A stretch of DNA of 64,000 nt from an uncultured Bacilli bacterium. Lineage in GTDB: Bacteria > Bacillota_I > Bacilli_A > RF39 > UBA660. Both the position numbers and the translations under genes were made by a program. The notes under the pieces were generated by a model. That model ran no database searches, had not been told where the DNA came from, and saw only the letters and a program-made list of their open reading frames with translations. The stretch spans positions 1,636-65,635 of the forward strand of contig CALVUX010000007.1 of assembly GCA_944363715.1 (NCBI GenBank), read 5' to 3'. Positions 1 to 64,000 of this stretch are shown piece after piece. Each line of letters begins with the position of its first letter. Position 1 is the first letter of the stretch.

Positions 1-60
1 ATTACTTTACTTTAGATTTAGTTTAGTATATAATATGTTTTATTAGAAAGAGGGGTATTT

Positions 61-615
61 ATGATTAATGGTAAAGAAAAGTTTGATTATCCTTTAGAGA
101 TTATGAAAGATAGGAAAAAGTTTATTGATAAAGAGACAAGTAAAAATGGTAATCTTTCTATTAATAGTTATAACTTGTTGTTAAAACAAATAGGTGTTGA
201 TATTTATGATAGTATAAATAATTTAAAAGAATGGAACAGTTTTACTATAAAAGGGTCTTTATATGTAAGAAGTACCTTAGGTATATTTATTCCTAGAAAA
301 AAAGAACTTAGAAAAATGATTTTATTGGGACTAGATAGTGGTACAATAGCTTTTGATAATTATAAGAAAGTTTTAGAAGGATTAGATATTACAAATGATA
401 CAAGAAAACTTGATGATATTAAAGTTTTAATAGAACAGTTATATAATGCAGAGGTTTATGCTGATAATTATGATGACTATATGAATAATTTAATGGCAAG
501 AAATTTAACTAAATATTTAGATGGAGATTATAATTATAACTATTTAGTAGAAATGGATGAAAGAAGAGAGAAAGTTTTAGAGTTAGAAAAGAAGTATTCA
601 CTTAATAGAAAGTGA
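61..615 (+). CDS. hypothetical protein (184 aa), directly upstream of the ATPase/RloB-like pair
   Basis: Intact ORF with a purine-rich SD (AGAGGGG) a few nt before the ATG. I recognise no motif. Confidence 0.55.
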   Translation: MINGKEKFDYPLEIMKDRKKFIDKETSKNGNLSINSYNLLLKQIGVDIYDSINNLKEWNSFTIKGSLYVRSTLGIFIPRKKELRKMILLGLDSGTIAFDNYKKVLEGLDITNDTRKLDDIKVLIEQLYNAEVYADNYDDYMNNLMARNLTKYLDGDYNYNYLVEMDERREKVLELEKKYSLNRK

Positions 616-671
616 TATTTTCTTACGTTTTATGCCGAAAATCACAAATAAAATGTATTTTTTTGAATAAA

Positions 672-680
672 TGTGGTATA
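672..680 (+). promoter_or_regulatory. extended -10 promoter element (TGgTATAAT) for the ATPase gene
   Basis: TGTGGTATAAT lies about 25 nt upstream of the GGAGG SD of the ATPase gene. Confidence 0.4.
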
Positions 681-705
681 ATTAATTGTGAAATGGAGGT
701 TTGAA

Positions 706-1845
706 ATGAAATTATTAAGAGTAGTTGCAAATAATTTTAAATTGTGTGAAGATAATTTTACTATTGATTTTGTACCTAAAGCTAATAAGACTTCTGATGA
801 TAAAGAATTTGAACTTCATGAAATAGCTGAAGGATTATATACTTTTACAACAGTAGGAATAATTGGTAAAAATGCTTCTGGGAAAACAATGACTGTAGAA
901 TTGTTATCTATTATTTATGATATATTTTCTAATTTTAGAATAAAAAGTTCAATAGATATTTTTAAATATACCAATAAGCCTATAAATATAGACATTTGTT
1001 TTTATCATGATAATTATTTATATAGATATGTTACAGATTTATATAGCAATTCACTTGATGATACAATAGTTTTGTTTAAAAATCAAAAATTGTACAAAAG
1101 AGAATATCAAAAAACATATGGTTGTAATGAAAATAAATTATTTGCATATGAAAAATATCAAGAAGTTATTAATAATATAGATTTACCTGAAGACACATCA
1201 ATTATTTATTCATTATTTAAAAATATTACTATGAGAGGTTTATATTGCCCAAGTGATGATTTTGCATATCGTAATTATGTTAATGCTTTTAGTCTTTATA
1301 AATTATTAAATAATAATTTAGATATAATATCATCTATTTTAAAAATGTTTGATGAACATCTTGGAACAATTGAAATGATCAATGAAAATAAATTTAAGAT
1401 AGTTTACTCAGATAGAAAAACAAAAGAAGTTTCAATAAAGGAGTTGTATGCTATTTTATCTAGCGGAACTACTAAAGGTTTTTGTTTATTTACGTTTGTT
1501 GTTTTTTCACTTAAAAGTGGGTGTGATCTTATAATTGATGAGATAGAAAATCATTTTCATAAAACTCTTGTAGAGAATTTAGTTAATTTATATAAAGATA
1601 AATCAGTAAATAAGAAAAATGCTACTTTAATTTTTACTACTCATTATTGTGAACTTTTAGATTTATTTAATAGAAATGATAACATTTATATTAGTAAATA
1701 CGATAAAAATATAACATTAGAAAATATGCATATGAAATATAATTTTAGACCTGAATTATCAAAAAGTAATAAATTTTATGCAAATGCCTTTGATACAAAT
1801 GTTAATTATGAATCATTGATGAGTTTTAAAAAGGAATTAATGTAA
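706..1845 (+). CDS. AAA_21/ABC-like ATPase, candidate defence-system ATPase (AbiLi/RloA/OLD-ATPase-like)
   Basis: Walker A GKNASGKT, Walker B LIIDEIENHFH and an FTTHY motif. A GGAGG SD lies 6 nt before the ATG at 706; the track ORF starts at GTG 688. Confidence 0.7.
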   Translation: MKLLRVVANNFKLCEDNFTIDFVPKANKTSDDKEFELHEIAEGLYTFTTVGIIGKNASGKTMTVELLSIIYDIFSNFRIKSSIDIFKYTNKPINIDICFYHDNYLYRYVTDLYSNSLDDTIVLFKNQKLYKREYQKTYGCNENKLFAYEKYQEVINNIDLPEDTSIIYSLFKNITMRGLYCPSDDFAYRNYVNAFSLYKLLNNNLDIISSILKMFDEHLGTIEMINENKFKIVYSDRKTKEVSIKELYAILSSGTTKGFCLFTFVVFSLKSGCDLIIDEIENHFHKTLVENLVNLYKDKSVNKKNATLIFTTHYCELLDLFNRNDNIYISKYDKNITLENMHMKYNFRPELSKSNKFYANAFDTNVNYESLMSFKKELM

Positions 1846-2376
1846 ATGAAATATTTAATTATGTGTGAAGGTACTAATGAAGAAACACTAATAAATTTGT
1901 TACTTGATAACAATAAATTAAAAGTTACAAGGGATGATTTGATAGGTAGAAGACCATATAATGTAAGACAACTTAAAAATCCAGTAATTAAAACTGAATT
2001 AAAACATTATAATAACTCCGTTATTATTTATAGAATAGGTGATACTCAAAAAGATGTGTTAGTGATACCTAAAGATTTAAAGAAGATTGTTTTAAGGGAG
2101 AATATTTTTAAGTTTTGTACTAAACCTGAAATGGAAATATTACTTATAATAAATGAAAATTTAATAAATGAATTTAATAAAAGTAAAGAAAGTCCTAAGG
2201 ATTTTGCTAAAAGAAATATTATATATGATGGTGTAAGATATAATCAATCTAATGTGTTTTTAGAAAATTATTATAGTGGGAAAAGAATAAATAAACTTGT
2301 CGATAATATTAAAAAATATAAACATATGAAGAAACATGATAAAGATGAGTTGTATCTTGCAGATTTATTAAAATAA
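1846..2376 (+). CDS. RloB-like / Toprim-like partner protein (176 aa)
   Basis: The N-terminus YLIMCEGTNEE carries the CEGxxxE Toprim/RloB-type motif. There is also an acidic GDTQKD and KPEMEILLII, which resembles the RloB NPxFE-WLLL motif. The ATG abuts the ATPase stop (TAAATG). Confidence 0.5.
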   Translation: MKYLIMCEGTNEETLINLLLDNNKLKVTRDDLIGRRPYNVRQLKNPVIKTELKHYNNSVIIYRIGDTQKDVLVIPKDLKKIVLRENIFKFCTKPEMEILLIINENLINEFNKSKESPKDFAKRNIIYDGVRYNQSNVFLENYYSGKRINKLVDNIKKYKHMKKHDKDELYLADLLK

Positions 2377-2420
2377 ATTTTCTATTTACAATTAACTTTT
2401 AAATATGATATAGTAATTCT

Positions 2421-2648
2421 TGAAATGACTGTGATTAAGAAGTAGTAGTAAACGATTTCTTTAAAGAGAGTCTATGGTAGGTGGAAATAGATAAGAATAG
2501 TTTATGAATTCGTCTTAGGAGTTCCTATAACAAAATTATAGGCGTTAATTGCGTTAAGATTAATGAGTTAGTTACAATAACTATAAATTAAGGTGGTACA
2601 GTGTTAGTTCCTTTAACACCCTTAAGTTATAGTTATTTTTTTATTTTT
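2421..2648 (+). promoter_or_regulatory. T-box riboswitch leader, Phe specifier (UUC)
   Basis: Stem I elements AGAGA and GGTGGAAA are present, with the specifier context GAA-UUC-G (UUC at 2509-2511). The T-box sequence AAGGTGGTACAGTG is at 2590-2603. A terminator helix AACTATAAATTAAGG/CCTTAAGTTATAGTT is followed by a T-run. Confidence 0.75.
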
Positions 2649-2661
2649 AAGGGAGGAGTTT

Positions 2662-3153
2662 ATGAGAAGGTTTGTTTTTAAAGATAGTGTATTGTTGGAT
2701 GATTTAGATACTAGTAAAGATATATTGAATTATTTAAAAGAAAAGAAAAATGAGTTGCTAGTGTACTCTAGTTTAAATTACGATAATTTAAATAAAGAGA
2801 TGAAAGATGCTAAACTAGATTCATTTATAGATATAATGATTCCCTATATTAATGAAGAATTATTTAATGATTCTTTTGCTAATGAAAGTTTTTTCCATAA
2901 GATTAGAAATTCAAAGGAAGAATTAATAAAGGAACTATCTAAATATGATGAAATTGATTTTAATGGATATTTTATTGGTATTGCTGCAGAGAAAAGGAGA
3001 ATAGGGGCAAGTAGTACTATACTTATTAGTGATAGAATTACAATGTATGAAGAAGCAAGGAGAAGAATACAAAGTATTTACTATGATAATGGTAAAGAAG
3101 TTATTGGTGGTAGAAAGATTAAAACTCTCTCTACTCTTAAAACTATATATTAA
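2662..3153 (+). CDS. hypothetical protein (163 aa), first gene behind the Phe T-box
   Basis: Strong SD (GGGAGGAG) 6 nt before the ATG, immediately after the T-box terminator. It ends 18 nt before pheS. No recognisable motif. Confidence 0.6.
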   Translation: MRRFVFKDSVLLDDLDTSKDILNYLKEKKNELLVYSSLNYDNLNKEMKDAKLDSFIDIMIPYINEELFNDSFANESFFHKIRNSKEELIKELSKYDEIDFNGYFIGIAAEKRRIGASSTILISDRITMYEEARRRIQSIYYDNGKEVIGGRKIKTLSTLKTIY

Positions 3154-3171
3154 TTTAGAAAGGTGATGTTT

Positions 3172-4221
3172 ATGAATATAGAAGATATTAAAAAAGGAAT
3201 TGAGAAAGATTTAGAAAGTGTTAAGGACTTAAAAGAACTTAATGAACTACACGTTAAATATTTAAGTAAGAAAGGTATTATTACAGAACTTAATAGCAAG
3301 ATTAAAGATGTTCCCAATGACAAGAAAAAAGAGTTTGGAATGGAAGTTAATTCACTAAGAACTTACTTTAATGAAAAGTATAATGCATTGAAAGATAAAT
3401 TTGACGAAGAAGAGTTAAATAAAAAGTTAGAAAGTGAATCTATTGATATTAGTCTACCTAGTACAAAGGTGAGTATTGGTTCTCCTAATATCTTAGAGAA
3501 ATTAATAGAAGAAGTAGAAGAAATCTTTATGTCTATGGGTTATGATGTAGTAGATGGACCTGAAGTTGAGGAAGATAAATATAACTTTGAGATGTTAAAT
3601 ATACCTAAAGGACATCCTGCAAGAGATGCTCAAGATACATTCTATATTGAAGGAGAAGAGATTCTACTTAGAAGTCAAACTTCACCAGTTCAAGTTAGGA
3701 CAATGTTAAAAGCAGAAGGTAAGAAGCCAGTTAGAGTTATCTGTCCTGGTAAGACATATAGAAGAGATGATGATGATGCGACTCATTCTCATCAATTTAT
3801 GCAAATAGAAGGATTACTTGTAGATAAAGATATATCATTATCTGACTTAAAAGGTACTTTTGAAGTTGTATTTAAAAAGTTATTTGGTGATAGTGTTGAA
3901 GTTAGATTAAGACCAAGTTATTATCAGTTTACAGAACCATCAGTTGAAGTAGATATTAGTTGTTTTAATTGTAAAGGTGATGGCTGTAATATTTGTAAAA
4001 ATACAGGATTTATTACTATCTGTGGAGCAGGAGTAGTTCATCCAGATGTTCTTAGAATGAGTGGATTTGATCCTAGTGTTTGGTCAGGATTTGCCTTTGG
4101 TTTTGGAGCAGAGAGAGTTGCCATGCTTAAATATGGTATTAATGACTTAAGAGTTTTCTATAATACAGACTTAAGAGAAGTTAATAATTTTGATAGAGGG
4201 GAGATTAGTAGTAATGATTAA
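3172..4221 (+). CDS. pheS: phenylalanine--tRNA ligase alpha subunit
   Basis: Class II motifs FTEPSVEVD, GAGVVHPDVL and GFAFGFGAERVAMLKYGINDLR. An AAAGG SD favours the ATG at 3172 over the track start at 3163 (GTG). Confidence 0.95.
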   Translation: MNIEDIKKGIEKDLESVKDLKELNELHVKYLSKKGIITELNSKIKDVPNDKKKEFGMEVNSLRTYFNEKYNALKDKFDEEELNKKLESESIDISLPSTKVSIGSPNILEKLIEEVEEIFMSMGYDVVDGPEVEEDKYNFEMLNIPKGHPARDAQDTFYIEGEEILLRSQTSPVQVRTMLKAEGKKPVRVICPGKTYRRDDDDATHSHQFMQIEGLLVDKDISLSDLKGTFEVVFKKLFGDSVEVRLRPSYYQFTEPSVEVDISCFNCKGDGCNICKNTGFITICGAGVVHPDVLRMSGFDPSVWSGFAFGFGAERVAMLKYGINDLRVFYNTDLREVNNFDRGEISSND

Positions 4222-6580
4222 TTTAGAATGGGTAAAAGATTATATTGATATAAGCGATCAAGATTTAGAGACGCTTGCAGTTAAAATAACAGAATCTGGT
4301 ATTAATATTGAAAAAGTTATTACTAATAAAATAGATAATTTAGTAATTGGTAAAGTTGTTAGTTGTATAGACCATCCTGATAGTGATCATTTACATTTAT
4401 GTCAGGTAGATATAGGTAAAGATGAATTACAACAAATAGTCTGTGGTGCTCCTAATGTAAAAAAAGGACTTAAAGTAATAGTAGCATTACCAGGGGCTGT
4501 CTTACCAGGAGACTTTGCTATTAAATCAAGTAAGATTAGAGGAGTAGAATCTAATGGTATGATTTGTGCTTTATATGAATTGGGTCTTGAAGAGAAAACT
4601 GATGAGACTTATGCTAAAGGTATTGAAGAATTAAATGAAAATGCTCCTGTTGGAAAAGATCCTCTTGTATACTTAGGTCTAGAAGATACTTTATATGAAT
4701 TAGATATTCATAAACATCGTAATAATGACTGTTACTATCATATCGGTTTTGCTTATGAAATCTCTGCAATATTAAATAGAAAAGTAAAATTACCTGATTT
4801 ATCTTATAGTGAAGATAAAGATAATGTTAATAATCATTTTAAACTAGAAGTTGAAACCTCTAAATGTCCTTATTACTTAGCAAAGATGGTTACTAATGTT
4901 GAAATTAAGGAGTCACCTGACTTTATTAAAAGAAGACTATTATCAGTAGGTATGAGGCCAATAAACAATGTTGTAGATATTTCTAATTATGTTATGTTAG
5001 AGTTTGGTCAACCACTTCACTTCTTTGATAAAGATTCTCTAGGCGATAAAATATTAGTTAGAGATGCTAAAGATAATGAGTTGATTACTACTTTAGATGG
5101 TAAGGAAAGAACTCTTAAATCTAGTGATATTGTTATTAGTAATGGTAGTGACGCTATTTGTGTTGCAGGTGTTATGGGAGGACTTACTACAGAAGTTGAA
5201 GATACTACAAAAAATATCTTGATAGAAGCAGCTATCTTTGATCCTGTTAGTATTAGATATACTGCTAGTCATTTAGAACTTAGAAGTGAAGCTAGTATAA
5301 GATATGGTAAAGGGTTAAGTTACGAATATACTAATATGGCCCTTGATAGAGCTTGCCACTTATTAGAAAAATATGCTAATGCAACTGTTCTTTCTGGAAC
5401 TGTTATGCATGATGAAATAGATAAGACTCCTAAAGTAGTAGAATTCTATCCTATTGAAGTAGATAAAATGCTAGGTATTAAAATAGATGAAGAAGATATG
5501 AAACATGAGTTAGAAAGACTAGACTTTCCATATACTATTAAAGATGGTAAATTTACTGTAACTATTCCTAGTAGAAGACTAGATATTGATTCTAATGTTA
5601 ATGATATAGCAGAAGAAATTGGTAGGCTTTATGGTTATCAAAATATAAAAGGAACTCTTCCTAATATTGAAGTAAAAAGAGGTGAGTATGTAGGAGATGT
5701 TAAATACCGTAAAGCTATATCTAAACGTCTTAGAAGTTTAGGACTTAATGAAGTTAAAACTTATACTTTAGTATCACCTTCAATGGCTAGTAGTTTTGAT
5801 TATGAAGAAAAAGAAAGAATTACTTTACCTAATCCTATGAGTATTGATAAGAGTGTTGTTAGAACAAGTTTAATTCCATCATTAATGAATGTTTATAATT
5901 ATAATAAAGCTCGTAAAGTTGAAGATATAAATATCTATGAGATTGCTAAAACTTATGATAAATCTTATAATGAAGAATCTAAAATAACATTCTTAATGAA
6001 AGGTAATTATATTACTAATTCTTGGAAAGGCTCTATGAAAGTAGACTTCTATCTAATGAAAGGAATAGTAGAAAGTATTCTTGATTATCTAGGTTTTAAA
6101 AATCGTTATAGCTTTGTTAAAAGTAATGTCTCAGACTTACATCCAGGAATTTCTGCAGATATTTTACTTGACCGTAAAAGAATAGGTATTATGGGTAGAG
6201 TTCATCCTAAAGTATGTAAAGATGAAGTATATGTGTGTGAGTTATCTTTAAATGCTTTAATGACTAAAGTTAAACCATTAAAATATAAAGAAGCATCAAA
6301 ATATCCAACAATCGTTAAAGATGTAGCATTCATTGTTCCTAAGACTATGTCATCAAGTGAAGTAGAGACAGTTATTAAAAAAGCAGGAGGAAGATTACTT
6401 AGTGACATTAAGGTATTCGATGTTTATGAAAAACTTGATAATAATAAAAAATCTATTGCCTATAACTTAACATTTATGGATAGTAATAGAACTTTAACTG
6501 ATGAAGAAGTTATGAATGTCTTTGATAATATTATTAAGAAAGTAACAACATCTTTAGATGTAGAATTAAGAGATAAATAA
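4214..6580 (+). CDS. pheT: phenylalanine--tRNA ligase beta subunit
   Basis: tRNA-binding domain (VVSCIDHPDSDHLHLCQVDIG) plus B3/4, B5 and C-terminal FDX-ACB regions. The likely start MINLEW at 4214 overlaps the pheS stop by 8 nt. Confidence 0.95.
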   Translation: MINLEWVKDYIDISDQDLETLAVKITESGINIEKVITNKIDNLVIGKVVSCIDHPDSDHLHLCQVDIGKDELQQIVCGAPNVKKGLKVIVALPGAVLPGDFAIKSSKIRGVESNGMICALYELGLEEKTDETYAKGIEELNENAPVGKDPLVYLGLEDTLYELDIHKHRNNDCYYHIGFAYEISAILNRKVKLPDLSYSEDKDNVNNHFKLEVETSKCPYYLAKMVTNVEIKESPDFIKRRLLSVGMRPINNVVDISNYVMLEFGQPLHFFDKDSLGDKILVRDAKDNELITTLDGKERTLKSSDIVISNGSDAICVAGVMGGLTTEVEDTTKNILIEAAIFDPVSIRYTASHLELRSEASIRYGKGLSYEYTNMALDRACHLLEKYANATVLSGTVMHDEIDKTPKVVEFYPIEVDKMLGIKIDEEDMKHELERLDFPYTIKDGKFTVTIPSRRLDIDSNVNDIAEEIGRLYGYQNIKGTLPNIEVKRGEYVGDVKYRKAISKRLRSLGLNEVKTYTLVSPSMASSFDYEEKERITLPNPMSIDKSVVRTSLIPSLMNVYNYNKARKVEDINIYEIAKTYDKSYNEESKITFLMKGNYITNSWKGSMKVDFYLMKGIVESILDYLGFKNRYSFVKSNVSDLHPGISADILLDRKRIGIMGRVHPKVCKDEVYVCELSLNALMTKVKPLKYKEASKYPTIVKDVAFIVPKTMSSSEVETVIKKAGGRLLSDIKVFDVYEKLDNNKKSIAYNLTFMDSNRTLTDEEVMNVFDNIIKKVTTSLDVELRDK

Positions 6581-6630
6581 TAAAGTTAAAAGGAAACAAA
6601 AGACTGTGATGAAAAAATTACAAAAATAGC

Positions 6631-6660
6631 TTTACATACTAGTACCACTTATGATATAAT
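6631..6660 (+). promoter_or_regulatory. sigma-A type promoter (TTTACA-N18-TGaTATAAT)
   Basis: -35 TTTACA at 6631-6636 and an extended -10 TGATATAAT ending at 6660. It sits about 260 nt upstream of the SDR start codon. Confidence 0.6.
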
Positions 6661-6730
6661 TTAATTGCATTAGATGAGGGGAACTTCATATAATATAGAA
6701 GTAAGTTGATTTTCTTTTTACGGAGATGTT

Positions 6731-6819
6731 CTCGCTTGTAGATGGATGCGAGTAATAAATTATTCTACACTGCAGATTATCTCGCTTGTAGATGGCCCGC
6801 GAGTAATAAATTATTCTAC
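6731..6819 (+). repeat. two tandem ~38-nt units (period 50 nt), each foldable into an H-type pseudoknot; candidate tandem riboswitch aptamers
   Basis: The units are 6731-6768 and 6781-6819: CTCGCTTGTAGATGG-(ATG/CCCG)-CGAGTAATAAATTATTCTAC. S1 is CUCGC/GCGAG and S2 is GUAGA/UCUAC. The units differ only in loop L2. Confidence 0.6.
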
Positions 6820-6843
6820 TAGAAAATCATATATACTGTAAAA

Positions 6844-6880
6844 AAGTATCTAATTTTTAATAAATTATTTACTTTTTTCT
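6844..6880 (+). terminator. AU-rich intrinsic terminator/attenuator in the SDR leader
   Basis: AAGUA-UC-UAAUUU / AAAUUA-UU-UACUU hairpin (6844-6874) followed by UUUUCUUUU. The 5' arm can alternatively pair with the tail of pseudoknot unit 2. Confidence 0.4.
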
Positions 6881-6919
6881 TTTGTCTATCTATACTTTAG
6901 TTAGAAAGGTAGGATTTAT

Positions 6920-7801
6920 ATGAAAGATTATTTTGGTTATAAGGATAAAGTTTGTGTAGTAACAGGAGCTAGTAGCGGTATGGGTAAGGCAACAGTAGAA
7001 ATGTTAGTTGATTTAGGAGCTAGTTGTTATGCCGTTGACTTAAATTCTTGTGATGTTAAGGGAATAACTGAGTTTATTAAATGTGATTTATCTAAAAAAG
7101 AAGAAATAGATAACTTATTTAGTAAACTTCCTGAACATATTGACTGTTTTTTTGGAGTAGCAGGACTATCAGGTTCTAAAACGGATTATATGACAACTTT
7201 TAATTGTAACTATACTGCAAACTTCTATATTACAGAAGAGTATTTAACTAAGAGGATGAGTAAAGGTGGAAGTATTGTCTATGTAACTAGTACTGCAGGT
7301 CTTAATTGGAAAGAGTTTAGAAAAGAGCAAAGTAAAGTAGTAAATGCAAGTACTTGGGAAGAAGTAGAGAGGGTAGTAGAACCTCTTGCAAAAATATCTC
7401 CTTCAACTTTTGCCTATATGTATTCTAAAAGATGTTTATCAGAGTATGCATGTGAAGCATCAGTTAAACTAGGTAAACAAGGTATTAGAGTTAATAATGT
7501 AATGCCAGGCTCTACTGATACAGGCATGAAAGATGAATTTGAAAAGATGGCTGGTGGAGAAGAAGCTTTACTTGCTGAAACAGGAGTCGCTCATCGTCTT
7601 GCTACTAGTGAGGAAATGGCAGGACCTATTGTATTTTTAGGATCCAGCATGGCTAGTTTTATCTCTGGAGTAGATTTGTGTGTTGATTCTAGTGATAGTT
7701 CTCTAAAAACACTAGGTTATAAGAAAGACAGAGAAAAAGTACCTGCAACTAATAAATTTATCTTAAAAATGGCTAAGAAAATGATGGAAAAGAATAAATA
7801 A
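6920..7801 (+). CDS. short-chain dehydrogenase/reductase (SDR) family oxidoreductase
   Basis: Cofactor motif VTGASSGMGKA, catalytic YxxxK (YMYSK) and NNVMPGSTDT. Confidence 0.85.
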   Translation: MKDYFGYKDKVCVVTGASSGMGKATVEMLVDLGASCYAVDLNSCDVKGITEFIKCDLSKKEEIDNLFSKLPEHIDCFFGVAGLSGSKTDYMTTFNCNYTANFYITEEYLTKRMSKGGSIVYVTSTAGLNWKEFRKEQSKVVNASTWEEVERVVEPLAKISPSTFAYMYSKRCLSEYACEASVKLGKQGIRVNNVMPGSTDTGMKDEFEKMAGGEEALLAETGVAHRLATSEEMAGPIVFLGSSMASFISGVDLCVDSSDSSLKTLGYKKDREKVPATNKFILKMAKKMMEKNK

Positions 7802-7834
7802 AAATGTTAGGAGTTGATTTCCTAACATTTTTTA
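7801..7834. terminator. bidirectional intrinsic terminator
   Basis: AAAATGTTAGG-N9-CCTAACATTTTTT hairpin between the convergent SDR and transglutaminase-like genes. Confidence 0.7.
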
Positions 7835-8743
7835 AACAGCTAACTCACTATAAACATTTTTATCATAATTATGTTGTTCTCCTTCTAATTCACTTAACTC
7901 ACTTGTAGTTATTAAGAAGAAGTTATATTCTAAGATATCACTACCATCAGTAGTAATAGGATCATCCCAAGTAAGATCTAAGTGATACCAAGCATTATTT
8001 AAATAAACGGCATTCCAAACATGATTTTCTGAAGATATCTTGTAACTTTTTATTCCCATATCTTCTAAAAATAATTCCATAGCATCAGTATAACCACCAC
8101 ATAAACTATAACCTTCTAAAAGGCTACCATAAGCAGTATCTGATTTATATTTAACAATATTGTTATCACTTCTATCTTTATCATACTTACTATTATTAAT
8201 AATATAATTATGGGCTTCCTTAATCTTATCTTCATTACTCATAGAACTATTCCATATTTCTTTTTCTATTTTTTCAACTTTAGCATTTATTAATTTAATA
8301 TCATTATTACTATAAATATGTTCAATCTTTAAAGTAACTTTACCATAATCATCATAACTTGTTTCTAAATGTCTAAAACTATTGAAAGGATGAACAAAGT
8401 TATTGATAGTAGAAAGAACTTTTTGATTATTAGCAAGACTATCAACATCATTTATACATTCTGAATACTCATCAGTACAGTAAAATGAGAATTCTTCTTC
8501 ACCAGAGTTTAAAACAGTATAGTAGATATTTAATAAATCTTGATAATTACTAGGAGTAAAATCATCAGTTCTTTTAACATAATTAAAATCATAATCCCTT
8601 GTATAATCATTAGATGCAGTCAAAGTAACTTCCTTTTCTTCTTTAACAAAATAAGTTCTATATAAATTATATAAAGGCCGTCTAAAGGCAAAAGTAAATC
8701 CAAATAAAATAACTAAAATTAATAAAACAATGTATTTCTTCAT
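7832..8743 (-). CDS. membrane-anchored transglutaminase-like domain protein
   Basis: N-terminal TM segment. Transglutaminase core CGGYTDAM ... HVWNAVY ... HLDLTWDD (Cys-His-Asp). Confidence 0.8.
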   Translation of the reverse strand: MKKYIVLLILVILFGFTFAFRRPLYNLYRTYFVKEEKEVTLTASNDYTRDYDFNYVKRTDDFTPSNYQDLLNIYYTVLNSGEEEFSFYCTDEYSECINDVDSLANNQKVLSTINNFVHPFNSFRHLETSYDDYGKVTLKIEHIYSNNDIKLINAKVEKIEKEIWNSSMSNEDKIKEAHNYIINNSKYDKDRSDNNIVKYKSDTAYGSLLEGYSLCGGYTDAMELFLEDMGIKSYKISSENHVWNAVYLNNAWYHLDLTWDDPITTDGSDILEYNFFLITTSELSELEGEQHNYDKNVYSELAV

Positions 8744-8860
8744 GATATCCTCCTACTTAATTCTAGCAGTGATAAATTATTTTGTAAATGTTAAACAAAA
8801 CAATTTATGTTTGTTTATGTAAAAAGATACTAATCTATGATAAGTAATATTTAAATATAT

Positions 8861-8885
8861 AATAAAAACAGGTTCGTCCTGTTTT
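8861..8885 (-). terminator. intrinsic terminator of def
   Basis: AAAACAGG-N5-CCTGTTTT hairpin overlapping the def stop, followed by a T-run on the - strand. Confidence 0.6.
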
Positions 8886-9432
8886 AAATTGGTCTATATT
8901 TATCACTATCTTTAAATGGATTTTTAGGATCAATATAATCTGTAAACATAACACCATTTAAATGATCTATTTCATGTTGAAAGGCAATAGCAAGTTCTTC
9001 TCTTGCTCTTATTCTAATCTTATTACCTTTAGTATCATATCCTTCTACAGTAACTCTAGCATATCTTGGAACAATACCATCAACTTCTCTGTTTACTGAT
9101 AAACATCCTTCTCCCATTTCTACATAAATCTTTTCACTTGAATTACTAATAATTTTAGGATTACAAATAATATAGGTATCAAACTCTTCTTCATCTACTT
9201 CATGAACAATTACCAAATATCTTTTAGGAATACCTAATTGAATTGCAGCCATACCCATACCAGGTCTTAAATTATATTTTTCTGATAACCTTTCTATTTG
9301 ACTATTAGTTAGATATTCTACCATTAAATCAATAGTCTTTAAGTCATCTTTACTTAAAGGAAAAGTAACATCTTTACTAACTAATCTTAATCTTTTGTCC
9401 TTTTCATCTAATATATCTTTATTTCTTAACAT
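8884..9432 (-). CDS. def: peptide deformylase
   Basis: All three deformylase motifs are present: GMAAIQLG, EGCLS and HEIDHLNG. Confidence 0.95.
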   Translation of the reverse strand: MLRNKDILDEKDKRLRLVSKDVTFPLSKDDLKTIDLMVEYLTNSQIERLSEKYNLRPGMGMAAIQLGIPKRYLVIVHEVDEEEFDTYIICNPKIISNSSEKIYVEMGEGCLSVNREVDGIVPRYARVTVEGYDTKGNKIRIRAREELAIAFQHEIDHLNGVMFTDYIDPKNPFKDSDKYRPI

Positions 9433-9471
9433 CTAAAATACCCCATTTCTTGCTATATTTTAACATAAAAA

Positions 9472-9498
9472 CAGAAAAAAAGAAAGGCTAACCTTTCT
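9472..9498 (-). terminator. intrinsic terminator of the YjcZ-like gene
   Basis: AGAAAGG-CTAA-CCTTTCT hairpin followed by a T-run on the - strand. Confidence 0.55.
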
Positions 9499-9677
9499 TA
9501 TCTTGTGAATCTAACACCAATTACAATAACTAATAATATAAATAAGACTAAAATTATAGCATAATTGTTATTGTTGTTATTCCAGCCCCAGCCACAATTG
9601 CAACTAGGGAAGAACCATTGATTACCGCATCCACAACTTGGGAATGAATTAAATGATCCACCACCATAATAATACAT
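9498..9677 (-). CDS. YjcZ-family small sporulation membrane protein (59 aa)
   Basis: MYYYGGG..., a Cys/Gly/Trp/Asn-rich stretch, then the C-terminal TM AIILVLFILLVIVIG typical of YjcZ-like proteins. An AGGAGG SD precedes the ATG at 9677, so the track ORF start at 9725 is probably too long. Confidence 0.65.
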   Translation of the reverse strand: MYYYGGGSFNSFPSCGCGNQWFFPSCNCGWGWNNNNNNYAIILVLFILLVIVIGVRFTR

Positions 9678-9817
9678 AGTTAAAAACCTCCTTTTTCTAA
9701 TATAAGATATGAAAAAATATGTCAAATTGTTAATGAAATTGACTATGTTGCTTTAAACTATTTAGAATTTGTGGTATCCTAAAGAAAAAGACTAAAGATA
9801 AGGAGGGTTAAAATTAG

Positions 9818-10957
9818 ATGACAAAATTTAAAGACATAATAAAAAATATAGATAAACCCTTATTTATTTTAACCTTAATTCTTTTTGTATTAGGACTTAT
9901 TATGATATTTTCTGCTAGTAATGTTACATCTTATATGAATGGGGGAAGTCCTTATGCTTATTTTTTTAGACAAGTATTATTTTTAATTGTAAGTTTTATC
10001 TTTTGTATATTTATGGTTAAATTTAATACTAAGTTTTATGGTATGATGTCAAATATTCTTTTGATAGCTTTTGTAGCAGTACTTATTCTATTACTTATTT
10101 ATGGTAAAGCGACAAACTATGCTGTTAGTTGGATTCCTATAGGTCCTTTTACTTTGCAACCTAGTGAATTTATTAAAGTAATTATGATTGTTTTTATGGC
10201 AAGATTTTATGAAGTACATGAGAAACGTTTAGATAATTTCTTTATAGCGATTATACCTTTAATAATAGGGGTAGTTATAACTTTCTTGATTATGTTACAA
10301 CCAGATTTAGGTACTGCTATTATATTTGCAGCACTTACAGGAATAGTATTTTTTTCCTCTCCTGTCTCTAAAGTTATTAAGTTTAAAGTCATCGCTCTTT
10401 TCTTTGGTATGTGTTTAGTAGTAGGTGCCGTACTTATTATGTCGGGAGGTAGTTTTTTACAAGCAAGACAGTTAGAAAGATTTAATTTTACAAGGCCTTG
10501 TGATAGACTCCTTGATACAGGTAACCAAGTATGTAATGGTTATATCGCTATTAATAATGGAGGACTTACGGGAATTGGCCTTGGAAATAGTACTCAGAAA
10601 TATTTATATTTACCATATCCATATACAGACTTTATCTTTGCAGTTGTAGTTGAAGAATTAGGCCTTATTGTTGGTATTGCTATCATCTTAGCATATATTT
10701 ATTTACTTTATAGAATATTAAAGATAGGAAGAGAAAGTTATACTAATAGAGGGGCTTTACTTTGTTATGGAGTAGCGGTTTATATCTTCCTACATGTTAT
10801 TGTAAATTTAATGGGATTGTTTGGACTAATGCCTATGACAGGAGTTCCATTACCTTTCTTAAGTTATGGAGGTAGTTTTACTTTGTGTTTAATGGTTTCC
10901 TTAGCGATAGTTCAACGTGTTAATATAGAAAATAGACTAAGAGATAAAAAAAGTTAA
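9818..10957 (+). CDS. SEDS family peptidoglycan polymerase (FtsW/RodA/SpoVE)
   Basis: About 10 TM segments, with GGLTGIGLGNS...QKYLYLPYPYTDFIFAVVVEELG and PLPFLSYGGS motifs. Confidence 0.9.
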   Translation: MTKFKDIIKNIDKPLFILTLILFVLGLIMIFSASNVTSYMNGGSPYAYFFRQVLFLIVSFIFCIFMVKFNTKFYGMMSNILLIAFVAVLILLLIYGKATNYAVSWIPIGPFTLQPSEFIKVIMIVFMARFYEVHEKRLDNFFIAIIPLIIGVVITFLIMLQPDLGTAIIFAALTGIVFFSSPVSKVIKFKVIALFFGMCLVVGAVLIMSGGSFLQARQLERFNFTRPCDRLLDTGNQVCNGYIAINNGGLTGIGLGNSTQKYLYLPYPYTDFIFAVVVEELGLIVGIAIILAYIYLLYRILKIGRESYTNRGALLCYGVAVYIFLHVIVNLMGLFGLMPMTGVPLPFLSYGGSFTLCLMVSLAIVQRVNIENRLRDKKS

Positions 10958-10965
10958 AAAAGTAT

Positions 10966-11070
10966 GAATTTTGTAAATTGACCCCCAAAATAAGGGTCAA
11001 TTTTGCATTTTCTACGGGCGAATTTACTAAATTCACCTCTAAAATTGGGGTGAATTTGCAAAATTTGCTT
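10966..11070 (+). repeat. duplicated ~50-nt hairpin element; the first copy probably terminates the SEDS gene
   Basis: Hairpins AAATTGACC..GGTCAATTT (10975-11003) and AAATTCACC..GGTGAATTT (11029-11057). They share flanks (GAATTT.TAAATT / TTTGCA) and carry a compensatory G:C to C:G swap. Confidence 0.6.
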
Positions 11071-11125
11071 TTTGCAATTATTTTCCTCTTCTGATAGTAT
11101 CGTAACTGGAAAGGAGGAATTAGAA

Positions 11126-11821
11126 ATGACTTTTACTTATCGTCATAAGAAAGAAATAATTCTCGTGTGTTTAGGACTTGTTTTGCTATTAGTCATAGGC
11201 TCTTTCTTTATCTATAAAAATTTTACTGCGGATGATAAAGAAGATGAAAATATTGTTTTAAATACAAAGAATGATACTAAAAAGGATGAAGAGGAGGAAG
11301 AAGAGGTTTACTATCAAGTAGATATTAAAGGAGAAGTTATTAATCCTGGAATATATACTGTTAAAGAGGAAAGTAGAGTTATTGATGTCATTAGATTAGC
11401 AGGTGATTTAACGGAAGTTGCCGACACTTCAGTTTTGAATCTTTCTAAGAAAGTTAAAGATGAGATGGTTATTATTGTCTATAGTTATGATGAAGTAGTA
11501 AATTTTACAGCAACTAAAGAAAAGGAAGAAATAGAACAAGAAGCTTGTTTAAGTCAAAATGGTATTCAAAACGATGCTTGCATTAAAGATAGTACTGATG
11601 ATACTAGTTCTAGTAGTGTAGTTATTAGTGGTAAATTATCACTTAATACTGCAACTCTTGATGAGTTAATGACACTTCCTGGTATTGGAGAGGCAAAAGC
11701 ACAAGCTATAATAGAGTATCGGGAAGAAGTAGGAGCATTTCAAAATATTGAAGAGTTAAAAGAAGTTAGTGGTATAGGAGATGCTATCTTTGATCAAATT
11801 AAGGAAAATATTACTATTTAA
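11126..11821 (+). CDS. comEA: competence protein ComEA (SLBB + helix-hairpin-helix DNA receptor)
   Basis: N-terminal TM, an SLBB-like region (VDIKGEVINPGIYTV) and a C-terminal HhH (LPGIGEAKAQAIIEYRE...VSGIG). A GGAGG SD precedes the ATG at 11126. Confidence 0.85.
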   Translation: MTFTYRHKKEIILVCLGLVLLLVIGSFFIYKNFTADDKEDENIVLNTKNDTKKDEEEEEEVYYQVDIKGEVINPGIYTVKEESRVIDVIRLAGDLTEVADTSVLNLSKKVKDEMVIIVYSYDEVVNFTATKEKEEIEQEACLSQNGIQNDACIKDSTDDTSSSSVVISGKLSLNTATLDELMTLPGIGEAKAQAIIEYREEVGAFQNIEELKEVSGIGDAIFDQIKENITI

Positions 11822-13862
11822 ATCTATTTATATTACGTTATTTATTATTAGTTTAATTTATCTTGTTATTTATATAAATATAGATTTTACTTCTTCATTT
11901 GAAGGGAGTGAAACTAAAATAGATGGAGAAGTTTTATCTATAAAATATCAAGGTAATAAAATGACACTGACACTTAAAACTAAAGAAAAACTTATCGCCA
12001 CTTATTACTTCGATACCGAAGAAGAATTAAATAAAACAAAAAAAGAACTTTCATTAGGTGATACTCTCACTTTAGAAGGAGAGTTAAAAAGACCCATTTC
12101 TAGTCAAAATTTTTATGGTTTTTCCTATCCTACCTACCTAAAATACCAAAAGATTTTTTATATAATGAAAGTATCTGATTTTTCTATTAAAACCAAGAAT
12201 AGTAATATTTTAAATAGTATTAGAAATACTGTTAGAAGTAGTATAGCAGATAATAAAGTAGGAAGTTATATAAAAGTCTTCTTCTTAGGAGATGATACTT
12301 CCTTTGATACTACTTTAGAAGAAGATTTCAGAAAACTTGGAATCTCTCATCTTTTCGCTCTATCAGGAACACAAATAAGCTTTCTTATTTCAATCATTTC
12401 CTTTCGTAAGAAAAATTTTAATTTAAAAAATTTAATCTTTGTGTTCTCTATCGTACTCAGTTATTATTTAATAATAGAAGATTGTGCAGCGATTGATAGA
12501 GCTTTGATTTTTAGTTTAGTATTTTCTATTAATAATACTTTTAACTTCAATATAAGACCTCTTTTCTTAATTCTATTATCTTTAAGTATTCTTTTCTTAA
12601 TAAATCCCTATTACATATTCGATGTAGGTTTCCAGTACTCTACAGTTATAAGTTGTACTTTAATACTATACATGAATAATAAGAAAAGTAAAGGAAAGAT
12701 AATAGATTTATTAGAGGTATCATGGGTAAGCTTCTTAGTTAGTTTACCCATTTCTTTATATCATTTTTCTTATATTAATCCTCTTAGCATACTTTATAAT
12801 CTTTTCTATGTTCCGTTTATCAATGTAATAATATTTCCTTTATCGATTATATGTTTTTTTATAGCTCATTTATCGTTTATCTTAGAGTTTTTTATAAATA
12901 TATTTGAAGGAAGTGTATTATTTTTATCTCGCCTTAATATAGGCTATATTACTCTAGCAAGGTTCAATCTAGTTTATTATTTATTATACTTTGTACTTAT
13001 ATTTAGTTATTTATTCTTAAAGATAAAAAAGAAACTATTTTTATTCTTAATATTACTAATGGTAGTAGTCCATTACTCTTATCCTAAAGTATTTCCAAAA
13101 GATGCTTTATATATGATTGATGTAGGGCAAGGAGATTCGTTTTTACTAACATCTAATAATAAGACTATGTTAATAGATACAGGAGGTGTTATGAATTATT
13201 ATCAAGAGGAGTGGATGCAGTATGAAAAGAATAGTCAGGGTAAATATTTAGTTATATTTCTAAATCAGTTAGGCATAACTAAATTAGACTACTTAGTCCT
13301 AACTCATGGAGATTATGATCATGTTGGAGAAACATTAACTATAATGGATGAGATAGATGTAGAAACTGTTTTCTTTAATGGTAATGACTTAAACTCTTTA
13401 GAGAAAAATATATGGAATAATTCTCTTAGTCATTATAAATTAAGAGAAGGAGATAGTTTCAGTTTAGGTAATTTTAATTTTTTAGTTATCTCTAATACTT
13501 ATTCTGATGAAAATGATAGTAGTTTAGTTTTATATAGTACTATTGATGATAAGAAGTTATTATTTATGGGAGATGCTAGTATTAAAAGTGAAGAATATAT
13601 ATTAGATAACTATAATCTTGATGATATTACTATATTAAAAGTAGGTCACCATGGTTCTAGAACTAGTAGTAGTGAAGAGTTTATAAGAACAATTAATCCT
13701 ACTTATGCATTAATCTCTGCAGGAGTTAATAACAAATTTAATCATCCTCATGTAGAAGTAGTGGAAAGGCTAGAAGAAAATGGCTCAATTATCTTTAATA
13801 CCGGGATAAATGGCATGGTTATGTTTGACTTTACTAATAATAAAATAAAAACTTATAATTAA
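11781..13862 (+). CDS. comEC: DNA internalization competence protein ComEC/Rec2
   Basis: Polytopic competence domain plus a C-terminal metallo-beta-lactamase domain (VLTHGDYDHVGE, VGHHGS). The exact start is uncertain because it overlaps the comEA 3' end. Confidence 0.85.
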   Translation: MLSLIKLRKILLFKSIYITLFIISLIYLVIYINIDFTSSFEGSETKIDGEVLSIKYQGNKMTLTLKTKEKLIATYYFDTEEELNKTKKELSLGDTLTLEGELKRPISSQNFYGFSYPTYLKYQKIFYIMKVSDFSIKTKNSNILNSIRNTVRSSIADNKVGSYIKVFFLGDDTSFDTTLEEDFRKLGISHLFALSGTQISFLISIISFRKKNFNLKNLIFVFSIVLSYYLIIEDCAAIDRALIFSLVFSINNTFNFNIRPLFLILLSLSILFLINPYYIFDVGFQYSTVISCTLILYMNNKKSKGKIIDLLEVSWVSFLVSLPISLYHFSYINPLSILYNLFYVPFINVIIFPLSIICFFIAHLSFILEFFINIFEGSVLFLSRLNIGYITLARFNLVYYLLYFVLIFSYLFLKIKKKLFLFLILLMVVVHYSYPKVFPKDALYMIDVGQGDSFLLTSNNKTMLIDTGGVMNYYQEEWMQYEKNSQGKYLVIFLNQLGITKLDYLVLTHGDYDHVGETLTIMDEIDVETVFFNGNDLNSLEKNIWNNSLSHYKLREGDSFSLGNFNFLVISNTYSDENDSSLVLYSTIDDKKLLFMGDASIKSEEYILDNYNLDDITILKVGHHGSRTSSSEEFIRTINPTYALISAGVNNKFNHPHVEVVERLEENGSIIFNTGINGMVMFDFTNNKIKTYN

Positions 13863-13868
13863 AAAAGT

Positions 13869-13896
13869 TTGACAAGTTTCTAATTTGTAGTAAAAT
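13869..13896 (+). promoter_or_regulatory. sigma-A type promoter (TTGACA-N16-TAAAAT) of the thrS leader
   Basis: Consensus -35 TTGACA at 13869-13874 and -10 TAAAAT at 13891-13896. Confidence 0.55.
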
Positions 13897-13904
13897 AATA
13901 GTTG

Positions 13905-14113
13905 TAAATACGTTATTAGTTAGGGACTTGGTAAAAGAATCCTTTTAATCTTAGAGACTTAACGGTTGGTGAAAGTTAAGAAAAGCTCTTTTATTACTAC
14001 CTTAACGAGTAGAGTTATGCAAAGTAATTCCGGTTAACACCGTTATCTAAATTAAGTTAAAAAAGGATGGTATCGTGTAGTGTAGGGCACTCCTAGTGAT
14101 ATCATCCTTTTTA
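13905..14113 (+). promoter_or_regulatory. T-box riboswitch leader, Thr specifier (ACU/ACC)
   Basis: AGAGA and GGTTGGTGAAAG stem I elements, with ACUACC in the specifier region (13996-14001). The T-box sequence AAGGATGGTATCGTG is near 14063-14077. A terminator AAGGATGGTATC/GATATCATCCTT is followed by TTTTT. Confidence 0.75.
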
Positions 14114-14138
14114 TTATATAAAGATAAGGAGAAAAATT

Positions 14139-14633
14139 ATGGGTAAGAAGAAGGGCTACTATAAGAGTTCGAAAGAATGCGAAAATATTCACGTATTTAT
14201 GGAAAGCTGGTATGGAGTTAAGAGTCATCATCGTAAAAGAACAAGATTTCATCATAATGATATGCCAATATATTTAATGAATAGAGGAGTTACACCTCCT
14301 ACAGCTGTTTCATTAGATATAGCATCTAAAGATGATTCTGATAAATATATCTATGTTAGAGATGACGATAATAATATCAGATGTTATAGTAATTGTTTAG
14401 CACTTAATAAAAATGCTATTTTAAGTAGTAATTTAAGTGCTAATGAAAGAGAGAAAAGAAGAAAAGAAATACTTAAAAGTTTAGGTTATGGCTATGATGA
14501 AGTAACTGGTGAGGTAGAGTTATTAGAAGAGTTAGAAGAAGAAATGTATTTTGATGAATTAGTACCTACTGAAAAAGTTAATAGACAAAAAACTATAAGT
14601 AAAAGAAGTTATTATTATGGAAGGAGAAGATAA
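14139..14633 (+). CDS. hypothetical basic protein (164 aa), first gene behind the Thr T-box
   Basis: AAGGAG SD before the ATG. The stop lies 2 nt before the thrS ATG. The termini are K/R-rich and I recognise no domain. Confidence 0.55.
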   Translation: MGKKKGYYKSSKECENIHVFMESWYGVKSHHRKRTRFHHNDMPIYLMNRGVTPPTAVSLDIASKDDSDKYIYVRDDDNNIRCYSNCLALNKNAILSSNLSANEREKRRKEILKSLGYGYDEVTGEVELLEELEEEMYFDELVPTEKVNRQKTISKRSYYYGRRR

Positions 14634-14635
14634 AT

Positions 14636-16372
14636 ATGATAAATATTAAAGAAAGTGAAAAATTAATGCCACTTAATCATTCTTGTGCGCATTTACTAGC
14701 AGAGGCAGTTAAGAAATTATACCCAGAAGCTAAATTTTGGGTAGGACCTGTAATAGAAGATGGTTTCTATTATGATATTGATTTAGGAGATAAGACTCTT
14801 ACTGATGATGATTTACCAGTAATAGAAAAAGAAATGAAAAAAATTGCTAAAGGCAATAAAAAAATCATTCGTCATGAGTTAACTAGAGAAGAAGCACTTG
14901 ATAAATTTAAAGATGACCCTTATAAAATAGATTTAATTAATAATATGAGTGATGATGAAGTAATTACATGCTATACTCAAGGAGACTTTACTGATCTTTG
15001 TCGTGGACCTCATGTAGAATCTACTAAAGAGTTAAGACACTTTAAATTACTTAGAGTAAGTGGTGCATACTTTAAAGGAGACTCTAAAAATAAAATGTTA
15101 CAACGTATTTATGGAGTTTGTTATGAGACTGAAGAAGATTTAAATAAACATTTAGAGTTTTTAGAAGAAGCGAAAAGACGTGATCATAAAAAATTAGGTA
15201 AAGAATTAGGTTTGTTTATGATTAGTGAATATGGGCCAGGATTTCCTTTCTTTTTACCTAATGGTATGATTTTAAGAAATATTTTGGAAAACTTTTGGTA
15301 TGAAGAACATACTAAAGAGGGCTATGAATTTATTAAAACTCCTATTATGTTAAATCAAGAATTATGGGAAAAATCTGGACATTGGGCTAATTATAGAGAA
15401 AATATGTATACATCAGAAATAGATGATAGAACTTTTGCTATTAAGCCTATGAATTGTCCTGGTGGTATGCTAGTTTATAAAAACTCCCTACATTCATATA
15501 AAGATTTACCAATAAGATGTGGTGAATTAGGTCAAGTTCATCGTCATGAAGCAAGTGGCGCTTTAAATGGTTTATTTAGAGTTCGTACTTTTACTCAAGA
15601 TGATGCTCATATCTTTATGAGAGAAGATCAAATAGAAAGTGAAATAATTAGATTAATTAACTTTATAGATAGAATTTACAGCTTATTTAATCTTTCTTAT
15701 GATATAGAATTATCAACAAGACCAGAAGATAAATTTATTGGTAGTATTGAGTCTTGGAACAGGTCAGAAGCTATTTTACAAAATGCTTGTAAACAAGCAG
15801 GCCATGATTGTAAGATAAATCCTGGAGATGGAGCATTCTATGGACCAAAACTTGATTTTCATATTAAAGATTCACTAGGTAGAGTATGGCAATGTGGTAC
15901 AATTCAGTTAGATAATAACTTACCAGAAAGATTTGATTTAACATATATAGATAAAGATGGTTCTAAGAAAAGACCAATTATGTTACATCGTGTTATCTTT
16001 GGTTCAATTGAAAGATTTATCGGAATTTTAATAGAACACTTTGCAGGACTTTTCCCACTTTGGTTAGCACCTGTTCAAGCAGTAGTTATACCAGTATCTA
16101 GTGAATATCAAGGAGAGTATGCAAGTAAAGTATATGAAGAGTTAAAAAATAATGGTATTAGAGTAGAATTAGATAATCGTAATGAAAAACTTGGTTATAG
16201 ATTAAGAGAAGCTCAAACTAGAAAGATTAACTACACACTAATACTTGGAGATAAAGAAAAGACTGATAATACAATAAGTTATAGAAGACATGGAGAAAAA
16301 GATACTACTACAGTAAGTATAGATGAGTTCATTAGTTTACTTAAAGATGAAATATCTACTAAGAAAATATAA
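14636..16372 (+). CDS. thrS: threonine--tRNA ligase (short form lacking the N-terminal TGS domain)
   Basis: The protein starts at the editing domain (HSCAHLLA). Class II core motifs FRVRTFTQDDAHIF and GTIQLD are present, followed by an anticodon-binding domain. Confidence 0.92.
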   Translation: MINIKESEKLMPLNHSCAHLLAEAVKKLYPEAKFWVGPVIEDGFYYDIDLGDKTLTDDDLPVIEKEMKKIAKGNKKIIRHELTREEALDKFKDDPYKIDLINNMSDDEVITCYTQGDFTDLCRGPHVESTKELRHFKLLRVSGAYFKGDSKNKMLQRIYGVCYETEEDLNKHLEFLEEAKRRDHKKLGKELGLFMISEYGPGFPFFLPNGMILRNILENFWYEEHTKEGYEFIKTPIMLNQELWEKSGHWANYRENMYTSEIDDRTFAIKPMNCPGGMLVYKNSLHSYKDLPIRCGELGQVHRHEASGALNGLFRVRTFTQDDAHIFMREDQIESEIIRLINFIDRIYSLFNLSYDIELSTRPEDKFIGSIESWNRSEAILQNACKQAGHDCKINPGDGAFYGPKLDFHIKDSLGRVWQCGTIQLDNNLPERFDLTYIDKDGSKKRPIMLHRVIFGSIERFIGILIEHFAGLFPLWLAPVQAVVIPVSSEYQGEYASKVYEELKNNGIRVELDNRNEKLGYRLREAQTRKINYTLILGDKEKTDNTISYRRHGEKDTTTVSIDEFISLLKDEISTKKI

Positions 16373-16373
16373 T

Positions 16374-16428
16374 AAAAAAGATAGCTAGTCCTATAAATAA
16401 AATATAGGTCCATTGCTATCTTTTTTTT
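16374..16428. terminator. bidirectional terminator between thrS and the convergent gene
   Basis: An A-run, a bipartite hairpin (GATAGC..CCTATA / TATAGG..GCTATC), then T8. Confidence 0.6.
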
Positions 16429-16693
16429 GTTCTTCATAACTTACGTTATTGCTATAATTATTGTCATTTACTACTTCATTTCTTTCCTCATCATCGCTAC
16501 TATTTATAGCAGAAGCTACTCGAAAAAGAGTCCTTGCATTGGTTAATAATGGTCTTACTTGGTAGACAATTGGTATCGCTTGATTAATTATTCCAAGAGT
16601 CCTTTGAGTATTATTTAAAATATTGTTCCAATTAATTCCTCTTTTTGGCATATAGTTATAATTAGGATAACCCATATTATACTCGTTGTACAT
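16391..16693 (-). CDS. hypothetical N/Y-rich small protein (possibly YqfQ/VrrA-like)
   Basis: Intact 100-aa ORF. The central LGIINQAIPIVYQVRPLLTNARTLFRV segment resembles YqfQ-like proteins, but the family assignment is weak. Confidence 0.45.
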   Translation of the reverse strand: MYNEYNMGYPNYNYMPKRGINWNNILNNTQRTLGIINQAIPIVYQVRPLLTNARTLFRVASAINSSDDEERNEVVNDNNYSNNVSYEEQKKDSNGPIFYL

Positions 16694-16798
16694 AAAAACA
16701 CTACCTTTCCCTTTACTTTAATATATGATTAATTTTTCCTACTTGTGAATATAAAAATAGAGTGTTATAATTATCTTAGAATAGAAAGGAGAAAGTAT

Positions 16799-18253
16799 AT
16801 GGAAATAGTTGCAATGCCTTTTATCTTTATATATCATGTAGTCCATTACATTTTGCTTTCTCCTAAACGCATATTGAATTATGCATATACAGGAGTTTTA
16901 TCAGTTGTTGATAAACTTAGTAGAGGTAAGGTTAGTAAAAGAAGAGAAGAAAAGGCTAAAGAAGATTCAGCTATTTTAGAAGTAGAATCTATGATGAATG
17001 CTAGTAAGATTGCTTCTAAAGAAAAATTAATTATTGATAAAGAACCAATGATTTCTTTCCGCTATAAAATAAAAGGTAGCAATGGCAAGATAATTAATGG
17101 TACTTTTGAAGGACCTAGTGTTGATGAGGTTAGGATGTTTTTACAAAATGAGGGTTATGAAGTATTAGAAGTCGTTCCTCGTAAATTTTATGATATTGAT
17201 GTTAATATAGGAGGAAAGTTTAAAGCTGCTGATCTTTCTTTTTCACTTACTCAGTTATCTACTTATTTAAAAGCAGGTATTGCTTTAATAGATTCAGTTA
17301 GAATATTAGAAAAACAAAGTGAAAAGCCAGAGCAAAGGAAAGTCTATCAAAAAGTTGTTTATGAATTATTAAAAGGACAAGATTTATCTGTTGCTATGGA
17401 AAAGCAAGGAGATAAGTTTCCGACACTTTTAGTTAATATGATTAAAACAGCAGAACTTACTGGGGATTTAACTTCTGTTCTAGATGACATGGCTGATTAT
17501 TATACATCTAAAGAAGAAACTAGAAAACAGATGGTTTCAGCGATGACATATCCTGTTATAGTTCTATGTATTGCGATTGGTGTAATTATCTTTATTTTAG
17601 TTAGTATTGTCCCTAAATTTGTAGATATGTATGAAGATAATGATGCAGAAATACCTGCTATTACAACTTTTGTCATGAATGCTAGTGATTTTATTGTCAA
17701 TAATTATATCTTTATAATTATTGGAGTAGGTATTATTGTAGGTTTATTTGTATATCTATATAAGAAGAATAAAAGTTTTAGAAAAAATGTCCAATTAGTT
17801 CTTATGCATATACCTGTTTTTAGTCAAATTATTATTTACAACGAAGTATACAATTTTACTAAAACGTTTGCATCGCTTTTAAATCATGGAGTTTTTATTA
17901 CTGATAGTATGGAAGTATTATCGAAAATAACTAATAATGAAGTATATAAAGAATTGATTGCCAAGACTATTATTAATCTTAATAAAGGTGCTAATATATC
18001 AGAGTCATTTAAAGGAAGTTGGGCTTTTCCTGTTGCAGCCTATGAGATGATTGTAACAGGTGAGAAAACAGGACAACTTGGATTAATGATGGAGAAAGTT
18101 GCTAACTACTATCAAGTATTACATAAAACTATAGTTAAACAAATGCAAAGTTTTATAGAACCTTTAATGATTGCGTTTTTAGCTTTGATTGTTGGTACTA
18201 TTCTATTATCAATAGTTGTTCCAATGTTTGATATTTATGGAAAGATTCAGTAG
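16799..18253 (+). CDS. pilC: type IV pilus / competence pseudopilus platform protein (GspF/PilC/ComGB family)
   Basis: Two T2SS-F repeats (LSTYLKAGIALIDSVRIL and FASLLNHGVFITDSMEVL) and 3 TM segments. An AAGGAG SD precedes the ATG at 16799. Confidence 0.85.
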   Translation: MEIVAMPFIFIYHVVHYILLSPKRILNYAYTGVLSVVDKLSRGKVSKRREEKAKEDSAILEVESMMNASKIASKEKLIIDKEPMISFRYKIKGSNGKIINGTFEGPSVDEVRMFLQNEGYEVLEVVPRKFYDIDVNIGGKFKAADLSFSLTQLSTYLKAGIALIDSVRILEKQSEKPEQRKVYQKVVYELLKGQDLSVAMEKQGDKFPTLLVNMIKTAELTGDLTSVLDDMADYYTSKEETRKQMVSAMTYPVIVLCIAIGVIIFILVSIVPKFVDMYEDNDAEIPAITTFVMNASDFIVNNYIFIIIGVGIIVGLFVYLYKKNKSFRKNVQLVLMHIPVFSQIIIYNEVYNFTKTFASLLNHGVFITDSMEVLSKITNNEVYKELIAKTIINLNKGANISESFKGSWAFPVAAYEMIVTGEKTGQLGLMMEKVANYYQVLHKTIVKQMQSFIEPLMIAFLALIVGTILLSIVVPMFDIYGKIQ

Positions 18254-18261
18254 GTGAAGTT

Positions 18262-19029
18262 ATGGAAATATTATATATAGTGTGTTTCTTTATAATAGGC
18301 CTAGTTTTTGGGTCTTTCTTTTGTTGTGTTGGACTTAGACTTAGTACTGGTAAAAAGTTTATTAATGATAGAAGTATTTGTGATAAATGTGGGCATGTTC
18401 TATCCTGGTATGATTTAATACCTATAGTGTCTTTTATATCGTTAAAAGGTAGATGTAGATATTGTCATGAAAAGGTTAGTTTATTAAACCCTTTTATCGA
18501 ACTTGTAACAGGTATTTTATTTGCTTTATCATATTATAGTTTTGGTTTTTCAATAGACTTAGTTTTATCTTTAAGTATTGTGGCACTTGCTATGATTATA
18601 TTTGCAAGTGATTTAACTTATATGATTATACCTGATGAAGTAATTATCTTTTTTAGTATAGTTATTATAATATTAGAGTTCTTTTTAGAGGGTATAACTG
18701 GTGTAGGGTTATCTTTACTTAGTGGATTATCTCTATTCTTTTTTATGTATTGTTTAATGAAACTAGGTAATGCTTTATTTAAAAAAGAATCTTTAGGAGG
18801 AGGAGATGTTAAACTATTCTTTGTTTTAGGTCTTGTAATAGATCCTTTTTTAGGGCTTGTAACTATCTTTTTAGCATCTTTAATTGCGTTACCAGTATCT
18901 TTATATTTGCTTTATAAAAATAAAGAGCATATGATACCTTTTGGGCCTTTCATCTTAATAGCTTTTCTTATAGTGTTCTTTAGTAAAGTTACTACTAGTG
19001 AGATCTTTGACTTTTTAACAGTATTTTAA
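18262..19029 (+). CDS. pilD: prepilin peptidase (A24 family, PilD/ComC)
   Basis: N-terminal Cys pairs (CDKCGH...CRYCHE), the GGGDVKL active-site motif and a polytopic membrane profile. Confidence 0.9.
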   Translation: MEILYIVCFFIIGLVFGSFFCCVGLRLSTGKKFINDRSICDKCGHVLSWYDLIPIVSFISLKGRCRYCHEKVSLLNPFIELVTGILFALSYYSFGFSIDLVLSLSIVALAMIIFASDLTYMIIPDEVIIFFSIVIIILEFFLEGITGVGLSLLSGLSLFFFMYCLMKLGNALFKKESLGGGDVKLFFVLGLVIDPFLGLVTIFLASLIALPVSLYLLYKNKEHMIPFGPFILIAFLIVFFSKVTTSEIFDFLTVF

Positions 19030-19268
19030 TTTTGTTGTTGACGAACATTCTTTCTAATGTTAAGATATTAAGCATTAAAACATTTATATAAAAGTATGGT
19101 TTAGTAACATAAGCCGAATTAGCAATATTAATTATTATATTAAGTTATTCGAAAAATTCGAATAGGTAAAAAAATCTTAATAATTGATATTAGTTTTAAG
19201 AAATATTATTTTTGCATTGCATAAGGAGAGATATATGAGTGAATTTGGAAATATAATTATTTATAAAG

Positions 19269-19432
19269 AGAACATAAGAAATAAAATAAATTTTATTTCG
19301 CCCTTGTCGTTACCTCCAAGGATTCCTACTTCATAGATAAGGTATCCCTTATTCTCCATAGGCTTAAATTCCTTAAAGCACTACCGTACTCATTTATTTT
19401 TTATTAAATTATTATTTTATCTAAAACATTAT
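19269..19432 (-). ncRNA. putative omegaRNA (reRNA) scaffold / right-end of TnpB element copy 1
   Basis: Positions 19269-19390 match 46587-46708 of copy 2 at 121/122 nt. The region ends in a perfect hairpin GAAATAAAAT-TT-ATTTTATTTC. Confidence 0.65.
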
Positions 19433-20581
19433 CTAAACTACACTAGCTAAATTATAGTGTAACTTTAAACCTTCTAATAATATATTTAAACTAGCATTTA
19501 TATCTCTATCATTATGTGAGCCACATTTTGGGCAATCATATTCTCTTATACTTAAATCTTTTAACTTACTATTCTTATATCCACAATGACTACATATCTG
19601 ACTACTTGGATAATAGGTATTTATCTTATAATAATACTTGCCTTTTATTTTACATTTCCACTCTATTAAAGAACGTAATGTACTAACACACGCATCTGAT
19701 AGACTTTTATTAAATGCTTTTTTCTTATCTTTAAACATATCTTTTACTAATAGACTCTCTGTTACTATAATATCATGGTCATCTACTATCTCATTAGCAA
19801 TATAATTTAAATAATGTTTTCTATAATTCCTTATTTTTGTGTATATCCTCGCTATCTGTTCTTTTGTCTTTAAATAGTTTTTACTTTCCTTTTCTTGTCT
19901 AGATAATTTTCTTTGTAATCTTTTTAACCTCTTTTCAAATTTCATTAATACTTTCAGATTACCATATTTAATACCATCACTTGTTACTACTAAATCTTTT
20001 ATTCCTAAATCTATTCCTACTATAGTTGTAGGTATTATCTTTTCTATTAAGATATCTTCTTCTACTAATACACTAACATAATACTTATTTGTTGATTCTC
20101 TTGAAATAGTAGCATTTACTATCTTTCCTTCTATTTTATCTTTATCTCTAAATCCTTTTATTTTTACGTTACCTATTTTTGGTAATTTTATATTTCTAGT
20201 TAATAAATCTACTTCTATATTACTATATTCTTTTTCTTTATATGTACCTCTTACACAACTAGTTCTATAAGACTGTCTATTAAACTTACTCTTAAACCTT
20301 GGATATCCACTTCTTTTTGCAAAGAAGTTATTAAAACCATCTTCTAAATCAAATATAGAACTTCTTAAGGCACATGAATCTACTTCTTTAAGATATTCAT
20401 ATTGGTTTTCTAATTCTTTTAAATCTTTACATAAATCAAATGTTTTTTGTACTCCTTTTTCTTTTTGATAATTTAGATAATAGTTATAAACAAAACGAGC
20501 ACATCCAAAAGTCTTATGTATTAATATCTTTTGTTCTTCATTTGGATATAATCTAAACTTATATGCTCTATATATTTCCAT
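19433..20581 (-). CDS. tnpB: RNA-guided endonuclease TnpB (IS200/IS605 OrfB)
   Basis: N-terminal YRAYKFRLYP. The RuvC residues are present in IVGIDLGIKD, IIVTESL and NDRDINAS. The zinc ribbon is CSHCGY...CPKCG. Confidence 0.92.
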   Translation of the reverse strand: MEIYRAYKFRLYPNEEQKILIHKTFGCARFVYNYYLNYQKEKGVQKTFDLCKDLKELENQYEYLKEVDSCALRSSIFDLEDGFNNFFAKRSGYPRFKSKFNRQSYRTSCVRGTYKEKEYSNIEVDLLTRNIKLPKIGNVKIKGFRDKDKIEGKIVNATISRESTNKYYVSVLVEEDILIEKIIPTTIVGIDLGIKDLVVTSDGIKYGNLKVLMKFEKRLKRLQRKLSRQEKESKNYLKTKEQIARIYTKIRNYRKHYLNYIANEIVDDHDIIVTESLLVKDMFKDKKKAFNKSLSDACVSTLRSLIEWKCKIKGKYYYKINTYYPSSQICSHCGYKNSKLKDLSIREYDCPKCGSHNDRDINASLNILLEGLKLHYNLASVV

Positions 20582-20685
20582 AATACGAACCCTCTTTCTT
20601 GTAACTTAAGTGTACTACATAAAATATACGTTCGTCAATACATAAATTCGATTTTCATCCAAAAAAACGCAATTTCCTTATAGAT

Positions 20686-20716
20686 GAAAAAGAAGAGGTT
20701 GCTATTTAACCTCTTC
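20686..20716 (-). terminator. intrinsic terminator of the 138-aa gene
   Basis: GAAGAGGTT-N7-AACCTCTTC perfect 9-bp hairpin spanning the stop codon, followed by a T-run on the - strand. It directly abuts the IS left end. Confidence 0.6.
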
Positions 20717-21118
20717 TATTAGTTTTATAGTCTTATCATATAAGTTTTCATTAGTATTAATATCATAACAATTTGGATAATAAAATATTTTAGATTCAAG
20801 TTTTCCAAAAACAGCTGAATAACCATCTCGTGTAGGAATACATTTATATTCTTTATTAATTATTTCTTCTTTGATAAATTTTTGAATCTTATCATACTCA
20901 TCACTTGTTAATTCTTTTATTAAATATATATTTTCTAATGGAATATTATTTTTCTCCATAAATGGAGTCATAAAAATATGTAAAGAGTAACCATACATTT
21001 TCTTATCTTTTGTTATGATTGTTCCACTTCTACCAGGACTAATACTTAAATTTGCTTTAACCTCTACTCCTAAAATACTATTTTCTTTTAACTTATCTAC
21101 TTTTTCTTGCATACACAT
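20702..21118 (-). CDS. hypothetical protein (138 aa)
   Basis: Intact ORF with no recognisable motif. Confidence 0.5.
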   Translation of the reverse strand: MCMQEKVDKLKENSILGVEVKANLSISPGRSGTIITKDKKMYGYSLHIFMTPFMEKNNIPLENIYLIKELTSDEYDKIQKFIKEEIINKEYKCIPTRDGYSAVFGKLESKIFYYPNCYDINTNENLYDKTIKLIEEVK

Positions 21119-21185
21119 CTCCTTCTTTCTGGTATAATTGTATTATATTTAATAATTAATTTGGTCGCATTAAAGGAGACAATTT

Positions 21186-21644
21186 ATGAAAGAAAGATTA
21201 AATGAATATATTAATGAGAACTTAAAAGCACTACCTCGTATAAGAAGAAGATTAAGTAATTATCAAACTTCAAAAATAGATGATTATATTAATGAAAGTA
21301 ATAAGGAAAGCCATTTCCAAGAATTATTATTTAAGTATATTGATGATAAAAACTTAAAAGATAGTGATGTTTATAACAAAGTTCATATTGATAGGAGATT
21401 ATTTTCTAAAATTAGAAGTGATATTAATTATCATCCTAGTAAAGAAACAGTTATATTATTAGGATTATCTTTAAAGTTAAATGAAGAAGAAATAGATAAA
21501 TTACTTAATAGTGCCTCGTACTCACTACCTAAAAACAGTATCTATGATTTAATTATTAGATTTTGTTTTATCGAAGGAATATATGAACTTAAAGATGTTA
21601 ATGACTTATTAGAAACATATAACTGTAAATTATTTTCATACTAA
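21186..21644 (+). CDS. hypothetical protein with a putative HTH-like C-terminal region
   Basis: The segment VYNKVHIDRRLFSKIRSDINYHPSKETVILLGLSLKLNEEEIDKLLNSASYSL resembles a widespread Firmicute HTH-type family. This assignment is from memory only. Confidence 0.5.
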   Translation: MKERLNEYINENLKALPRIRRRLSNYQTSKIDDYINESNKESHFQELLFKYIDDKNLKDSDVYNKVHIDRRLFSKIRSDINYHPSKETVILLGLSLKLNEEEIDKLLNSASYSLPKNSIYDLIIRFCFIEGIYELKDVNDLLETYNCKLFSY

Positions 21645-21656
21645 AAGAAGAAATCT

Positions 21657-23813
21657 TTATTTAGACTTCTTCTTTTTCATATCAAGTAATACTTCTTTTC
21701 TAGAGAAGTTTTCTTTACCTTTTTTATCTTTACCTACTGCTTTTACTAAGATAGTATCTCCTACTTTTACAACATCTTCTACGTTGTCAATACGTTTAGT
21801 ATCAAGTTGGGATACATGAACTAGTCCTTCACAACCTGGCCATATTTCTACAAAACATCCAAAGTCATGAACTGCAACTACTTTAGCTTCATAAGTCTTT
21901 CCTACTTCTACTTCTCTTGCAACATCTTCTATCATCTTAACTGTTTTATCAATAATATCTTGATCACTATGATATACAATTACTCTACCATCATCTTCTA
22001 AATCTACTTTAACAGCATTAATGTTATTTACATCAGTTACATTACTACAATCACAAATAATCTTAGTAATCATTTCTCCACCTTTACCAATAACATCACG
22101 TATTTTAGATGGAGATATATAGAATACTTTAGTCTTAGGAGCATATTTAGATACTTCACTACGTGGTTCAGGAATCTGTTTTTTTATAACATCAAGAATC
22201 TCAAGTCTTGCTTTCTTTGCTTGTTCTAAAGCTTCTTTTAATATTTCTTTAGTAACTCCTTTTATTTTAATATCCATTTGTAGAGCACATATTCCAGTAG
22301 ATGTACCTGCTACTTTAAAGTCCATATCACCTAAATGATCTTCCATACCAGCGATATCGGTTAAAATTGTATAATCATCATCACTTGTAATAAGTCCCAT
22401 AGCAATACCTGCAACTGGAGATTTTATTGGAACACCTGCTGCCATTAGACTCATACATCCAGCACAGATACTAGCTTGAGAACTACTACCATTACTTTCT
22501 AGTATTTCTGATACTACACGAATTGTATAAGGAAATTCATCTTCACTAGGAATAACTTGAAGTAGTGCTCTCTCACCTAAAGCACCATGACCAATCTCAC
22601 GTCTACCAGGTGCTCCATATCTTCCTGTTTCCCCAACTGAGAATTGTGGGAAGTTATAATGTAACATAAATCTCTTTTCATCTTCTAAACTTAATCCATC
22701 AAGAATTTGATGCTCTCCTAATGCTCCTAGCGTTGTAACTGCAAGACACTGTGTTTCCCCTCTTGTAAATAAAGCAGATCCGTGTGTTCTAGGAAGTAAA
22801 TCTATATCAGTTGAAAGTGGTCTAATTTCATCCATACGTCTTCCGTCACTTCTAATCTTTTCTTTAACTACAATATTTCTAAATAATCTATATTCTACAT
22901 CACTAAATATTTTCTCTACTTTTACAAGTAATAAATCTAACTCTTCATCAACAAGCTCTTTATTATCTTCTTTATATTTTTCTAATAGGTTATCTTTTAT
23001 TTCGTCTATTCTTCCATAACGTTCTAATTTTTCTTTAATTCTTAATGCTTCATCTAAGTCTTTCTCTATTAGTTTAGTTACTTCATCTCTTAAATCATCT
23101 TCAATAGTTAAAGATTCATATTCGAATGGTGTAACTCCAATATCAGAAATTATCTCTTCTTGCCATTTACATAACTCTTTTATTGCTTCATGACCTTTCA
23201 TTAGTCCTTCAAGCATAATATCTTCGTCTACTTGTTTTGCTCCTGCTTCTACCATGTTAATAGCGTTGCTTGTTCCTGCAACAGTTAAGTCAAGACTACT
23301 CTTTTCTAACTCTTCTACTGTTGGATTGATAATGTATTCTCCATCAACATACCCTACTTTAACACCAGCGATAGGACCTAAGAAAGGAGCCCCGCTTATC
23401 ATAGTTGCAAGAGATGAACCAAGCATTGCTGTTAACTCAGGAGAACAATCTTGATCTACTGATAAAACTGTATTAATAACTTGTACTTCGTTCTTAAAAT
23501 CCTCTTTAAATAAAGGTCTCATAGGTCTATCAATCATTCTTGCAGCAAGAGTAGCAGCATCAGTTGGTCTTCCTTCTCTTTTAATAAATCCACCTGGAAT
23601 CTTTCCAACAGAATAAAGTTTTTCTTGATAATTAACTGTTAATGGAAAGAAATCACTTAACAAATTAGCTTTCTTATTAATAACAGTTGCCGTTAATATA
23701 ACAGTATCATTATATCTAACTAAAACAGAACCAGTCGCTTGTTTAGCAAGTTCCCCATGTTCTACTACTATCTTCTTCCCATAAAAATCATATTCATATA
23801 CTTTCTTACTCAT
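21657..23813 (-). CDS. pnp: polyribonucleotide nucleotidyltransferase (PNPase)
   Basis: Two RNase PH domains, a KH domain (GKGGEMI) and an S1 domain ([19 protein letters not shown]). Confidence 0.95.
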
Positions 23814-23814
23814 C

Positions 23815-24348
23815 TTACTTCCCTCTTCTTTCTCTATATTTCTTTAATACCATTCTTTTCTCTTCGTCTTTATTATCATATATTATACAAGTTTCTAAAT
23901 CTATAAATTTACTTTCATAAAAATCTATATCATTTAAAGTTGTATATGTCCTTCCCTTATGTAAAAGATATAACAAAGCATCTTTTTTGATGCAATTAGA
24001 ATGCACCTTCCAGCTCTTGCACCCAAAATTATCATATCCTAAAAATGTGTTGCTTGCTACTTGATAAATATCTCCTATAAAAATATTACTAACATCAAGC
24101 TTTTCACTTCTATCTTTTTCAAATGTTCTAATTATTGTAGCTTTTAATTGATGTTTAGACTCCTTTAATCGAGTATAAGGAATTAATTTATCTTTATCTA
24201 CCTGAATATCACTAGGTTCTACATATTCTTTAGTCATTAAATTAATAACTCTATCGCTAGATTCTCTATATAGTAATATTTCTTCATTATCTAAAGTAAC
24301 TCCTATATAAACATTATTAGCATTCATACATTCATACTTCCTCCACAA
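23815..24348 (-). CDS. hypothetical protein (about 170-177 aa) inserted between rpsO and pnp
   Basis: Intact ORF whose stop lies 1 nt from the pnp start. The start is either TTG at 24348 or ATG at 24327. No motif. Confidence 0.5.
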
Positions 24349-24396
24349 ATCTATTATATAATAACAGAAAAAGAAAGAAATTTCTACTCTTTCTTT

Positions 24397-24936
24397 CTAC
24401 ATTTTATCAATATAGCATTCTTTAATTAATTTTTTTACTTTAGGATCTACTATATCTTCTCTAATAACTACACTATTTTCATCTACAAAAGGAACGTAAA
24501 TTCCAGGTTTAACATGTTTACTATCTCCAATAATAATATCACCAGGTGTAAATATTCTACCCATATCACTACTCGCTAATAAATCAGTGCTTAATAACTC
24601 CTTCATAGCACTTTTCTCTAATTCAGTTATCTTAGAACATATTTCCTTAATTTTCATTTCATCAGAAAAGTATTTAACTTCAATAGGAAAATATTCTAAT
24701 GGCACATAGCCTTGTTGTTTAGTTCTAAGTAGTGCAACACTTCTATTTGCCATTGAACTTCTAGTATGTTCTAAATCTATATATACTCTAATATTCCCTG
24801 TCACAAAGCTAACGATATTTTCTGAATTATACTCTTCGACAAGAGAGTCTACCATTTCCATACCTGACCTTTCTCTAAAATCGTCATCTCTTCTATGTAA
24901 ATAATCTAAAACTCCTAGCATTTTATCTTTACTCAT
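24397..24936 (-). CDS. hypothetical protein (179 aa) inserted between rpsO and pnp
   Basis: Intact ORF with no recognisable motif. Confidence 0.5.
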   Translation of the reverse strand: MSKDKMLGVLDYLHRRDDDFRERSGMEMVDSLVEEYNSENIVSFVTGNIRVYIDLEHTRSSMANRSVALLRTKQQGYVPLEYFPIEVKYFSDEMKIKEICSKITELEKSAMKELLSTDLLASSDMGRIFTPGDIIIGDSKHVKPGIYVPFVDENSVVIREDIVDPKVKKLIKECYIDKM

Positions 24937-25011
24937 AATATCTCCCCTTTCACATCAGCATATTATATACAAAAGCGTTACAAAAGTCAAGAAAAAAGAA
25001 CTCTTTGAGTC

Positions 25012-25281
25012 CTACTTTCTTAAACCTAGTTTCTTAACTACTTCACGATATTTTGCAACATCTTTCTTAGCTAAATAATTAAGCATATTTCTTCTTTGTC
25101 CAACTTTCATTAAAAGACCACGACGTGAATGATGATCATGAATATGAGTCTTTAAATGCTCTGTTAAATTCTCAATTTCTTTAGTTAAAATTGCTATTTG
25201 AACAGAAGCAGAACCAGTATCATGTTCATTAACACCAAATTCTTTAATGATTTGTTGTTTCTCTTCTTTTGTTAATGCCAT
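25012..25281 (-). CDS. rpsO: 30S ribosomal protein S15
   Basis: [16 protein letters not shown]...[11 protein letters not shown]...[10 protein letters not shown]. Confidence 0.95.
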
Positions 25282-25383
25282 ATTAACCTTCCTTTCTTAA
25301 TATATTAGCCATATTCTTGGTAATTGGTGTAAGGAAGAACTCCAACTACTAGGAATAGGTACGCATATAATATACTACAAAAT

Positions 25384-26790
25384 TTAGATTTTGTCTATCA
25401 TTTTATAACATTTTAATTTTTGATTATTATTTTGATAGATAGCAATCTCTTTATTATCTTTAATAAATAACACTTTATCTTTAATATTATAATTATTATT
25501 AATAACTGCCCCATTAATTACTTTCTTATAGTCTTTATCATCTATTTCTTTTATTTCTATATCTAAAGCATTACTAATAGTAATTAAAGTACTATTTATA
25601 CTTACATCATCTAAATTAAATGCATCACTTAACTTAAACTTACCTTGTCTAGTTCTTAATAAACCACTCATAGTACAAGGTATATCTAAATAATCTCCCA
25701 TATCTTTAATTAAACTTCTAATATAGGTTCCTTTAGATACAACGCATCTAAACTTAAAATAATCTTCTTTATAGTCTAATAATTCTAATTCTTTAATTAT
25801 AACATTTCTTTTAGGTAACTCTATATCTTTATTACTTCTAGCATACTCATATAGTTTCTTACCATCCACTTTAATTGCAGAGTATTTAGGTACTTCCTGT
25901 AGATATTCCCTTGGAAAATTATTAAATAAAGCTTCTATCATATCTTTAGAAACTCTTTTACTACTTGACTTAACTACTTCACCTTCTAAATCTAAAGTAT
26001 CAGTTTCAACTCCTACTTTTACTTCTGCAATATATTCTTTAAGAGTACATGTTAGTAATTCATTTATTTTAGTTGCCTTATTAATAGTAATAACAAGTAA
26101 TCCTTCTGCCATTGGATCTAAAGTTCCATTATGCCCTACTTTCTTAGTATCAAAGACTCTTCCTATTTCATTAACAACATCTCTTGAAGTTAATCCTTTA
26201 GGTTTATTTACTAATAAAACACCACTTTTATTATAAAGTTCATTATATTCTTCTAATGTTAAGTTATTATCTGTTATGATTTTAGCAGTAGCCTTACCAA
26301 CATATCTATAATGCCAAGGTTCATAGTTATAACCAGTTATTTTCTCTTTTCCTTTAGGATATCTAAGTATTAAACCATAATCTTTTAATTTAGTCATTAT
26401 TGATTCAAATATATCCATATATGGCTTTAAATCATCATACTCATCTACAACTTTATTATCAATCATTATACTTATATCAAAACAAAGTCCAGTATGATGT
26501 TCAGAACTACCAGGTTCTGCTACATACTTATTAGTATAATCTAAACCAAAGATACTAAGATACTTATTTTTAGTATCTATTTGATCTTCTATACTTCTAT
26601 AACCACTATTTATAACTATTGTAATATTATCTTTTTCTAAGTCTTTTTTTAAATCAAGATATGCTTTTAAAGTTCTTTTTTCAAGTAAATACTCTTCACC
26701 TATATCATTTATTATTTTCTTTAAAATAACATTATTAAATGTCTCTTTATTATAAGGATATTCTTTATTAACTAAGATTTTATAATTCAT
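25384..26790 (-). CDS. truB: fusion protein: VanY-like M15 D-Ala-D-Ala carboxypeptidase domain + tRNA pseudouridine(55) synthase TruB
   Basis: The N-terminal ~190 aa carry SGYRS, SEHHTGLCFDI and EPWHYRYVG (LAS/M15B zinc peptidase). The rest carries GVLLVNKPKGLTSRDVV and GHNGTLDPMAEGLLVI (TruB catalytic Asp). The ATG at 26790 has a GAGGGA SD. Confidence 0.85.
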   Translation of the reverse strand: MNYKILVNKEYPYNKETFNNVILKKIINDIGEEYLLEKRTLKAYLDLKKDLEKDNITIVINSGYRSIEDQIDTKNKYLSIFGLDYTNKYVAEPGSSEHHTGLCFDISIMIDNKVVDEYDDLKPYMDIFESIMTKLKDYGLILRYPKGKEKITGYNYEPWHYRYVGKATAKIITDNNLTLEEYNELYNKSGVLLVNKPKGLTSRDVVNEIGRVFDTKKVGHNGTLDPMAEGLLVITINKATKINELLTCTLKEYIAEVKVGVETDTLDLEGEVVKSSSKRVSKDMIEALFNNFPREYLQEVPKYSAIKVDGKKLYEYARSNKDIELPKRNVIIKELELLDYKEDYFKFRCVVSKGTYIRSLIKDMGDYLDIPCTMSGLLRTRQGKFKLSDAFNLDDVSINSTLITISNALDIEIKEIDDKDYKKVINGAVINNNYNIKDKVLFIKDNKEIAIYQNNNQKLKCYKMIDKI

Positions 26791-26791
26791 C

Positions 26792-27130
26792 TTATCCCTC
26801 ATTTATTTCATCTATAATTTTATCAATTTTCTCTCCATAGAAAACAGATTCATCATATATAAACTTAAGCTCAGGAATATTTCTTATCTCTATTCTTTTA
26901 GCAAGCTCTCCTCTAATAAAACCACTAGCATTATTTAAAGCTTTTAAAGTCTCATCTTTTTTTTCTTGCTCTAAAACAGTTACATATACTTTACAATAAC
27001 TTAAATCATTAGATGTATCACAATCAGTAACCGTTACAAACTTAATGTCTTCATCTTTAACCTCTAACATTAAGATCTTACTTACTTCTTCCATAATCAT
27101 ATGGTTTATTCTTTCTATTTTTATATTCAT
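26792..27130 (-). CDS. rbfA: ribosome-binding factor A
   Basis: RINHMIMEEVSKIL...VTVTDCDTSNDLSYCKVYV, in the conserved position after infB. Confidence 0.9.
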   Translation of the reverse strand: MNIKIERINHMIMEEVSKILMLEVKDEDIKFVTVTDCDTSNDLSYCKVYVTVLEQEKKDETLKALNNASGFIRGELAKRIEIRNIPELKFIYDESVFYGEKIDKIIDEINEG

Positions 27131-27211
27131 TAAAATCAGTCCTTTCTTCTAAATAAGTATAGCATATTTTTTTAAATTTAGGTATAATATGCTTTGTTAG
27201 GGGGAATTTAT

Positions 27212-29419
27212 ATGTCAAAGAATTCTGAATTAATAAAAGAATTAAAAAATGGAAATAGTAATAGATGTGATTTCTTTAAAGAAAAAATTAAAGAAGAATT
27301 AAAGAAAAACAATATGGAAATCAATGATACTATTATTAATGATATCTTTAATAAAGCACTAGATACTTATACAGATGATATTAAGATACCTTTCTTATTT
27401 CATATTAAAGCAGTTATAAAGAATAAAGATAAAAAGAAAGAAACCGGAGACTTAAATAAACTTCAATATGATGTTATTAAACTATATTTAACTAAAGAAA
27501 ATAATAAATATTTATCTAAAATAGATATCGCTACTAGGTTATCTATTAAAATTGATGAGGTTATAGATATTATAGAGACTCTTAATAATGATAATAATTT
27601 AGATAAAATATTTCCTAATTATAAAGAAATGCTTAAAGATAGAAATGATTACTTTAAAAAGAAAGCAGTTGTTATATCTGAAAAGCAGATTATTTTATTA
27701 GTAGAATACTGTGGTGGTCTAAAGAAAGAGATGGATTTTAAAGCCCTTGCAAAGAAATATGATAAAACTACTATTGATATTAAAAATGAATTAAATAATA
27801 TCTTTAAACTATTAAAGACAGAAAATAATTTAACTATTTTATTAGATAGATATCCTAATATTAAGAATGCTCTTATAAGAAAAAGTAAATTATTTAATAT
27901 TTCTCTAGATATTAAAGAAGATATAGCAGTTAAACATATTGTAACTAGTGATTTTAAAAGAAAAGCCCATCTTAATAAAGATGATATTACAATGCTAAAA
28001 TTATTAGATAGTTATAATAAAAATGAAATAACCTGTGAAAAAATAAAAGAAGCTGGTTTTGATAGTGTCGCTAGTTTTGTTGATAAGAGAAATAGATTCT
28101 TTAGTAAACTTAGGACTAATGAAAACTTTTTTGATACTGTTAACGAGTTATATCCTAATTTAGGTATTGAAACTTTAATAGATATGCCTAGATTAACATA
28201 TTATGAATTTAAAGCTTTAGCACTTGTAGATGAACATTCTTATAAAAAGGTAATTGAAGATGAGAAATTAATTGAGGAAGATGTATTTAAAAATACTAAG
28301 TCTTTTAATAATATATTAAAGAATGCTATTAATAAGTTAAATGAAAGTGGATATCTATTAGAAAAAGTATCTTTAGTTCTTACTAATTTAAATGATTTAG
28401 AATTAGTTGATAATAAAAAGAAAAAAGATGATTTAAGTCTTTCTTTAATAGAGTTAAAAATATTAGAAACTTTAAATGACAATCCAAACTTAACAAATAG
28501 AGAGCTTGCTGCTATAGCAGGTTTTAAAAGTGAAGCTAGTTTTGTTAATAAAAAATATGAATTATTAACGAGAATTAACAATAATAAAATATTGGAATTA
28601 AAGGTTAAGAGACAATATCCTCATATTGTATTAAAAAAGGAAAATAGAAAAACTAAACTAAGTGATAAAAATATAGAATTACTTACTCTATTAGAAAAAA
28701 ATCTTTCTGATAAGGAAATGGCAGATACTTTAGAATTAGCGAATGAAAAGAGTTATTATACTGTTAAGAGAATATTATTTAAACAATTAGAAGAAAATGA
28801 ATCTCTTAAAAGAGATGCTTTAAGAAAGTTCCCTAACCTAATCTTAGATGATTATATTAAGAATCTTGCTATTAGATTTACAGAAAATGAAATAGTCTTT
28901 TTACAAGAGTTTTGTTTAATAGAAGATAATAATCTTATTTATCAAAGTGAAGAAGAAATCCTAAAGAAGCTTAACTTACAACCTAAGATGATAGAATTTG
29001 TTAAAACTACTTCTACTATTAAAGTTGTTAAAAATATGATTGTAGGTACTAATTTAGATGAATTATTATGGTCTAATTTTACTGATGAGTTTATTACTAG
29101 GGATAGTTTTAATGGTGATAATAGTATTTCTGTTAATAATTTAGAGTTTAAAGAGCAAATGAGTGATGATATATTAGAAGGTATCAAAAGACTTGAAGAG
29201 TCTATCTTTGGAGACTTTGTAGAGCAATGTACTTTAAAAGAAAAATTAGTTCTTGCTCTTAGATTAGGTTATTTTAATAAAAGATTTTTTACTAGTAGTG
29301 AAGTTGCTATGATTACAAAAATGGAAGAGATTAAAGTTATATCTCTAACTAAAAAGTGTTTAAAGATGTCTAGAAATAATTATATAGATGAAAAACAGAA
29401 GCAGAAGATTTTAATTTAA
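27212..29419 (+). CDS. large protein (736 aa) made of repeated sigma-70 region-4/LuxR-like HTH modules
   Basis: About 7 modules of the type L(S/T)xxxxxxLxLL-HTH, for example LSDKEMADTLELANEKSYYTVKRILFKQL and LTNRELAAIAGFKSEASFVNKKYELLTRI. Five of them are followed by a (Y/F)PN motif. A GGGGGA SD precedes the ATG at 27212. Confidence 0.6.
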   Translation: MSKNSELIKELKNGNSNRCDFFKEKIKEELKKNNMEINDTIINDIFNKALDTYTDDIKIPFLFHIKAVIKNKDKKKETGDLNKLQYDVIKLYLTKENNKYLSKIDIATRLSIKIDEVIDIIETLNNDNNLDKIFPNYKEMLKDRNDYFKKKAVVISEKQIILLVEYCGGLKKEMDFKALAKKYDKTTIDIKNELNNIFKLLKTENNLTILLDRYPNIKNALIRKSKLFNISLDIKEDIAVKHIVTSDFKRKAHLNKDDITMLKLLDSYNKNEITCEKIKEAGFDSVASFVDKRNRFFSKLRTNENFFDTVNELYPNLGIETLIDMPRLTYYEFKALALVDEHSYKKVIEDEKLIEEDVFKNTKSFNNILKNAINKLNESGYLLEKVSLVLTNLNDLELVDNKKKKDDLSLSLIELKILETLNDNPNLTNRELAAIAGFKSEASFVNKKYELLTRINNNKILELKVKRQYPHIVLKKENRKTKLSDKNIELLTLLEKNLSDKEMADTLELANEKSYYTVKRILFKQLEENESLKRDALRKFPNLILDDYIKNLAIRFTENEIVFLQEFCLIEDNNLIYQSEEEILKKLNLQPKMIEFVKTTSTIKVVKNMIVGTNLDELLWSNFTDEFITRDSFNGDNSISVNNLEFKEQMSDDILEGIKRLEESIFGDFVEQCTLKEKLVLALRLGYFNKRFFTSSEVAMITKMEEIKVISLTKKCLKMSRNNYIDEKQKQKILI

Positions 29420-29427
29420 GTAAAACT

Positions 29428-29453
29428 AAAAAGTAGGGTCCCCCCTACTTTTT
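29428..29453. terminator. bidirectional intrinsic terminator
   Basis: AAAAAGTAGGG-N4-CCCTACTTTTT between the convergent 736-aa gene and infB. Confidence 0.7.
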
Positions 29454-29457
29454 AAAT

Positions 29458-31581
29458 TTATCTTTCTACTTCTACAAGTTCATATACTTCGATAATATCT
29501 CCTTCTTTATAATCTTGAAAATTATCTAAAGTAAGTCCACAATCATGATCTTTAGACATTTCTTTAACCCCGTCTTTTTCATGTTGAAGTGACTTTATAG
29601 AGCCATTATAAATTACTATACTATCTCTTACTACTCTAGCTTTATCATTATTTTTAATAGTACCAGAAGTTACATGGCAACCTGCTATCATACCAACTTT
29701 AGAGAATTTAAATAGTTGACGTATCTCAGCTGTACCAGTAACTTTTTCTTCATAGATAGGCTCTAACATACCCTTCATAGCTTTTTCCATATCTTCTACT
29801 AATTTATAGATAATATCATAAAGTCTAATTTCGATACTATATTGTTTAGCCATATCTAATACTTTATTATTTCCTCTAACATTAAAACCAATTATTAAAG
29901 CATTAGATGCGGATGCTAGGACAATATCACTTTCTGTAATACCACCAACTGCTCCTCTAATAACATTTATTTTTACTCCTTCTACTTCAATCTTTTCTAA
30001 TGAAGATTTAACTGCTTCTAAACTACCATTAGTATCTGTTTTTAAGACTACATTTATCTCTTTAAGGCCTTCATTTATCTTACCAAATAACTCTTCTAAA
30101 CTCATACCTGTTCTATTAGTATCAGCATCTTTTTCTTTTAAAGCTCTATCACTTGCTATTTGTTTAGCTTGTTTCTCAGTCTCAAAAGCCATAAATTTGT
30201 CCCCTGCACTTGGAACACTAGATAACCCTGTAATCTCAACTGGCATAGCAGGTGGGGCTTCTACGATGTTTCTTCCTAAATCATCTTTTAGGGTTCTAAC
30301 TTTACCAAAAGCTGTTCCTACAACTATAGGATCTCCTAATCTTAAAGTACCATTAGAAATAAGTAAAGTTGCAACTGCTCCTACATGTTTATCCATTTTA
30401 CTTTCAAGTACTGCTCCTGTAGCATAACGATTTGGATTAGCTTTTAATTCTTGCATTTCGGCAATTAATAGAATATTTTCTAATAATTCATCAACACCTT
30501 CACCTGTTTTAGCAGATATCTTAGTTACAATTGTATCTCCACCCCATTCTTCTGGAGTAAGTCCTGCTTCTACAAGTCCTGTCATAACTCTATCTATATT
30601 AGCTTCAGGTTTATCTATTTTATTTATACATACAATAATAGGAACCCCTGCTGCTTTAGCATGATCAATTGCTTCTTTAGTTTGAGGCATTATACCATCA
30701 TCCGCTGCTACTATAATGATAACTATATCAGTAACACTAGCACCTCTTGCTCTCATCTCTGTAAAAGCAGCATGTCCTGGAGTATCTATAAAGGTTATCT
30801 TTTTACCATTACATTCTACTTGATAAGCACCTATTTCTTGAGTAATGCCACCAGCTTCTCCACTTGCAACATTACTTTTTCTAATATAATCAAGAAGTGT
30901 TGTTTTACCATGATCAACATGTCCCATTATAGTTACAACAGGAGGACGTTCTACTAAGTCTTCTTCTCTATCTTCTATTTCATAATTTTCAAAGTTAGAA
31001 ATGTCAGCAGTTTCTTCTTTTTTAACTGTTTTATTATAATCTAGAGCGATTAATTCAACAGTATCAAAACTAACACTATTATTAACAGTAGCCATTATTC
31101 CTAATCCCATTAATTTCTTAATAATCTCCCCAGTAGAAACATCTAAAAGATTAGCTAAATCTGATACTGTCATACCTTCTTTATATAGTAAAACATTCTC
31201 ATCTACTACTTGCTCATTACTTTGTAACTTTTCTTTATGTTTATATATCTTCTTTCTTTCTTGTTTAAAGTTACTCTTATCTTTCTCTTGTTTCTTAACT
31301 TTTTTAACCTTACTTGTTTTAACTAGATTATCATTAGTAAGATTAGATTCATATGCTATTTGTTCTGCTTTCTCATCTAAATTATAATCATTAAGCATCT
31401 CTTCATCAGGATTAGTTTCTACATAATCTTCTTCATCTTGAAAAGAATTATCTAGAAGTATTATCTCATCATCACTAAGAATTCTTTCCAAATCACTTGT
31501 ATCCATAGCAAGACTTTCCATATGTTTAACTACATTTTCTACACTTCTATTAATATCTTCTGCATATTCTTTTATTGTCAT
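29458..31581 (-). CDS. infB: translation initiation factor IF-2
   Basis: GTPase motifs [20 protein letters not shown] and NKID, plus C-terminal IF-2 domains. Confidence 0.95.
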
Positions 31582-31590
31582 AAAATCACC

Positions 31591-31851
31591 TCACTCTAAT
31601 ATTTTTCTTATTTCATCATATACCTCATCACTAATTTCACATTCTAGTTTTCTCTCTAAGCTCTTTTTCTTAATAGCTTCTTCTAAGACTTTTACATCTC
31701 TTTTAATATATGCACCTCTACCGTTCATTTTTCCTGTTAAATCAACTTTAACTTCTCCATCTTTACTTCTAACTATTCTAAGTAGTTCACGTTTATCTAA
31801 TTTTTCTCCTGTTACTACACAACTTCTAAGAGGAATTTTTCTTGTTTTCAT
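31591..31851 (-). CDS. ylxR: YlxR/RnpM family RNA-binding protein (DUF448)
   Basis: RSCVVTGEKLDKRELLRIV...GRGAYI, located between nusA and infB. Confidence 0.85.
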   Translation of the reverse strand: MKTRKIPLRSCVVTGEKLDKRELLRIVRSKDGEVKVDLTGKMNGRGAYIKRDVKVLEEAIKKKSLERKLECEISDEVYDEIRKILE

Positions 31852-31860
31852 AACTACCTC

Positions 31861-33075
31861 CTATTCTGATTTTATACTAATACCCATTTCCTTAGCTTGT
31901 TCTGTTGTTTTAATATCAATTTTATATTTAGTAAGTCTAGTAGCAAGTTTAGCATTAAGTCCTTTTTTACCTATAGCAAGTGAGAAATTATCACCATCTG
32001 CTATTACTAAAGCTTCTTTCTTTTTAGGATCAGTAATTAATACTGTTAAATCTTTAGCAGGACTTAAAGCATTTTCTATAAATACTGCAGGATCACTATC
32101 ATATTTAACAATATCTACTTTCTCACCATTAAGCTCTGTAATGATATTTGCAATACGACTACCACGTTCTCCAATACACGCTCCAATAGGATCAACTTTA
32201 GGGTTTTCTGAGTATACTGCTACTTTACTTCTAACTCCTGCTTCTCTTGCTACACTATATAAAAGTACTGTACCATCAACTAGTTCTGGTATTTCACTTT
32301 CAAATAATCTTTTAACAAAACCGAAATGTCTTCTACTAAGTAGTACAAGTAAGCTTCTACCATTATTATCTACTTTAGTAACATATACTTTAATCTGACT
32401 ACCCATTTCAATATGTTCACCTGGTATAATATCTTTCTTAGGTAAAATACCATTAGTACGTCCTAAGTCAATAAAGTAGTTATCAGTATCTTCTAAAGCT
32501 ACTGTACCAACAAGTAATTCATCTTGTTTATCTCCAAATTCATCAGTAATACTAGAACGTTCTGCTTCTCTAATCTTTTGAATAACTACTTGTTTAGCGG
32601 TAGATGCTGCAACTCTACCAAAGTCTTTAGGAGTAACTTCAGTATCAATAGTATCTCCAACTTCAACAGTTTTATCTAACTTTCTAGCATCACTAAGTTT
32701 AATCTCAGTACCTGGATTAAAGAAACTAATCTTTTCTTCTTCTTCATCCTTTTCCTTAGCTTTTTCTTCTTCTTTAAACTCTTTTTCAGTTATTTCTGTA
32801 TCAAGATTTTCATCTTCAGCATAACGCTCAAACAAAGCATCTTCATACTCTTCTTTAGTCATCTTATCATCAGGTACAACAGTAAGGTAAGAATATACTT
32901 TAATATCTCCATTATTTTCATTAATTAAGACTTTTACATTATTATTTTTACTTTTAGCATTCTTCTTATAAGCACTAGTTAAAGCATTTCTCATCGCTTC
33001 AAAGATAATTTCTTTATCTATATGTTTTTCTTTAACTACTAAATCAACTGCTTTAAGAAACTCTTTTCCATTCAT
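31861..33075 (-). CDS. nusA: transcription termination/antitermination factor NusA
   Basis: NTD, S1 (GTVALEDTDNYFIDLG) and KH1/KH2 (GACIGERGSRI, LAIGKKGLNAKLA). The NTD contains an acidic insertion of about 50 aa. Confidence 0.93.
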   Translation of the reverse strand: MNGKEFLKAVDLVVKEKHIDKEIIFEAMRNALTSAYKKNAKSKNNNVKVLINENNGDIKVYSYLTVVPDDKMTKEEYEDALFERYAEDENLDTEITEKEFKEEEKAKEKDEEEEKISFFNPGTEIKLSDARKLDKTVEVGDTIDTEVTPKDFGRVAASTAKQVVIQKIREAERSSITDEFGDKQDELLVGTVALEDTDNYFIDLGRTNGILPKKDIIPGEHIEMGSQIKVYVTKVDNNGRSLLVLLSRRHFGFVKRLFESEIPELVDGTVLLYSVAREAGVRSKVAVYSENPKVDPIGACIGERGSRIANIITELNGEKVDIVKYDSDPAVFIENALSPAKDLTVLITDPKKKEALVIADGDNFSLAIGKKGLNAKLATRLTKYKIDIKTTEQAKEMGISIKSE

Positions 33076-33076
33076 A

Positions 33077-33325
33077 CTACATGTCTCCTTTCTCTTTAGA
33101 ATGTATATCTAATACATCTATATCATTACATAAGTTATTCTCATCCATAATAGGATTAATAATTTTAGTTGCCTCTGTTATTTTATTAACATCAATTATC
33201 TCTTCACTATCAAGTTCAATATTTAATGTTTTAACTCCTTCTTCAGTAGAATAATAAACACTACTAACAAATAGTCCTAAGTCTTTAATTTTATCATCTA
33301 CTAAAGCTTTTACTTTACTCTCCAT
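33077..33325 (-). CDS. rimP: ribosome maturation factor RimP, N-terminal domain only (82 aa)
   Basis: It occupies the position immediately upstream of nusA. The N-terminal RimP-like sequence (LGLFVSSVYYSTEEGVKTLNIELD) is present but the C-terminal Sm-like domain is absent. Confidence 0.6.
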   Translation of the reverse strand: MESKVKALVDDKIKDLGLFVSSVYYSTEEGVKTLNIELDSEEIIDVNKITEATKIINPIMDENNLCNDIDVLDIHSKEKGDM

Positions 33326-33385
33326 AATACCTCCTTACAAACTAAAGAGCGAAGTCTTTTAAACTTCACTCCTTTCTTGAAAATA

Positions 33386-33414
33386 ATTATACTATATAAA
33401 AATAGTTTTGTCAA
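33386..33414 (-). promoter_or_regulatory. sigma-A promoter (TTGACA-N17-TATAAT) of the rimP-nusA operon
   Basis: Consensus hexamers on the - strand, with -35 at 33409-33414 and -10 at 33386-33391. Confidence 0.6.
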
Positions 33415-33455
33415 AACAGTTATTTAATGATATTATTATATAGTAGGTGATGAAT

Positions 33456-34139
33456 ATGAAAAAAGAAAGAGTATTAGAAATATGTAAAGGACTTCTAACA
33501 TTTCTTATATTTTATTTTAGTAGTTATTTACAAGTAATACCAATTGCCATATTTAATATTGATATTAATAATTATACAGCAACAGATTTAGCGATTGTTA
33601 ATACTTTTACTGATTTAATATTAGTATTGATATTAATAGTTCTATATTATAAAGAATTAAAGAAAGAATTTAAAACTTTTAAAGATAATTGGAAAATGAA
33701 CATGGATACTGCCTTTAAATATTGGTTTCTTGGCTTAATGATTATGTGTATATCTAATATTGCTATTGGTCTTATTACAAGTTTAAGTACTTCTAGTAAT
33801 GAACAAGCGGTTCAAGGGTTAATAAGTTCTACTCCTTATTTAATGTTATTTACAGCTGGAATACTTGCACCTATAGCAGAAGAATTAACATTTAGAAAAG
33901 GGGTATCTAAGATATTTAAAAATAAATGGATATATGCAACGGCTTCTGGATTAATTTTTGGTCTATTACATGTAATAGGTAGTGGCAATATCTTAGAGTA
34001 CTTATATGTTATTCCTTATGGAAGTCTAGGTTTCTTCTTTGCTTTAACTTATTATGATACTAAAAGTATTTATCCATCTATTATAATGCATGCGATACAC
34101 AATAGTGCTTTAATACTTCTATCTATATTTGCATATTAA
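33456..34139 (+). CDS. CPBP family intramembrane glutamic endopeptidase (CAAX protease-like)
   Basis: Motifs EELTFRKG, FGLLHV and HAIHN in a polytopic membrane protein. The start could be 33447, 33450 or 33456. Confidence 0.8.
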   Translation: MKKERVLEICKGLLTFLIFYFSSYLQVIPIAIFNIDINNYTATDLAIVNTFTDLILVLILIVLYYKELKKEFKTFKDNWKMNMDTAFKYWFLGLMIMCISNIAIGLITSLSTSSNEQAVQGLISSTPYLMLFTAGILAPIAEELTFRKGVSKIFKNKWIYATASGLIFGLLHVIGSGNILEYLYVIPYGSLGFFFALTYYDTKSIYPSIIMHAIHNSALILLSIFAY

Positions 34140-34160
34140 AAACGTCCGAAGACGTTTTTA
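34138..34160. terminator. intrinsic terminator
   Basis: AAAACGTC-CGAA-GACGTTTT hairpin followed by a T-run. Confidence 0.65.
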
Positions 34161-34170
34161 TTTCTTTTTT

Positions 34171-34368
34171 CTATAAACCAGTGTATTCCATTACTTTATT
34201 AATGCTTTCTCCTACTCTTAGCATAGTTTTAGCAATAGATTTTTTCATTATTAGCACCTTCTTTTCTACATCACTTCTAGCAGAATTCATCTTTTTTTCA
34301 TGTACTATCTCTCCATCATAATATGTTCCAAATTCATCCTCTAATTCTAATTCTTTTAACTTTTCCAT
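34171..34368 (-). CDS. hypothetical small protein (65 aa)
   Basis: Intact ORF. The C-terminal IAKTMLRVGESINKVMEYTGL resembles the HTH tail of Rpn-family proteins. Weak call. Confidence 0.35.
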   Translation of the reverse strand: MEKLKELELEDEFGTYYDGEIVHEKKMNSARSDVEKKVLIMKKSIAKTMLRVGESINKVMEYTGL

Positions 34369-34502
34369 AATAATTTTCCCTTATCTAAATCTCCTACTAT
34401 TCTTTCCATTTCTTCATAAAACCATTTATAATGGTCATCTTTAATTAGAGCTTTAGCAGTTGTATCTGTCATTAATGATATAAATCTTAGAACTTTATTC
34501 AT
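34356..34502 (-). CDS. hypothetical small protein (48 aa)
   Basis: The ATG (MNKVLRF...) is preceded by an AAGGGGGA SD. It overlaps the next small ORF by 13 nt. The track start at 34553 (TTG) is unlikely. Confidence 0.35.
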   Translation of the reverse strand: MNKVLRFISLMTDTTAKALIKDDHYKWFYEEMERIVGDLDKGKLLWKS

Positions 34503-34690
34503 AAAGTTCCCCCTTTCTGCAATACTTATAACACAGTCTAAAAATGTTTGCAAAAAGACAATTTTGTAAATTCAAGAAAAATTTTCATGACCTCCTTTTC
34601 CCCTTCTTTTATACAAGTCTCCCATCTATCTATAAAGTATCATGATAGATAGGTGATACCAAGAGGAAAAGCAACAAATTAATGGCATAA

Positions 34691-34725
34691 ATAAAAATCT
34701 AGTATGTTTTATTTACACACTAGAT
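34691..34725 (-). terminator. intrinsic terminator of the 608-aa gene
   Basis: ATCTAGT-N15-ACTAGAT hairpin followed by TTTTAT on the - strand. Confidence 0.5.
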
Positions 34726-34750
34726 TATATACTGGCTAGATTACTGACAC

Positions 34751-36577
34751 CTAACTACCTAGAGAAAGGACAAACGGATCTGATTTAGTACCTATCCCTG
34801 AAGTTATCTGCACGTTAGATTTTAGATTAAAAGTTGGTCTAATACCATAATTAGTACTTAATGCAAAGTTCGAACTAGCACCACCAGCATCATAATTTAC
34901 ACATCTAACGGCACTAGAAGAATTTTTGGTCAAAGTCCAATAATGGATATTTTTATTATAATCATTAAATTGACCTGCCATTAATTCTCCTAATCTTAAG
35001 AGTCCTATCTCTACTGACGTTCTATTTGTAACTAAGCTACTCATATTAGAGTCATTATATTTTGATAACCTATAATTAATTCCAGGACCAACTGTACCCA
35101 AATACCATAAAGTATTATCTTCTATCATACTTGCTTGATCCACAGTTAAATAATTTATTAAATAATCTCCATTTAAGAATGTTCCCATTGTAGTTGCAAT
35201 AGAATAATTTGAACTGCTATTGTCAAAACCTAGTGCTTTAAATTTACCATTTTCTTTCAATGGTTCTGCACTTGTTATTTTCGTTAATCCAGGAACTTCA
35301 TGACTTACTATTCTATACAAAGTATTTTCTCCTGTTCCAAAGGTTATGTACTCACCACTATATCTACTTGAAACAAAAGTTCCAGATAAACTTCTATCAT
35401 TATCTCCAGCTAATCTATATGGATCTTCCTCTGTGCCTTTCCCATCGACAGTTTTTATTCCAGATCTTAAATTTATTGTTGGCCTAATTCCAATAGAATG
35501 ATGTGAATTTAAATTATTAGCAATACCTCCACTATAATTAATTGAATAAATATTTCCATCAGAAGTTGGAGTAATCGTTCTCCACCACAGCATATTGTTC
35601 AAATAACCATCAACAGGCGTTGTACCAGTGTAACTCATTACATATTCATATATATTCAAAAGTCCTACTGGATTTTCTACTGTTGTAGTTTTTGGTGGTT
35701 TACTTGTTTCTGTGGTCATCGTTGCATTCCACTTGCTATCCATTTTAATAAAATTCTCTGGTTCTCTTAAATTACCAAGAAAACCATCTACACTCGTATC
35801 ATTTAGCCACATTTCCATATGACTTCCTTTAAATGAACTACTATTATCATCATAAGGAATTGCACTTATATTCCACTGTGTCACTAGCTTAACACTATTA
35901 TCCGCAGGATCTATACTAACCGCTCTCCATATCTTTCCACTGTACCAAATATAATTATTTGGATTTTCTCCTGTTATAAATATTTGTTCACTATCACTTG
36001 TATTTATATTGTTCTTGCTATCTTTAAGTAATACTTTATATAACTCTACTCCTTCATACTCTTTAAATAGATGCCCATCACTTGGTAATACCAAATCATT
36101 ATAATCTAGTCCCACACTTACTCCTAAATTTATAGTTACACTATTACTAGATATATTATTAACTCTTATCTTATAAGTATTACTAGATCCTGAAGTATCT
36201 ATTTTCTCTAAATTCATTCCTGTTTCTACTGGGGGAATATTTATTCCTTCTTCATTTAGATAACCTATTTCTACATCGCTAGGTATATCGCCTATATAAT
36301 AAAAGTTAAACCTTGCTATTCTATTATTAGGATTACTTAAAGTTATAATGAAATCTTTACTACTATTAGGTGATACTGTTAAAGTGTTGCTATTACTCCC
36401 ATCTACTTCTAATTTGTAATTTAAACTACCTGTTACTATACTTATAGCATTACTCTTCTCTTTTGTTACTGTAAACATAGCATATGAAAAGTAACTTCCT
36501 AATATAAATAGAGTTATTATAATCATTACTAGCATATATATCTTACTAAAACTCGTTTCTAACAATAATCTTTTCAT
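34751..36577 (-). CDS. secreted/membrane-anchored protein (608 aa) with two repeated C-terminal modules
   Basis: N-terminal signal-anchor (IYMLVMIIITLFILGSYFSYAMF). The repeated module ends are IGIRPTINLRSGIKTVDGKGTEEDPYRL and YGIRPTFNLKSNVQITSGIGTKSDPFVL. Confidence 0.75.
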   Translation of the reverse strand: MKRLLLETSFSKIYMLVMIIITLFILGSYFSYAMFTVTKEKSNAISIVTGSLNYKLEVDGSNSNTLTVSPNSSKDFIITLSNPNNRIARFNFYYIGDIPSDVEIGYLNEEGINIPPVETGMNLEKIDTSGSSNTYKIRVNNISSNSVTINLGVSVGLDYNDLVLPSDGHLFKEYEGVELYKVLLKDSKNNINTSDSEQIFITGENPNNYIWYSGKIWRAVSIDPADNSVKLVTQWNISAIPYDDNSSSFKGSHMEMWLNDTSVDGFLGNLREPENFIKMDSKWNATMTTETSKPPKTTTVENPVGLLNIYEYVMSYTGTTPVDGYLNNMLWWRTITPTSDGNIYSINYSGGIANNLNSHHSIGIRPTINLRSGIKTVDGKGTEEDPYRLAGDNDRSLSGTFVSSRYSGEYITFGTGENTLYRIVSHEVPGLTKITSAEPLKENGKFKALGFDNSSSNYSIATTMGTFLNGDYLINYLTVDQASMIEDNTLWYLGTVGPGINYRLSKYNDSNMSSLVTNRTSVEIGLLRLGELMAGQFNDYNKNIHYWTLTKNSSSAVRCVNYDAGGASSNFALSTNYGIRPTFNLKSNVQITSGIGTKSDPFVLSLGS

Positions 36578-36601
36578 CTTCTTACTCCTTTCATTATTAC
36601 A

Positions 36602-36636
36602 CTATAAAAAGAATAGAATACTCCTACTCTATTCTT
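36602..36636 (-). terminator. intrinsic terminator/attenuator 25 nt upstream of the 608-aa gene start
   Basis: 12-bp hairpin AAGAAUAGAGUA-GGAG-UAUUCUAUUCUU (36609-36636) followed by UUUUUA on the - strand. Confidence 0.6.
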
Positions 36637-36663
36637 TTAAGCCATAATGAAAGAAAGTATTTA

Positions 36664-36723
36664 CTAGATACTTACTAAAGTACCCCCCCCCCAGGTAACA
36701 TATTGTGAACGTAATATTTTCAT
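36664..36723 (-). CDS. candidate 19-codon leader ORF (MKILRSQYVTWGGGTLVSI) containing the G10 tract
   Basis: The ATG at 36723 is preceded by GAAGG, and the stop TAG is at 36664-36666. Whether it is translated is unproven. Confidence 0.3.
   Translation of the reverse strand: MKILRSQYVTWGGGTLVSI
36683..36692. repeat. homopolymeric C10 (G10 on the coding - strand) tract
   Basis: TACCCCCCCCCCAGG read directly from the sequence. It is the longest G/C homopolymer I noticed in this AT-rich window. Confidence 0.95.
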
Positions 36724-36757
36724 ACTTTTACCTTCTTTCCTTATCTTTGATAATTTA

Positions 36758-36787
36758 ATTTTATCACATCATAAATAAATATGTAAA
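36758..36787 (-). promoter_or_regulatory. sigma-A type promoter (TTTACA-N18-TGaTAAAAT) for the leader ORF / 608-aa gene
   Basis: On the - strand, -35 is at 36782-36787 and the extended -10 TAAAAT at 36758-36763 with TG at 36765-36766. Confidence 0.5.
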
Positions 36788-36811
36788 GATTATCTAATTT
36801 TATTTATATTT

Positions 36812-37693
36812 TTAGTTCTTACTCTTTTTAGTGTTTTCTATAATATAATCATCTATATTGCTCAAGGTACAAACTAAGAAAAAATATTCTCTCATATACA
36901 TTAATACTTCACTTGCATTACCCCTAGAATAATAACCAGGCATACTATCTTCTTCTAGTTTTATAGTTTCTTTAAAGAACTTTATAAAATGCTTATTGTT
37001 TTTATTAATCATATCTAAATACTTTTTAGCATTACCATCATCTTCTTTTTTATAATATAATACGAATAATGGAAATAACATCTCTAAATTAATCTCTTCA
37101 TTATATTTTTTATATAAATCTAACATAGCTTTTTCATCTTCAATAACTGCATATAAAGCCATTAACAAGTATCTAGCACCTGTATTATCATTTTCATTTA
37201 ATCTAAGTATTTCTTTACAAACATCTATTGCTTTCTTATATTTACCTTGATTACTTAAATTATGTGCTTTAGTATAAAGTCCTCTAATATAAGGCCTTGT
37301 CTCAAAAAGCCCATAAAATGAACCAATGTTCTCTTTATCAAAAAAGCCTTCTTGTTCTAGTCTTTTCTTTTCAAATTCTAGACCTTCATTTAATATTTTT
37401 CTAGATTTAATAGAGTTGTCTTCTATATCTGCAAGAAATAGTTTAGCATCAAAGCAAGCATTACTTGTTTCAAAAGCTTTTTTAGCAAGTCTTTTTGCAT
37501 CTTTTATAGTCTTAGCATTTTCTGCTTCTTCTAATAGTTCATAAGCTTCATCTAAAGGAGTATTTTCATACTCTATTTTCCCATTGTTATACTGTTCAAA
37601 AAACTTTCCTAAAGCTTCATTTAACTCTTCTTCATTTTTAGCATCAGTATTTTCTAAAAATTCTTTTATCATGTTATTCATTTTATTATCCAT
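36812..37693 (-). CDS. TPR-like repeat protein
   Basis: Helical-repeat sequence (KYKKAIDVCKEILRLNENDNTGARYLLMALY). A GGAGG SD precedes the ATG at 37693; the track start at 37705 is TTG. Confidence 0.6.
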   Translation of the reverse strand: MDNKMNNMIKEFLENTDAKNEEELNEALGKFFEQYNNGKIEYENTPLDEAYELLEEAENAKTIKDAKRLAKKAFETSNACFDAKLFLADIEDNSIKSRKILNEGLEFEKKRLEQEGFFDKENIGSFYGLFETRPYIRGLYTKAHNLSNQGKYKKAIDVCKEILRLNENDNTGARYLLMALYAVIEDEKAMLDLYKKYNEEINLEMLFPLFVLYYKKEDDGNAKKYLDMINKNNKHFIKFFKETIKLEEDSMPGYYSRGNASEVLMYMREYFFLVCTLSNIDDYIIENTKKSKN

Positions 37694-37738
37694 GACTACC
37701 TCCAAAACTTCTTTTATTTATCATAACATATATTTCTT

Positions 37739-38644
37739 TTAATTTCTTCTATTTTTACTAATTAACTCTAAAGGAACTGTCAACTGTTTAATTCTTTCTA
37801 TTATTCTTTTCGCTTTTACTTTCTCAATACCACTATTAGTAATACTTAAAGAAGCTTCTAATTCACTTAAAGTTAAATTAGATGTAAAGAATGTAGGTAA
37901 TTCTTCTTCCATACGATACTGTAGTATTGGTCCTAATACTTCATCTCTACTCCATGATGTAGTATTCTCTGCTCCTATATCATCTAATAATAAAAGTGGG
38001 ACTGTCTTAATAAAGTCAAACTTCTCTTCATAATCACTTCCAAAAGATGATTTTAAACTTCTTAATAGTTCTGGATAATATACTAAAGCTGAAGATATGT
38101 TTTTCTTAGCAAGTTCATTAAAAAGTGCTGCTACTAAATAGGTTTTACCACTTCCAAAAGAACCACTTAAGTATAGTCCTTTACCTTTCTTATCTTTTAG
38201 ATAACTATCCATAAACTCTTTAAAGTATTTAAAGATAGGCAAACGTTTATTATCATCTCTATATGCTTTAGAAAAAGATGCTTCACTAATTTCCTTAGGT
38301 AAATCAAAACAAGTAATATTCTTTTTATAAGCATAAGTATTTTCTTCTTTAATAAGTTTATTACAAGGTATATAACTAAAGTTTAAACCATTATTATCTT
38401 TTAAAGCAGTATATACATGTCCTTTTAAAGTATTAGGACAATTTTTAAGTCCAGGACAGTCCTTACATGCTTTCTTTTCTTTAACAGCATCTTCTATACT
38501 AGCAGTATAATTAATTAAAACATCACTACTTACATCAAGATTATCTACATAATCTTTAAAATCTTTATCACCTAAAGCTTCCCCATAATAACTCTTTAAT
38601 TTAGTAATATCGCTTTTTTTAATTAATGTATTTACTTTTCTCAT
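37739..38644 (-). CDS. dnaI: primosomal helicase loader DnaI
   Basis: N-terminal Zn-binding CKDCPGLKNCPN, Walker A GSFGSGKTYL and Walker B LLLDDIGAE. Confidence 0.85.
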   Translation of the reverse strand: MRKVNTLIKKSDITKLKSYYGEALGDKDFKDYVDNLDVSSDVLINYTASIEDAVKEKKACKDCPGLKNCPNTLKGHVYTALKDNNGLNFSYIPCNKLIKEENTYAYKKNITCFDLPKEISEASFSKAYRDDNKRLPIFKYFKEFMDSYLKDKKGKGLYLSGSFGSGKTYLVAALFNELAKKNISSALVYYPELLRSLKSSFGSDYEEKFDFIKTVPLLLLDDIGAENTTSWSRDEVLGPILQYRMEEELPTFFTSNLTLSELEASLSITNSGIEKVKAKRIIERIKQLTVPLELISKNRRN

Positions 38645-38655
38645 TTCTTCACATC

Positions 38656-39117
38656 CTAACTAAGAGTTTTCGTATCTATATCTTCTAAAGACTTCTCATA
38701 ATCGTATATTGCATTAGCGATTACATAAAGTGTCGCTCCTTCTTTATTAGCATCGTCTTCCATACCATTTCGAGCAAACCTGTTTATTACTAAACTTGCT
38801 GCTTTTATCAATAAATTATAATGTTCATTTTCATCCATTCTTTTTGACACTTCTTCATCTGTTATAATTTTTGAATAATTACTTAAAGTCCAACCTGTTA
38901 AGTGATATAAACTATAATTTAAATTATGAAAAATACCAGGTGTAAAGAATGTTTCATCATCTATATTAGTAGCATAATTAGCAAGTGTTAAAAGATATCT
39001 ATCAACTACCTCATCATACTCTAACACTTCATCTTTATCAAAGCCTAATATTTTTCTTGTTCTTTCATCAATATTTTCCATACTGTACTTCATAAGTTCC
39101 ACTTCCCCTACTTCCAT
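38656..39117 (-). CDS. hypothetical protein (153 aa) occupying the position where dnaB/dnaD-type loader genes usually sit
   Basis: Intact ORF 11 nt upstream of dnaI with no recognisable motif. Confidence 0.5.
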   Translation of the reverse strand: MEVGEVELMKYSMENIDERTRKILGFDKDEVLEYDEVVDRYLLTLANYATNIDDETFFTPGIFHNLNYSLYHLTGWTLSNYSKIITDEEVSKRMDENEHYNLLIKAASLVINRFARNGMEDDANKEGATLYVIANAIYDYEKSLEDIDTKTLS

Positions 39118-39174
39118 TCTATCATTATTTTTAGATTTTTAACATCTTTTTTACTATTTCATAAACTATTACAG

Positions 39175-39405
39175 GTGATGTTTATGCGTTTTAAAGGAAA
39201 TAAACATAGTCCTTTCTGTAGATGTAATTTTTGCAAACAAAAAAGAAGAACCAGTATCTTCTATTTAGGAACTCTTCTTGCCCTTGCTGTCATTATCTGT
39301 TATCAAGCAGTACTTCTTTTATTTTTAGTTACAAGAATACATGCTTTACTATTATTGATAGAACTAGTGCTTTTCATAGTGCTTCTTGTCTTTCTCATTT
39401 TTTAA
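39175..39405 (+). CDS. possible small membrane protein (76 aa)
   Basis: It fills a 246-nt gap and has a basic Cys-containing N-terminus plus two hydrophobic segments. It overlaps the 3' end of the convergent gene and may be spurious. Confidence 0.25.
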   Translation: MMFMRFKGNKHSPFCRCNFCKQKRRTSIFYLGTLLALAVIICYQAVLLLFLVTRIHALLLLIELVLFIVLLVFLIF

Positions 39406-40230
39406 GATAAACTCACTAGTTAGTTTTAATCTATCAAAAAACTTAGTTAATTCTAAACACTTATTTAAACTAGAAGGATAGATATCTATTTTATCTGGTA
39501 TAGTTATATTTATAAGAAAATAAAGATACTCTTCTTCTTTATACTTATATCTATGTTGATAAAGTCTAAAATTACTTATCATATCAGTATCTTCATAATT
39601 TTTCTTAAAAAATCTAATAAAATCTTTACATGGTCTATCAATATGAGCTTTCTCTAAACTTATAAAATAATCTTTATCTGATGATATAAAATGACTTAAT
39701 TCACATTTACCATGAGCATAAACATATCTTTCTCTTCTTTTTTCTTTCATTATCTTATACCAAGAATCTACTAAATGTCTAGAATAGTTTAAGGCACTAT
39801 AGATAATAGATACATTTCTTATAAAGAGATATTCTGATGGTGCCATATATACTTTATTTTCTATAATATCTTGCATAGTAAAGTAATACTCTTCTAAGTA
39901 GTTTATTCTATTATTAAAAGAGTCATATTCTTCTTTTAATTTATCTTTATCTATCTCTTTATATATAGTAGTTTTATTTTGTAAATCTGTTAAAGCATAA
40001 ACTAAGTGTTTAGCAAGTTCATCATTATCTAATTCTCTTTTATCTAGATAGTTAAAGTATAATTCTCTATCAGTTATTTCAAAGGGTTTTAGATAGTTAT
40101 TAACATTATGATCATCTAAGTACTTATATATTTTATCTATATCATATTTCTTTTTTCTTTTAATTAAAATTCTATCGTCATCATAATCTATTACTTTAAT
40201 ATCTTTTAAGTAAGTATATTTATTTATCAC
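39364..40230 (-). CDS. YsxE/CotS-like spore coat protein (kinase-fold, degenerate)
   Basis: It lies immediately downstream of, and overlaps, the spoVID-like gene as in the B. subtilis spoVID-ysxE operon. AHGKCELSHF...HIDRP weakly resembles CotS-family motifs. Confidence 0.4.
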   Translation of the reverse strand: MINKYTYLKDIKVIDYDDDRILIKRKKKYDIDKIYKYLDDHNVNNYLKPFEITDRELYFNYLDKRELDNDELAKHLVYALTDLQNKTTIYKEIDKDKLKEEYDSFNNRINYLEEYYFTMQDIIENKVYMAPSEYLFIRNVSIIYSALNYSRHLVDSWYKIMKEKRRERYVYAHGKCELSHFISSDKDYFISLEKAHIDRPCKDFIRFFKKNYEDTDMISNFRLYQHRYKYKEEEYLYFLINITIPDKIDIYPSSLNKCLELTKFFDRLKLTSEFILKNEKDKKHYEKH

Positions 40231-41011
40231 TAACTTCTACCATCGTAGGAATAATTAGTTTAGCATCTACTTTTAAGTTATCTAAGTCATTATATTCTGA
40301 AAGTGCTTCTCTATTAGTATTATATTTAGACATAACTTCTTCTAGATTATCATCTTCTCTTAAGATATAAACTGAATAAGTAGAGTATGTTTCATCTGTA
40401 TTAGCGAATGCAGAAAAGATGGAATCCATTACTTGTTTATTATTAGTATCTTCTTTCATAGTAGATTCTACTTCTATAGACTCTTCCATCATAACAGGCA
40501 CTTCTTCTTTAACAGTAATATTTTCTAAACTTGGTAATTCTTCTACTTCTTCAAAACTAGGAAGTTCTTCTTTAGCACTTTCTTCTGTAGTTAGTACTTC
40601 TATCTCTTCTCTTGTACTATTATCTTCCTCATCACTAACATCTCTTACATCACTATTATCTTCTTCACTTTCCTCTTCTACTTCAATCTTCTCTAACCCT
40701 TCAATTATAAGTTCTACATTTATTTGTAAAGCCTCTTCATTAACTATTGCATAAGTAAAGTTATTTATATCTACTTTTCTTGTTTCTTCTTCTAAAGAAG
40801 TTGTAAGCATAATTTCAACTGGTACTTTATAATTAAAGTCTTCTTCTATAGTACTAGCTTCTGTCATTTTATAAGTACCGGATATTATCAAGTTACCTTC
40901 TATTTCACTATCATTAATAAAGGATAAATCAGGTTCTAATGAAATACTACTAATTTCCCCCACCATAGTTTTAAAAGCTATCTCTTTTTCTAAAGTTACT
41001 ATTTGTTTCAT
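40220..41011 (-). CDS. spoVID: SpoVID-like spore morphogenetic protein (N-domain, acidic linker, C-terminal LysM)
   Basis: The N-terminus is SpoVID-like (EISSISLEPDLSF...GNLIISGTYK), followed by a long E/D-rich region and a C-terminal LysM (YSVYILREDDNLEEVMSKYN...LIIP). Confidence 0.6.
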   Translation of the reverse strand: MKQIVTLEKEIAFKTMVGEISSISLEPDLSFINDSEIEGNLIISGTYKMTEASTIEEDFNYKVPVEIMLTTSLEEETRKVDINNFTYAIVNEEALQINVELIIEGLEKIEVEEESEEDNSDVRDVSDEEDNSTREEIEVLTTEESAKEELPSFEEVEELPSLENITVKEEVPVMMEESIEVESTMKEDTNNKQVMDSIFSAFANTDETYSTYSVYILREDDNLEEVMSKYNTNREALSEYNDLDNLKVDAKLIIPTMVEVSDK

Positions 41012-41062
41012 TTTTATCTCCTTTCCTTAGTTCTAATATATGATAATATAAAAAGATTATTA

Positions 41063-41686
41063 CTATATCTTCTTAGCAAAAGTAATAATCTTTTCTTCTT
41101 CTCTATTAGGAAATAATTCTAAGACACTATTAATTGAAACAACAGCTTCAGTATCATAATAATTTCTTTTCTCTAAGATATTTAATATGGTTAATAGATA
41201 ATTATTGGCTTTTCTATTAATACTATAATAATCACTAAACTCTTTCTTTAAATAACTTATAGAATGTAAAATGTAAGGATTACCTAAAAGATAATGATAG
41301 TTAGTTTCTCTTAATAGTAAATCATCTAATTCTAATAAATCTAAATAATCTATATAAGTAAAGACAAATTCTCTTTTTAAGTATTCACTTTCTATATATG
41401 ACCTTGCTCTTTTCTCTATTTCAGTATCACTTAATTCTTTTAATTCATTTAATCTATCTCTAGCATATCTATCATTATATATTGTAGATACTTCTAAAGC
41501 TGTGTTTAAAAAGTCTTCATTTACAAGGAAAAAGTTAGGTTCACTAACAAGTAGAGCATGTATTCCTTTGATAGTAGCATTATAATCATTAGTTTTTAAA
41601 ACTTCTAATCTATTATCATCTGTCATATCTGCTTTTATATTTAAAGCATAGCGTCTATTTTCTATAGATAAATCCCTTAGTTGCAT
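41063..41686 (-). CDS. hypothetical protein (207 aa), overlaps the lon stop by 10 nt
   Basis: Intact ORF, apparently translationally coupled to lon. No motif. Confidence 0.5.
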   Translation of the reverse strand: MQLRDLSIENRRYALNIKADMTDDNRLEVLKTNDYNATIKGIHALLVSEPNFFLVNEDFLNTALEVSTIYNDRYARDRLNELKELSDTEIEKRARSYIESEYLKREFVFTYIDYLDLLELDDLLLRETNYHYLLGNPYILHSISYLKKEFSDYYSINRKANNYLLTILNILEKRNYYDTEAVVSINSVLELFPNREEEKIITFAKKI

Positions 41687-43992
41687 ACTTCCTCACTAAC
41701 AAATAATTTTCTATATAATTCTTTATAATTAGATACATAAATAAATTCTAACTTACTTCTTATCTCTTTAGGTACATCTTTAACATCCTCTTTATTTTTT
41801 AAAGGTAGGTAAATAGTTTTAACTCCTTCTCTATATGCTCCTAATACTTTTTCTTTAACACCACCTATTTTTAAAATATCTCCTTGTAGTGTTATTTCTC
41901 CTGTCATCGCTATCTTAGTAGATATCTTAGTATTAGTAAAAGCACTAATTAAAGCAGTTGTAAGAGCGATACCTGCACTTGGTCCTTCTTTAGGAATAGC
42001 ACCCTCAGGTACATGGATATGTATATCATCATCAAAGATAGATTTAGATAGATTAAACTTCTTAGCATTAGATTTTATATAACTTAAAGCAATCTTAGCA
42101 GATTCTTGCATAACATCTCCTAATGAACCTGTTAAAACTAAATTAGAACTTCCTTTATAATGATTTACTTCTATAGGTAGTATATCTCCACCATACTCTG
42201 TATAAGCAAGGCCATTAACTACTCCCTTTAATTTAGTCTCTTTATTTTCCCTATTCGTATAAATCTTTCTATCTAAGTATTCTTCTAAGTCCTTACTAGT
42301 AATCTCATAAAACACTGGTTCATTAAGAGTTAAGACTTTTTTAACTATTTTTCTAAGTATCTTAGATATCAATCTCTCTAAATTTCTAACACCTGCTTCT
42401 TTTGTATAATAATTAATTATATCAAGTATTGCTTTATCACTAAAATTAACTTGTAAAGAAGTTAGTCCATGTTCATCTAAAGCTTTAGGTATTAAATAGT
42501 TTTTAGCGATAGATAATTTCTCATATTCAGTATATGAATCTAAGTAAATAATTTCTAATCTATCTCTAAGTTCAGGTGCTATTTGGTCTTCATAGTTAGC
42601 AGTGGCAATAAATAGGACATTAGATAGGTCATATTCTTCTTCTAAGTAATGATCATAAAAAGTACTATTCTGTTCTTTATCTAAGACTTCTAAAAGACTA
42701 CTAGCAGGATCTCCTCTATAGTTTTTAGTCATTTTATCTATCTCATCTATAATAAAGACAGGATTTGAACTACCACACTTTCTAATACCACTAATTATTC
42801 TACCAGGTAAGGCACCTACATAAGTTCTTCTATGACCCACAATTTCTGCTTCATCATTAACACCACCAACAGATACACTAATAAGACGTCTATTAAGGGC
42901 TTTTGCAATTGTTTTAGCAAGAGATGTCTTACCTACTCCAGGAGGTCCTATTAGACATAAAATAGGACTCTTTTCTTTAGGAGAATTCTGTTTAACAGCA
43001 ATATACTCTACAATTCTCTCCTTTACTTTAGAAAGACCATAATGACTATTATTTAAAGTATTTTCTATTTCTTTAATATCTGTAACATCACGAGTCTTAT
43101 AATCCCAAGGTAGGCTTAACATTAAATCAAGGTATTCTCTTAATATAGAAGCTTCAGGCACATTTTCATTTATAGATTTATAATGTTCTATTTCTTCTTT
43201 AATCTTATTTCTTACTTTATTAGAACATTTAAGTCTCTTTAATCTCTTATTAAAATTATCTATAGTTAAACTCTTACTACTAACAGTACCTAATTCATTA
43301 GATATTATTTTTAACTTCTCAGATAAATAATATTTTCTTTGATCATCATCTATTTTCTTATGAACTTTTACTTCTATTTCTTTTTCTAACTTAGCAAGTG
43401 TTATTTCTTCTTTTAATTGACTAACAAGCCTCATCGCTCTTTTAATAGAATTAAGTTCATATAGATATTCTTTCTTAACATCAGGTGATAAATTAAGAAA
43501 AGATACTATAAAATCAGTTAATTTATCTAAGTCCTTAATAGAAGATATCTCCCCTAACATAGCATTACTAACACTAGATATCTCTCTTACATATTTTTCA
43601 TAATTACGATATAACATATTTAAGTATTTATCTTCTTCGATAATATTATCTTTATTAGTTTCTATTTCTTTATAATTAGCATAATATATACCATTTTCTT
43701 CTTCATAAGAAGATATCTCTATTCTTTTTAAACCTATAAAGATATAACGCATTTTTGAGTTTGGAATATTTAATTTTAAAGTTAAGGTTGCTAAAAGACC
43801 TATTTTAGGAAACTCTGTTACATCATCAGTACTAATATTATCAATAGAGTGAATTATAACTAATTCTTTATTATCTGCTCTATCTACTGCATCAATAAGT
43901 CCTTGTTCGTAAAAATCTACAGTCTCTCCCCGATACTCCATTCCTGGAAAAATTATTGCATTATTAATAATTAAAATAGGTAACTTCGCCAT
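41677..43992 (-). CDS. lon: ATP-dependent Lon protease (LonA)
   Basis: LON N-domain, AAA+ motifs (GPPGVGKTS, FIIDEIDK) and a protease domain with PKEGPSAGIA. Confidence 0.95.
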   Translation of the reverse strand: MAKLPILIINNAIIFPGMEYRGETVDFYEQGLIDAVDRADNKELVIIHSIDNISTDDVTEFPKIGLLATLTLKLNIPNSKMRYIFIGLKRIEISSYEEENGIYYANYKEIETNKDNIIEEDKYLNMLYRNYEKYVREISSVSNAMLGEISSIKDLDKLTDFIVSFLNLSPDVKKEYLYELNSIKRAMRLVSQLKEEITLAKLEKEIEVKVHKKIDDDQRKYYLSEKLKIISNELGTVSSKSLTIDNFNKRLKRLKCSNKVRNKIKEEIEHYKSINENVPEASILREYLDLMLSLPWDYKTRDVTDIKEIENTLNNSHYGLSKVKERIVEYIAVKQNSPKEKSPILCLIGPPGVGKTSLAKTIAKALNRRLISVSVGGVNDEAEIVGHRRTYVGALPGRIISGIRKCGSSNPVFIIDEIDKMTKNYRGDPASSLLEVLDKEQNSTFYDHYLEEEYDLSNVLFIATANYEDQIAPELRDRLEIIYLDSYTEYEKLSIAKNYLIPKALDEHGLTSLQVNFSDKAILDIINYYTKEAGVRNLERLISKILRKIVKKVLTLNEPVFYEITSKDLEEYLDRKIYTNRENKETKLKGVVNGLAYTEYGGDILPIEVNHYKGSSNLVLTGSLGDVMQESAKIALSYIKSNAKKFNLSKSIFDDDIHIHVPEGAIPKEGPSAGIALTTALISAFTNTKISTKIAMTGEITLQGDILKIGGVKEKVLGAYREGVKTIYLPLKNKEDVKDVPKEIRSKLEFIYVSNYKELYRKLFVSEEVCN

Positions 43993-44021
43993 TTATATTC
44001 CTCCCCAAAGAACTAATATTT

Positions 44022-44049
44022 ATTATAGCGAATTTTTAAAATTTGACAA
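44022..44049 (-). promoter_or_regulatory. sigma-A promoter (TTGTCA-N16-TATAAT) of lon
   Basis: Hexamers on the - strand at 44044-44049 and 44022-27. A GGGGAGG SD precedes the lon ATG. Confidence 0.55.
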
Positions 44050-44080
44050 TAGAAAAGAACAAGTTTTTTTCTTGTTCTTT
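44050..44080 (-). terminator. intrinsic terminator of the pilin operon
   Basis: AAAGAACAAG-T7-CTTGTTCTTT 10-bp hairpin just downstream of the 44100 pilin gene. Confidence 0.6.
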
Positions 44081-44099
44081 AGTTAGTAATTTTTATTTT

Positions 44100-44690
44100 T
44101 TAACCAATTACACCTGAAACTGTGCAACTTGCTGGATTACCATCAGCATCTTCTAATTGTGCATATGTTGTATTACTAATTCCTTTAAATAATTTTATTG
44201 TATCTCCTTTAGAAAGATCAGCTTGGAAATTTCCTTCACTACCAACGTCTTTTTCAACTACTAAATCACCATCAAGTGTACTTTCTAACAATACTCCAAA
44301 ACCATTGCCGACTTTATCTTCCATTTGAATAAAATATTCATACTTGTCTTGACCACTAGTTGTGTTATTAAATATTATAATATAACTATTATTTGTATAA
44401 TCTTGTCCAAATGAACTTTCATGAGAACCACTTTCAAGAGCAATAGAATTTGTTGGTACAGCTAAACATTGCCCTCTTGCAGGCATCAAATCTGAGTCGT
44501 ATTCTCCATTTACAAAACTAAGTCTTGCCGCATTAGCATATTGTAATGCTGTTGTAACAAATGTATCTTTCTTAGCATCTCTAATATAACCAGACATTGC
44601 TGTAATAGCTAGTGTCATCAATATAGCTAAAATAATGATAACAGCTAGTAATTCAATTAAAGTGAATCCCTTTCTATTAACTTTTCTCAT
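44100..44690 (-). CDS. type IV pilin / pseudopilin (prepilin-type N-terminal cleavage/methylation domain)
   Basis: The class III signal RKGFTLIELLAVIIILAIL is present. A GGAGG SD precedes the ATG at 44690 (MRKVNRKG...). Confidence 0.85.
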   Translation of the reverse strand: MRKVNRKGFTLIELLAVIIILAILMTLAITAMSGYIRDAKKDTFVTTALQYANAARLSFVNGEYDSDLMPARGQCLAVPTNSIALESGSHESSFGQDYTNNSYIIIFNNTTSGQDKYEYFIQMEDKVGNGFGVLLESTLDGDLVVEKDVGSEGNFQADLSKGDTIKLFKGISNTTYAQLEDADGNPASCTVSGVIG

Positions 44691-44736
44691 TACATTGACC
44701 TCCATATCTTACTCTTAAATCATAACAAAATTTCTA

Positions 44737-45249
44737 TTAACTGTCAATAATATTTGTAACAGTATATCCATTCAAATTAATTCCAACAACTGGAGTTATT
44801 ATGTTTAACTCTTCACCTTTTGCAACGTTTTTTCCTGCACTTTCTTTATTTAAATCATCTCTACTCATTAATGGTATTCCTCTTGTATCACCATCAAAAT
44901 TTTCAACAATAGTTGCCATATATTCATAACTATTGCCATTCCTTGCAACCACTACATATGAATTTTGCAAGTCATAACTTCCACCTTCAGGGCCTTCATT
45001 AAAATCACTTAAGTCCAAGTTACCTAATGGTATTACAATACAATTACCATTCGTAGGCAATTCAATATCAGTATTACTCCTTACTTCATATTCTGCTAAA
45101 GTAATCATTCTTTTAGCATCTTCAACATAAGTATTCTGCTTGTTTTTATCAATAGTACTCATTACATTAGGAACTGCAACAAGCATTAAAAGCGCAAGTA
45201 TTGCTATAGTCGCTAACAACTCTATTAATGTAAAACCTTTTTTATTCAT
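44737..45249 (-). CDS. type IV pilin / pseudopilin (prepilin-type N-terminal cleavage/methylation domain)
   Basis: MNKKGFTLIELLATIAILALL. Confidence 0.85.
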   Translation of the reverse strand: MNKKGFTLIELLATIAILALLMLVAVPNVMSTIDKNKQNTYVEDAKRMITLAEYEVRSNTDIELPTNGNCIVIPLGNLDLSDFNEGPEGGSYDLQNSYVVVARNGNSYEYMATIVENFDGDTRGIPLMSRDDLNKESAGKNVAKGEELNIITPVVGINLNGYTVTNIIDS

Positions 45250-45392
45250 TGCATCACTTCCCTACCTTTATTACATTATAGCATTTTTTTATCTATAAGG
45301 AAAGTGCGTTTTTTGATAAAAACCGAATTTTTGTATTGACGAACGTATATTTTATATAGTACACTTAAGTTACAAGAAAGAGGGTTCGTATT

Positions 45393-46541
45393 ATGGTAAT
45401 ATATAGAGCATATAAATTTAGATTATATCCAAAAGAAGAACAAAGAATATTAATACATAAGACCTTTGGATGTAGTCGTTTTGTTTATAACTATTATCTA
45501 AATTATCAAAAAGAAAATGGAGTACAGAAATCATTTAATTTATGTAAAGATTTAAAAGAATTAGAAAACAATCACGAATATCTTAAAGAAGTAGATTCAT
45601 GCGCCTTAAGATGCTCTATATTTGATTTAGAAGATGGTTTTAATAACTTCTTTGCAAAAAGAAACGGATATCCAAATTTTAAGAGTAAGTTTGCAAGACA
45701 GTCTTATAGAACTAGCCTTATAAGAAGTACTTATAAAGGAAAAGAGTATAGTAATATAGAAGTAGATTTACTAACTAGATTTATAAAATTACCAAAATTA
45801 GGTAGAGTTAAAATAAGAGGATTTAGAAATAAAGAAAGAATAGAAGGAAAAATAGTAAACGCTACTATCTCAAGAGAAACAACAAATAAGTATTATGTAA
45901 GTGTATTAGTAGAAGAAGATTTGTTAGTAGAAAAAGTAACAGCTACTAGTATAGTAGGAATAGACTTAGGTATAAAAGATTTAGTTATAACAAGTGATGG
46001 TATTAAATATAGTAATGAGAAAATATTAACAAAGTTTGAAAAGAGATTAAAAAGATTACAAAGGAAATTATCAAGACAAGTAAAAGGAAGCAAGAATTAT
46101 TTAAAGACAAAAGAAAAGATAGCAAGAATACATGCTAAAATAAAGAATTATAGAAAACATTGTTTAAACGACATTGCTAATGAAATAGTAGATGAGCATG
46201 ACATTATAGTAACAGAGAGTTTAAAAGTAGCAGATATGTTTAAAGATAAGAGAAAAGCATTTAATAAAAGTCTATCAGATGCAAGTTTAAGTAAATTATG
46301 TTCTCTAATAGAATGGAAAAGTAAGATAAAAGGAAAGTATTATTATAAGATAAATACTTATTATCCGAGTAGTCAAATATGTAGTCACTGTGGTTATAAG
46401 AATAATGAAATAAAAGATTTAAGTATAAGAGAATATGACTGTCCGGAATGTGGAGTACATAATGATAGAGATATAAATGCAAGCTTAAACATATTATTAG
46501 AAGGTTTAAAATTACACTATAACTTACAAAGTTTAGTTTAA
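45393..46541 (+). CDS. tnpB: RNA-guided endonuclease TnpB (IS200/IS605 OrfB)
   Basis: 382 aa, with about 60 residue differences from copy 1 by manual alignment. The RuvC D/E/D contexts (GIDLGIKD, VTESL, NDRDINAS) and the CxxC...CxxC zinc ribbon are intact. Confidence 0.92.
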   Translation: MVIYRAYKFRLYPKEEQRILIHKTFGCSRFVYNYYLNYQKENGVQKSFNLCKDLKELENNHEYLKEVDSCALRCSIFDLEDGFNNFFAKRNGYPNFKSKFARQSYRTSLIRSTYKGKEYSNIEVDLLTRFIKLPKLGRVKIRGFRNKERIEGKIVNATISRETTNKYYVSVLVEEDLLVEKVTATSIVGIDLGIKDLVITSDGIKYSNEKILTKFEKRLKRLQRKLSRQVKGSKNYLKTKEKIARIHAKIKNYRKHCLNDIANEIVDEHDIIVTESLKVADMFKDKRKAFNKSLSDASLSKLCSLIEWKSKIKGKYYYKINTYYPSSQICSHCGYKNNEIKDLSIREYDCPECGVHNDRDINASLNILLEGLKLHYNLQSLV

Positions 46542-46708
46542 ATAATGTTTGATATAATGAAAAAGAACAAAGATAAATAATACCCAAGTACGGTAGTGCT
46601 TTAAGGAATTTAAGCCTATGGAGAATAAGGGATACCTTATCTATGAAGTAGGAATCCTTGGAGGTAATGACAAGGGCGAAATAAAATTTATTTTATTTCT
46701 TATGTTCT
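46542..46708 (+). ncRNA. putative omegaRNA (reRNA) scaffold / right-end of TnpB element copy 2
   Basis: Positions 46587-46708 match copy 1 at 121/122 nt (the single difference is at 46668). The terminal hairpin is GAAATAAAAT-TT-ATTTTATTTC. Confidence 0.65.
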
Positions 46709-47899
46709 TTAAGATAAAATATTTTTTAAGTTTTCTTTTTCTAGAAATGAAGTAGTTGTCATATTACTGCCAAAAATAGAATCATAACGAAATATGGCAA
46801 AGCCACTATAATTACTTAATTTACGACTAAGCATTACTTCTCTTGAAATGATATTATTATATTCTATCCATTCATTAACTCCTTCTTTAGCATAATTATC
46901 TACATTACCAGTTTTATAAAAAGCAAGAGCAGGTATTAATTCTATATTGTTAGTGATTAAGTTATTCCAAGACTTAACAGTATCTTCAAAAGGTTTAGTA
47001 CTATTTAAAAAGCCATAATATACTTGAGGCATTATGTAATCAAGGTATCCATCTTCTGTACAAAACTTTCTTGTATCTACATAATTACTATTGTAGTTAT
47101 TATCGATATTACCATCAGGAGAAATACCAAAAACAAGTGATTTATCATAAAACTTTATAAGTTTATATGTTTTTTTTATTAGAGAGCTAATGGTATTTAA
47201 TCTAAATTCTTGTAATGTTAAACTATTATTATTTTTATAAGCTTTTTCATAATCAGTACTATCTATATCATTACTCTTAGGATAAAAGTAATCATCAAAG
47301 TGGATTCCATCTACATCATAATTTTTAATTATCTCTTCTATACCATCAAGAATTAAGGATTCTACTTCATTACTAGCAGGATTATAGTAAATACCTACAT
47401 TATCTATTACTTTAACTGAAGATGTATCTAATAGTTTATAAGCAGGATTTTCTTTACTTATTATACTAGTATCAGTATCATTACTAATTCTATAAGGATT
47501 AATCCAAGCATGAAGTTCTAAATCTTTTTGATGAGCTTTTTTAATAAAGTATTTTAATATATCAAATGGTAGTTCATCTCCTTCAGTATTAACAACACTT
47601 CTACTACTAGGGAAAATAGAAGATTTATAGATAGCATCACTAAAACTTCTTACTTGTAATATTATCATATTAAATCCAAAGTCTTTAGCAGTATCTAGCA
47701 TATTATCTATAGTTTTTTTCATATCAGTAGTACTCTTACCTCTTAAGTTATTACCAAGTTCAATATAAGAGATAAACACTGCTCTTTTCTCAAGTATTTC
47801 TTTAGGACTATTTTCTTCTTTTAAAGTATCTTTAGGCACAAAGACATAGATTATAACCAATAAAAAAATGATAAGTAGTAAATAATATTCTTTTTTCAT
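46709..47899 (-). CDS. glycoside hydrolase-like GHL10 family protein (DUF187/YngK-like)
   Basis: N-terminal signal/anchor, then FGFNMIILQVRSFSDAIYKS and ELHAWINPYRIS typical of family-10-like glycosylhydrolases. Its stop codon directly abuts the IS right end. Confidence 0.75.
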   Translation of the reverse strand: MKKEYYLLLIIFLLVIIYVFVPKDTLKEENSPKEILEKRAVFISYIELGNNLRGKSTTDMKKTIDNMLDTAKDFGFNMIILQVRSFSDAIYKSSIFPSSRSVVNTEGDELPFDILKYFIKKAHQKDLELHAWINPYRISNDTDTSIISKENPAYKLLDTSSVKVIDNVGIYYNPASNEVESLILDGIEEIIKNYDVDGIHFDDYFYPKSNDIDSTDYEKAYKNNNSLTLQEFRLNTISSLIKKTYKLIKFYDKSLVFGISPDGNIDNNYNSNYVDTRKFCTEDGYLDYIMPQVYYGFLNSTKPFEDTVKSWNNLITNNIELIPALAFYKTGNVDNYAKEGVNEWIEYNNIISREVMLSRKLSNYSGFAIFRYDSIFGSNMTTTSFLEKENLKNILS

Positions 47900-47939
47900 A
47901 CTCTTATCATATTATTAAATATATAAATATATTGTCTAA

Positions 47940-48587
47940 TTAAGAGATACAATCACTATTTTTTATAATAAAAAGTTGATTATCTTTATAGAAGGCATAA
48001 AATACATCATCTAATTTTACTTTTTTACTTTCTAGTAACTCATTAAGCCATTTTTCTTTTCTTCTTATTCTCTTTAAAGTCATCTGTTGTATTTTACCAT
48101 CAAGTATTAAAGGTAATGGATATGGTCCACTATTATTAGCATCTTTAGTGAAGACTGATAATTTACCACTAGTTTCAAGAATAGCATACTCTACTTCTTC
48201 AATACTCTTAACTTCTTTAGCACGTAACTGAGTAAGTAAATCTTCTAAGTTATATCTTTGTTTAATCATTTCTTTAAAATTAACTTTACCATTATCAATA
48301 ATAACAGAAGCATCTCCATCTAACATAGTTCTAAGTTTATCACTTTTTAAAGAAAGTTTTGCAAGTACTATTTGTAATATCACTAAGACTCCTATTGGTA
48401 AAAGCATAAGAAAGACACTACTATCATACTTTTCAATGCTAATCGCTGCTAGTTCTGCAATTAATATTGATACTATTAAATCTATTATACCTAGTTCTCC
48501 TACTTCTCTTTTACCCATAAAACGATAAAAGAGAACAATTGCAAAATAAAAGAAAAGAGTTTTTAAAAGTATTAATAAGTAATCCAT
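47940..48587 (-). CDS. DUF421 (YetF-like) membrane protein
   Basis: MGKREVGELGIIDLIVSILIAELAA plus the C-terminal YetF-type domain. Confidence 0.7.
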   Translation of the reverse strand: MDYLLILLKTLFFYFAIVLFYRFMGKREVGELGIIDLIVSILIAELAAISIEKYDSSVFLMLLPIGVLVILQIVLAKLSLKSDKLRTMLDGDASVIIDNGKVNFKEMIKQRYNLEDLLTQLRAKEVKSIEEVEYAILETSGKLSVFTKDANNSGPYPLPLILDGKIQQMTLKRIRRKEKWLNELLESKKVKLDDVFYAFYKDNQLFIIKNSDCIS

Positions 48588-48623
48588 ATAATCTCACCTA
48601 CTAATAATATTTACAAAACTCTT

Positions 48624-49268
48624 TTATTTTATACCTTTAGTTTTTAAAAGTTCCATAATTTCTTCATGAATTTCATCTATAGTTTTCTCTTTATCTTCAT
48701 CAATACAATTAATTATATCCCAGTTATAAAGACCTGCTAGTTCAAGATATGACTCTAAGACTCTTTCTTGCTTAGAATCTTCGTTAGTTAACTCAAAAGA
48801 TAATTGATTATTATATTTATAAGGCATATTAAGTAGTATCGTATAATCCGGCTTAGGTAATTTTAAAAGCCAGTACTCTAGTTTATCTATCCACTGATAC
48901 ATATAAAATCTATCTTCAGAGTCTTCATATTTACTACCTTGATTAGCCATATTGGAACTAGTATAACGATTAATTACCACGATATAACCATCCATTAAGT
49001 ATTCATTTATTTTTTTTATATTATATTTTCTATCTGCAGCGGTATATAAACAGACAAGTTCTGGATCTAAGGAATCTATTCCTTCATTAAAATAATTATT
49101 GTTACTTAAAAGACAATCTTTAAAGATTCTACCAGTAGGAGTATCATACATAGGAAAAGAAAATTCTATAGACTTTATTCCCATTTTATTTAAAGATTCT
49201 ACTAATAATTTACTTTGTGTCTCTTTGCCAGAGCCTTCTATTCCTTCAATAACAATAATTTTGCCCAT
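48624..49268 (-). CDS. tmk: thymidylate (dTMP) kinase-like nucleotide kinase
   Basis: P-loop IVIEGIEGSGKETQ with a Tmk-like length and layout. A TAGGAG SD precedes the ATG at 49268. Confidence 0.6.
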   Translation of the reverse strand: MGKIIVIEGIEGSGKETQSKLLVESLNKMGIKSIEFSFPMYDTPTGRIFKDCLLSNNNYFNEGIDSLDPELVCLYTAADRKYNIKKINEYLMDGYIVVINRYTSSNMANQGSKYEDSEDRFYMYQWIDKLEYWLLKLPKPDYTILLNMPYKYNNQLSFELTNEDSKQERVLESYLELAGLYNWDIINCIDEDKEKTIDEIHEEIMELLKTKGIK

Positions 49269-49279
49269 AATCAACACTC

Positions 49280-49861
49280 CTATATTTCTATATTATTATG
49301 TCCATCAAACGGTACTAATAAACATTTACGACTTGCCAAATAATCACACATATGGACAAAATTCTGATACTTAGTATGAGGTTTCTCTAATACTTCATTA
49401 CCATTATAATCAACGGTATAGTCTCCCATATGTGTTTTAATAGCATCACTTATAAAGGTTGCATCTTCTTTAGTTAGACCAACTTTCTCATAATTATCCA
49501 TAACTACTTTAGCGGCGATTAAAGGATGATCAAAACGAGTATATCTCTCTTCAACAAGACCTTTTTTAAATCCATCATGTAATAAAAGTGCCATAAGCAT
49601 TAAATCTTTCTCATGAGAAGTATACTTTTTACTAATAGATAAATCACATAATAGTTCATAACCTATTCTAACAGCAGCTTTTGTATGACGAAGAAGCCCT
49701 CCATCTCCTTGAGCATACTTTGGATGGTATTTACCAGTTGATGCCGCAGGTTCTTTAAAGAAATAATCTGGTAATAGTTCTATTAGCTCACCAAGACTCT
49801 TTCTTAAAGATTCATCTTTAATATAATTAATTTCATCATAAAATATTTCTTTTTTATTCAT
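49280..49861 (-). CDS. HD domain phosphohydrolase
   Basis: GKYHP...LLRHT...LLHDGFK His/Asp motifs. Confidence 0.7.
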   Translation of the reverse strand: MNKKEIFYDEINYIKDESLRKSLGELIELLPDYFFKEPAASTGKYHPKYAQGDGGLLRHTKAAVRIGYELLCDLSISKKYTSHEKDLMLMALLLHDGFKKGLVEERYTRFDHPLIAAKVVMDNYEKVGLTKEDATFISDAIKTHMGDYTVDYNGNEVLEKPHTKYQNFVHMCDYLASRKCLLVPFDGHNNIEI

Positions 49862-49954
49862 ATAATACCTCTTTCTAAACCATTATATCATCAAAAACGT
49901 TTGTTTGTAAATCATATATGAACAAATAAAAGACATAAATATCCTTTTCTTTAA

Positions 49955-49983
49955 GAAAAATAGTATAGTTAAAAACTATACTA
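49955..49983 (-). terminator. intrinsic terminator of the pyrophosphatase gene
   Basis: TAGTATAGTT-N3-AACTATACTA perfect hairpin overlapping the stop, followed by a T-run on the - strand. Confidence 0.6.
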
Positions 49984-51603
49984 TTTCTCAAAACTAGCCA
50001 TTATTACAGGTACAACATTCTTCTTACGAGAAACACAATCTTGTAAGTATTCACCTTCACTCATATCTTTATCATAAGCCATATCCATTATATCTTTCGC
50101 TTTTCTATTAAATAAAACATAAGAACCGTTCTTAATAATATCTGTAATATATAAAGCGATTAGAGAATAATTATTACCTTCGGCTTCCCTATCAAGGGTA
50201 TCAAGATATGAATCCATATCTTTCTTAATTTCATCAAAATTAGTAGTAAAGAATTGTCCTATACCTAAAGTCTTATCATCTACTGTATATAGTTTAAAGT
50301 CATTATATAGGACATCTTCATGACTCATACCATCAAGTGATGTACCTGCTTTTATTAAATTAAGTCCATATTCTTCATAATCAACTTCTGCAATACTTGA
50401 TAACTCTATAACTGCCTTTCTATCTAATTCTGTAGTTGTAGGTGATTTAAGTATTAAAGTATCTGATAGAATTCCTGATAACATCATCCCTGCTATTTCT
50501 TTAGGTATTTCAATATTTCTTTCTTTATATAAAGAATAGATAATTGTATTACTTGAACCTACTGCCATATTTCTAAAGTTTATTGGGCTAGCAGTAGAAA
50601 GACTACTTAAGTTATGATGATCTACTATTTCAACAATCTCTGCCTCATCCAACCCTTCAGCACTTTGTTTCGCTTCATTATGGTCTACTAATATTACTTT
50701 CTTAGGATTTTTAGAATCCAAATCAGTAATTCTGAGTAATCCTAAACATTTACCAGTTTTAGAATTAATAACTGGATAGTTAGTATGTCTTAATTTCTTA
50801 TTAATATCTAAAATATCATCAACATAACTATTCTCATCAAAGTAAACTGCATCTTTAGTAGTTCTTTCCATTGTTCTAATATAGTTAGCTAAACCAATTA
50901 ATTTAGCGATATGATATGTATCATAACTACTTCTAATAATATTAACTCCATTTTCTTTAGCAAGCTCAATATGTTTATCTTTAATTTCACTAAATCCTGA
51001 TAGAATAATCATTTTAACTTTAGAATTAACGGCATATTCTATAACACTATGTCTATCTCCAACTATTAAGATATCATCACTAGTTAAATTAACTGTATTA
51101 ATAAAGGTTGTACTACGATATGCTGCTGCTAATATATTACCAACAACTTCATCATCTGCTCTATTTACCTCTTCAGCATTTAAAACATTTAGTAAATTAT
51201 CATAACTAGTTTCAAGGTTCTCTACTTTAGTATTAATAAAAGTATGAGCTAGGTCTTTAATTGTTACTATTCCTTTAAATTTATTTTTATCATCAACAAT
51301 TGGTACACCAGTTAAACCTTCATTTAACATATAGATATAACTATCAAAGATAGATTTCTTTTCATTTAAGAAATATCCTTTATGATAATTAACATCTTTA
51401 AGTTGTAATTTAACATCATTTAAGTAAGCAGGCTCTTTTACCTTAAAGTATTTTAGTGCATATTTAGTCTCTTTATTAATTGCACTAAGTACACGAGGTT
51501 CTACATTAAAACCTAATTGTTTTTTTAAATAAGAATAACTTATCGCTGCACTAACTGAGTCTGTATCAGGTTTACGATGTCCAAAAACATATATTTTTTC
51601 CAT
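49981..51603 (-). CDS. family II inorganic pyrophosphatase with CBS/DRTGG insert (CBS-PPase)
   Basis: DHH motifs (GHRKPDTDSVSAA, VDHNE, IVDHHN), an internal CBS pair and DHHA2 (GILSDTLILKSPTTT). Confidence 0.85.
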   Translation of the reverse strand: MEKIYVFGHRKPDTDSVSAAISYSYLKKQLGFNVEPRVLSAINKETKYALKYFKVKEPAYLNDVKLQLKDVNYHKGYFLNEKKSIFDSYIYMLNEGLTGVPIVDDKNKFKGIVTIKDLAHTFINTKVENLETSYDNLLNVLNAEEVNRADDEVVGNILAAAYRSTTFINTVNLTSDDILIVGDRHSVIEYAVNSKVKMIILSGFSEIKDKHIELAKENGVNIIRSSYDTYHIAKLIGLANYIRTMERTTKDAVYFDENSYVDDILDINKKLRHTNYPVINSKTGKCLGLLRITDLDSKNPKKVILVDHNEAKQSAEGLDEAEIVEIVDHHNLSSLSTASPINFRNMAVGSSNTIIYSLYKERNIEIPKEIAGMMLSGILSDTLILKSPTTTELDRKAVIELSSIAEVDYEEYGLNLIKAGTSLDGMSHEDVLYNDFKLYTVDDKTLGIGQFFTTNFDEIKKDMDSYLDTLDREAEGNNYSLIALYITDIIKNGSYVLFNRKAKDIMDMAYDKDMSEGEYLQDCVSRKKNVVPVIMASFEK

Positions 51604-51659
51604 ATTACTCCTTCTTTCTACCAGTAGATTATATCATATTTTCTTTATATTGCAAAGGA

Positions 51660-52517
51660 TTAAATAGGATTAACATGAATTACTGTTAAATAAATTTCAT
51701 CAAACTTTTCAAGTTCTCGCTCTATTTTATTTGCAATAGCATGAGATTCATATGTCGACATATTACCATCTACAAAGATAGTAAATGATATTTGATATTT
51801 ATAGCCTACTGGTGTGGCATTAAAATGAGTTATTTTCTTTACTTCACTATATTTCTTAACTACTTCTAAAACTTTATCTTTAGTATCATTATCTATAGCT
51901 TTATCCATTAAGACATCGTAACTTTCTTTAAATATCTTAAGTCCACTAATTAGAATCCATAAGGCAATTAAAACTCCAACTAAGCCATCTACAAAGTATA
52001 TACCAAAGCTAGTTAGTATAATTGCTAGTAAGTTAATACTAGTAACAATAGCATCATATAAATGATCTTTAGAGTTAGCTTTCAAAAGTAAACTATTTAG
52101 ACTCTTAGAAAGTTTATTAGTATAGAAATATAAAGATAATTTAATTACTATAGTAATGATACAAACTACTATTAGCATATATGAAAAAGTATAATCGCTT
52201 TTAACAAATATGGATTCTAGCGAGTCTTTAAATAGAGTAACTGCTACTACAATAATAACAATACTTATTAAAAGAGAATAAATATATTCTGCTTTACCAT
52301 GACCAAGGTTATGATCATCATCACTTGGTTTACTTGCTATTTTATTACCTATTAAAGTCATAAGAGATGAGAAAATATCTCCTAAACTATTAATAGCATC
52401 GGCCATCATCGCTTGACTTGAAGTAAAGAATGAAGCGATAAATTTAATTACAAATAGAAATAAATTAAAAAATATTCCTAAAAAACTTGCTACTTTAGTA
52501 GCTTTAAATCTTTGCAT
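51660..52517 (-). CDS. cation diffusion facilitator (CDF) family transporter
   Basis: Six TM segments, SQAMMADAINSLGD and HNLGHGKAEY motifs, and a C-terminal cytoplasmic domain. An AGGTG SD precedes the ATG at 52517. Confidence 0.85.
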   Translation of the reverse strand: MQRFKATKVASFLGIFFNLFLFVIKFIASFFTSSQAMMADAINSLGDIFSSLMTLIGNKIASKPSDDDHNLGHGKAEYIYSLLISIVIIVVAVTLFKDSLESIFVKSDYTFSYMLIVVCIITIVIKLSLYFYTNKLSKSLNSLLLKANSKDHLYDAIVTSINLLAIILTSFGIYFVDGLVGVLIALWILISGLKIFKESYDVLMDKAIDNDTKDKVLEVVKKYSEVKKITHFNATPVGYKYQISFTIFVDGNMSTYESHAIANKIERELEKFDEIYLTVIHVNPI

Positions 52518-52519
52518 AA

Positions 52520-52865
52520 TTAACACCTACTTTTATAATCTTTTATTAATATTTTCCCTTTACCATTATATTCATTTAATGATTTGTTTAAAATATCACT
52601 AACAAAATATGAATTAAAATTCACATCTTCTACTTTATCTTTTACTCTATCATAAACAATTCCAGGAATTATATCAATAGTCCATCCTTTATCTAAGTAT
52701 AATTTTAAATTTTCTATAGCATTTAAGGAAGAAGTTGTTATAGTCTTATCAACTACTGAACTTATTTTTATGAAAACCACAATATCTAACTAAAATATCA
52801 TCTAAATCCATTTTATTTAAAGAAAAATATCTATAATTGTCACTATCAAATCCATTACATCTCAT
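52520..52865 (-). pseudogene. frameshifted small gene (38-codon N-terminal ORF + 86-codon C-terminal ORF)
   Basis: The ATG at 52865 opens MRCNGFDSDNYRYFSLNKMDLDDILVRYCGFHKNKFSS*, which overlaps in another frame the SD-less GTG-started ORF 52520-52780. Confidence 0.35.
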
Positions 52866-53138
52866 CTTTATATTTATCCTTCTATTACTTTATGTCTACA
52901 TTTAACACACTATACTATATGTTATTGTATAGAATCCTTTCTTTATAAACTTTTCCCATATATATTAACATATGTAATTAAGAAAGTATAGCATTTGCAA
53001 TTTTTTTCATTAATTTATGTCAAGTCATCTCATGGCTAAAGTCACAAGTACTCTTGTCTATATCAAATAAATATTTTTTAGGTTAAAGCCCTTTCATGGG
53101 TTTCTATCTAGAATAGAATAAAAAGAAGGGAGAAAATT

Positions 53139-53564
53139 ATGAATAGAGATTTTAATTATAATTACTATCCAAATAATATGGATAGAGATATGAGTAATCC
53201 TAAATTCTTTACTGAAAAAGAGGGTTATTTAAGAGGTAATATGTTTAGAAATTTATACAGTCAGTATAAGAATTATGAACCTCAAACTTTAAGACCTACT
53301 ACAGAACAAGAGGAGATGTTTTTAAGAATGTCAGAAGCAGAGTTTGCTGCTCATGACCTTAATTTATATTTAGATTTATATCCTAATGATGGTAATGCAC
53401 TAGATTTATTTAATAGGTATAGAAAAGAGGCGAATAGATTAATGATGGATTATGAAGAGAAGTATGGTCCTATTCTTATTAGTAGTGATAGTCTAGATAC
53501 AAGTCCATTTTTATGGCAAACGCAAATCTTTCCTTGGAATATGGAGGGATTAAGTAATGTTTAA
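53139..53564 (+). CDS. cotJB: spore coat protein CotJB with a CotJA-like N-terminal extension (apparent CotJA-CotJB fusion)
   Basis: The C-terminal part (EEMFLRMSEAEFAAHDLNLYLDLYPND...EEKYGPI) is CotJB-like. The N-terminal part (GYLRGNMFRNLYSQYKNYEP) is CotJA-like. Confidence 0.65.
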   Translation: MNRDFNYNYYPNNMDRDMSNPKFFTEKEGYLRGNMFRNLYSQYKNYEPQTLRPTTEQEEMFLRMSEAEFAAHDLNLYLDLYPNDGNALDLFNRYRKEANRLMMDYEEKYGPILISSDSLDTSPFLWQTQIFPWNMEGLSNV

Positions 53565-54123
53565 ATATGCTAAGAGATTACAATATCCAGTTAATATTAA
53601 GAAAAAAGATATAGGTATGGCTAAACAGTTAATTACTCAGTATGGAGGCCCTAATGGAGAACTTGCAGCGGCACTTCGTTATTTAAATCAAAGATATACT
53701 ATGCCAGATGAGAAGGGACAAGCATTGTTAACAGATATTGGAACTGAGGAACTTGCACATGTTGAAATGTTATCTACTATGGTATATCAGCTCTTGAAGG
53801 ATGCTACTGTAGAAGAATTAAAAGAAGCTGGACTTGCTTCAAACTATGCAGAACATAGGAATGCTATATTTCCTACAGATGCTAATGGAGTACCATTTAC
53901 TGTTGCCTATTTTGCAACTACTGGGGACCCTCTTGCAGATATAATGGAAGATATGGCAGCAGAACAAAAAGCAAGAGCAGTATATGAGAACTTAATAGAC
54001 CTTACAGATGACCCTGATGTTATTGGACCTCTGTTATGGTTAAGACAAAGAGAAATAGTTCATTATAATGCTTTTGAAGATTTATTTAATTATTATGATA
54101 AAATGTTAAAAAAGAGAAGATAA
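53557..54123 (+). CDS. cotJC: spore coat protein CotJC (manganese catalase-like)
   Basis: LQYPVNIKKKD...QYGGPNGELAAALRYLNQRY...EELAHVEM. Confidence 0.9.
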   Translation: MFKYAKRLQYPVNIKKKDIGMAKQLITQYGGPNGELAAALRYLNQRYTMPDEKGQALLTDIGTEELAHVEMLSTMVYQLLKDATVEELKEAGLASNYAEHRNAIFPTDANGVPFTVAYFATTGDPLADIMEDMAAEQKARAVYENLIDLTDDPDVIGPLLWLRQREIVHYNAFEDLFNYYDKMLKKRR

Positions 54124-54135
54124 ATTGTGTCTTCT

Positions 54136-57100
54136 CTATTCTACTGATTTTAATGAATCTATCATATCTATTCTTCTTAAGATAAAGTATGTTATCACTT
54201 GAACTATAACACTAAATACTATAATAATTATAAATGATAGAACATAACTTAATGGTTTAATTGTTTTAATAAATAATACTTCATCAGTCTCCGCTATCAT
54301 TAAGATAAAGGTATTTAAAGAAAAGCCTAAGAATATTCCCACTATAATACCTACTATAGTTAAAATAATAGTTTCCCTATATACATAACTAGATACTTCC
54401 CTATCTCTAAAACCTAAGACTTTTAGAGTCGCTATCTCTCTTTTTCTTTCATTAATATTAATAATTGTAAGATTATATAAAACTGTTATAGCAAGAAAAC
54501 TAGAAAATGCTATTATTAGATAGACTATATTATTCATACCAGCTATAATATCATTAAACATTTTCATATTATCATCAGTATATTGTATCGCTCCAAAGTA
54601 GCCAGTATCTAATAGATTATTAGATATTTTTTCTTTATTAGTAGAATCTTTTAAATTAACAAGATAACTATTGTAACTATCATCATTAAATATCTCTTCA
54701 TAATAAGTACTATTCATATACATAAAATTACTTATATAGTTTTCGCATATTCCTTTTACTTTAACAATAAATAGTTCATTATCACTATTTCTAATACTAA
54801 TATTCTCTCCTACTTTAGCATTTAATAAATCAGCCATTTTCTCTGTAATAATAACCCCATCATCGCTTAAGTTTAAATTACTTCCATCAACAGACTTTAA
54901 AGTTACATAATCATTGATTTTTTCATCACTCATAAAGGAAATTAAGGTAAAGTCTAAGTTCTTATTATTCGCTTTAAAAGTATAACTAGATATATTAGTA
55001 TTTATATAATTAGTTATATTATTATCACTTAAAGCTTTAGTAACATCATCTTCATTAACATCATCATTTAAAACTAAAGTTGCATCATAATGAGTTATTT
55101 CTCCATATTGTATATCAAGTAAATCACTAAGACTATCTTTAATGCCAAAACCTGTAAGAAGTAGTGCCGTACATCCTGCAATACCTAAAACTGTCATAAA
55201 GATTCTTTTTTTGTATCTAAATAAATTACGTAAAGTTATCTTCCAAGAAAATGATAAATGTCTCCAGAATGGTTTAATTCTCTCTAATAATATCTTTTTA
55301 CCATTCTTAGGAGATGCTGGTCTTAATATAGTTGCAGGTACTAATCTAAAGTCTTTAACAAGAGTAATAAATACTACTAAACTCATTAAGATAATTGTTG
55401 TTAAAACAATAATTAAACAAGCATAAGGATTAGCATAAGTAGATAGTTCTGGTATTGTAAAGGATGCAGAATACACTGTATAAAGTATTCTTGGTATTAA
55501 AGTATAACCAACACTTAGTCCTATAACAAGACCCAAAACACAAGCGATAAAAACATATAGTAAATAACTAAATGCAATAGTAGACTTTCTAATACCTAAA
55601 GATATAAAAGCACCTATCTCACTTCTTTCTTCTTCTATCATTCTATTCATAGTGTTAAAAGCCATAAGGAATGCTATTAAGATAAAGAATATTGGAAATA
55701 CAGCAGCGATAGAGTCTACTTTAGTAGCACTTTCATAAAAGCTAGTATAACCTGTTAAATCTTCTCTAGTTAATAAATACCAAACAGGTTTCTCTATATT
55801 ATTTATCTCATTTTTAGCATCATTTATCTCATTCTCATAATTAGATACTTCTTCTAAATATAAATTATAATTAGCATTATATTCTTCATAGCCTTGTTCT
55901 AACTCTTTATAACCATTATCTATTTCTTTTTTGGCACTATTTAATTCTTTTAAAGCTTTACTATACTGATTATTCCAAGTACTTAGAGAATTATTTAAAG
56001 TATTTTCTTGTTCAGTTAAAGTATTATTAGTATTAATTAATGTCTCTATATTAGTCTTATTATTTTTAAGTTCATTAAGTCTAGCATTTAATGTTTCATA
56101 TAAACTATCACTAGGATCAAGTCCTTCTAACTTTTTTTCTAACTCTTTAATATTAGTATTTATTGTATCAAGTGTAGGCTGCAAGCTATCAACTGTAATG
56201 CCAGTGTTTGATAAAGCATTATTAAACTCTGTCTTAGCATTTTCTAAAGCATTAAAACCATTATTAAGTTCTGCTTCTGTAGATTCTTTAGTCTTATTCA
56301 AAGTATATAGATTACTATTATATTCTTCTAATCCTTCATCAAGTTTTATTTTATTAGAATTTAACTCTGTTAAAGCATCATTAAACTTAGTTTCATTTTC
56401 ACTCTTCACTTTATTAAGTTCATTCTCTCTTTCAGCAACTTTATCCATAGCAACTTTCAGTATTTGTTCATACCTTGCTGTCTCTCTTAAAGGCTTTAAC
56501 TTCTGCAATTTCTTATTTACTTTACTTATAATACCATCATAACTATCACTATAAGATAATTCTTCTTTAGTACCATCTGCTAACAAATAAATCTCTGTAT
56601 AATAATCTAATTTAAAGTTATCTTTAGGAACATATAACAAACTATCAAGTTTACCATCACCTACTGTAGATATTCCTTTATTTTCATAAATATAACTACT
56701 ACTATTAATAGTTCCTACTACTTTACAAGTATTATTTTCAAGATATGTATCATCTTCTATTGTAATAGTATCTCCTATTTTAAACGATTCATCCTCACCA
56801 AGACACTCACTATTACTTTTGGGCATTCTACCATCAACTAATGTTACTTTACTAATATCTGATAATGCACTAACTTTAACTGCATCACCATCTATTAAAG
56901 TATCAAAAGAATAAGTTCCTTCAACTTCTTTTATACCATCTATTTCTTCTAAAGATTTAATATCATCATCAGTAAGACCCATTGTACTAACTATCTTAAA
57001 GTCATAAAGATTAGTCTCGTCATAATAATTATCTAAAGTTTTAATCATATCACTAGCAGTTTCTCTAACTCCGGCAAAGAAAGATGTACCTAATATTACA

Positions 57101-57171
57101 ATAAGTATTAATGATAAAAATCTTCCTTTAGACTTCCATATTTTCCTAAAACTATTCTTAAAGATTAACAT
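54136..57171 (-). CDS. MacB/FtsX-type ABC transporter permease with a large coiled-coil extracytoplasmic domain
   Basis: Two FtsX 4-TM modules flank a long N/E/K-rich coiled-coil region. The start ATG overlaps the ATPase stop (TGATG). Confidence 0.85.
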   Translation of the reverse strand: MLIFKNSFRKIWKSKGRFLSLILIVILGTSFFAGVRETASDMIKTLDNYYDETNLYDFKIVSTMGLTDDDIKSLEEIDGIKEVEGTYSFDTLIDGDAVKVSALSDISKVTLVDGRMPKSNSECLGEDESFKIGDTITIEDDTYLENNTCKVVGTINSSSYIYENKGISTVGDGKLDSLLYVPKDNFKLDYYTEIYLLADGTKEELSYSDSYDGIISKVNKKLQKLKPLRETARYEQILKVAMDKVAERENELNKVKSENETKFNDALTELNSNKIKLDEGLEEYNSNLYTLNKTKESTEAELNNGFNALENAKTEFNNALSNTGITVDSLQPTLDTINTNIKELEKKLEGLDPSDSLYETLNARLNELKNNKTNIETLINTNNTLTEQENTLNNSLSTWNNQYSKALKELNSAKKEIDNGYKELEQGYEEYNANYNLYLEEVSNYENEINDAKNEINNIEKPVWYLLTREDLTGYTSFYESATKVDSIAAVFPIFFILIAFLMAFNTMNRMIEEERSEIGAFISLGIRKSTIAFSYLLYVFIACVLGLVIGLSVGYTLIPRILYTVYSASFTIPELSTYANPYACLIIVLTTIILMSLVVFITLVKDFRLVPATILRPASPKNGKKILLERIKPFWRHLSFSWKITLRNLFRYKKRIFMTVLGIAGCTALLLTGFGIKDSLSDLLDIQYGEITHYDATLVLNDDVNEDDVTKALSDNNITNYINTNISSYTFKANNKNLDFTLISFMSDEKINDYVTLKSVDGSNLNLSDDGVIITEKMADLLNAKVGENISIRNSDNELFIVKVKGICENYISNFMYMNSTYYEEIFNDDSYNSYLVNLKDSTNKEKISNNLLDTGYFGAIQYTDDNMKMFNDIIAGMNNIVYLIIAFSSFLAITVLYNLTIININERKREIATLKVLGFRDREVSSYVYRETIILTIVGIIVGIFLGFSLNTFILMIAETDEVLFIKTIKPLSYVLSFIIIIVFSVIVQVITYFILRRIDMIDSLKSVE

Positions 57172-57881
57172 CACCAATCAATCTCCTTAACTAGTTTAGG
57201 TTTCTTATTAACAGTAATACTTTCTATTTTACCGTTTTTTACTTTAATAACTTTATCAGCTATATCAGCAATAATTGCATTATGAGTGATAATTATAGTT
57301 GTTGTTTTCGTCTTATGACAAGTATCTTGTAATAGTTCTATTATTTTTTTACCAGTTTTAGAATCTAAGGCCCCTGTTGGTTCATCACAAAGTAATAGTT
57401 TAGGATTTTTAGCAATAGCACGAGCGATAGAAACCCGTTGTTGTTCCCCTCCTGAAAGTTGAGCAGGAAAGTGATCTCCTCTATCTAACAAACCTACTCT
57501 TTTTAATGCTTCACCACTATCCATTGGATTTTTACATATTTGACTAGCAAGTGATACATTTTCTAAGGCAGTTAAGTTACCTACAAGGTTATAAAATTGA
57601 AAGACAAAACCAATATCATAACGTCTATAATCAGTTAACTCTTTATTATTATATTTAGCGATATCATTATTATCGATAATAACTTTACCACTACTAGCTT
57701 TATCCATTCCCCCTAAGATGTTTAATATAGTTGTCTTACCTGCTCCTGATGGCCCTAAAACAACCGTAAGCTCACCTTCATCAATATCAAAAGAAACATT
57801 ATCTAAGGCTTTAATAGTAACTTCTCCCATTTTATAAATTTTAGTTAGATTCTTAACACTAATATAAGACACAAGCATCAC
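57171..57881 (-). CDS. ABC transporter ATP-binding protein (MacB/LolD-like)
   Basis: Walker [10 protein letters not shown], signature [14 protein letters not shown] and Walker [13 protein letters not shown]. The exact start (ATG at 57878 or GTG at 57872) is uncertain. Confidence 0.92.
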
Positions 57882-57954
57882 CTTCTTATGATTACATTAT
57901 ACTATTTAAAGCAGAAAAAATATATAGTTTTTTGTAAAAGAAAAGAACTATTTT

Positions 57955-58725
57955 TTAACCTTTTAGTTCTTTAAGTATATTATGATTTCTTCTAACTGTA
58001 CATCTTATATCTTTCTTAACAAGTCTCTTTGTTTCCAGATTATATTCATCCTTAACATAATCTATTAATTCATTAGTACCAGTCTCAAAAATTTTAACAA
58101 AATAATTATAGCCTTCTGGATACTTATCATAAAATGAATCTAAGGCTCTTACATTTTTTCTTATTAAAATATAAGGATTAAAGTAGGTAAATCTTCTTTG
58201 ATTATAAAAAGCAAGTTCAAAATCTATAATAGGTGCTAATCTTAAAGTATCATCAATAGCAAACACTTCCATATTTCTAGCATATCTATCTACTTGTTCC
58301 ATCGTCAAATCAATTGCTATTAATTTGAATAAATCCTGTTGCAAGCTTTTATCTAAACATTCAAAATAACTATCATCAAAACCTTTAGTTCTCATTCCAT
58401 ACTCAAAGTTATCTTCTGGTCTAAAATTTATATAATCTTTATTATGATAGTTAGGAGTTAATATTTTACTTTTAAATATTCCTTTATGTTCAACTATTAA
58501 ATCTGTAGTATCAAGGTTAACTTTACTACATAAGTATCTACCAATAACTTCATTATATAAAAATTCATTATCTATTTTTTTACTAAAATAATACTCACCA
58601 TCTTGTTCTATAAGATAATCACTATAAAGATCTAAATATTCTTCTTTACTTATACCAAGTTTACTAATGAAATAGTCCTCACTGTAATCTAATAATTTTT
58701 CTATTTTTTTACTACCAAACATCAT
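57955..58725 (-). CDS. HipA-C-like atypical kinase-fold protein, paralog 2 (catalytic loop diverged: DRYARN)
   Basis: It aligns with the upstream paralog (NEVIGRYLC, TPNY, MEQVDRYARNME, APIIDFE). The D..N..IDF pattern resembles the HipA/PI3-4K-like catalytic core. Confidence 0.45.
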   Translation of the reverse strand: MMFGSKKIEKLLDYSEDYFISKLGISKEEYLDLYSDYLIEQDGEYYFSKKIDNEFLYNEVIGRYLCSKVNLDTTDLIVEHKGIFKSKILTPNYHNKDYINFRPEDNFEYGMRTKGFDDSYFECLDKSLQQDLFKLIAIDLTMEQVDRYARNMEVFAIDDTLRLAPIIDFELAFYNQRRFTYFNPYILIRKNVRALDSFYDKYPEGYNYFVKIFETGTNELIDYVKDEYNLETKRLVKKDIRCTVRRNHNILKELKG

Positions 58726-58734
58726 GTTTATCTC

Positions 58735-59520
58735 CTATCTAATTGTCTTTAATATTTTTTGATTTCTATATATCGTTCTTTTATATCTTTCTTTTATCTC
58801 ATCTGAAACTTTTATAGGATAATTAGATTCTATATAACTTACAAGTTCATCTACTCCTATATCAAAGACTTCTAAAAAATATCTATAAGCTTTTGGAAAG
58901 CCATTTAAAAAACTATCTATGTTTATAAAATCTTTAGGTAAACTAACATACGGATTATCATAAACAAAATACGGATTAGGAAAAAAACTTTTTTCAAAAT
59001 CTATAACAGGTATTAAATGTAATGAATCATCTACTATAACTTCTTCCATATTTTTACTATGTCTATCCCATTGTTCCATCATCATATCAATAGAGATTAA
59101 TTTATATTGTTCTTTTTGATAGGATTTAGGTAATATATTTAATCTCTTTACATCATATTTATGACTAAATAACTTATCTGCATCATCCTTTTGACACTGA
59201 TATTTTAAATTTTGTTTTCTATAATTAGGTGTAACAATTTTAATTATATTTTCATCTAATAATAAATCTAATTCAGTAGTTTCAAGCCCTATTCTATTAC
59301 ATAAATATCTTCCTATAATTTCATTACAAAGCTCTAACTCTGATACTTTCTTCGCATAATAATAGCCATCGCTCAACTCTCTTAAATACATATGTAAACC
59401 TAAAGGACTATTATAACTTTTTCTAGTTATATTTAATTTATCAAAAAAAGAATCATCTTCATTAAAGAAATTACTTCTAATAACATCAGTTCTAATTTTA
59501 TCACTAGTTAAATCTATCAT
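58735..59520 (-). CDS. HipA-C-like atypical kinase-fold protein, paralog 1 (DRHSKN catalytic loop)
   Basis: MEQWDRHSKNMEE...IPVIDFE matches the HipA-type DRHxKN ... (I/Y)D(F/L) pattern, and YYAKK may supply the ATP-binding Lys. Confidence 0.45.
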   Translation of the reverse strand: MIDLTSDKIRTDVIRSNFFNEDDSFFDKLNITRKSYNSPLGLHMYLRELSDGYYYAKKVSELELCNEIIGRYLCNRIGLETTELDLLLDENIIKIVTPNYRKQNLKYQCQKDDADKLFSHKYDVKRLNILPKSYQKEQYKLISIDMMMEQWDRHSKNMEEVIVDDSLHLIPVIDFEKSFFPNPYFVYDNPYVSLPKDFINIDSFLNGFPKAYRYFLEVFDIGVDELVSYIESNYPIKVSDEIKERYKRTIYRNQKILKTIR

Positions 59521-59576
59521 ATCAATACCCCTTTCTCTAGAGGCATATTATACCAAAGAAAAAAAGAAATTTCAAA

Positions 59577-60470
59577 TTATTTCTTTCCTTCTTTAAATGT
59601 CTCACTTAATACTGTTCCTGCTGTTACTAAGTTCTGTAATTCACTAGGAACGATTATCTTAGTAGACTGTCCATTTGCTACTTTAACCATAGCATCATAA
59701 CTTTTTAGCTTTAATACTGAGGCATCAGCTTTAGCTTCTTTAAGTAATCTAATTCCCTCAGCTTCAGCATTCTTAATTTTAATAATTGCCTCTGCTTCAC
59801 CTTCAGCTTTCTTAATAGCTGCTTCTTTCGCTGCTTCTGCTCTTAAAACAGTACTTTCTTTTTCTCCTTCGGCAATTAATACAGCAGCTTTCTTCTCACC
59901 TTCCGCTTGTAATATTTTCTCACGTCTTTCACGTTCAGCACGCATTTGTTTTTCCATTGCATCTTGAATATCACGAGGTGGAATAATGTTTTTAACTTCT
60001 ACTCTATTTACTTTAATACCCCAAGGATCAGTCGCTTCATCTAGAATTGATCTCATTTTAGAATTAATGATATCTCTTGATGTTAAGGTTTGATCTAGTT
60101 CAAGCTCTCCTATAATATTACGTAGTGTTGTTGCCGTTAAATTTTCAATTGCATTAATAGGATTTTCTACTCCATAAGTATAAAGCTTAGGATCAGTTAT
60201 TTGAAAATAAACAACTGTATCTATTTGCATAGTAACATTATCTTTAGTAATAACAGGTTGAGGTGCAAAGTCTTTAACTATTTCTTTTAATGATACAGTA
60301 GATGCTACTCTATCAATAAATGGTACTACATAATGAGGTCCTGTACCAAGAGTTTTATAATAAGTTCCTAATCTTTCTATTACTTTCGCTTGTGATTGAG
60401 GAATAACTTTTACTCCTAATACTATAATAACAATAATTACTATTAATATAACCCAAAACATATTAATCAC
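59577..60470 (-). CDS. SPFH/band 7 (stomatin-like) protein
   Basis: N-terminal TM, an SPFH core (VIERLGTYYKTLGTGPHYVVPFIDRV) and an Ala/Glu-rich coiled-coil tail. Confidence 0.9.
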   Translation of the reverse strand: MINMFWVILIVIIVIIVLGVKVIPQSQAKVIERLGTYYKTLGTGPHYVVPFIDRVASTVSLKEIVKDFAPQPVITKDNVTMQIDTVVYFQITDPKLYTYGVENPINAIENLTATTLRNIIGELELDQTLTSRDIINSKMRSILDEATDPWGIKVNRVEVKNIIPPRDIQDAMEKQMRAERERREKILQAEGEKKAAVLIAEGEKESTVLRAEAAKEAAIKKAEGEAEAIIKIKNAEAEGIRLLKEAKADASVLKLKSYDAMVKVANGQSTKIIVPSELQNLVTAGTVLSETFKEGKK

Positions 60471-60888
60471 TCTCCTTTATTTCTTCTACTTTAAGTTTTA
60501 CTCCATTAATAGATAATACTTTTACTTTAGAATGCTCTTCTACTTCTTTATCACTATATGCACTCCACTTTTTACCTAGAACTTTAACTTCACCAATTCC
60601 ATCTTTTTCAATTTTTTCTGTAACAACTCCAGTTTTACCTACAACCATATCTAAATTAGTAGGTACTCCTTCTCTTTTCTTCATTTTCTTAACAAAAGGT
60701 TTTGTTAAAAGTAATAAGAGAATAGAACTGATAGTAAAAACTGCTAGATGTATCATAATATTATCAGTAGCGAGAGATACAAATGTTGTAATAATTGCCC
60801 CTATGGCAAACCAAATAGATACTAAGTTTACTGTTACGAGTTCAAACAGAGATAAAATAACAAACAATACTAACCAAAAAAATGTCAT
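60463..60888 (-). CDS. NfeD family membrane protein
   Basis: Three TM segments plus a C-terminal OB-fold (VGKTGVVTEKIEKDGIGEVKVLGKKWSA). This is the classical NfeD-SPFH operon. Confidence 0.85.
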   Translation of the reverse strand: MTFFWLVLFVILSLFELVTVNLVSIWFAIGAIITTFVSLATDNIMIHLAVFTISSILLLLLTKPFVKKMKKREGVPTNLDMVVGKTGVVTEKIEKDGIGEVKVLGKKWSAYSDKEVEEHSKVKVLSINGVKLKVEEIKESD

Positions 60889-60974
60889 AATACTTCCTCC
60901 TTACCTAAAATATACTATAAATTTAGAAAAAATACTACAAAAATAAACTTTTTCTTACAATTTTTTCTAGATTA

Positions 60975-60983
60975 TGTTAAAAT
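60975..60983 (+). promoter_or_regulatory. extended -10 promoter (TGtTAAAAT) upstream of a ~105-nt leader
   Basis: TGTTAAAAT at 60975-60983, with the membrane protein ATG at 61097. Confidence 0.4.
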
Positions 60984-61096
60984 CTTTTAGAAAACAGGTT
61001 TAATGGTTAAATTGGAAACGAAACATCTATTAAGGATGCAAACGAACAACACATAAACAGTGCTGTTTTTATATTGCAAGAAAGGAGGTTAACTAT

Positions 61097-61582
61097 ATGC
61101 CTGAGACTAAATTTCAAGACTTTATTTATACTTTAATAATGGCTTTTGTTATGGTATATGTAATGGTTTGTTATAATATTTCTATTCATGCGGGAGGTCT
61201 AAGTAATATAGTTTTCTTAGAAGCATTAAAAGAATTACCTTTTATGTGGATAGTTGCTATCATCTTAGAGTTTTTCTTAATAGGCAAAATTGCTCATAAA
61301 TTAACTTTTAAAGTACTTAATCCTAAAAAAACACCTAATATTATTATAAGTTATGGAATATCTATTATAATAGTTACTTTTATGTGCCCTATTATGAGTT
61401 TAGTTGCTACTATTCTTATAAATAAGCCTAGTCTTGATATATTTATATCTAGTTGGTTACAATCTATGGTCTTAAGTTTTCCAATGGCTATGTGCTTTCA
61501 ATTATTTTATGCAGGACCTATTGTTAGATTTATCTTTAATTTATTTAAAAACAAACTAAGTAAAATGAAATGCACCCCTTAG
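61097..61582 (+). CDS. small polytopic membrane protein (DUF2798-like)
   Basis: Four hydrophobic segments and an AAGGAGG SD. The family assignment is from memory and is tentative. Confidence 0.6.
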   Translation: MPETKFQDFIYTLIMAFVMVYVMVCYNISIHAGGLSNIVFLEALKELPFMWIVAIILEFFLIGKIAHKLTFKVLNPKKTPNIIISYGISIIIVTFMCPIMSLVATILINKPSLDIFISSWLQSMVLSFPMAMCFQLFYAGPIVRFIFNLFKNKLSKMKCTP

Positions 61583-61615
61583 GGTAGACATACAAAAAAA
61601 GTCTAATTTATGATA

Positions 61616-61643
61616 GAATACACCTCCGAAAGGAGGTGTATTT
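61616..61643 (+). promoter_or_regulatory. SD-sequestering hairpin in front of IS3 orfA (may also terminate the upstream gene)
   Basis: GAATACACCTCC-GAAA-GGAGGTGTATTT. The GGAGG SD of orfA forms the 3' arm, and the ATG is at 61647. Confidence 0.6.
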
Positions 61644-61646
61644 CTT

Positions 61647-61943
61647 ATGGCTGAAAAAGTAAATAAAACATATAGATATTCATATGAAGAAAAAATGAAA
61701 ATAGTAAATGAATATTATAATGTTGGTGGTTCTACATATAGTCTTGCACGTAAATATAATATTCCTAGAAGTTCATTGTTGAATTGGATAAGAAAAATTA
61801 GAAAAAATGGGTATATTGAAAAAGAAGAAACTCGTGGTAAGTCTAAAAAATGGAGGACGAATATCTTTAGAAGATTATAAAGAAAGATATGAAATATTAA
61901 AAAAATACCAGGCCTTCCTCAAGGCACAACGAGAGAGAAAGTA
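61647..61943 (+). pseudogene. IS3 family transposase OrfA, disrupted by a 1-nt frame change in an A6 run
   Basis: Frame 0 gives the HTH N-terminus (YSLARKYNIPRSSLLNWIRK) and stops at 61878-80. The expected continuation NGGRISLEDYKERYEILKKYQAFLKAQRERK* is in the +1 frame from 61849. Confidence 0.6.
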
Positions 61944-62777
61944 ACTTTTATTAATCTATATAGAGATAATTATAAGTTATACAATATGTGTGCCGTATTA
62001 GAAATAAGTCCTAAAACTTATTATAAATATAGAAATAAGGAAGATCCTGATTATTATGATTATTTAATAATTAAAGAAATATTTGATGAGTCTAAAGGCA
62101 CATATGGATATCGTAGAATTGTGGAAGGCCTAAAAATCAAATATGATGTTGTAATGAATGGAAAGAAGGTTTTAAGAATAATGAAAAAATATTATTTAAT
62201 GCCTAACTATATTAGGAAATCAAAGAAGAAAAATAAGAATGAAAGAATTGAAGATAATGTTAAGCCAAATTTATTAAATAGGAATTTTACTACTGATGCA
62301 CCAAATAAAGTTTGGGACACAGATGTAACTTACCTTATATTTAAAGGTTCTAGAGCATATTTATCAACAATAATTGATTTATATGATAGAAAAGTAATCG
62401 CTTATAAAATATCTAAAAGAAATGATAATAAACTTGTTATGGATACTTTAAATGAAGCGATATCAAAAAGAAAAGATGTATCTGGATTAATCTTGCATAG
62501 CGACCAAGGATTCCAATATACATCTTATGAATACAAAGCAATTTGTGAATCTAATGGTATTACTATTTCTATGGCCAGAAAAGGTACTCCAATAGATGAC
62601 TCACCAATTGAGAGTTGGCACTCTCTCCTTAAAAAGGAAACTTTGTATAACAATGATATCACATCTTTAGAAAATTACATAGAATTAGTTGAAGAATGGA
62701 TAGAATTTTATAATACAACTAGAATTAAAGGAAAGAAAGTTAATAAAAAGAAAGGATATAAGAAAAATGATAAATAA
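61905..62777 (+). CDS. IS3 family transposase OrfB (rve/DDE integrase core), reached by -1 frameshift at A7
   Basis: DDE contexts VWDTDVTYL, HSDQGFQYTS and ESWHSLLKKE. The slippery A AAA AAA at 61899-61905 links the orfA frame to this frame. The C-terminal tail is atypical. Confidence 0.7.
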   Translation: MPGLPQGTTREKVTFINLYRDNYKLYNMCAVLEISPKTYYKYRNKEDPDYYDYLIIKEIFDESKGTYGYRRIVEGLKIKYDVVMNGKKVLRIMKKYYLMPNYIRKSKKKNKNERIEDNVKPNLLNRNFTTDAPNKVWDTDVTYLIFKGSRAYLSTIIDLYDRKVIAYKISKRNDNKLVMDTLNEAISKRKDVSGLILHSDQGFQYTSYEYKAICESNGITISMARKGTPIDDSPIESWHSLLKKETLYNNDITSLENYIELVEEWIEFYNTTRIKGKKVNKKKGYKKNDK

Positions 62778-62952
62778 TGATGAATTAAAATATAAATTAG
62801 AAACAGTAATAGAGTATTTAAAAGATAATGGTGGATATGATTATAAATTATATAATCATATATGTCCAGATATGGGAGAACCTGATTCTAATATTGTTGA
62901 ATATGCAGAAGATGTTCTATACATGATTAATTTATTAATTGATAACAAATAA
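62767..62952 (+). CDS. hypothetical small protein (61 aa)
   Basis: Intact ORF overlapping the orfB end. No motif. Confidence 0.3.
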   Translation: MINNDELKYKLETVIEYLKDNGGYDYKLYNHICPDMGEPDSNIVEYAEDVLYMINLLIDNK

Positions 62953-62992
62953 AGACAAGCTTTATTTGAATAAATATTATAATTAAATAATA

Positions 62993-63042
62993 AAAAATCA
63001 AGGGTCTAGATGAACTCACTTCGTTCGCCCTTGATTTTTATT
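62993..63042 (+). terminator. intrinsic terminator
   Basis: AAAAATCAAGGG-N23-CCCTTGATTTTT followed by ATT. Confidence 0.55.
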
Positions 63043-63222
63043 AAAAGAATAGTTCTTTTTATGATATCTCCTAAATGGGGTTCACATCAAAAAGGCCTAG
63101 TTTGTTTTTTTACTAAACATTTTTACAAGTATTACAAAACCCAAGCAATCCGGAGTTTGTTATAATGGAACAACTTTTAGGAATAGTAACTTAGGTTACT
63201 GGCATCACTCTTAAAACAACTA

Positions 63223-63999
63223 TAATTTGCTTAATAAACTTTCTAAAAGTTCTTTACTTTCTATTTTAGTTATTGCAAAACACTTCTTACCTAAATCTTT
63301 AAAACTTGCTCCAGAGTGATATAGAGTTTACTTATCTAAAATGATAAATCTATCATGAAAAGAGTTATTAACTACCAAAGTAACATTATTATACTGTTCT
63401 TTATATTTTCCATAATCTATATTGTTATATTTATTAGTAACAAGAATTACTTTTTTATTAGTATTAGATAATATATCTAGTATATTCTTATCTATATAAT
63501 TATCTATTATAATGATACTTTCTTTAGCTTTATCAAATATCTTTAGCATTAAAGAATAAGCATCATAAATTTGTCCCTCAAAGAATATATGATTATTTTT
63601 ATCTTTAAAGTTGTCAAAGATATTCTCTAATAAAGAAAGTCTATTCTCATGATTAATTAACATCTTACTGTATTCCATTAAATCATTTGAAATATACTTT
63701 CTCATGGTCACAAAAGCATCCATTATCCTTATACTTACTTCTTCTGCAACAGGCGTCCTAAGCACAGTTGCAAGCATTGCCACTCCTTGCTCTGTAAATA
63801 CATAGGGCAAATATTTAATATTATGTCCTCTACCTTTCAAGGTTTCAAATTGAAACCTTGAAATATTCTTAACTTCTTCATCAGTTAACTGAAACATAAA
63901 CCTTTCTGGAAATCTATTAATATGTCGTTTAACTGCTAAATTAATAGTCTTAGTTCCATTAGCACATTTATAAAGTTTAGCCAAATCACTATCAAGCAT
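63223..63999 (-). pseudogene. ORF6N domain protein, 5' partial at the window edge, with an in-frame TAA 35 codons before the natural end
   Basis: ORF6N N-terminal motifs are present (INLAVKRHINRFPERFMFQLT, YVFTEQGVAMLATVL). After HDRFIILDK-TAA (63328-30) the same frame continues TLYHSGASFKDLGKKCFAITKIE...SKL to TAG at 63220-22. Confidence 0.6.
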
Positions 64000-64000
64000 A

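What the first reader, a model, noticed from the sequence alone, without database searches (positions are those of the whole stretch)
36602..36787. G10 tract inside a 19-codon leader ORF followed by a terminator: candidate phase-variable translational attenuator for a 608-aa secreted protein
Seen in the sequence, on the - strand. A promoter TTTACA-N18-TGaTAAAAT (36787-36758) is followed by GAAGG and an ATG at 36723. The leader ORF is ATG AAA ATA TTA CGT TCA CAA TAT GTT ACC TGG GGG GGG GGT ACT TTA GTA AGT ATC TAG (stop at 36664-66). Then comes a 12-bp hairpin with a GGAG loop and a U-run (36636-36602). The SD and ATG of the 608-aa gene follow at 36577. The G10 run (36683-36692) lies inside the leader ORF and is conspicuous in a genome of about 27% GC. 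Frame analysis gives three outcomes:
- With G10 the ribosome stops about 27 nt before the hairpin.
- With G9 it stops even earlier (…GTA CTT TAG).
- With G11 the ORF extends (…GGG TAC TTT AGT AAG TAT CTA GTA AAT ACT TTC TTT CAT TAT GGC TTA AAA GAA TAG) and terminates at 36631-36629, inside the 5' arm of the terminator.
In the G11 case a translating ribosome would melt the terminator. Inference: slipped-strand changes of the G tract could switch read-through into the surface-protein gene ON and OFF by coupling translation and termination. Homopolymer phase variation is well established. This particular leader-peptide/terminator coupling is my hypothesis.
Basis: partly seen in the sequence, partly recalled or inferred. 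Interest (0 to 1): 0.7.

Follow-up and report, generated by a model that had tools for sequence, protein, structure and literature searches.

The report
Poly-G switch in a leader-peptide attenuator
A run of ten G's sits inside a tiny upstream reading frame followed by a transcription stop signal, and comparison with about 150 related copies indicates that gaining or losing one G switches a surface-protein gene on or off, a mechanism shown before only in Streptococcus gallolyticus and with a different kind of repeat.

Summary
On the - strand the order is: promoter, SD and ATG, a 19-codon ORF containing G10, a hairpin with a U-run, then the SD and ATG of a 608-aa membrane-anchored DUF6273 protein.

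G10 is the only G/C run longer than 6 in 64 kb. The element is one of at least 153 homologous leaders in uncultured gut Bacilli (Ca. Onthousia and relatives), with up to 20 or more per MAG. Tracts range from G6 to G13, with G9 the mode.

Contigs with identical flanks differ only in tract length. In 116 of 118 complete copies exactly one reading frame stays open from the tract to a stop 1-8 nt before the end of the terminator's 5' arm. The other two frames stop before a conserved CU-rich box that can pair with either SD. Spacer length varies, but the open path is always kept.

No RNA antiterminator is conserved, so only a ribosome can oppose the hairpin.

The principle is already published for S. 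gallolyticus pil1/pil3, which use GCAGA repeats. This is therefore a new, non-homologous, homopolymer-based and massively multi-copy variant. No expression data exist.

The parts
36758..36787 (-). Promoter: -35 TTTACA (36787-36782), 18-nt spacer, extended -10 TGaTAAAAT (36766-36758)
   Evidence: An extended -10 (TGnTAnnnT) is present in 74 of 99 distinct family upstream regions, against 17% of shuffles. Its most common distance is 34 nt before the leader ATG, and the window's distance is also 34.
36729..36739 (-). Leader Shine-Dalgarno region GAAAGAAGGTA. It is also complementary to the CU-rich box.
   Evidence: It is conserved in most family copies. The predicted probability of box:leader-SD pairing in the terminated leader RNA is 0.80 on average.
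36664..36723 (-). Leader ORF as assembled with G10: MKILRSQYVTWGGGTLVSI*, stop TAG 36666-36664
   Evidence: An in-frame SD and start codon are present in 105 of 118 relatives.
36693..36709 (-). Conserved block TTCACAATATGTTACCT (family consensus GTTTACAAnnnGTTACCT, encoding L-Q-x-V-T) directly 5' of the tract
   Evidence: The block is conserved at third codon positions as well. The reason is unexplained.
36683..36692 (-). G10 homopolymer (codons W-G-G-G), the hypermutable switch
   Evidence: One search shows it is unique in the window. One search shows G9 in L002. The family spans G6-G13. Sets of contigs with identical flanks differ only here.
36675..36677 (-). TAG stop used when the tract length is 3n (G9, G12)
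   Evidence: In most relatives this stop lies at +5 after the tract.
36666..36685 (-). Small spacer hairpin GGGUACUU-UAGU-AAGUAUCU that uses the last three G's of the tract
   Evidence: MFE structures. Many relatives have a hairpin in the spacer, but its sequence is not conserved.
36644..36659 (-). CU-rich anti-SD box TACTTTCTTTCATTAT. It pairs with the main gene's SD or, alternatively, with the leader SD.
   Evidence: the extended helix has -28.7 kcal/mol. The box:main-SD duplex averages -14.3 kcal/mol in the family, against -8.7 for shuffles. Cognate pairs are more stable than non-cognate pairs (none of 2000 permutations reached the cognate mean). Leader-SD:box duplexes average -13.5 against -7.5.
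36606..36638 (-). Intrinsic terminator: 14-bp stem (5' arm 36638-36625, loop GGAG, 3' arm 36620-36607) followed by a T run
   Evidence: -13.3 kcal/mol. In the family there are 44 distinct arm pairs. Positions 0-10 from the stem base are almost all canonical or G-U, with several pair types per position; the apical positions pair less regularly. The mean energy is -11.5 kcal/mol and the U run is 5-6. The hairpin appears in the MFE in 96% of stem pairs.
36629..36631 (-). TAG stop of the read-through frame (G8 or G11), inside the terminator's 5' arm
   Evidence: An equivalent stop lies 1-8 nt before the end of the 5' arm in 116 of 118 relatives.
36583..36599 (-). 3' strand of the SD-sequestering helix, TAATAATGAAAGGAGTA, including the main SD AAGGAG (36590-36585)
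34751..36577 (-). Regulated gene: a 608-aa protein with an N-terminal transmembrane helix, a beta-sandwich, and two DUF6273-type repeats carrying hypervariable loops
   Evidence: PF19789, E = 1e-10. One search shows an internal repeat. locates hypervariable segments at about residues 331-365 and 541-580. The AF2 model has pLDDT 76.5. Its only significant PDB match is the T. ramosa IgA peptidase 9qa6, E = 1.2e-6; that protein's N-terminal domain is annotated DUF6273, but which of its residues aligned was not reported.
34696..34726 (-). Terminator-like hairpin after the regulated gene

Best explanation
This is a phase-variable leader-peptide transcription attenuator.

Transcription starts about 28 nt upstream of a short ORF that has a strong SD. 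Slipped-strand mispairing at the G tract inside that ORF changes its reading frame heritably and reversibly.

Two frames are early-stop frames. In this locus G9 stops at +5 after the tract. G10 stops immediately before a CU-rich box. In both, the ribosome leaves before it reaches the attenuator. The 14-bp hairpin and U-run then terminate most transcripts. In any read-through RNA the CU-rich box base-pairs with the SD of the structural gene.

The third frame (G8 or G11 here) carries the ribosome across the box and into the 5' arm of the terminator. It stops only 1-8 nt before the end of that arm. A ribosome following RNA polymerase therefore prevents hairpin formation and melts the box:SD helix. 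The 608-aa DUF6273 surface protein is then transcribed and translated.

Basis of each step:
- Shown here: the anatomy, hypervariability of the tract between otherwise identical assemblies, conservation of the leader ORF, conservation of the one-frame-in-three geometry, covariation of the terminator and of the box:SD helix, and the absence of an RNA antiterminator.
- Inferred: that the leader is translated, that the hairpin terminates transcription, and that the read-through frame is the ON state.
- Established elsewhere: the same logic was demonstrated genetically in S. gallolyticus pil1/pil3.
For: Anatomy and frames are given.

Tract variation:
- G10, G10 and G9 occur for this very gene, with 271 flanking bases identical.
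- All 3 instance pairs with 0/350 flank mismatches differ in tract length.
- Contigs encoding identical proteins vary: P0024 has G9 nine times and G8 once, P0014 has G9 six times and G10 once, and P0045 has G7 and G9.
- Across the family: G9 91, G10 30, G8 11, G11 5, G7 3, G13 2, plus interrupted ('locked') tracts.

Leader translation: an SD and start codon are in frame in 105 of 118 copies, and the frame is kept through 7-34 variable codons.

Frame geometry:
- In 116 of 118 copies exactly one frame reaches a stop 1-8 nt before the end of the 5' arm, and in 70 of them it is exactly 2 nt before. The other two frames always stop before the box.
- All 15 spacer sequence clusters keep that frame open. 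The joint shuffle probability is 2.7e-7.
- The phase of the read-through frame differs between subfamilies (n mod 3 = 2 in 86, 1 in 15, 0 in 15). Indels have therefore occurred and the open path was restored each time.

Structures:
- Terminator: compensatory pair types and a mean of -11.5 kcal/mol.
- No conserved antiterminator.
- The box pairs with the main SD and with the leader SD, with a cognate advantage in both cases.
- Promoter conserved at a fixed distance.

Biology:
- 78 of 80 downstream genes belong to one paralogous family of membrane-anchored proteins.
- There are 7 to 20 or more leaders per MAG, of which 0-2 are in the read-through frame. This is what an antigen family with few members ON would look like.

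Precedent: PMC3894217.
Against: - No transcript, ribosome or protein data exist for this uncultured organism.
- Only 13 of 117 copies are assembled in the read-through frame, and G9 dominates. This may reflect a mutational optimum rather than selection for OFF.
- Poly-G lengths in short-read assemblies are error-prone, and L002 has only about 3x coverage.
- The window's hairpin has just 2 G-C pairs and was missed by the terminator scan.
- About 25 relatives carry what looks like a second promoter between the terminator and the gene. In those the leader cannot be the only gate.
- Some paralogues have no leader at all.
- In B. subtilis, transcription outruns translation (my knowledge, Johnson et al. 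2020). That would weaken ribosome-mediated antitermination unless RNA polymerase pauses.
- The near-invariant nucleotides GTTTACAAnnnGTTACCT, including third codon positions, are not explained by the model.
Confidence: 0.75

Rival explanations
1. Non-heritable recoding. RNA-polymerase slippage or ribosomal frameshifting on the G run puts a constant fraction of ribosomes into the read-through frame. The leader then sets a low, fixed expression level, and DNA tract-length differences are incidental.
For: Runs of 9-10 identical bases are long enough for transcriptional slippage in other systems (my knowledge). Most copies sit one step from the read-through frame. GGGGG resembles an SD and could promote pausing.
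Against: DNA-level length differences are seen between otherwise identical contigs. Tracts range over G6-G13 and include interrupted versions, which is typical of contingency loci. This mechanism could act on top of DNA slippage and would not replace it.
Confidence: 0.1
2. RNA-structure or sRNA switch without translation. The G repeat pairs with the cis CU-rich box (CUUUCUUUC) or with a C/U-rich trans sRNA, as RepG does with the tlpB leader in H. pylori. Tract length would then tune SD accessibility or RNA stability.
For: The 9-nt CU box is formally complementary to G9 through G-C and G-U pairs. A variable G repeat in an mRNA leader is a known sRNA target (PMC8295292, listed).
Against: The predicted tract:box pairing probability is only 0.06, against 0.80 for box:leader-SD. 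This model does not explain the conserved SD and ATG, the open frame upstream of the tract, or the mod-3 preservation of one open frame down to the terminator.
Confidence: 0.06
3. The leader and terminator form an independent small gene or transcriptional insulator. The G tract varies only the C-terminus of a 15-31-aa peptide, and the surface-protein gene is expressed from elsewhere.
For: About 25 relatives have a promoter-like insert after the terminator. The read-through-frame peptide carries a conserved ..TFFH.. motif.
Against: In the window and in 84 relatives only 20-40 nt separate the terminator from the main ATG, which leaves no room for a promoter. The TFFH motif is simply the translation of the anti-SD box, whose pairing covaries with the SDs. 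Spacer-encoded residues are not conserved (15 unrelated spacer types). The leader is linked to one protein family in 78 of 80 cases.
Confidence: 0.05
4. Sequencing or assembly artefact. The tract length is really constant, and the leader is an ordinary attenuator that does not vary.
For: Homopolymers are error-prone. Many contigs break inside the leader. L002 has low coverage.
Against: Different paralogues within single MAGs at 28-40x coverage carry G8, G9 and G10. Lengths from G6 to G13 and interrupted tracts occur. A G10 run in a 27% G+C genome that otherwise avoids homopolymers needs an explanation in any case.
Confidence: 0.03

Closest known systems
Streptococcus gallolyticus pil1 / pil3 leader-peptide phase-variable attenuator (Danne et al. 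2014, PMC3894217)
   Same: A simple-sequence repeat lies inside a promoter-proximal leader ORF, and an intrinsic terminator lies between the leader and the structural genes. Some repeat numbers place the leader stop well upstream of the hairpin, giving low expression. Others place it within or after the hairpin, giving ribosome-induced antitermination. The target is a surface structure, and the host is a gut-associated Firmicute.
   Different: The repeat here is a mononucleotide G run, not 13-23 copies of GCAGA, and there is no sequence homology. Only one of three frames reads through here, whereas in pil1 out-of-frame changes in either direction (21 or 23 repeats) were reported to give longer peptides. 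The read-through stop is held at a fixed position inside the 5' arm. An extra CU-rich box can sequester the leader SD or the main SD. There are 7 to 20 or more copies per genome instead of two. The targets are DUF6273 membrane proteins, not sortase pili. The present case has no experimental support.
Classical ribosome-mediated attenuators (E. coli trp, his, pyrBI leaders)
   Same: A leader peptide, an intrinsic terminator, and a ribosome position that decides whether the hairpin forms. As in pyrBI, a ribosome close behind the polymerase physically blocks the terminator.
   Different: There is no run of regulatory codons and no metabolic signal. No conserved 2:3 antiterminator hairpin exists. 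The input is a heritable frameshift, not ribosome stalling.
Contingency loci with intragenic or promoter homopolymers (Campylobacter, Neisseria, Haemophilus; Treponema tpr and Moraxella uspA1 poly-G)
   Same: A G/C homopolymer of 8-11 changes length by slippage and gives stochastic ON/OFF switching of surface proteins. Many loci per small genome form a 'phasome'.
   Different: The tract is neither in the structural ORF nor between the -35 and -10 elements. It lies in a separate upstream ORF, and the structural protein is never truncated.
Clostridioides difficile cwpV and flgB switches
   Same: Phase variation acts after transcription initiation, through premature termination in the 5' leader of a surface-protein operon in a low-G+C Firmicute.
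   Different: Those switches work by site-specific DNA inversion (RecV). The inversion creates or removes a terminator or a Rho-dependent site. They involve no leader peptide and no homopolymer.
H. pylori tlpB G-repeat / RepG sRNA
   Same: A G repeat of variable length in an mRNA leader sets expression post-transcriptionally, and a C/U-rich partner sequence exists.
   Different: That system uses a trans-acting sRNA and gradual control of translation. Here the repeat lies inside a translated uORF, and the predicted G:CU pairing is weak.

Membership tests
SSR-in-leader-peptide transcription attenuation (S. gallolyticus pil1/pil3 type) | Short ORF with SD and start codon between the promoter and the structural gene | tested here: met
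   Window. 105 of 118 relatives. Promoter conserved at 34 nt.
SSR-in-leader-peptide transcription attenuation (S. gallolyticus pil1/pil3 type) | Hypermutable simple-sequence repeat inside the leader ORF, varying in length between clones or strains | tested here: met
   G10 against G9 with identical flanks. 3 of 3 identical-flank pairs differ. Same-gene contigs show G7-G10. The evidence is at assembly level only, not from reads.
SSR-in-leader-peptide transcription attenuation (S. gallolyticus pil1/pil3 type) | Intrinsic terminator between the leader ORF and the structural gene | tested here: met
   14-bp stem and U run, -13.3 kcal/mol. Compensatory changes across 44 arm variants. Termination activity itself was not tested.
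SSR-in-leader-peptide transcription attenuation (S. gallolyticus pil1/pil3 type) | The repeat number decides whether the leader stop lies well upstream of the hairpin or within/after it | tested here: met
   Window. 116 of 118 relatives. 15 of 15 spacer types.
SSR-in-leader-peptide transcription attenuation (S. gallolyticus pil1/pil3 type) | Read-through depends on translation of the leader (ATG and stop-codon mutants) and on the terminator (deletion locks ON) | not testable with these tools
   This needs reporter genetics. The organism is uncultured.
SSR-in-leader-peptide transcription attenuation (S. gallolyticus pil1/pil3 type) | Common descent: GCAGA pentanucleotide repeats upstream of sortase-pilus operons | tested here: not met
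   The repeat is a mononucleotide. The target is a DUF6273 protein. No GCAGA array is present. It is therefore an analogue, not a homologue.
Amino-acid-sensing leader-peptide attenuators (trp/his type) | Conserved alternative antiterminator hairpin that competes with the terminator | tested here: not met
   Before the 3' arm is made, only 20% of 5'-arm bases are paired. The terminator is in the MFE for 96% of stem pairs.
Promoter-spacer homopolymer phase variation (Bordetella fim, Neisseria opc/porA type) | Tract lies between or next to the -35 and -10 hexamers | tested here: not met
   The tract starts 66 nt downstream of the -10 element and lies inside an ORF. Using the internal TTTACA as a -35 would give a 20-23-nt spacer (my reading).
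Intragenic homopolymer contingency genes (Campylobacter/Neisseria type) | Tract lies inside the structural gene, so length changes truncate the protein | tested here: not met
   The 608-aa ORF is intact and has no G run longer than 5.
Rfam cis-regulatory RNA families | Match to a curated covariance model | tested here: not met
   No gathering-score hit in the region. Only chance-level hits at E <= 10.
sRNA-targeted G-repeat leaders (H. pylori tlpB/RepG) | C/U-rich partner RNA pairs with the G repeat | tested here: inconclusive
   A cis CU box exists, but its predicted pairing probability is 0.06. A trans sRNA could not be searched for.

The most novel reading that the evidence does not exclude
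The leader may be the control unit of a genome-wide combinatorial surface-variation system in reduced-genome gut Bacilli. Twenty or more poly-G leader attenuators per MAG would each gate a DUF6273 membrane protein whose two lectin-like loops are hypervariable between paralogues.

The switch may have three states rather than two. In the G9-type frame the ribosome leaves early. In the G10-type frame the ribosome parks on the anti-SD box. In the G8/G11-type frame there is full antitermination and SD unmasking.

The conserved leader of about 100 nt may also serve as a recombination substrate that reshuffles promoters and genes between paralogues.
Probability: 0.3. Interest if true: 0.75.

Novelty: new variant of a known kind. 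Interest (0 to 1): 0.6.

Why it matters
It would be the second, independently evolved example of phase variation acting through a leader peptide and a terminator, and the first to use a homopolymer. That would show the S. gallolyticus mechanism is a general design and not a curiosity.

The element occurs at least 150 times with different spacers, so the family is a natural mutagenesis series that already displays the rule: one frame in three must reach the terminator stem.

It also reveals a large phase-variable repertoire of putative ligand-binding surface proteins. More than 3,000 protein clusters exist, all unnamed. The host lineage is uncultured and lives in human, chicken and other animal guts.

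There is a practical point for annotation. Pipelines would call these genes intact and 'on', although most are probably silent.

Tried and rejected
- Riboswitch or other known RNA: the Rfam gathering and E <= 10 scans found nothing relevant.
- Exact-match searches for this species' leader returned nothing in genome contigs or in metagenome contigs.
- RNAalifold on a MAFFT alignment of 54 leaders gave no structure, because the two terminator subtypes were aligned out of register. I replaced it with arm-anchored pair counts and with duplex-energy permutation tests.
- Promoter-spacer hypothesis, with the internal TTTACA as -35: the spacing would be 20-23 nt, so I rejected it.
- trp-like 2:3 antiterminator: not conserved.
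- G-tract:CU-box pairing: the predicted probability is 0.06.
- Other copies or paralogues in the window: none.
- NCBIfam and PDB sequence searches with the 608-aa protein: no hits.
- Literature searches for a homopolymer-in-uORF attenuator and for Onthousia phase variation found nothing beyond Danne et al..
- Site-specific recombination at the conserved block was considered, because the same gene appears behind different leader halves. The junctions are not at a fixed site, and mis-assembly across the repeat cannot be excluded.
Full report
OBSERVATION

- TTTACA-N18-TGaTAAAAT at 36787-36758
- SD GAAAGAAGGTA at 36739-36729
- ATG at 36723
- G10 at 36692-36683
- a 19-codon ORF, MKILRSQYVTWGGGTLVSI*, ending at 36666-36664
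- a hairpin with a GGAG loop and a T run
- the SD and ATG (36577) of a 608-aa ORF

The stem is 14 bp (36638-36625 paired with 36620-36607), with a predicted energy of -13.3 kcal/mol. Rebuilding the tract in silico confirms the frames. G9 and G12 stop at 36677-75. G7 and G10 stop at 36666-64. G8 and G11 read on to TAG at 36631-29, inside the 5' arm.

The tract is not a chance event. It is the only G or C run longer than 6 in 64 kb. Even A/T runs do not exceed 8 in this 27% G+C window. The leader folds with z = -5.5 relative to shuffles.

Two caveats apply. The promoter match alone is no better than chance for this A+T-rich region. The simple terminator scan missed the hairpin because it has only two G-C pairs.

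WHAT THE FOLD ADDS

The minimum-free-energy structure extends the terminator stem outward. A CU-rich box, TACTTTCTTTCATTAT (36659-36644), pairs with TAATAATGAAAGGAGTA (36599-36583), which contains the SD of the 608-aa gene (-28.7 kcal/mol for the composite helix). The same box is also the complement of the leader's own SD. In the terminated leader RNA it is predicted to pair with that SD instead.

No Rfam family matches.

THE LOCUS IS ONE OF A LARGE FAMILY

Two other assemblies encode the identical protein. L001 has G10. L002 has G9, and the other 271 aligned bases are identical.

Relatives of the protein in GTDB genomes come from uncultured Bacilli, 'Tenericutes' and Candidatus Onthousia MAGs. 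Several carry the same leader with G9 or G10.

Pattern scans with the conserved block in front of the tract retrieved many more copies. I count 153 unique instances. Their G+C is 0.24-0.30, and they come from chicken, human and other gut metagenomes.

The architecture is constant:
1. an extended -10 promoter
2. SD GAAAGAAGGTA
3. an ATG
4. a leader ORF of 7-34 codons ending in (R/C)-L-Q-x-V-T-W-G-G
5. the G tract
6. a variable spacer
7. the box TTACTTTCTTTCAT
8. the terminator
9. an SD
10. the ATG of a protein with a basic N-terminus and a hydrophobic N-terminal segment

Of 80 complete downstream proteins, 78 form one homologous cluster of 500-650 aa. The protein database holds more than 3,166 clusters with E <= 1e-20, none of them named.

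Individual MAGs carry 7 to 20 or more leaders. Some paralogues lack the leader altogether.

THE TRACT IS HYPERVARIABLE

Family tract lengths are G9 (91), G10 (30), G8 (11), G11 (5), G7 (3), G13 (2) and a few G6. Several tracts are interrupted, such as GGGGAGGGG or GGGGTGGG.

The only three pairs of instances with 0/350 mismatches in their flanks all differ in tract length: G10/G9, G9/G10 and G9/G11.

Contigs from different samples that encode exactly the same protein give further examples:
- P0024: G9 in nine contigs and G8 in one. The G8 contig (L240) has the same flanks as four of the G9 contigs.
- P0014: G9 in six and G10 in one.
- P0050: G9 in six.
- P0072: G9, G8 and an interrupted tract.
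- P0045: G7 and G9.

The tract therefore changes much faster than the surrounding sequence. The evidence comes from assemblies, not from reads.

THE FRAME LOGIC IS CONSERVED

An SD and a start codon lie in the V-T-W frame in 105 of 118 complete copies, although the sequence and length of the N-terminal part differ widely.

Downstream of the tract, 116 of 118 copies have exactly one frame class that stays open as far as a TAG or TAA located 1-8 nt before the end of the terminator's 5' arm. In 70 cases it is exactly 2 nt before the end. The other two frames always end before the box, typically at +5 and at a stop 5 nt before the box motif, i.e. within a few nucleotides of its 5' end.

The distance from the tract to that stop ranges from 38 to 87 nt. 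The spacers fall into 15 sequence clusters, and all 15 keep the in-phase frame open. When the spacers are shuffled, the mean probability per cluster is 0.40 and the product is 2.7e-7.

The tract length that gives read-through is 3n+2 in 86 copies, 3n+1 in 15 and 3n in 15. Indels have shifted the phase during evolution, and the open path was retained each time. This is hard to explain unless ribosomes reading into the hairpin matter.

As assembled, only 13 of 117 copies are in the read-through frame. That is 0-2 per MAG.

THE RNA ELEMENTS

Terminator. The 44 distinct arm pairs are almost entirely canonical or G-U at stem positions 0-10 from the base, with two to four pair types per position; the apical positions are less regular. 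The mean energy is -11.5 kcal/mol, and the U run is 5-6.

Antiterminator. Before the 3' arm is transcribed, only 20% of 5'-arm bases are predicted to be paired. The terminator is present in the MFE of the full leader for 96% of its pairs. There is thus no conserved RNA antiterminator, and only a ribosome could oppose the hairpin.

Box and main SD. Duplexes average -14.3 kcal/mol, against -8.7 for shuffled partners and -12.9 for non-cognate partners (none of 2000 permutations reached the cognate mean).

Box and leader SD. Duplexes average -13.5 kcal/mol against -7.5. In terminated leader RNA the predicted pairing probability is 0.80. For tract:box it is 0.06.

Promoter. An extended -10 is found in 74 of 99 distinct upstream regions, against 17% of shuffles. 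Its most common distance is 34 nt before the leader ATG, and the window's distance is exactly 34.

MECHANISM

Slippage in the G tract sets the leader frame. One frame in three takes the ribosome through the anti-SD box and into the terminator stem. This prevents termination and unmasks the structural gene's SD. The other two frames release the ribosome early, and the transcript terminates.

In this window G10 (as assembled) and G9 (L002) are early-stop states. G11 or G8, each one step away from one of them, would be the read-through state.

The geometry fits. A stop placed at the apical end of the 5' arm puts the front of a terminating ribosome over the loop and part of the 3' arm. It would be roughly in contact with a polymerase sitting on the U run. 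This last point is my inference from published ribosome and RNA-polymerase footprints.

Which state is ON remains inferred.

COMPARISON WITH WHAT IS KNOWN

The principle is published. In S. gallolyticus, GCAGA repeats inside a leader-peptide ORF upstream of pil1 and pil3 vary in number. Out-of-frame changes lengthen the peptide, so that its stop lies within or after a terminator. Ribosome-induced destabilisation of the hairpin then raises transcription. This was shown with ATG, stop-codon and terminator-deletion mutants (PMC3894217).

The present element meets every structural criterion of that mechanism, but it is not homologous to it. The differences are:
- a mononucleotide repeat
- only one permissive frame
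- a fixed stop position in the stem
- an additional anti-SD box
- a different target family
- tens of copies per genome

It is not a trp-type attenuator, because there is no antiterminator. It is not a promoter-spacer tract. It is not an intragenic contingency tract.

My literature searches found no homopolymer-in-uORF attenuator and nothing on phase variation in this lineage.

THE REGULATED PROTEIN

Pfam finds DUF6273 (E = 1e-10). The two halves of the ectodomain are internally repeated.

An AlphaFold model (best model pLDDT 76.5 and pTM 0.72; the other four models are poor) shows an N-terminal helix spanning residues 10-47, a beta-sandwich, and two further domains. Its only significant PDB match is the Thomasclavelia ramosa IgA peptidase (9qa6, E = 1.2e-6). 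The N-terminal domain of that protein is annotated DUF6273.

DUF6273 domains in phage receptor-binding proteins have been described as C-type-lectin-like and as targets of diversity-generating retroelements (PMC10743442).

Among 30 paralogues, variability peaks sharply at residues ~331-365 and ~541-580. Each segment lies just before a conserved GIRPxxNL motif. A variable ligand-binding or antigenic surface protein is the most plausible reading, but the function is unknown.

OPEN POINTS

- About 25 relatives have a promoter-like or operator-like insert of about 100 nt between the terminator and the gene.
- The same coding sequence appears behind different leader 5' halves in different samples, and many contigs end inside the leader. 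This could be recombination or mis-assembly.
- The block GTTTACAAnnnGTTACCT is conserved at the nucleotide level, and I cannot explain why.
- G9 dominates the length distribution.

VERDICT

The finding is a new variant of a known kind, of moderate to high interest.

Noticed in passing
L051, L067, L121, L160, L174, L175, L181, L190, L196, L199, L219 (type a); L014 near 2900, L015, L084, L139, L155, L187, L217 (type b): About 25 family members carry a conserved insert of about 100 nt between the leader terminator and the gene's SD. Type (a) contains TTGATA-N17-TGnTAATAT, a full promoter consensus. Type (b) contains the perfect palindrome CTGGTTATATAACCAG followed by TATAAT, which looks like an operator. 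These paralogues seem to have a second, possibly regulated, promoter downstream of the attenuator.
   Followed up: partly
L232-L241, L242-L248, L258-L264 (upstream 260 nt of each gene): Identical coding sequences (P0024, P0014, P0045) sit behind different promoters and leader 5' halves in different samples. The junctions lie near 'aaataaatactagcacccgtttacaa' or after the terminator. Many contigs end inside the leader. This is either recombination between paralogous leaders or mis-assembly across the repeat of about 100 nt.
   Followed up: partly
L078 1988-2116: Two leader 5' units lie in tandem, each with its own G tract (G9 and G10). The first lacks a terminator. Long leaders elsewhere contain decayed copies of the motif (..CAATTCTGGGGTAAA..). 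This suggests repeated internal duplication of the leader.
   Followed up: no
L134, L155, L178, L199, L211, L256, L004 near 760: Some tracts are interrupted (GGGGAGGGG, GGGGTGGG, GGGGGGAGGG, GGAGGGGGG). These should be much less mutable, so the copies are probably locked. One of them, L155, is locked in the read-through frame.
   Followed up: partly
window 34751-36577 (-), protein residues ~331-365 and ~541-580: Variability between paralogues is concentrated in two loops, one in each DUF6273-type repeat, just before a conserved GIRPxxNL motif. The position in the fold is reminiscent of DGR variable regions, but I did not look for a DGR.
   Followed up: partly
window 2422-2626 (+): A T-box leader (RF00230, 109.6 bits) is the only Rfam hit at gathering score in the window.
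   Followed up: no
window 45393-46541 (+): A 382-aa TnpB-type ORF (OrfB_IS605, HTH_OrfB_IS605 and Cas12f1-like TNB domains) lies next to two genes with type IV pilin N-terminal methylation motifs (44100-45249, - strand).
   Followed up: no
whole window: Homopolymers are generally avoided. At 73% A+T the longest A run is 7 and the longest T run is 8. Apart from the G10/C10, no G or C run exceeds 6.
   Followed up: no
window 36693-36709 (-) and all family copies: The block GTTTACAAnnnGTTACCT in front of the tract is nearly invariant, including third codon positions and the rare Thr codon ACC. The middle codon is free. GTTAC recurs a third time just before the box. The attenuator model does not explain this.
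   Followed up: no
window 27194-29419 (+): A 741-aa ORF with only a weak winged-helix hit is transcribed divergently from rbfA. Its repetitive, lysine-rich sequence has no family assignment.
   Followed up: no
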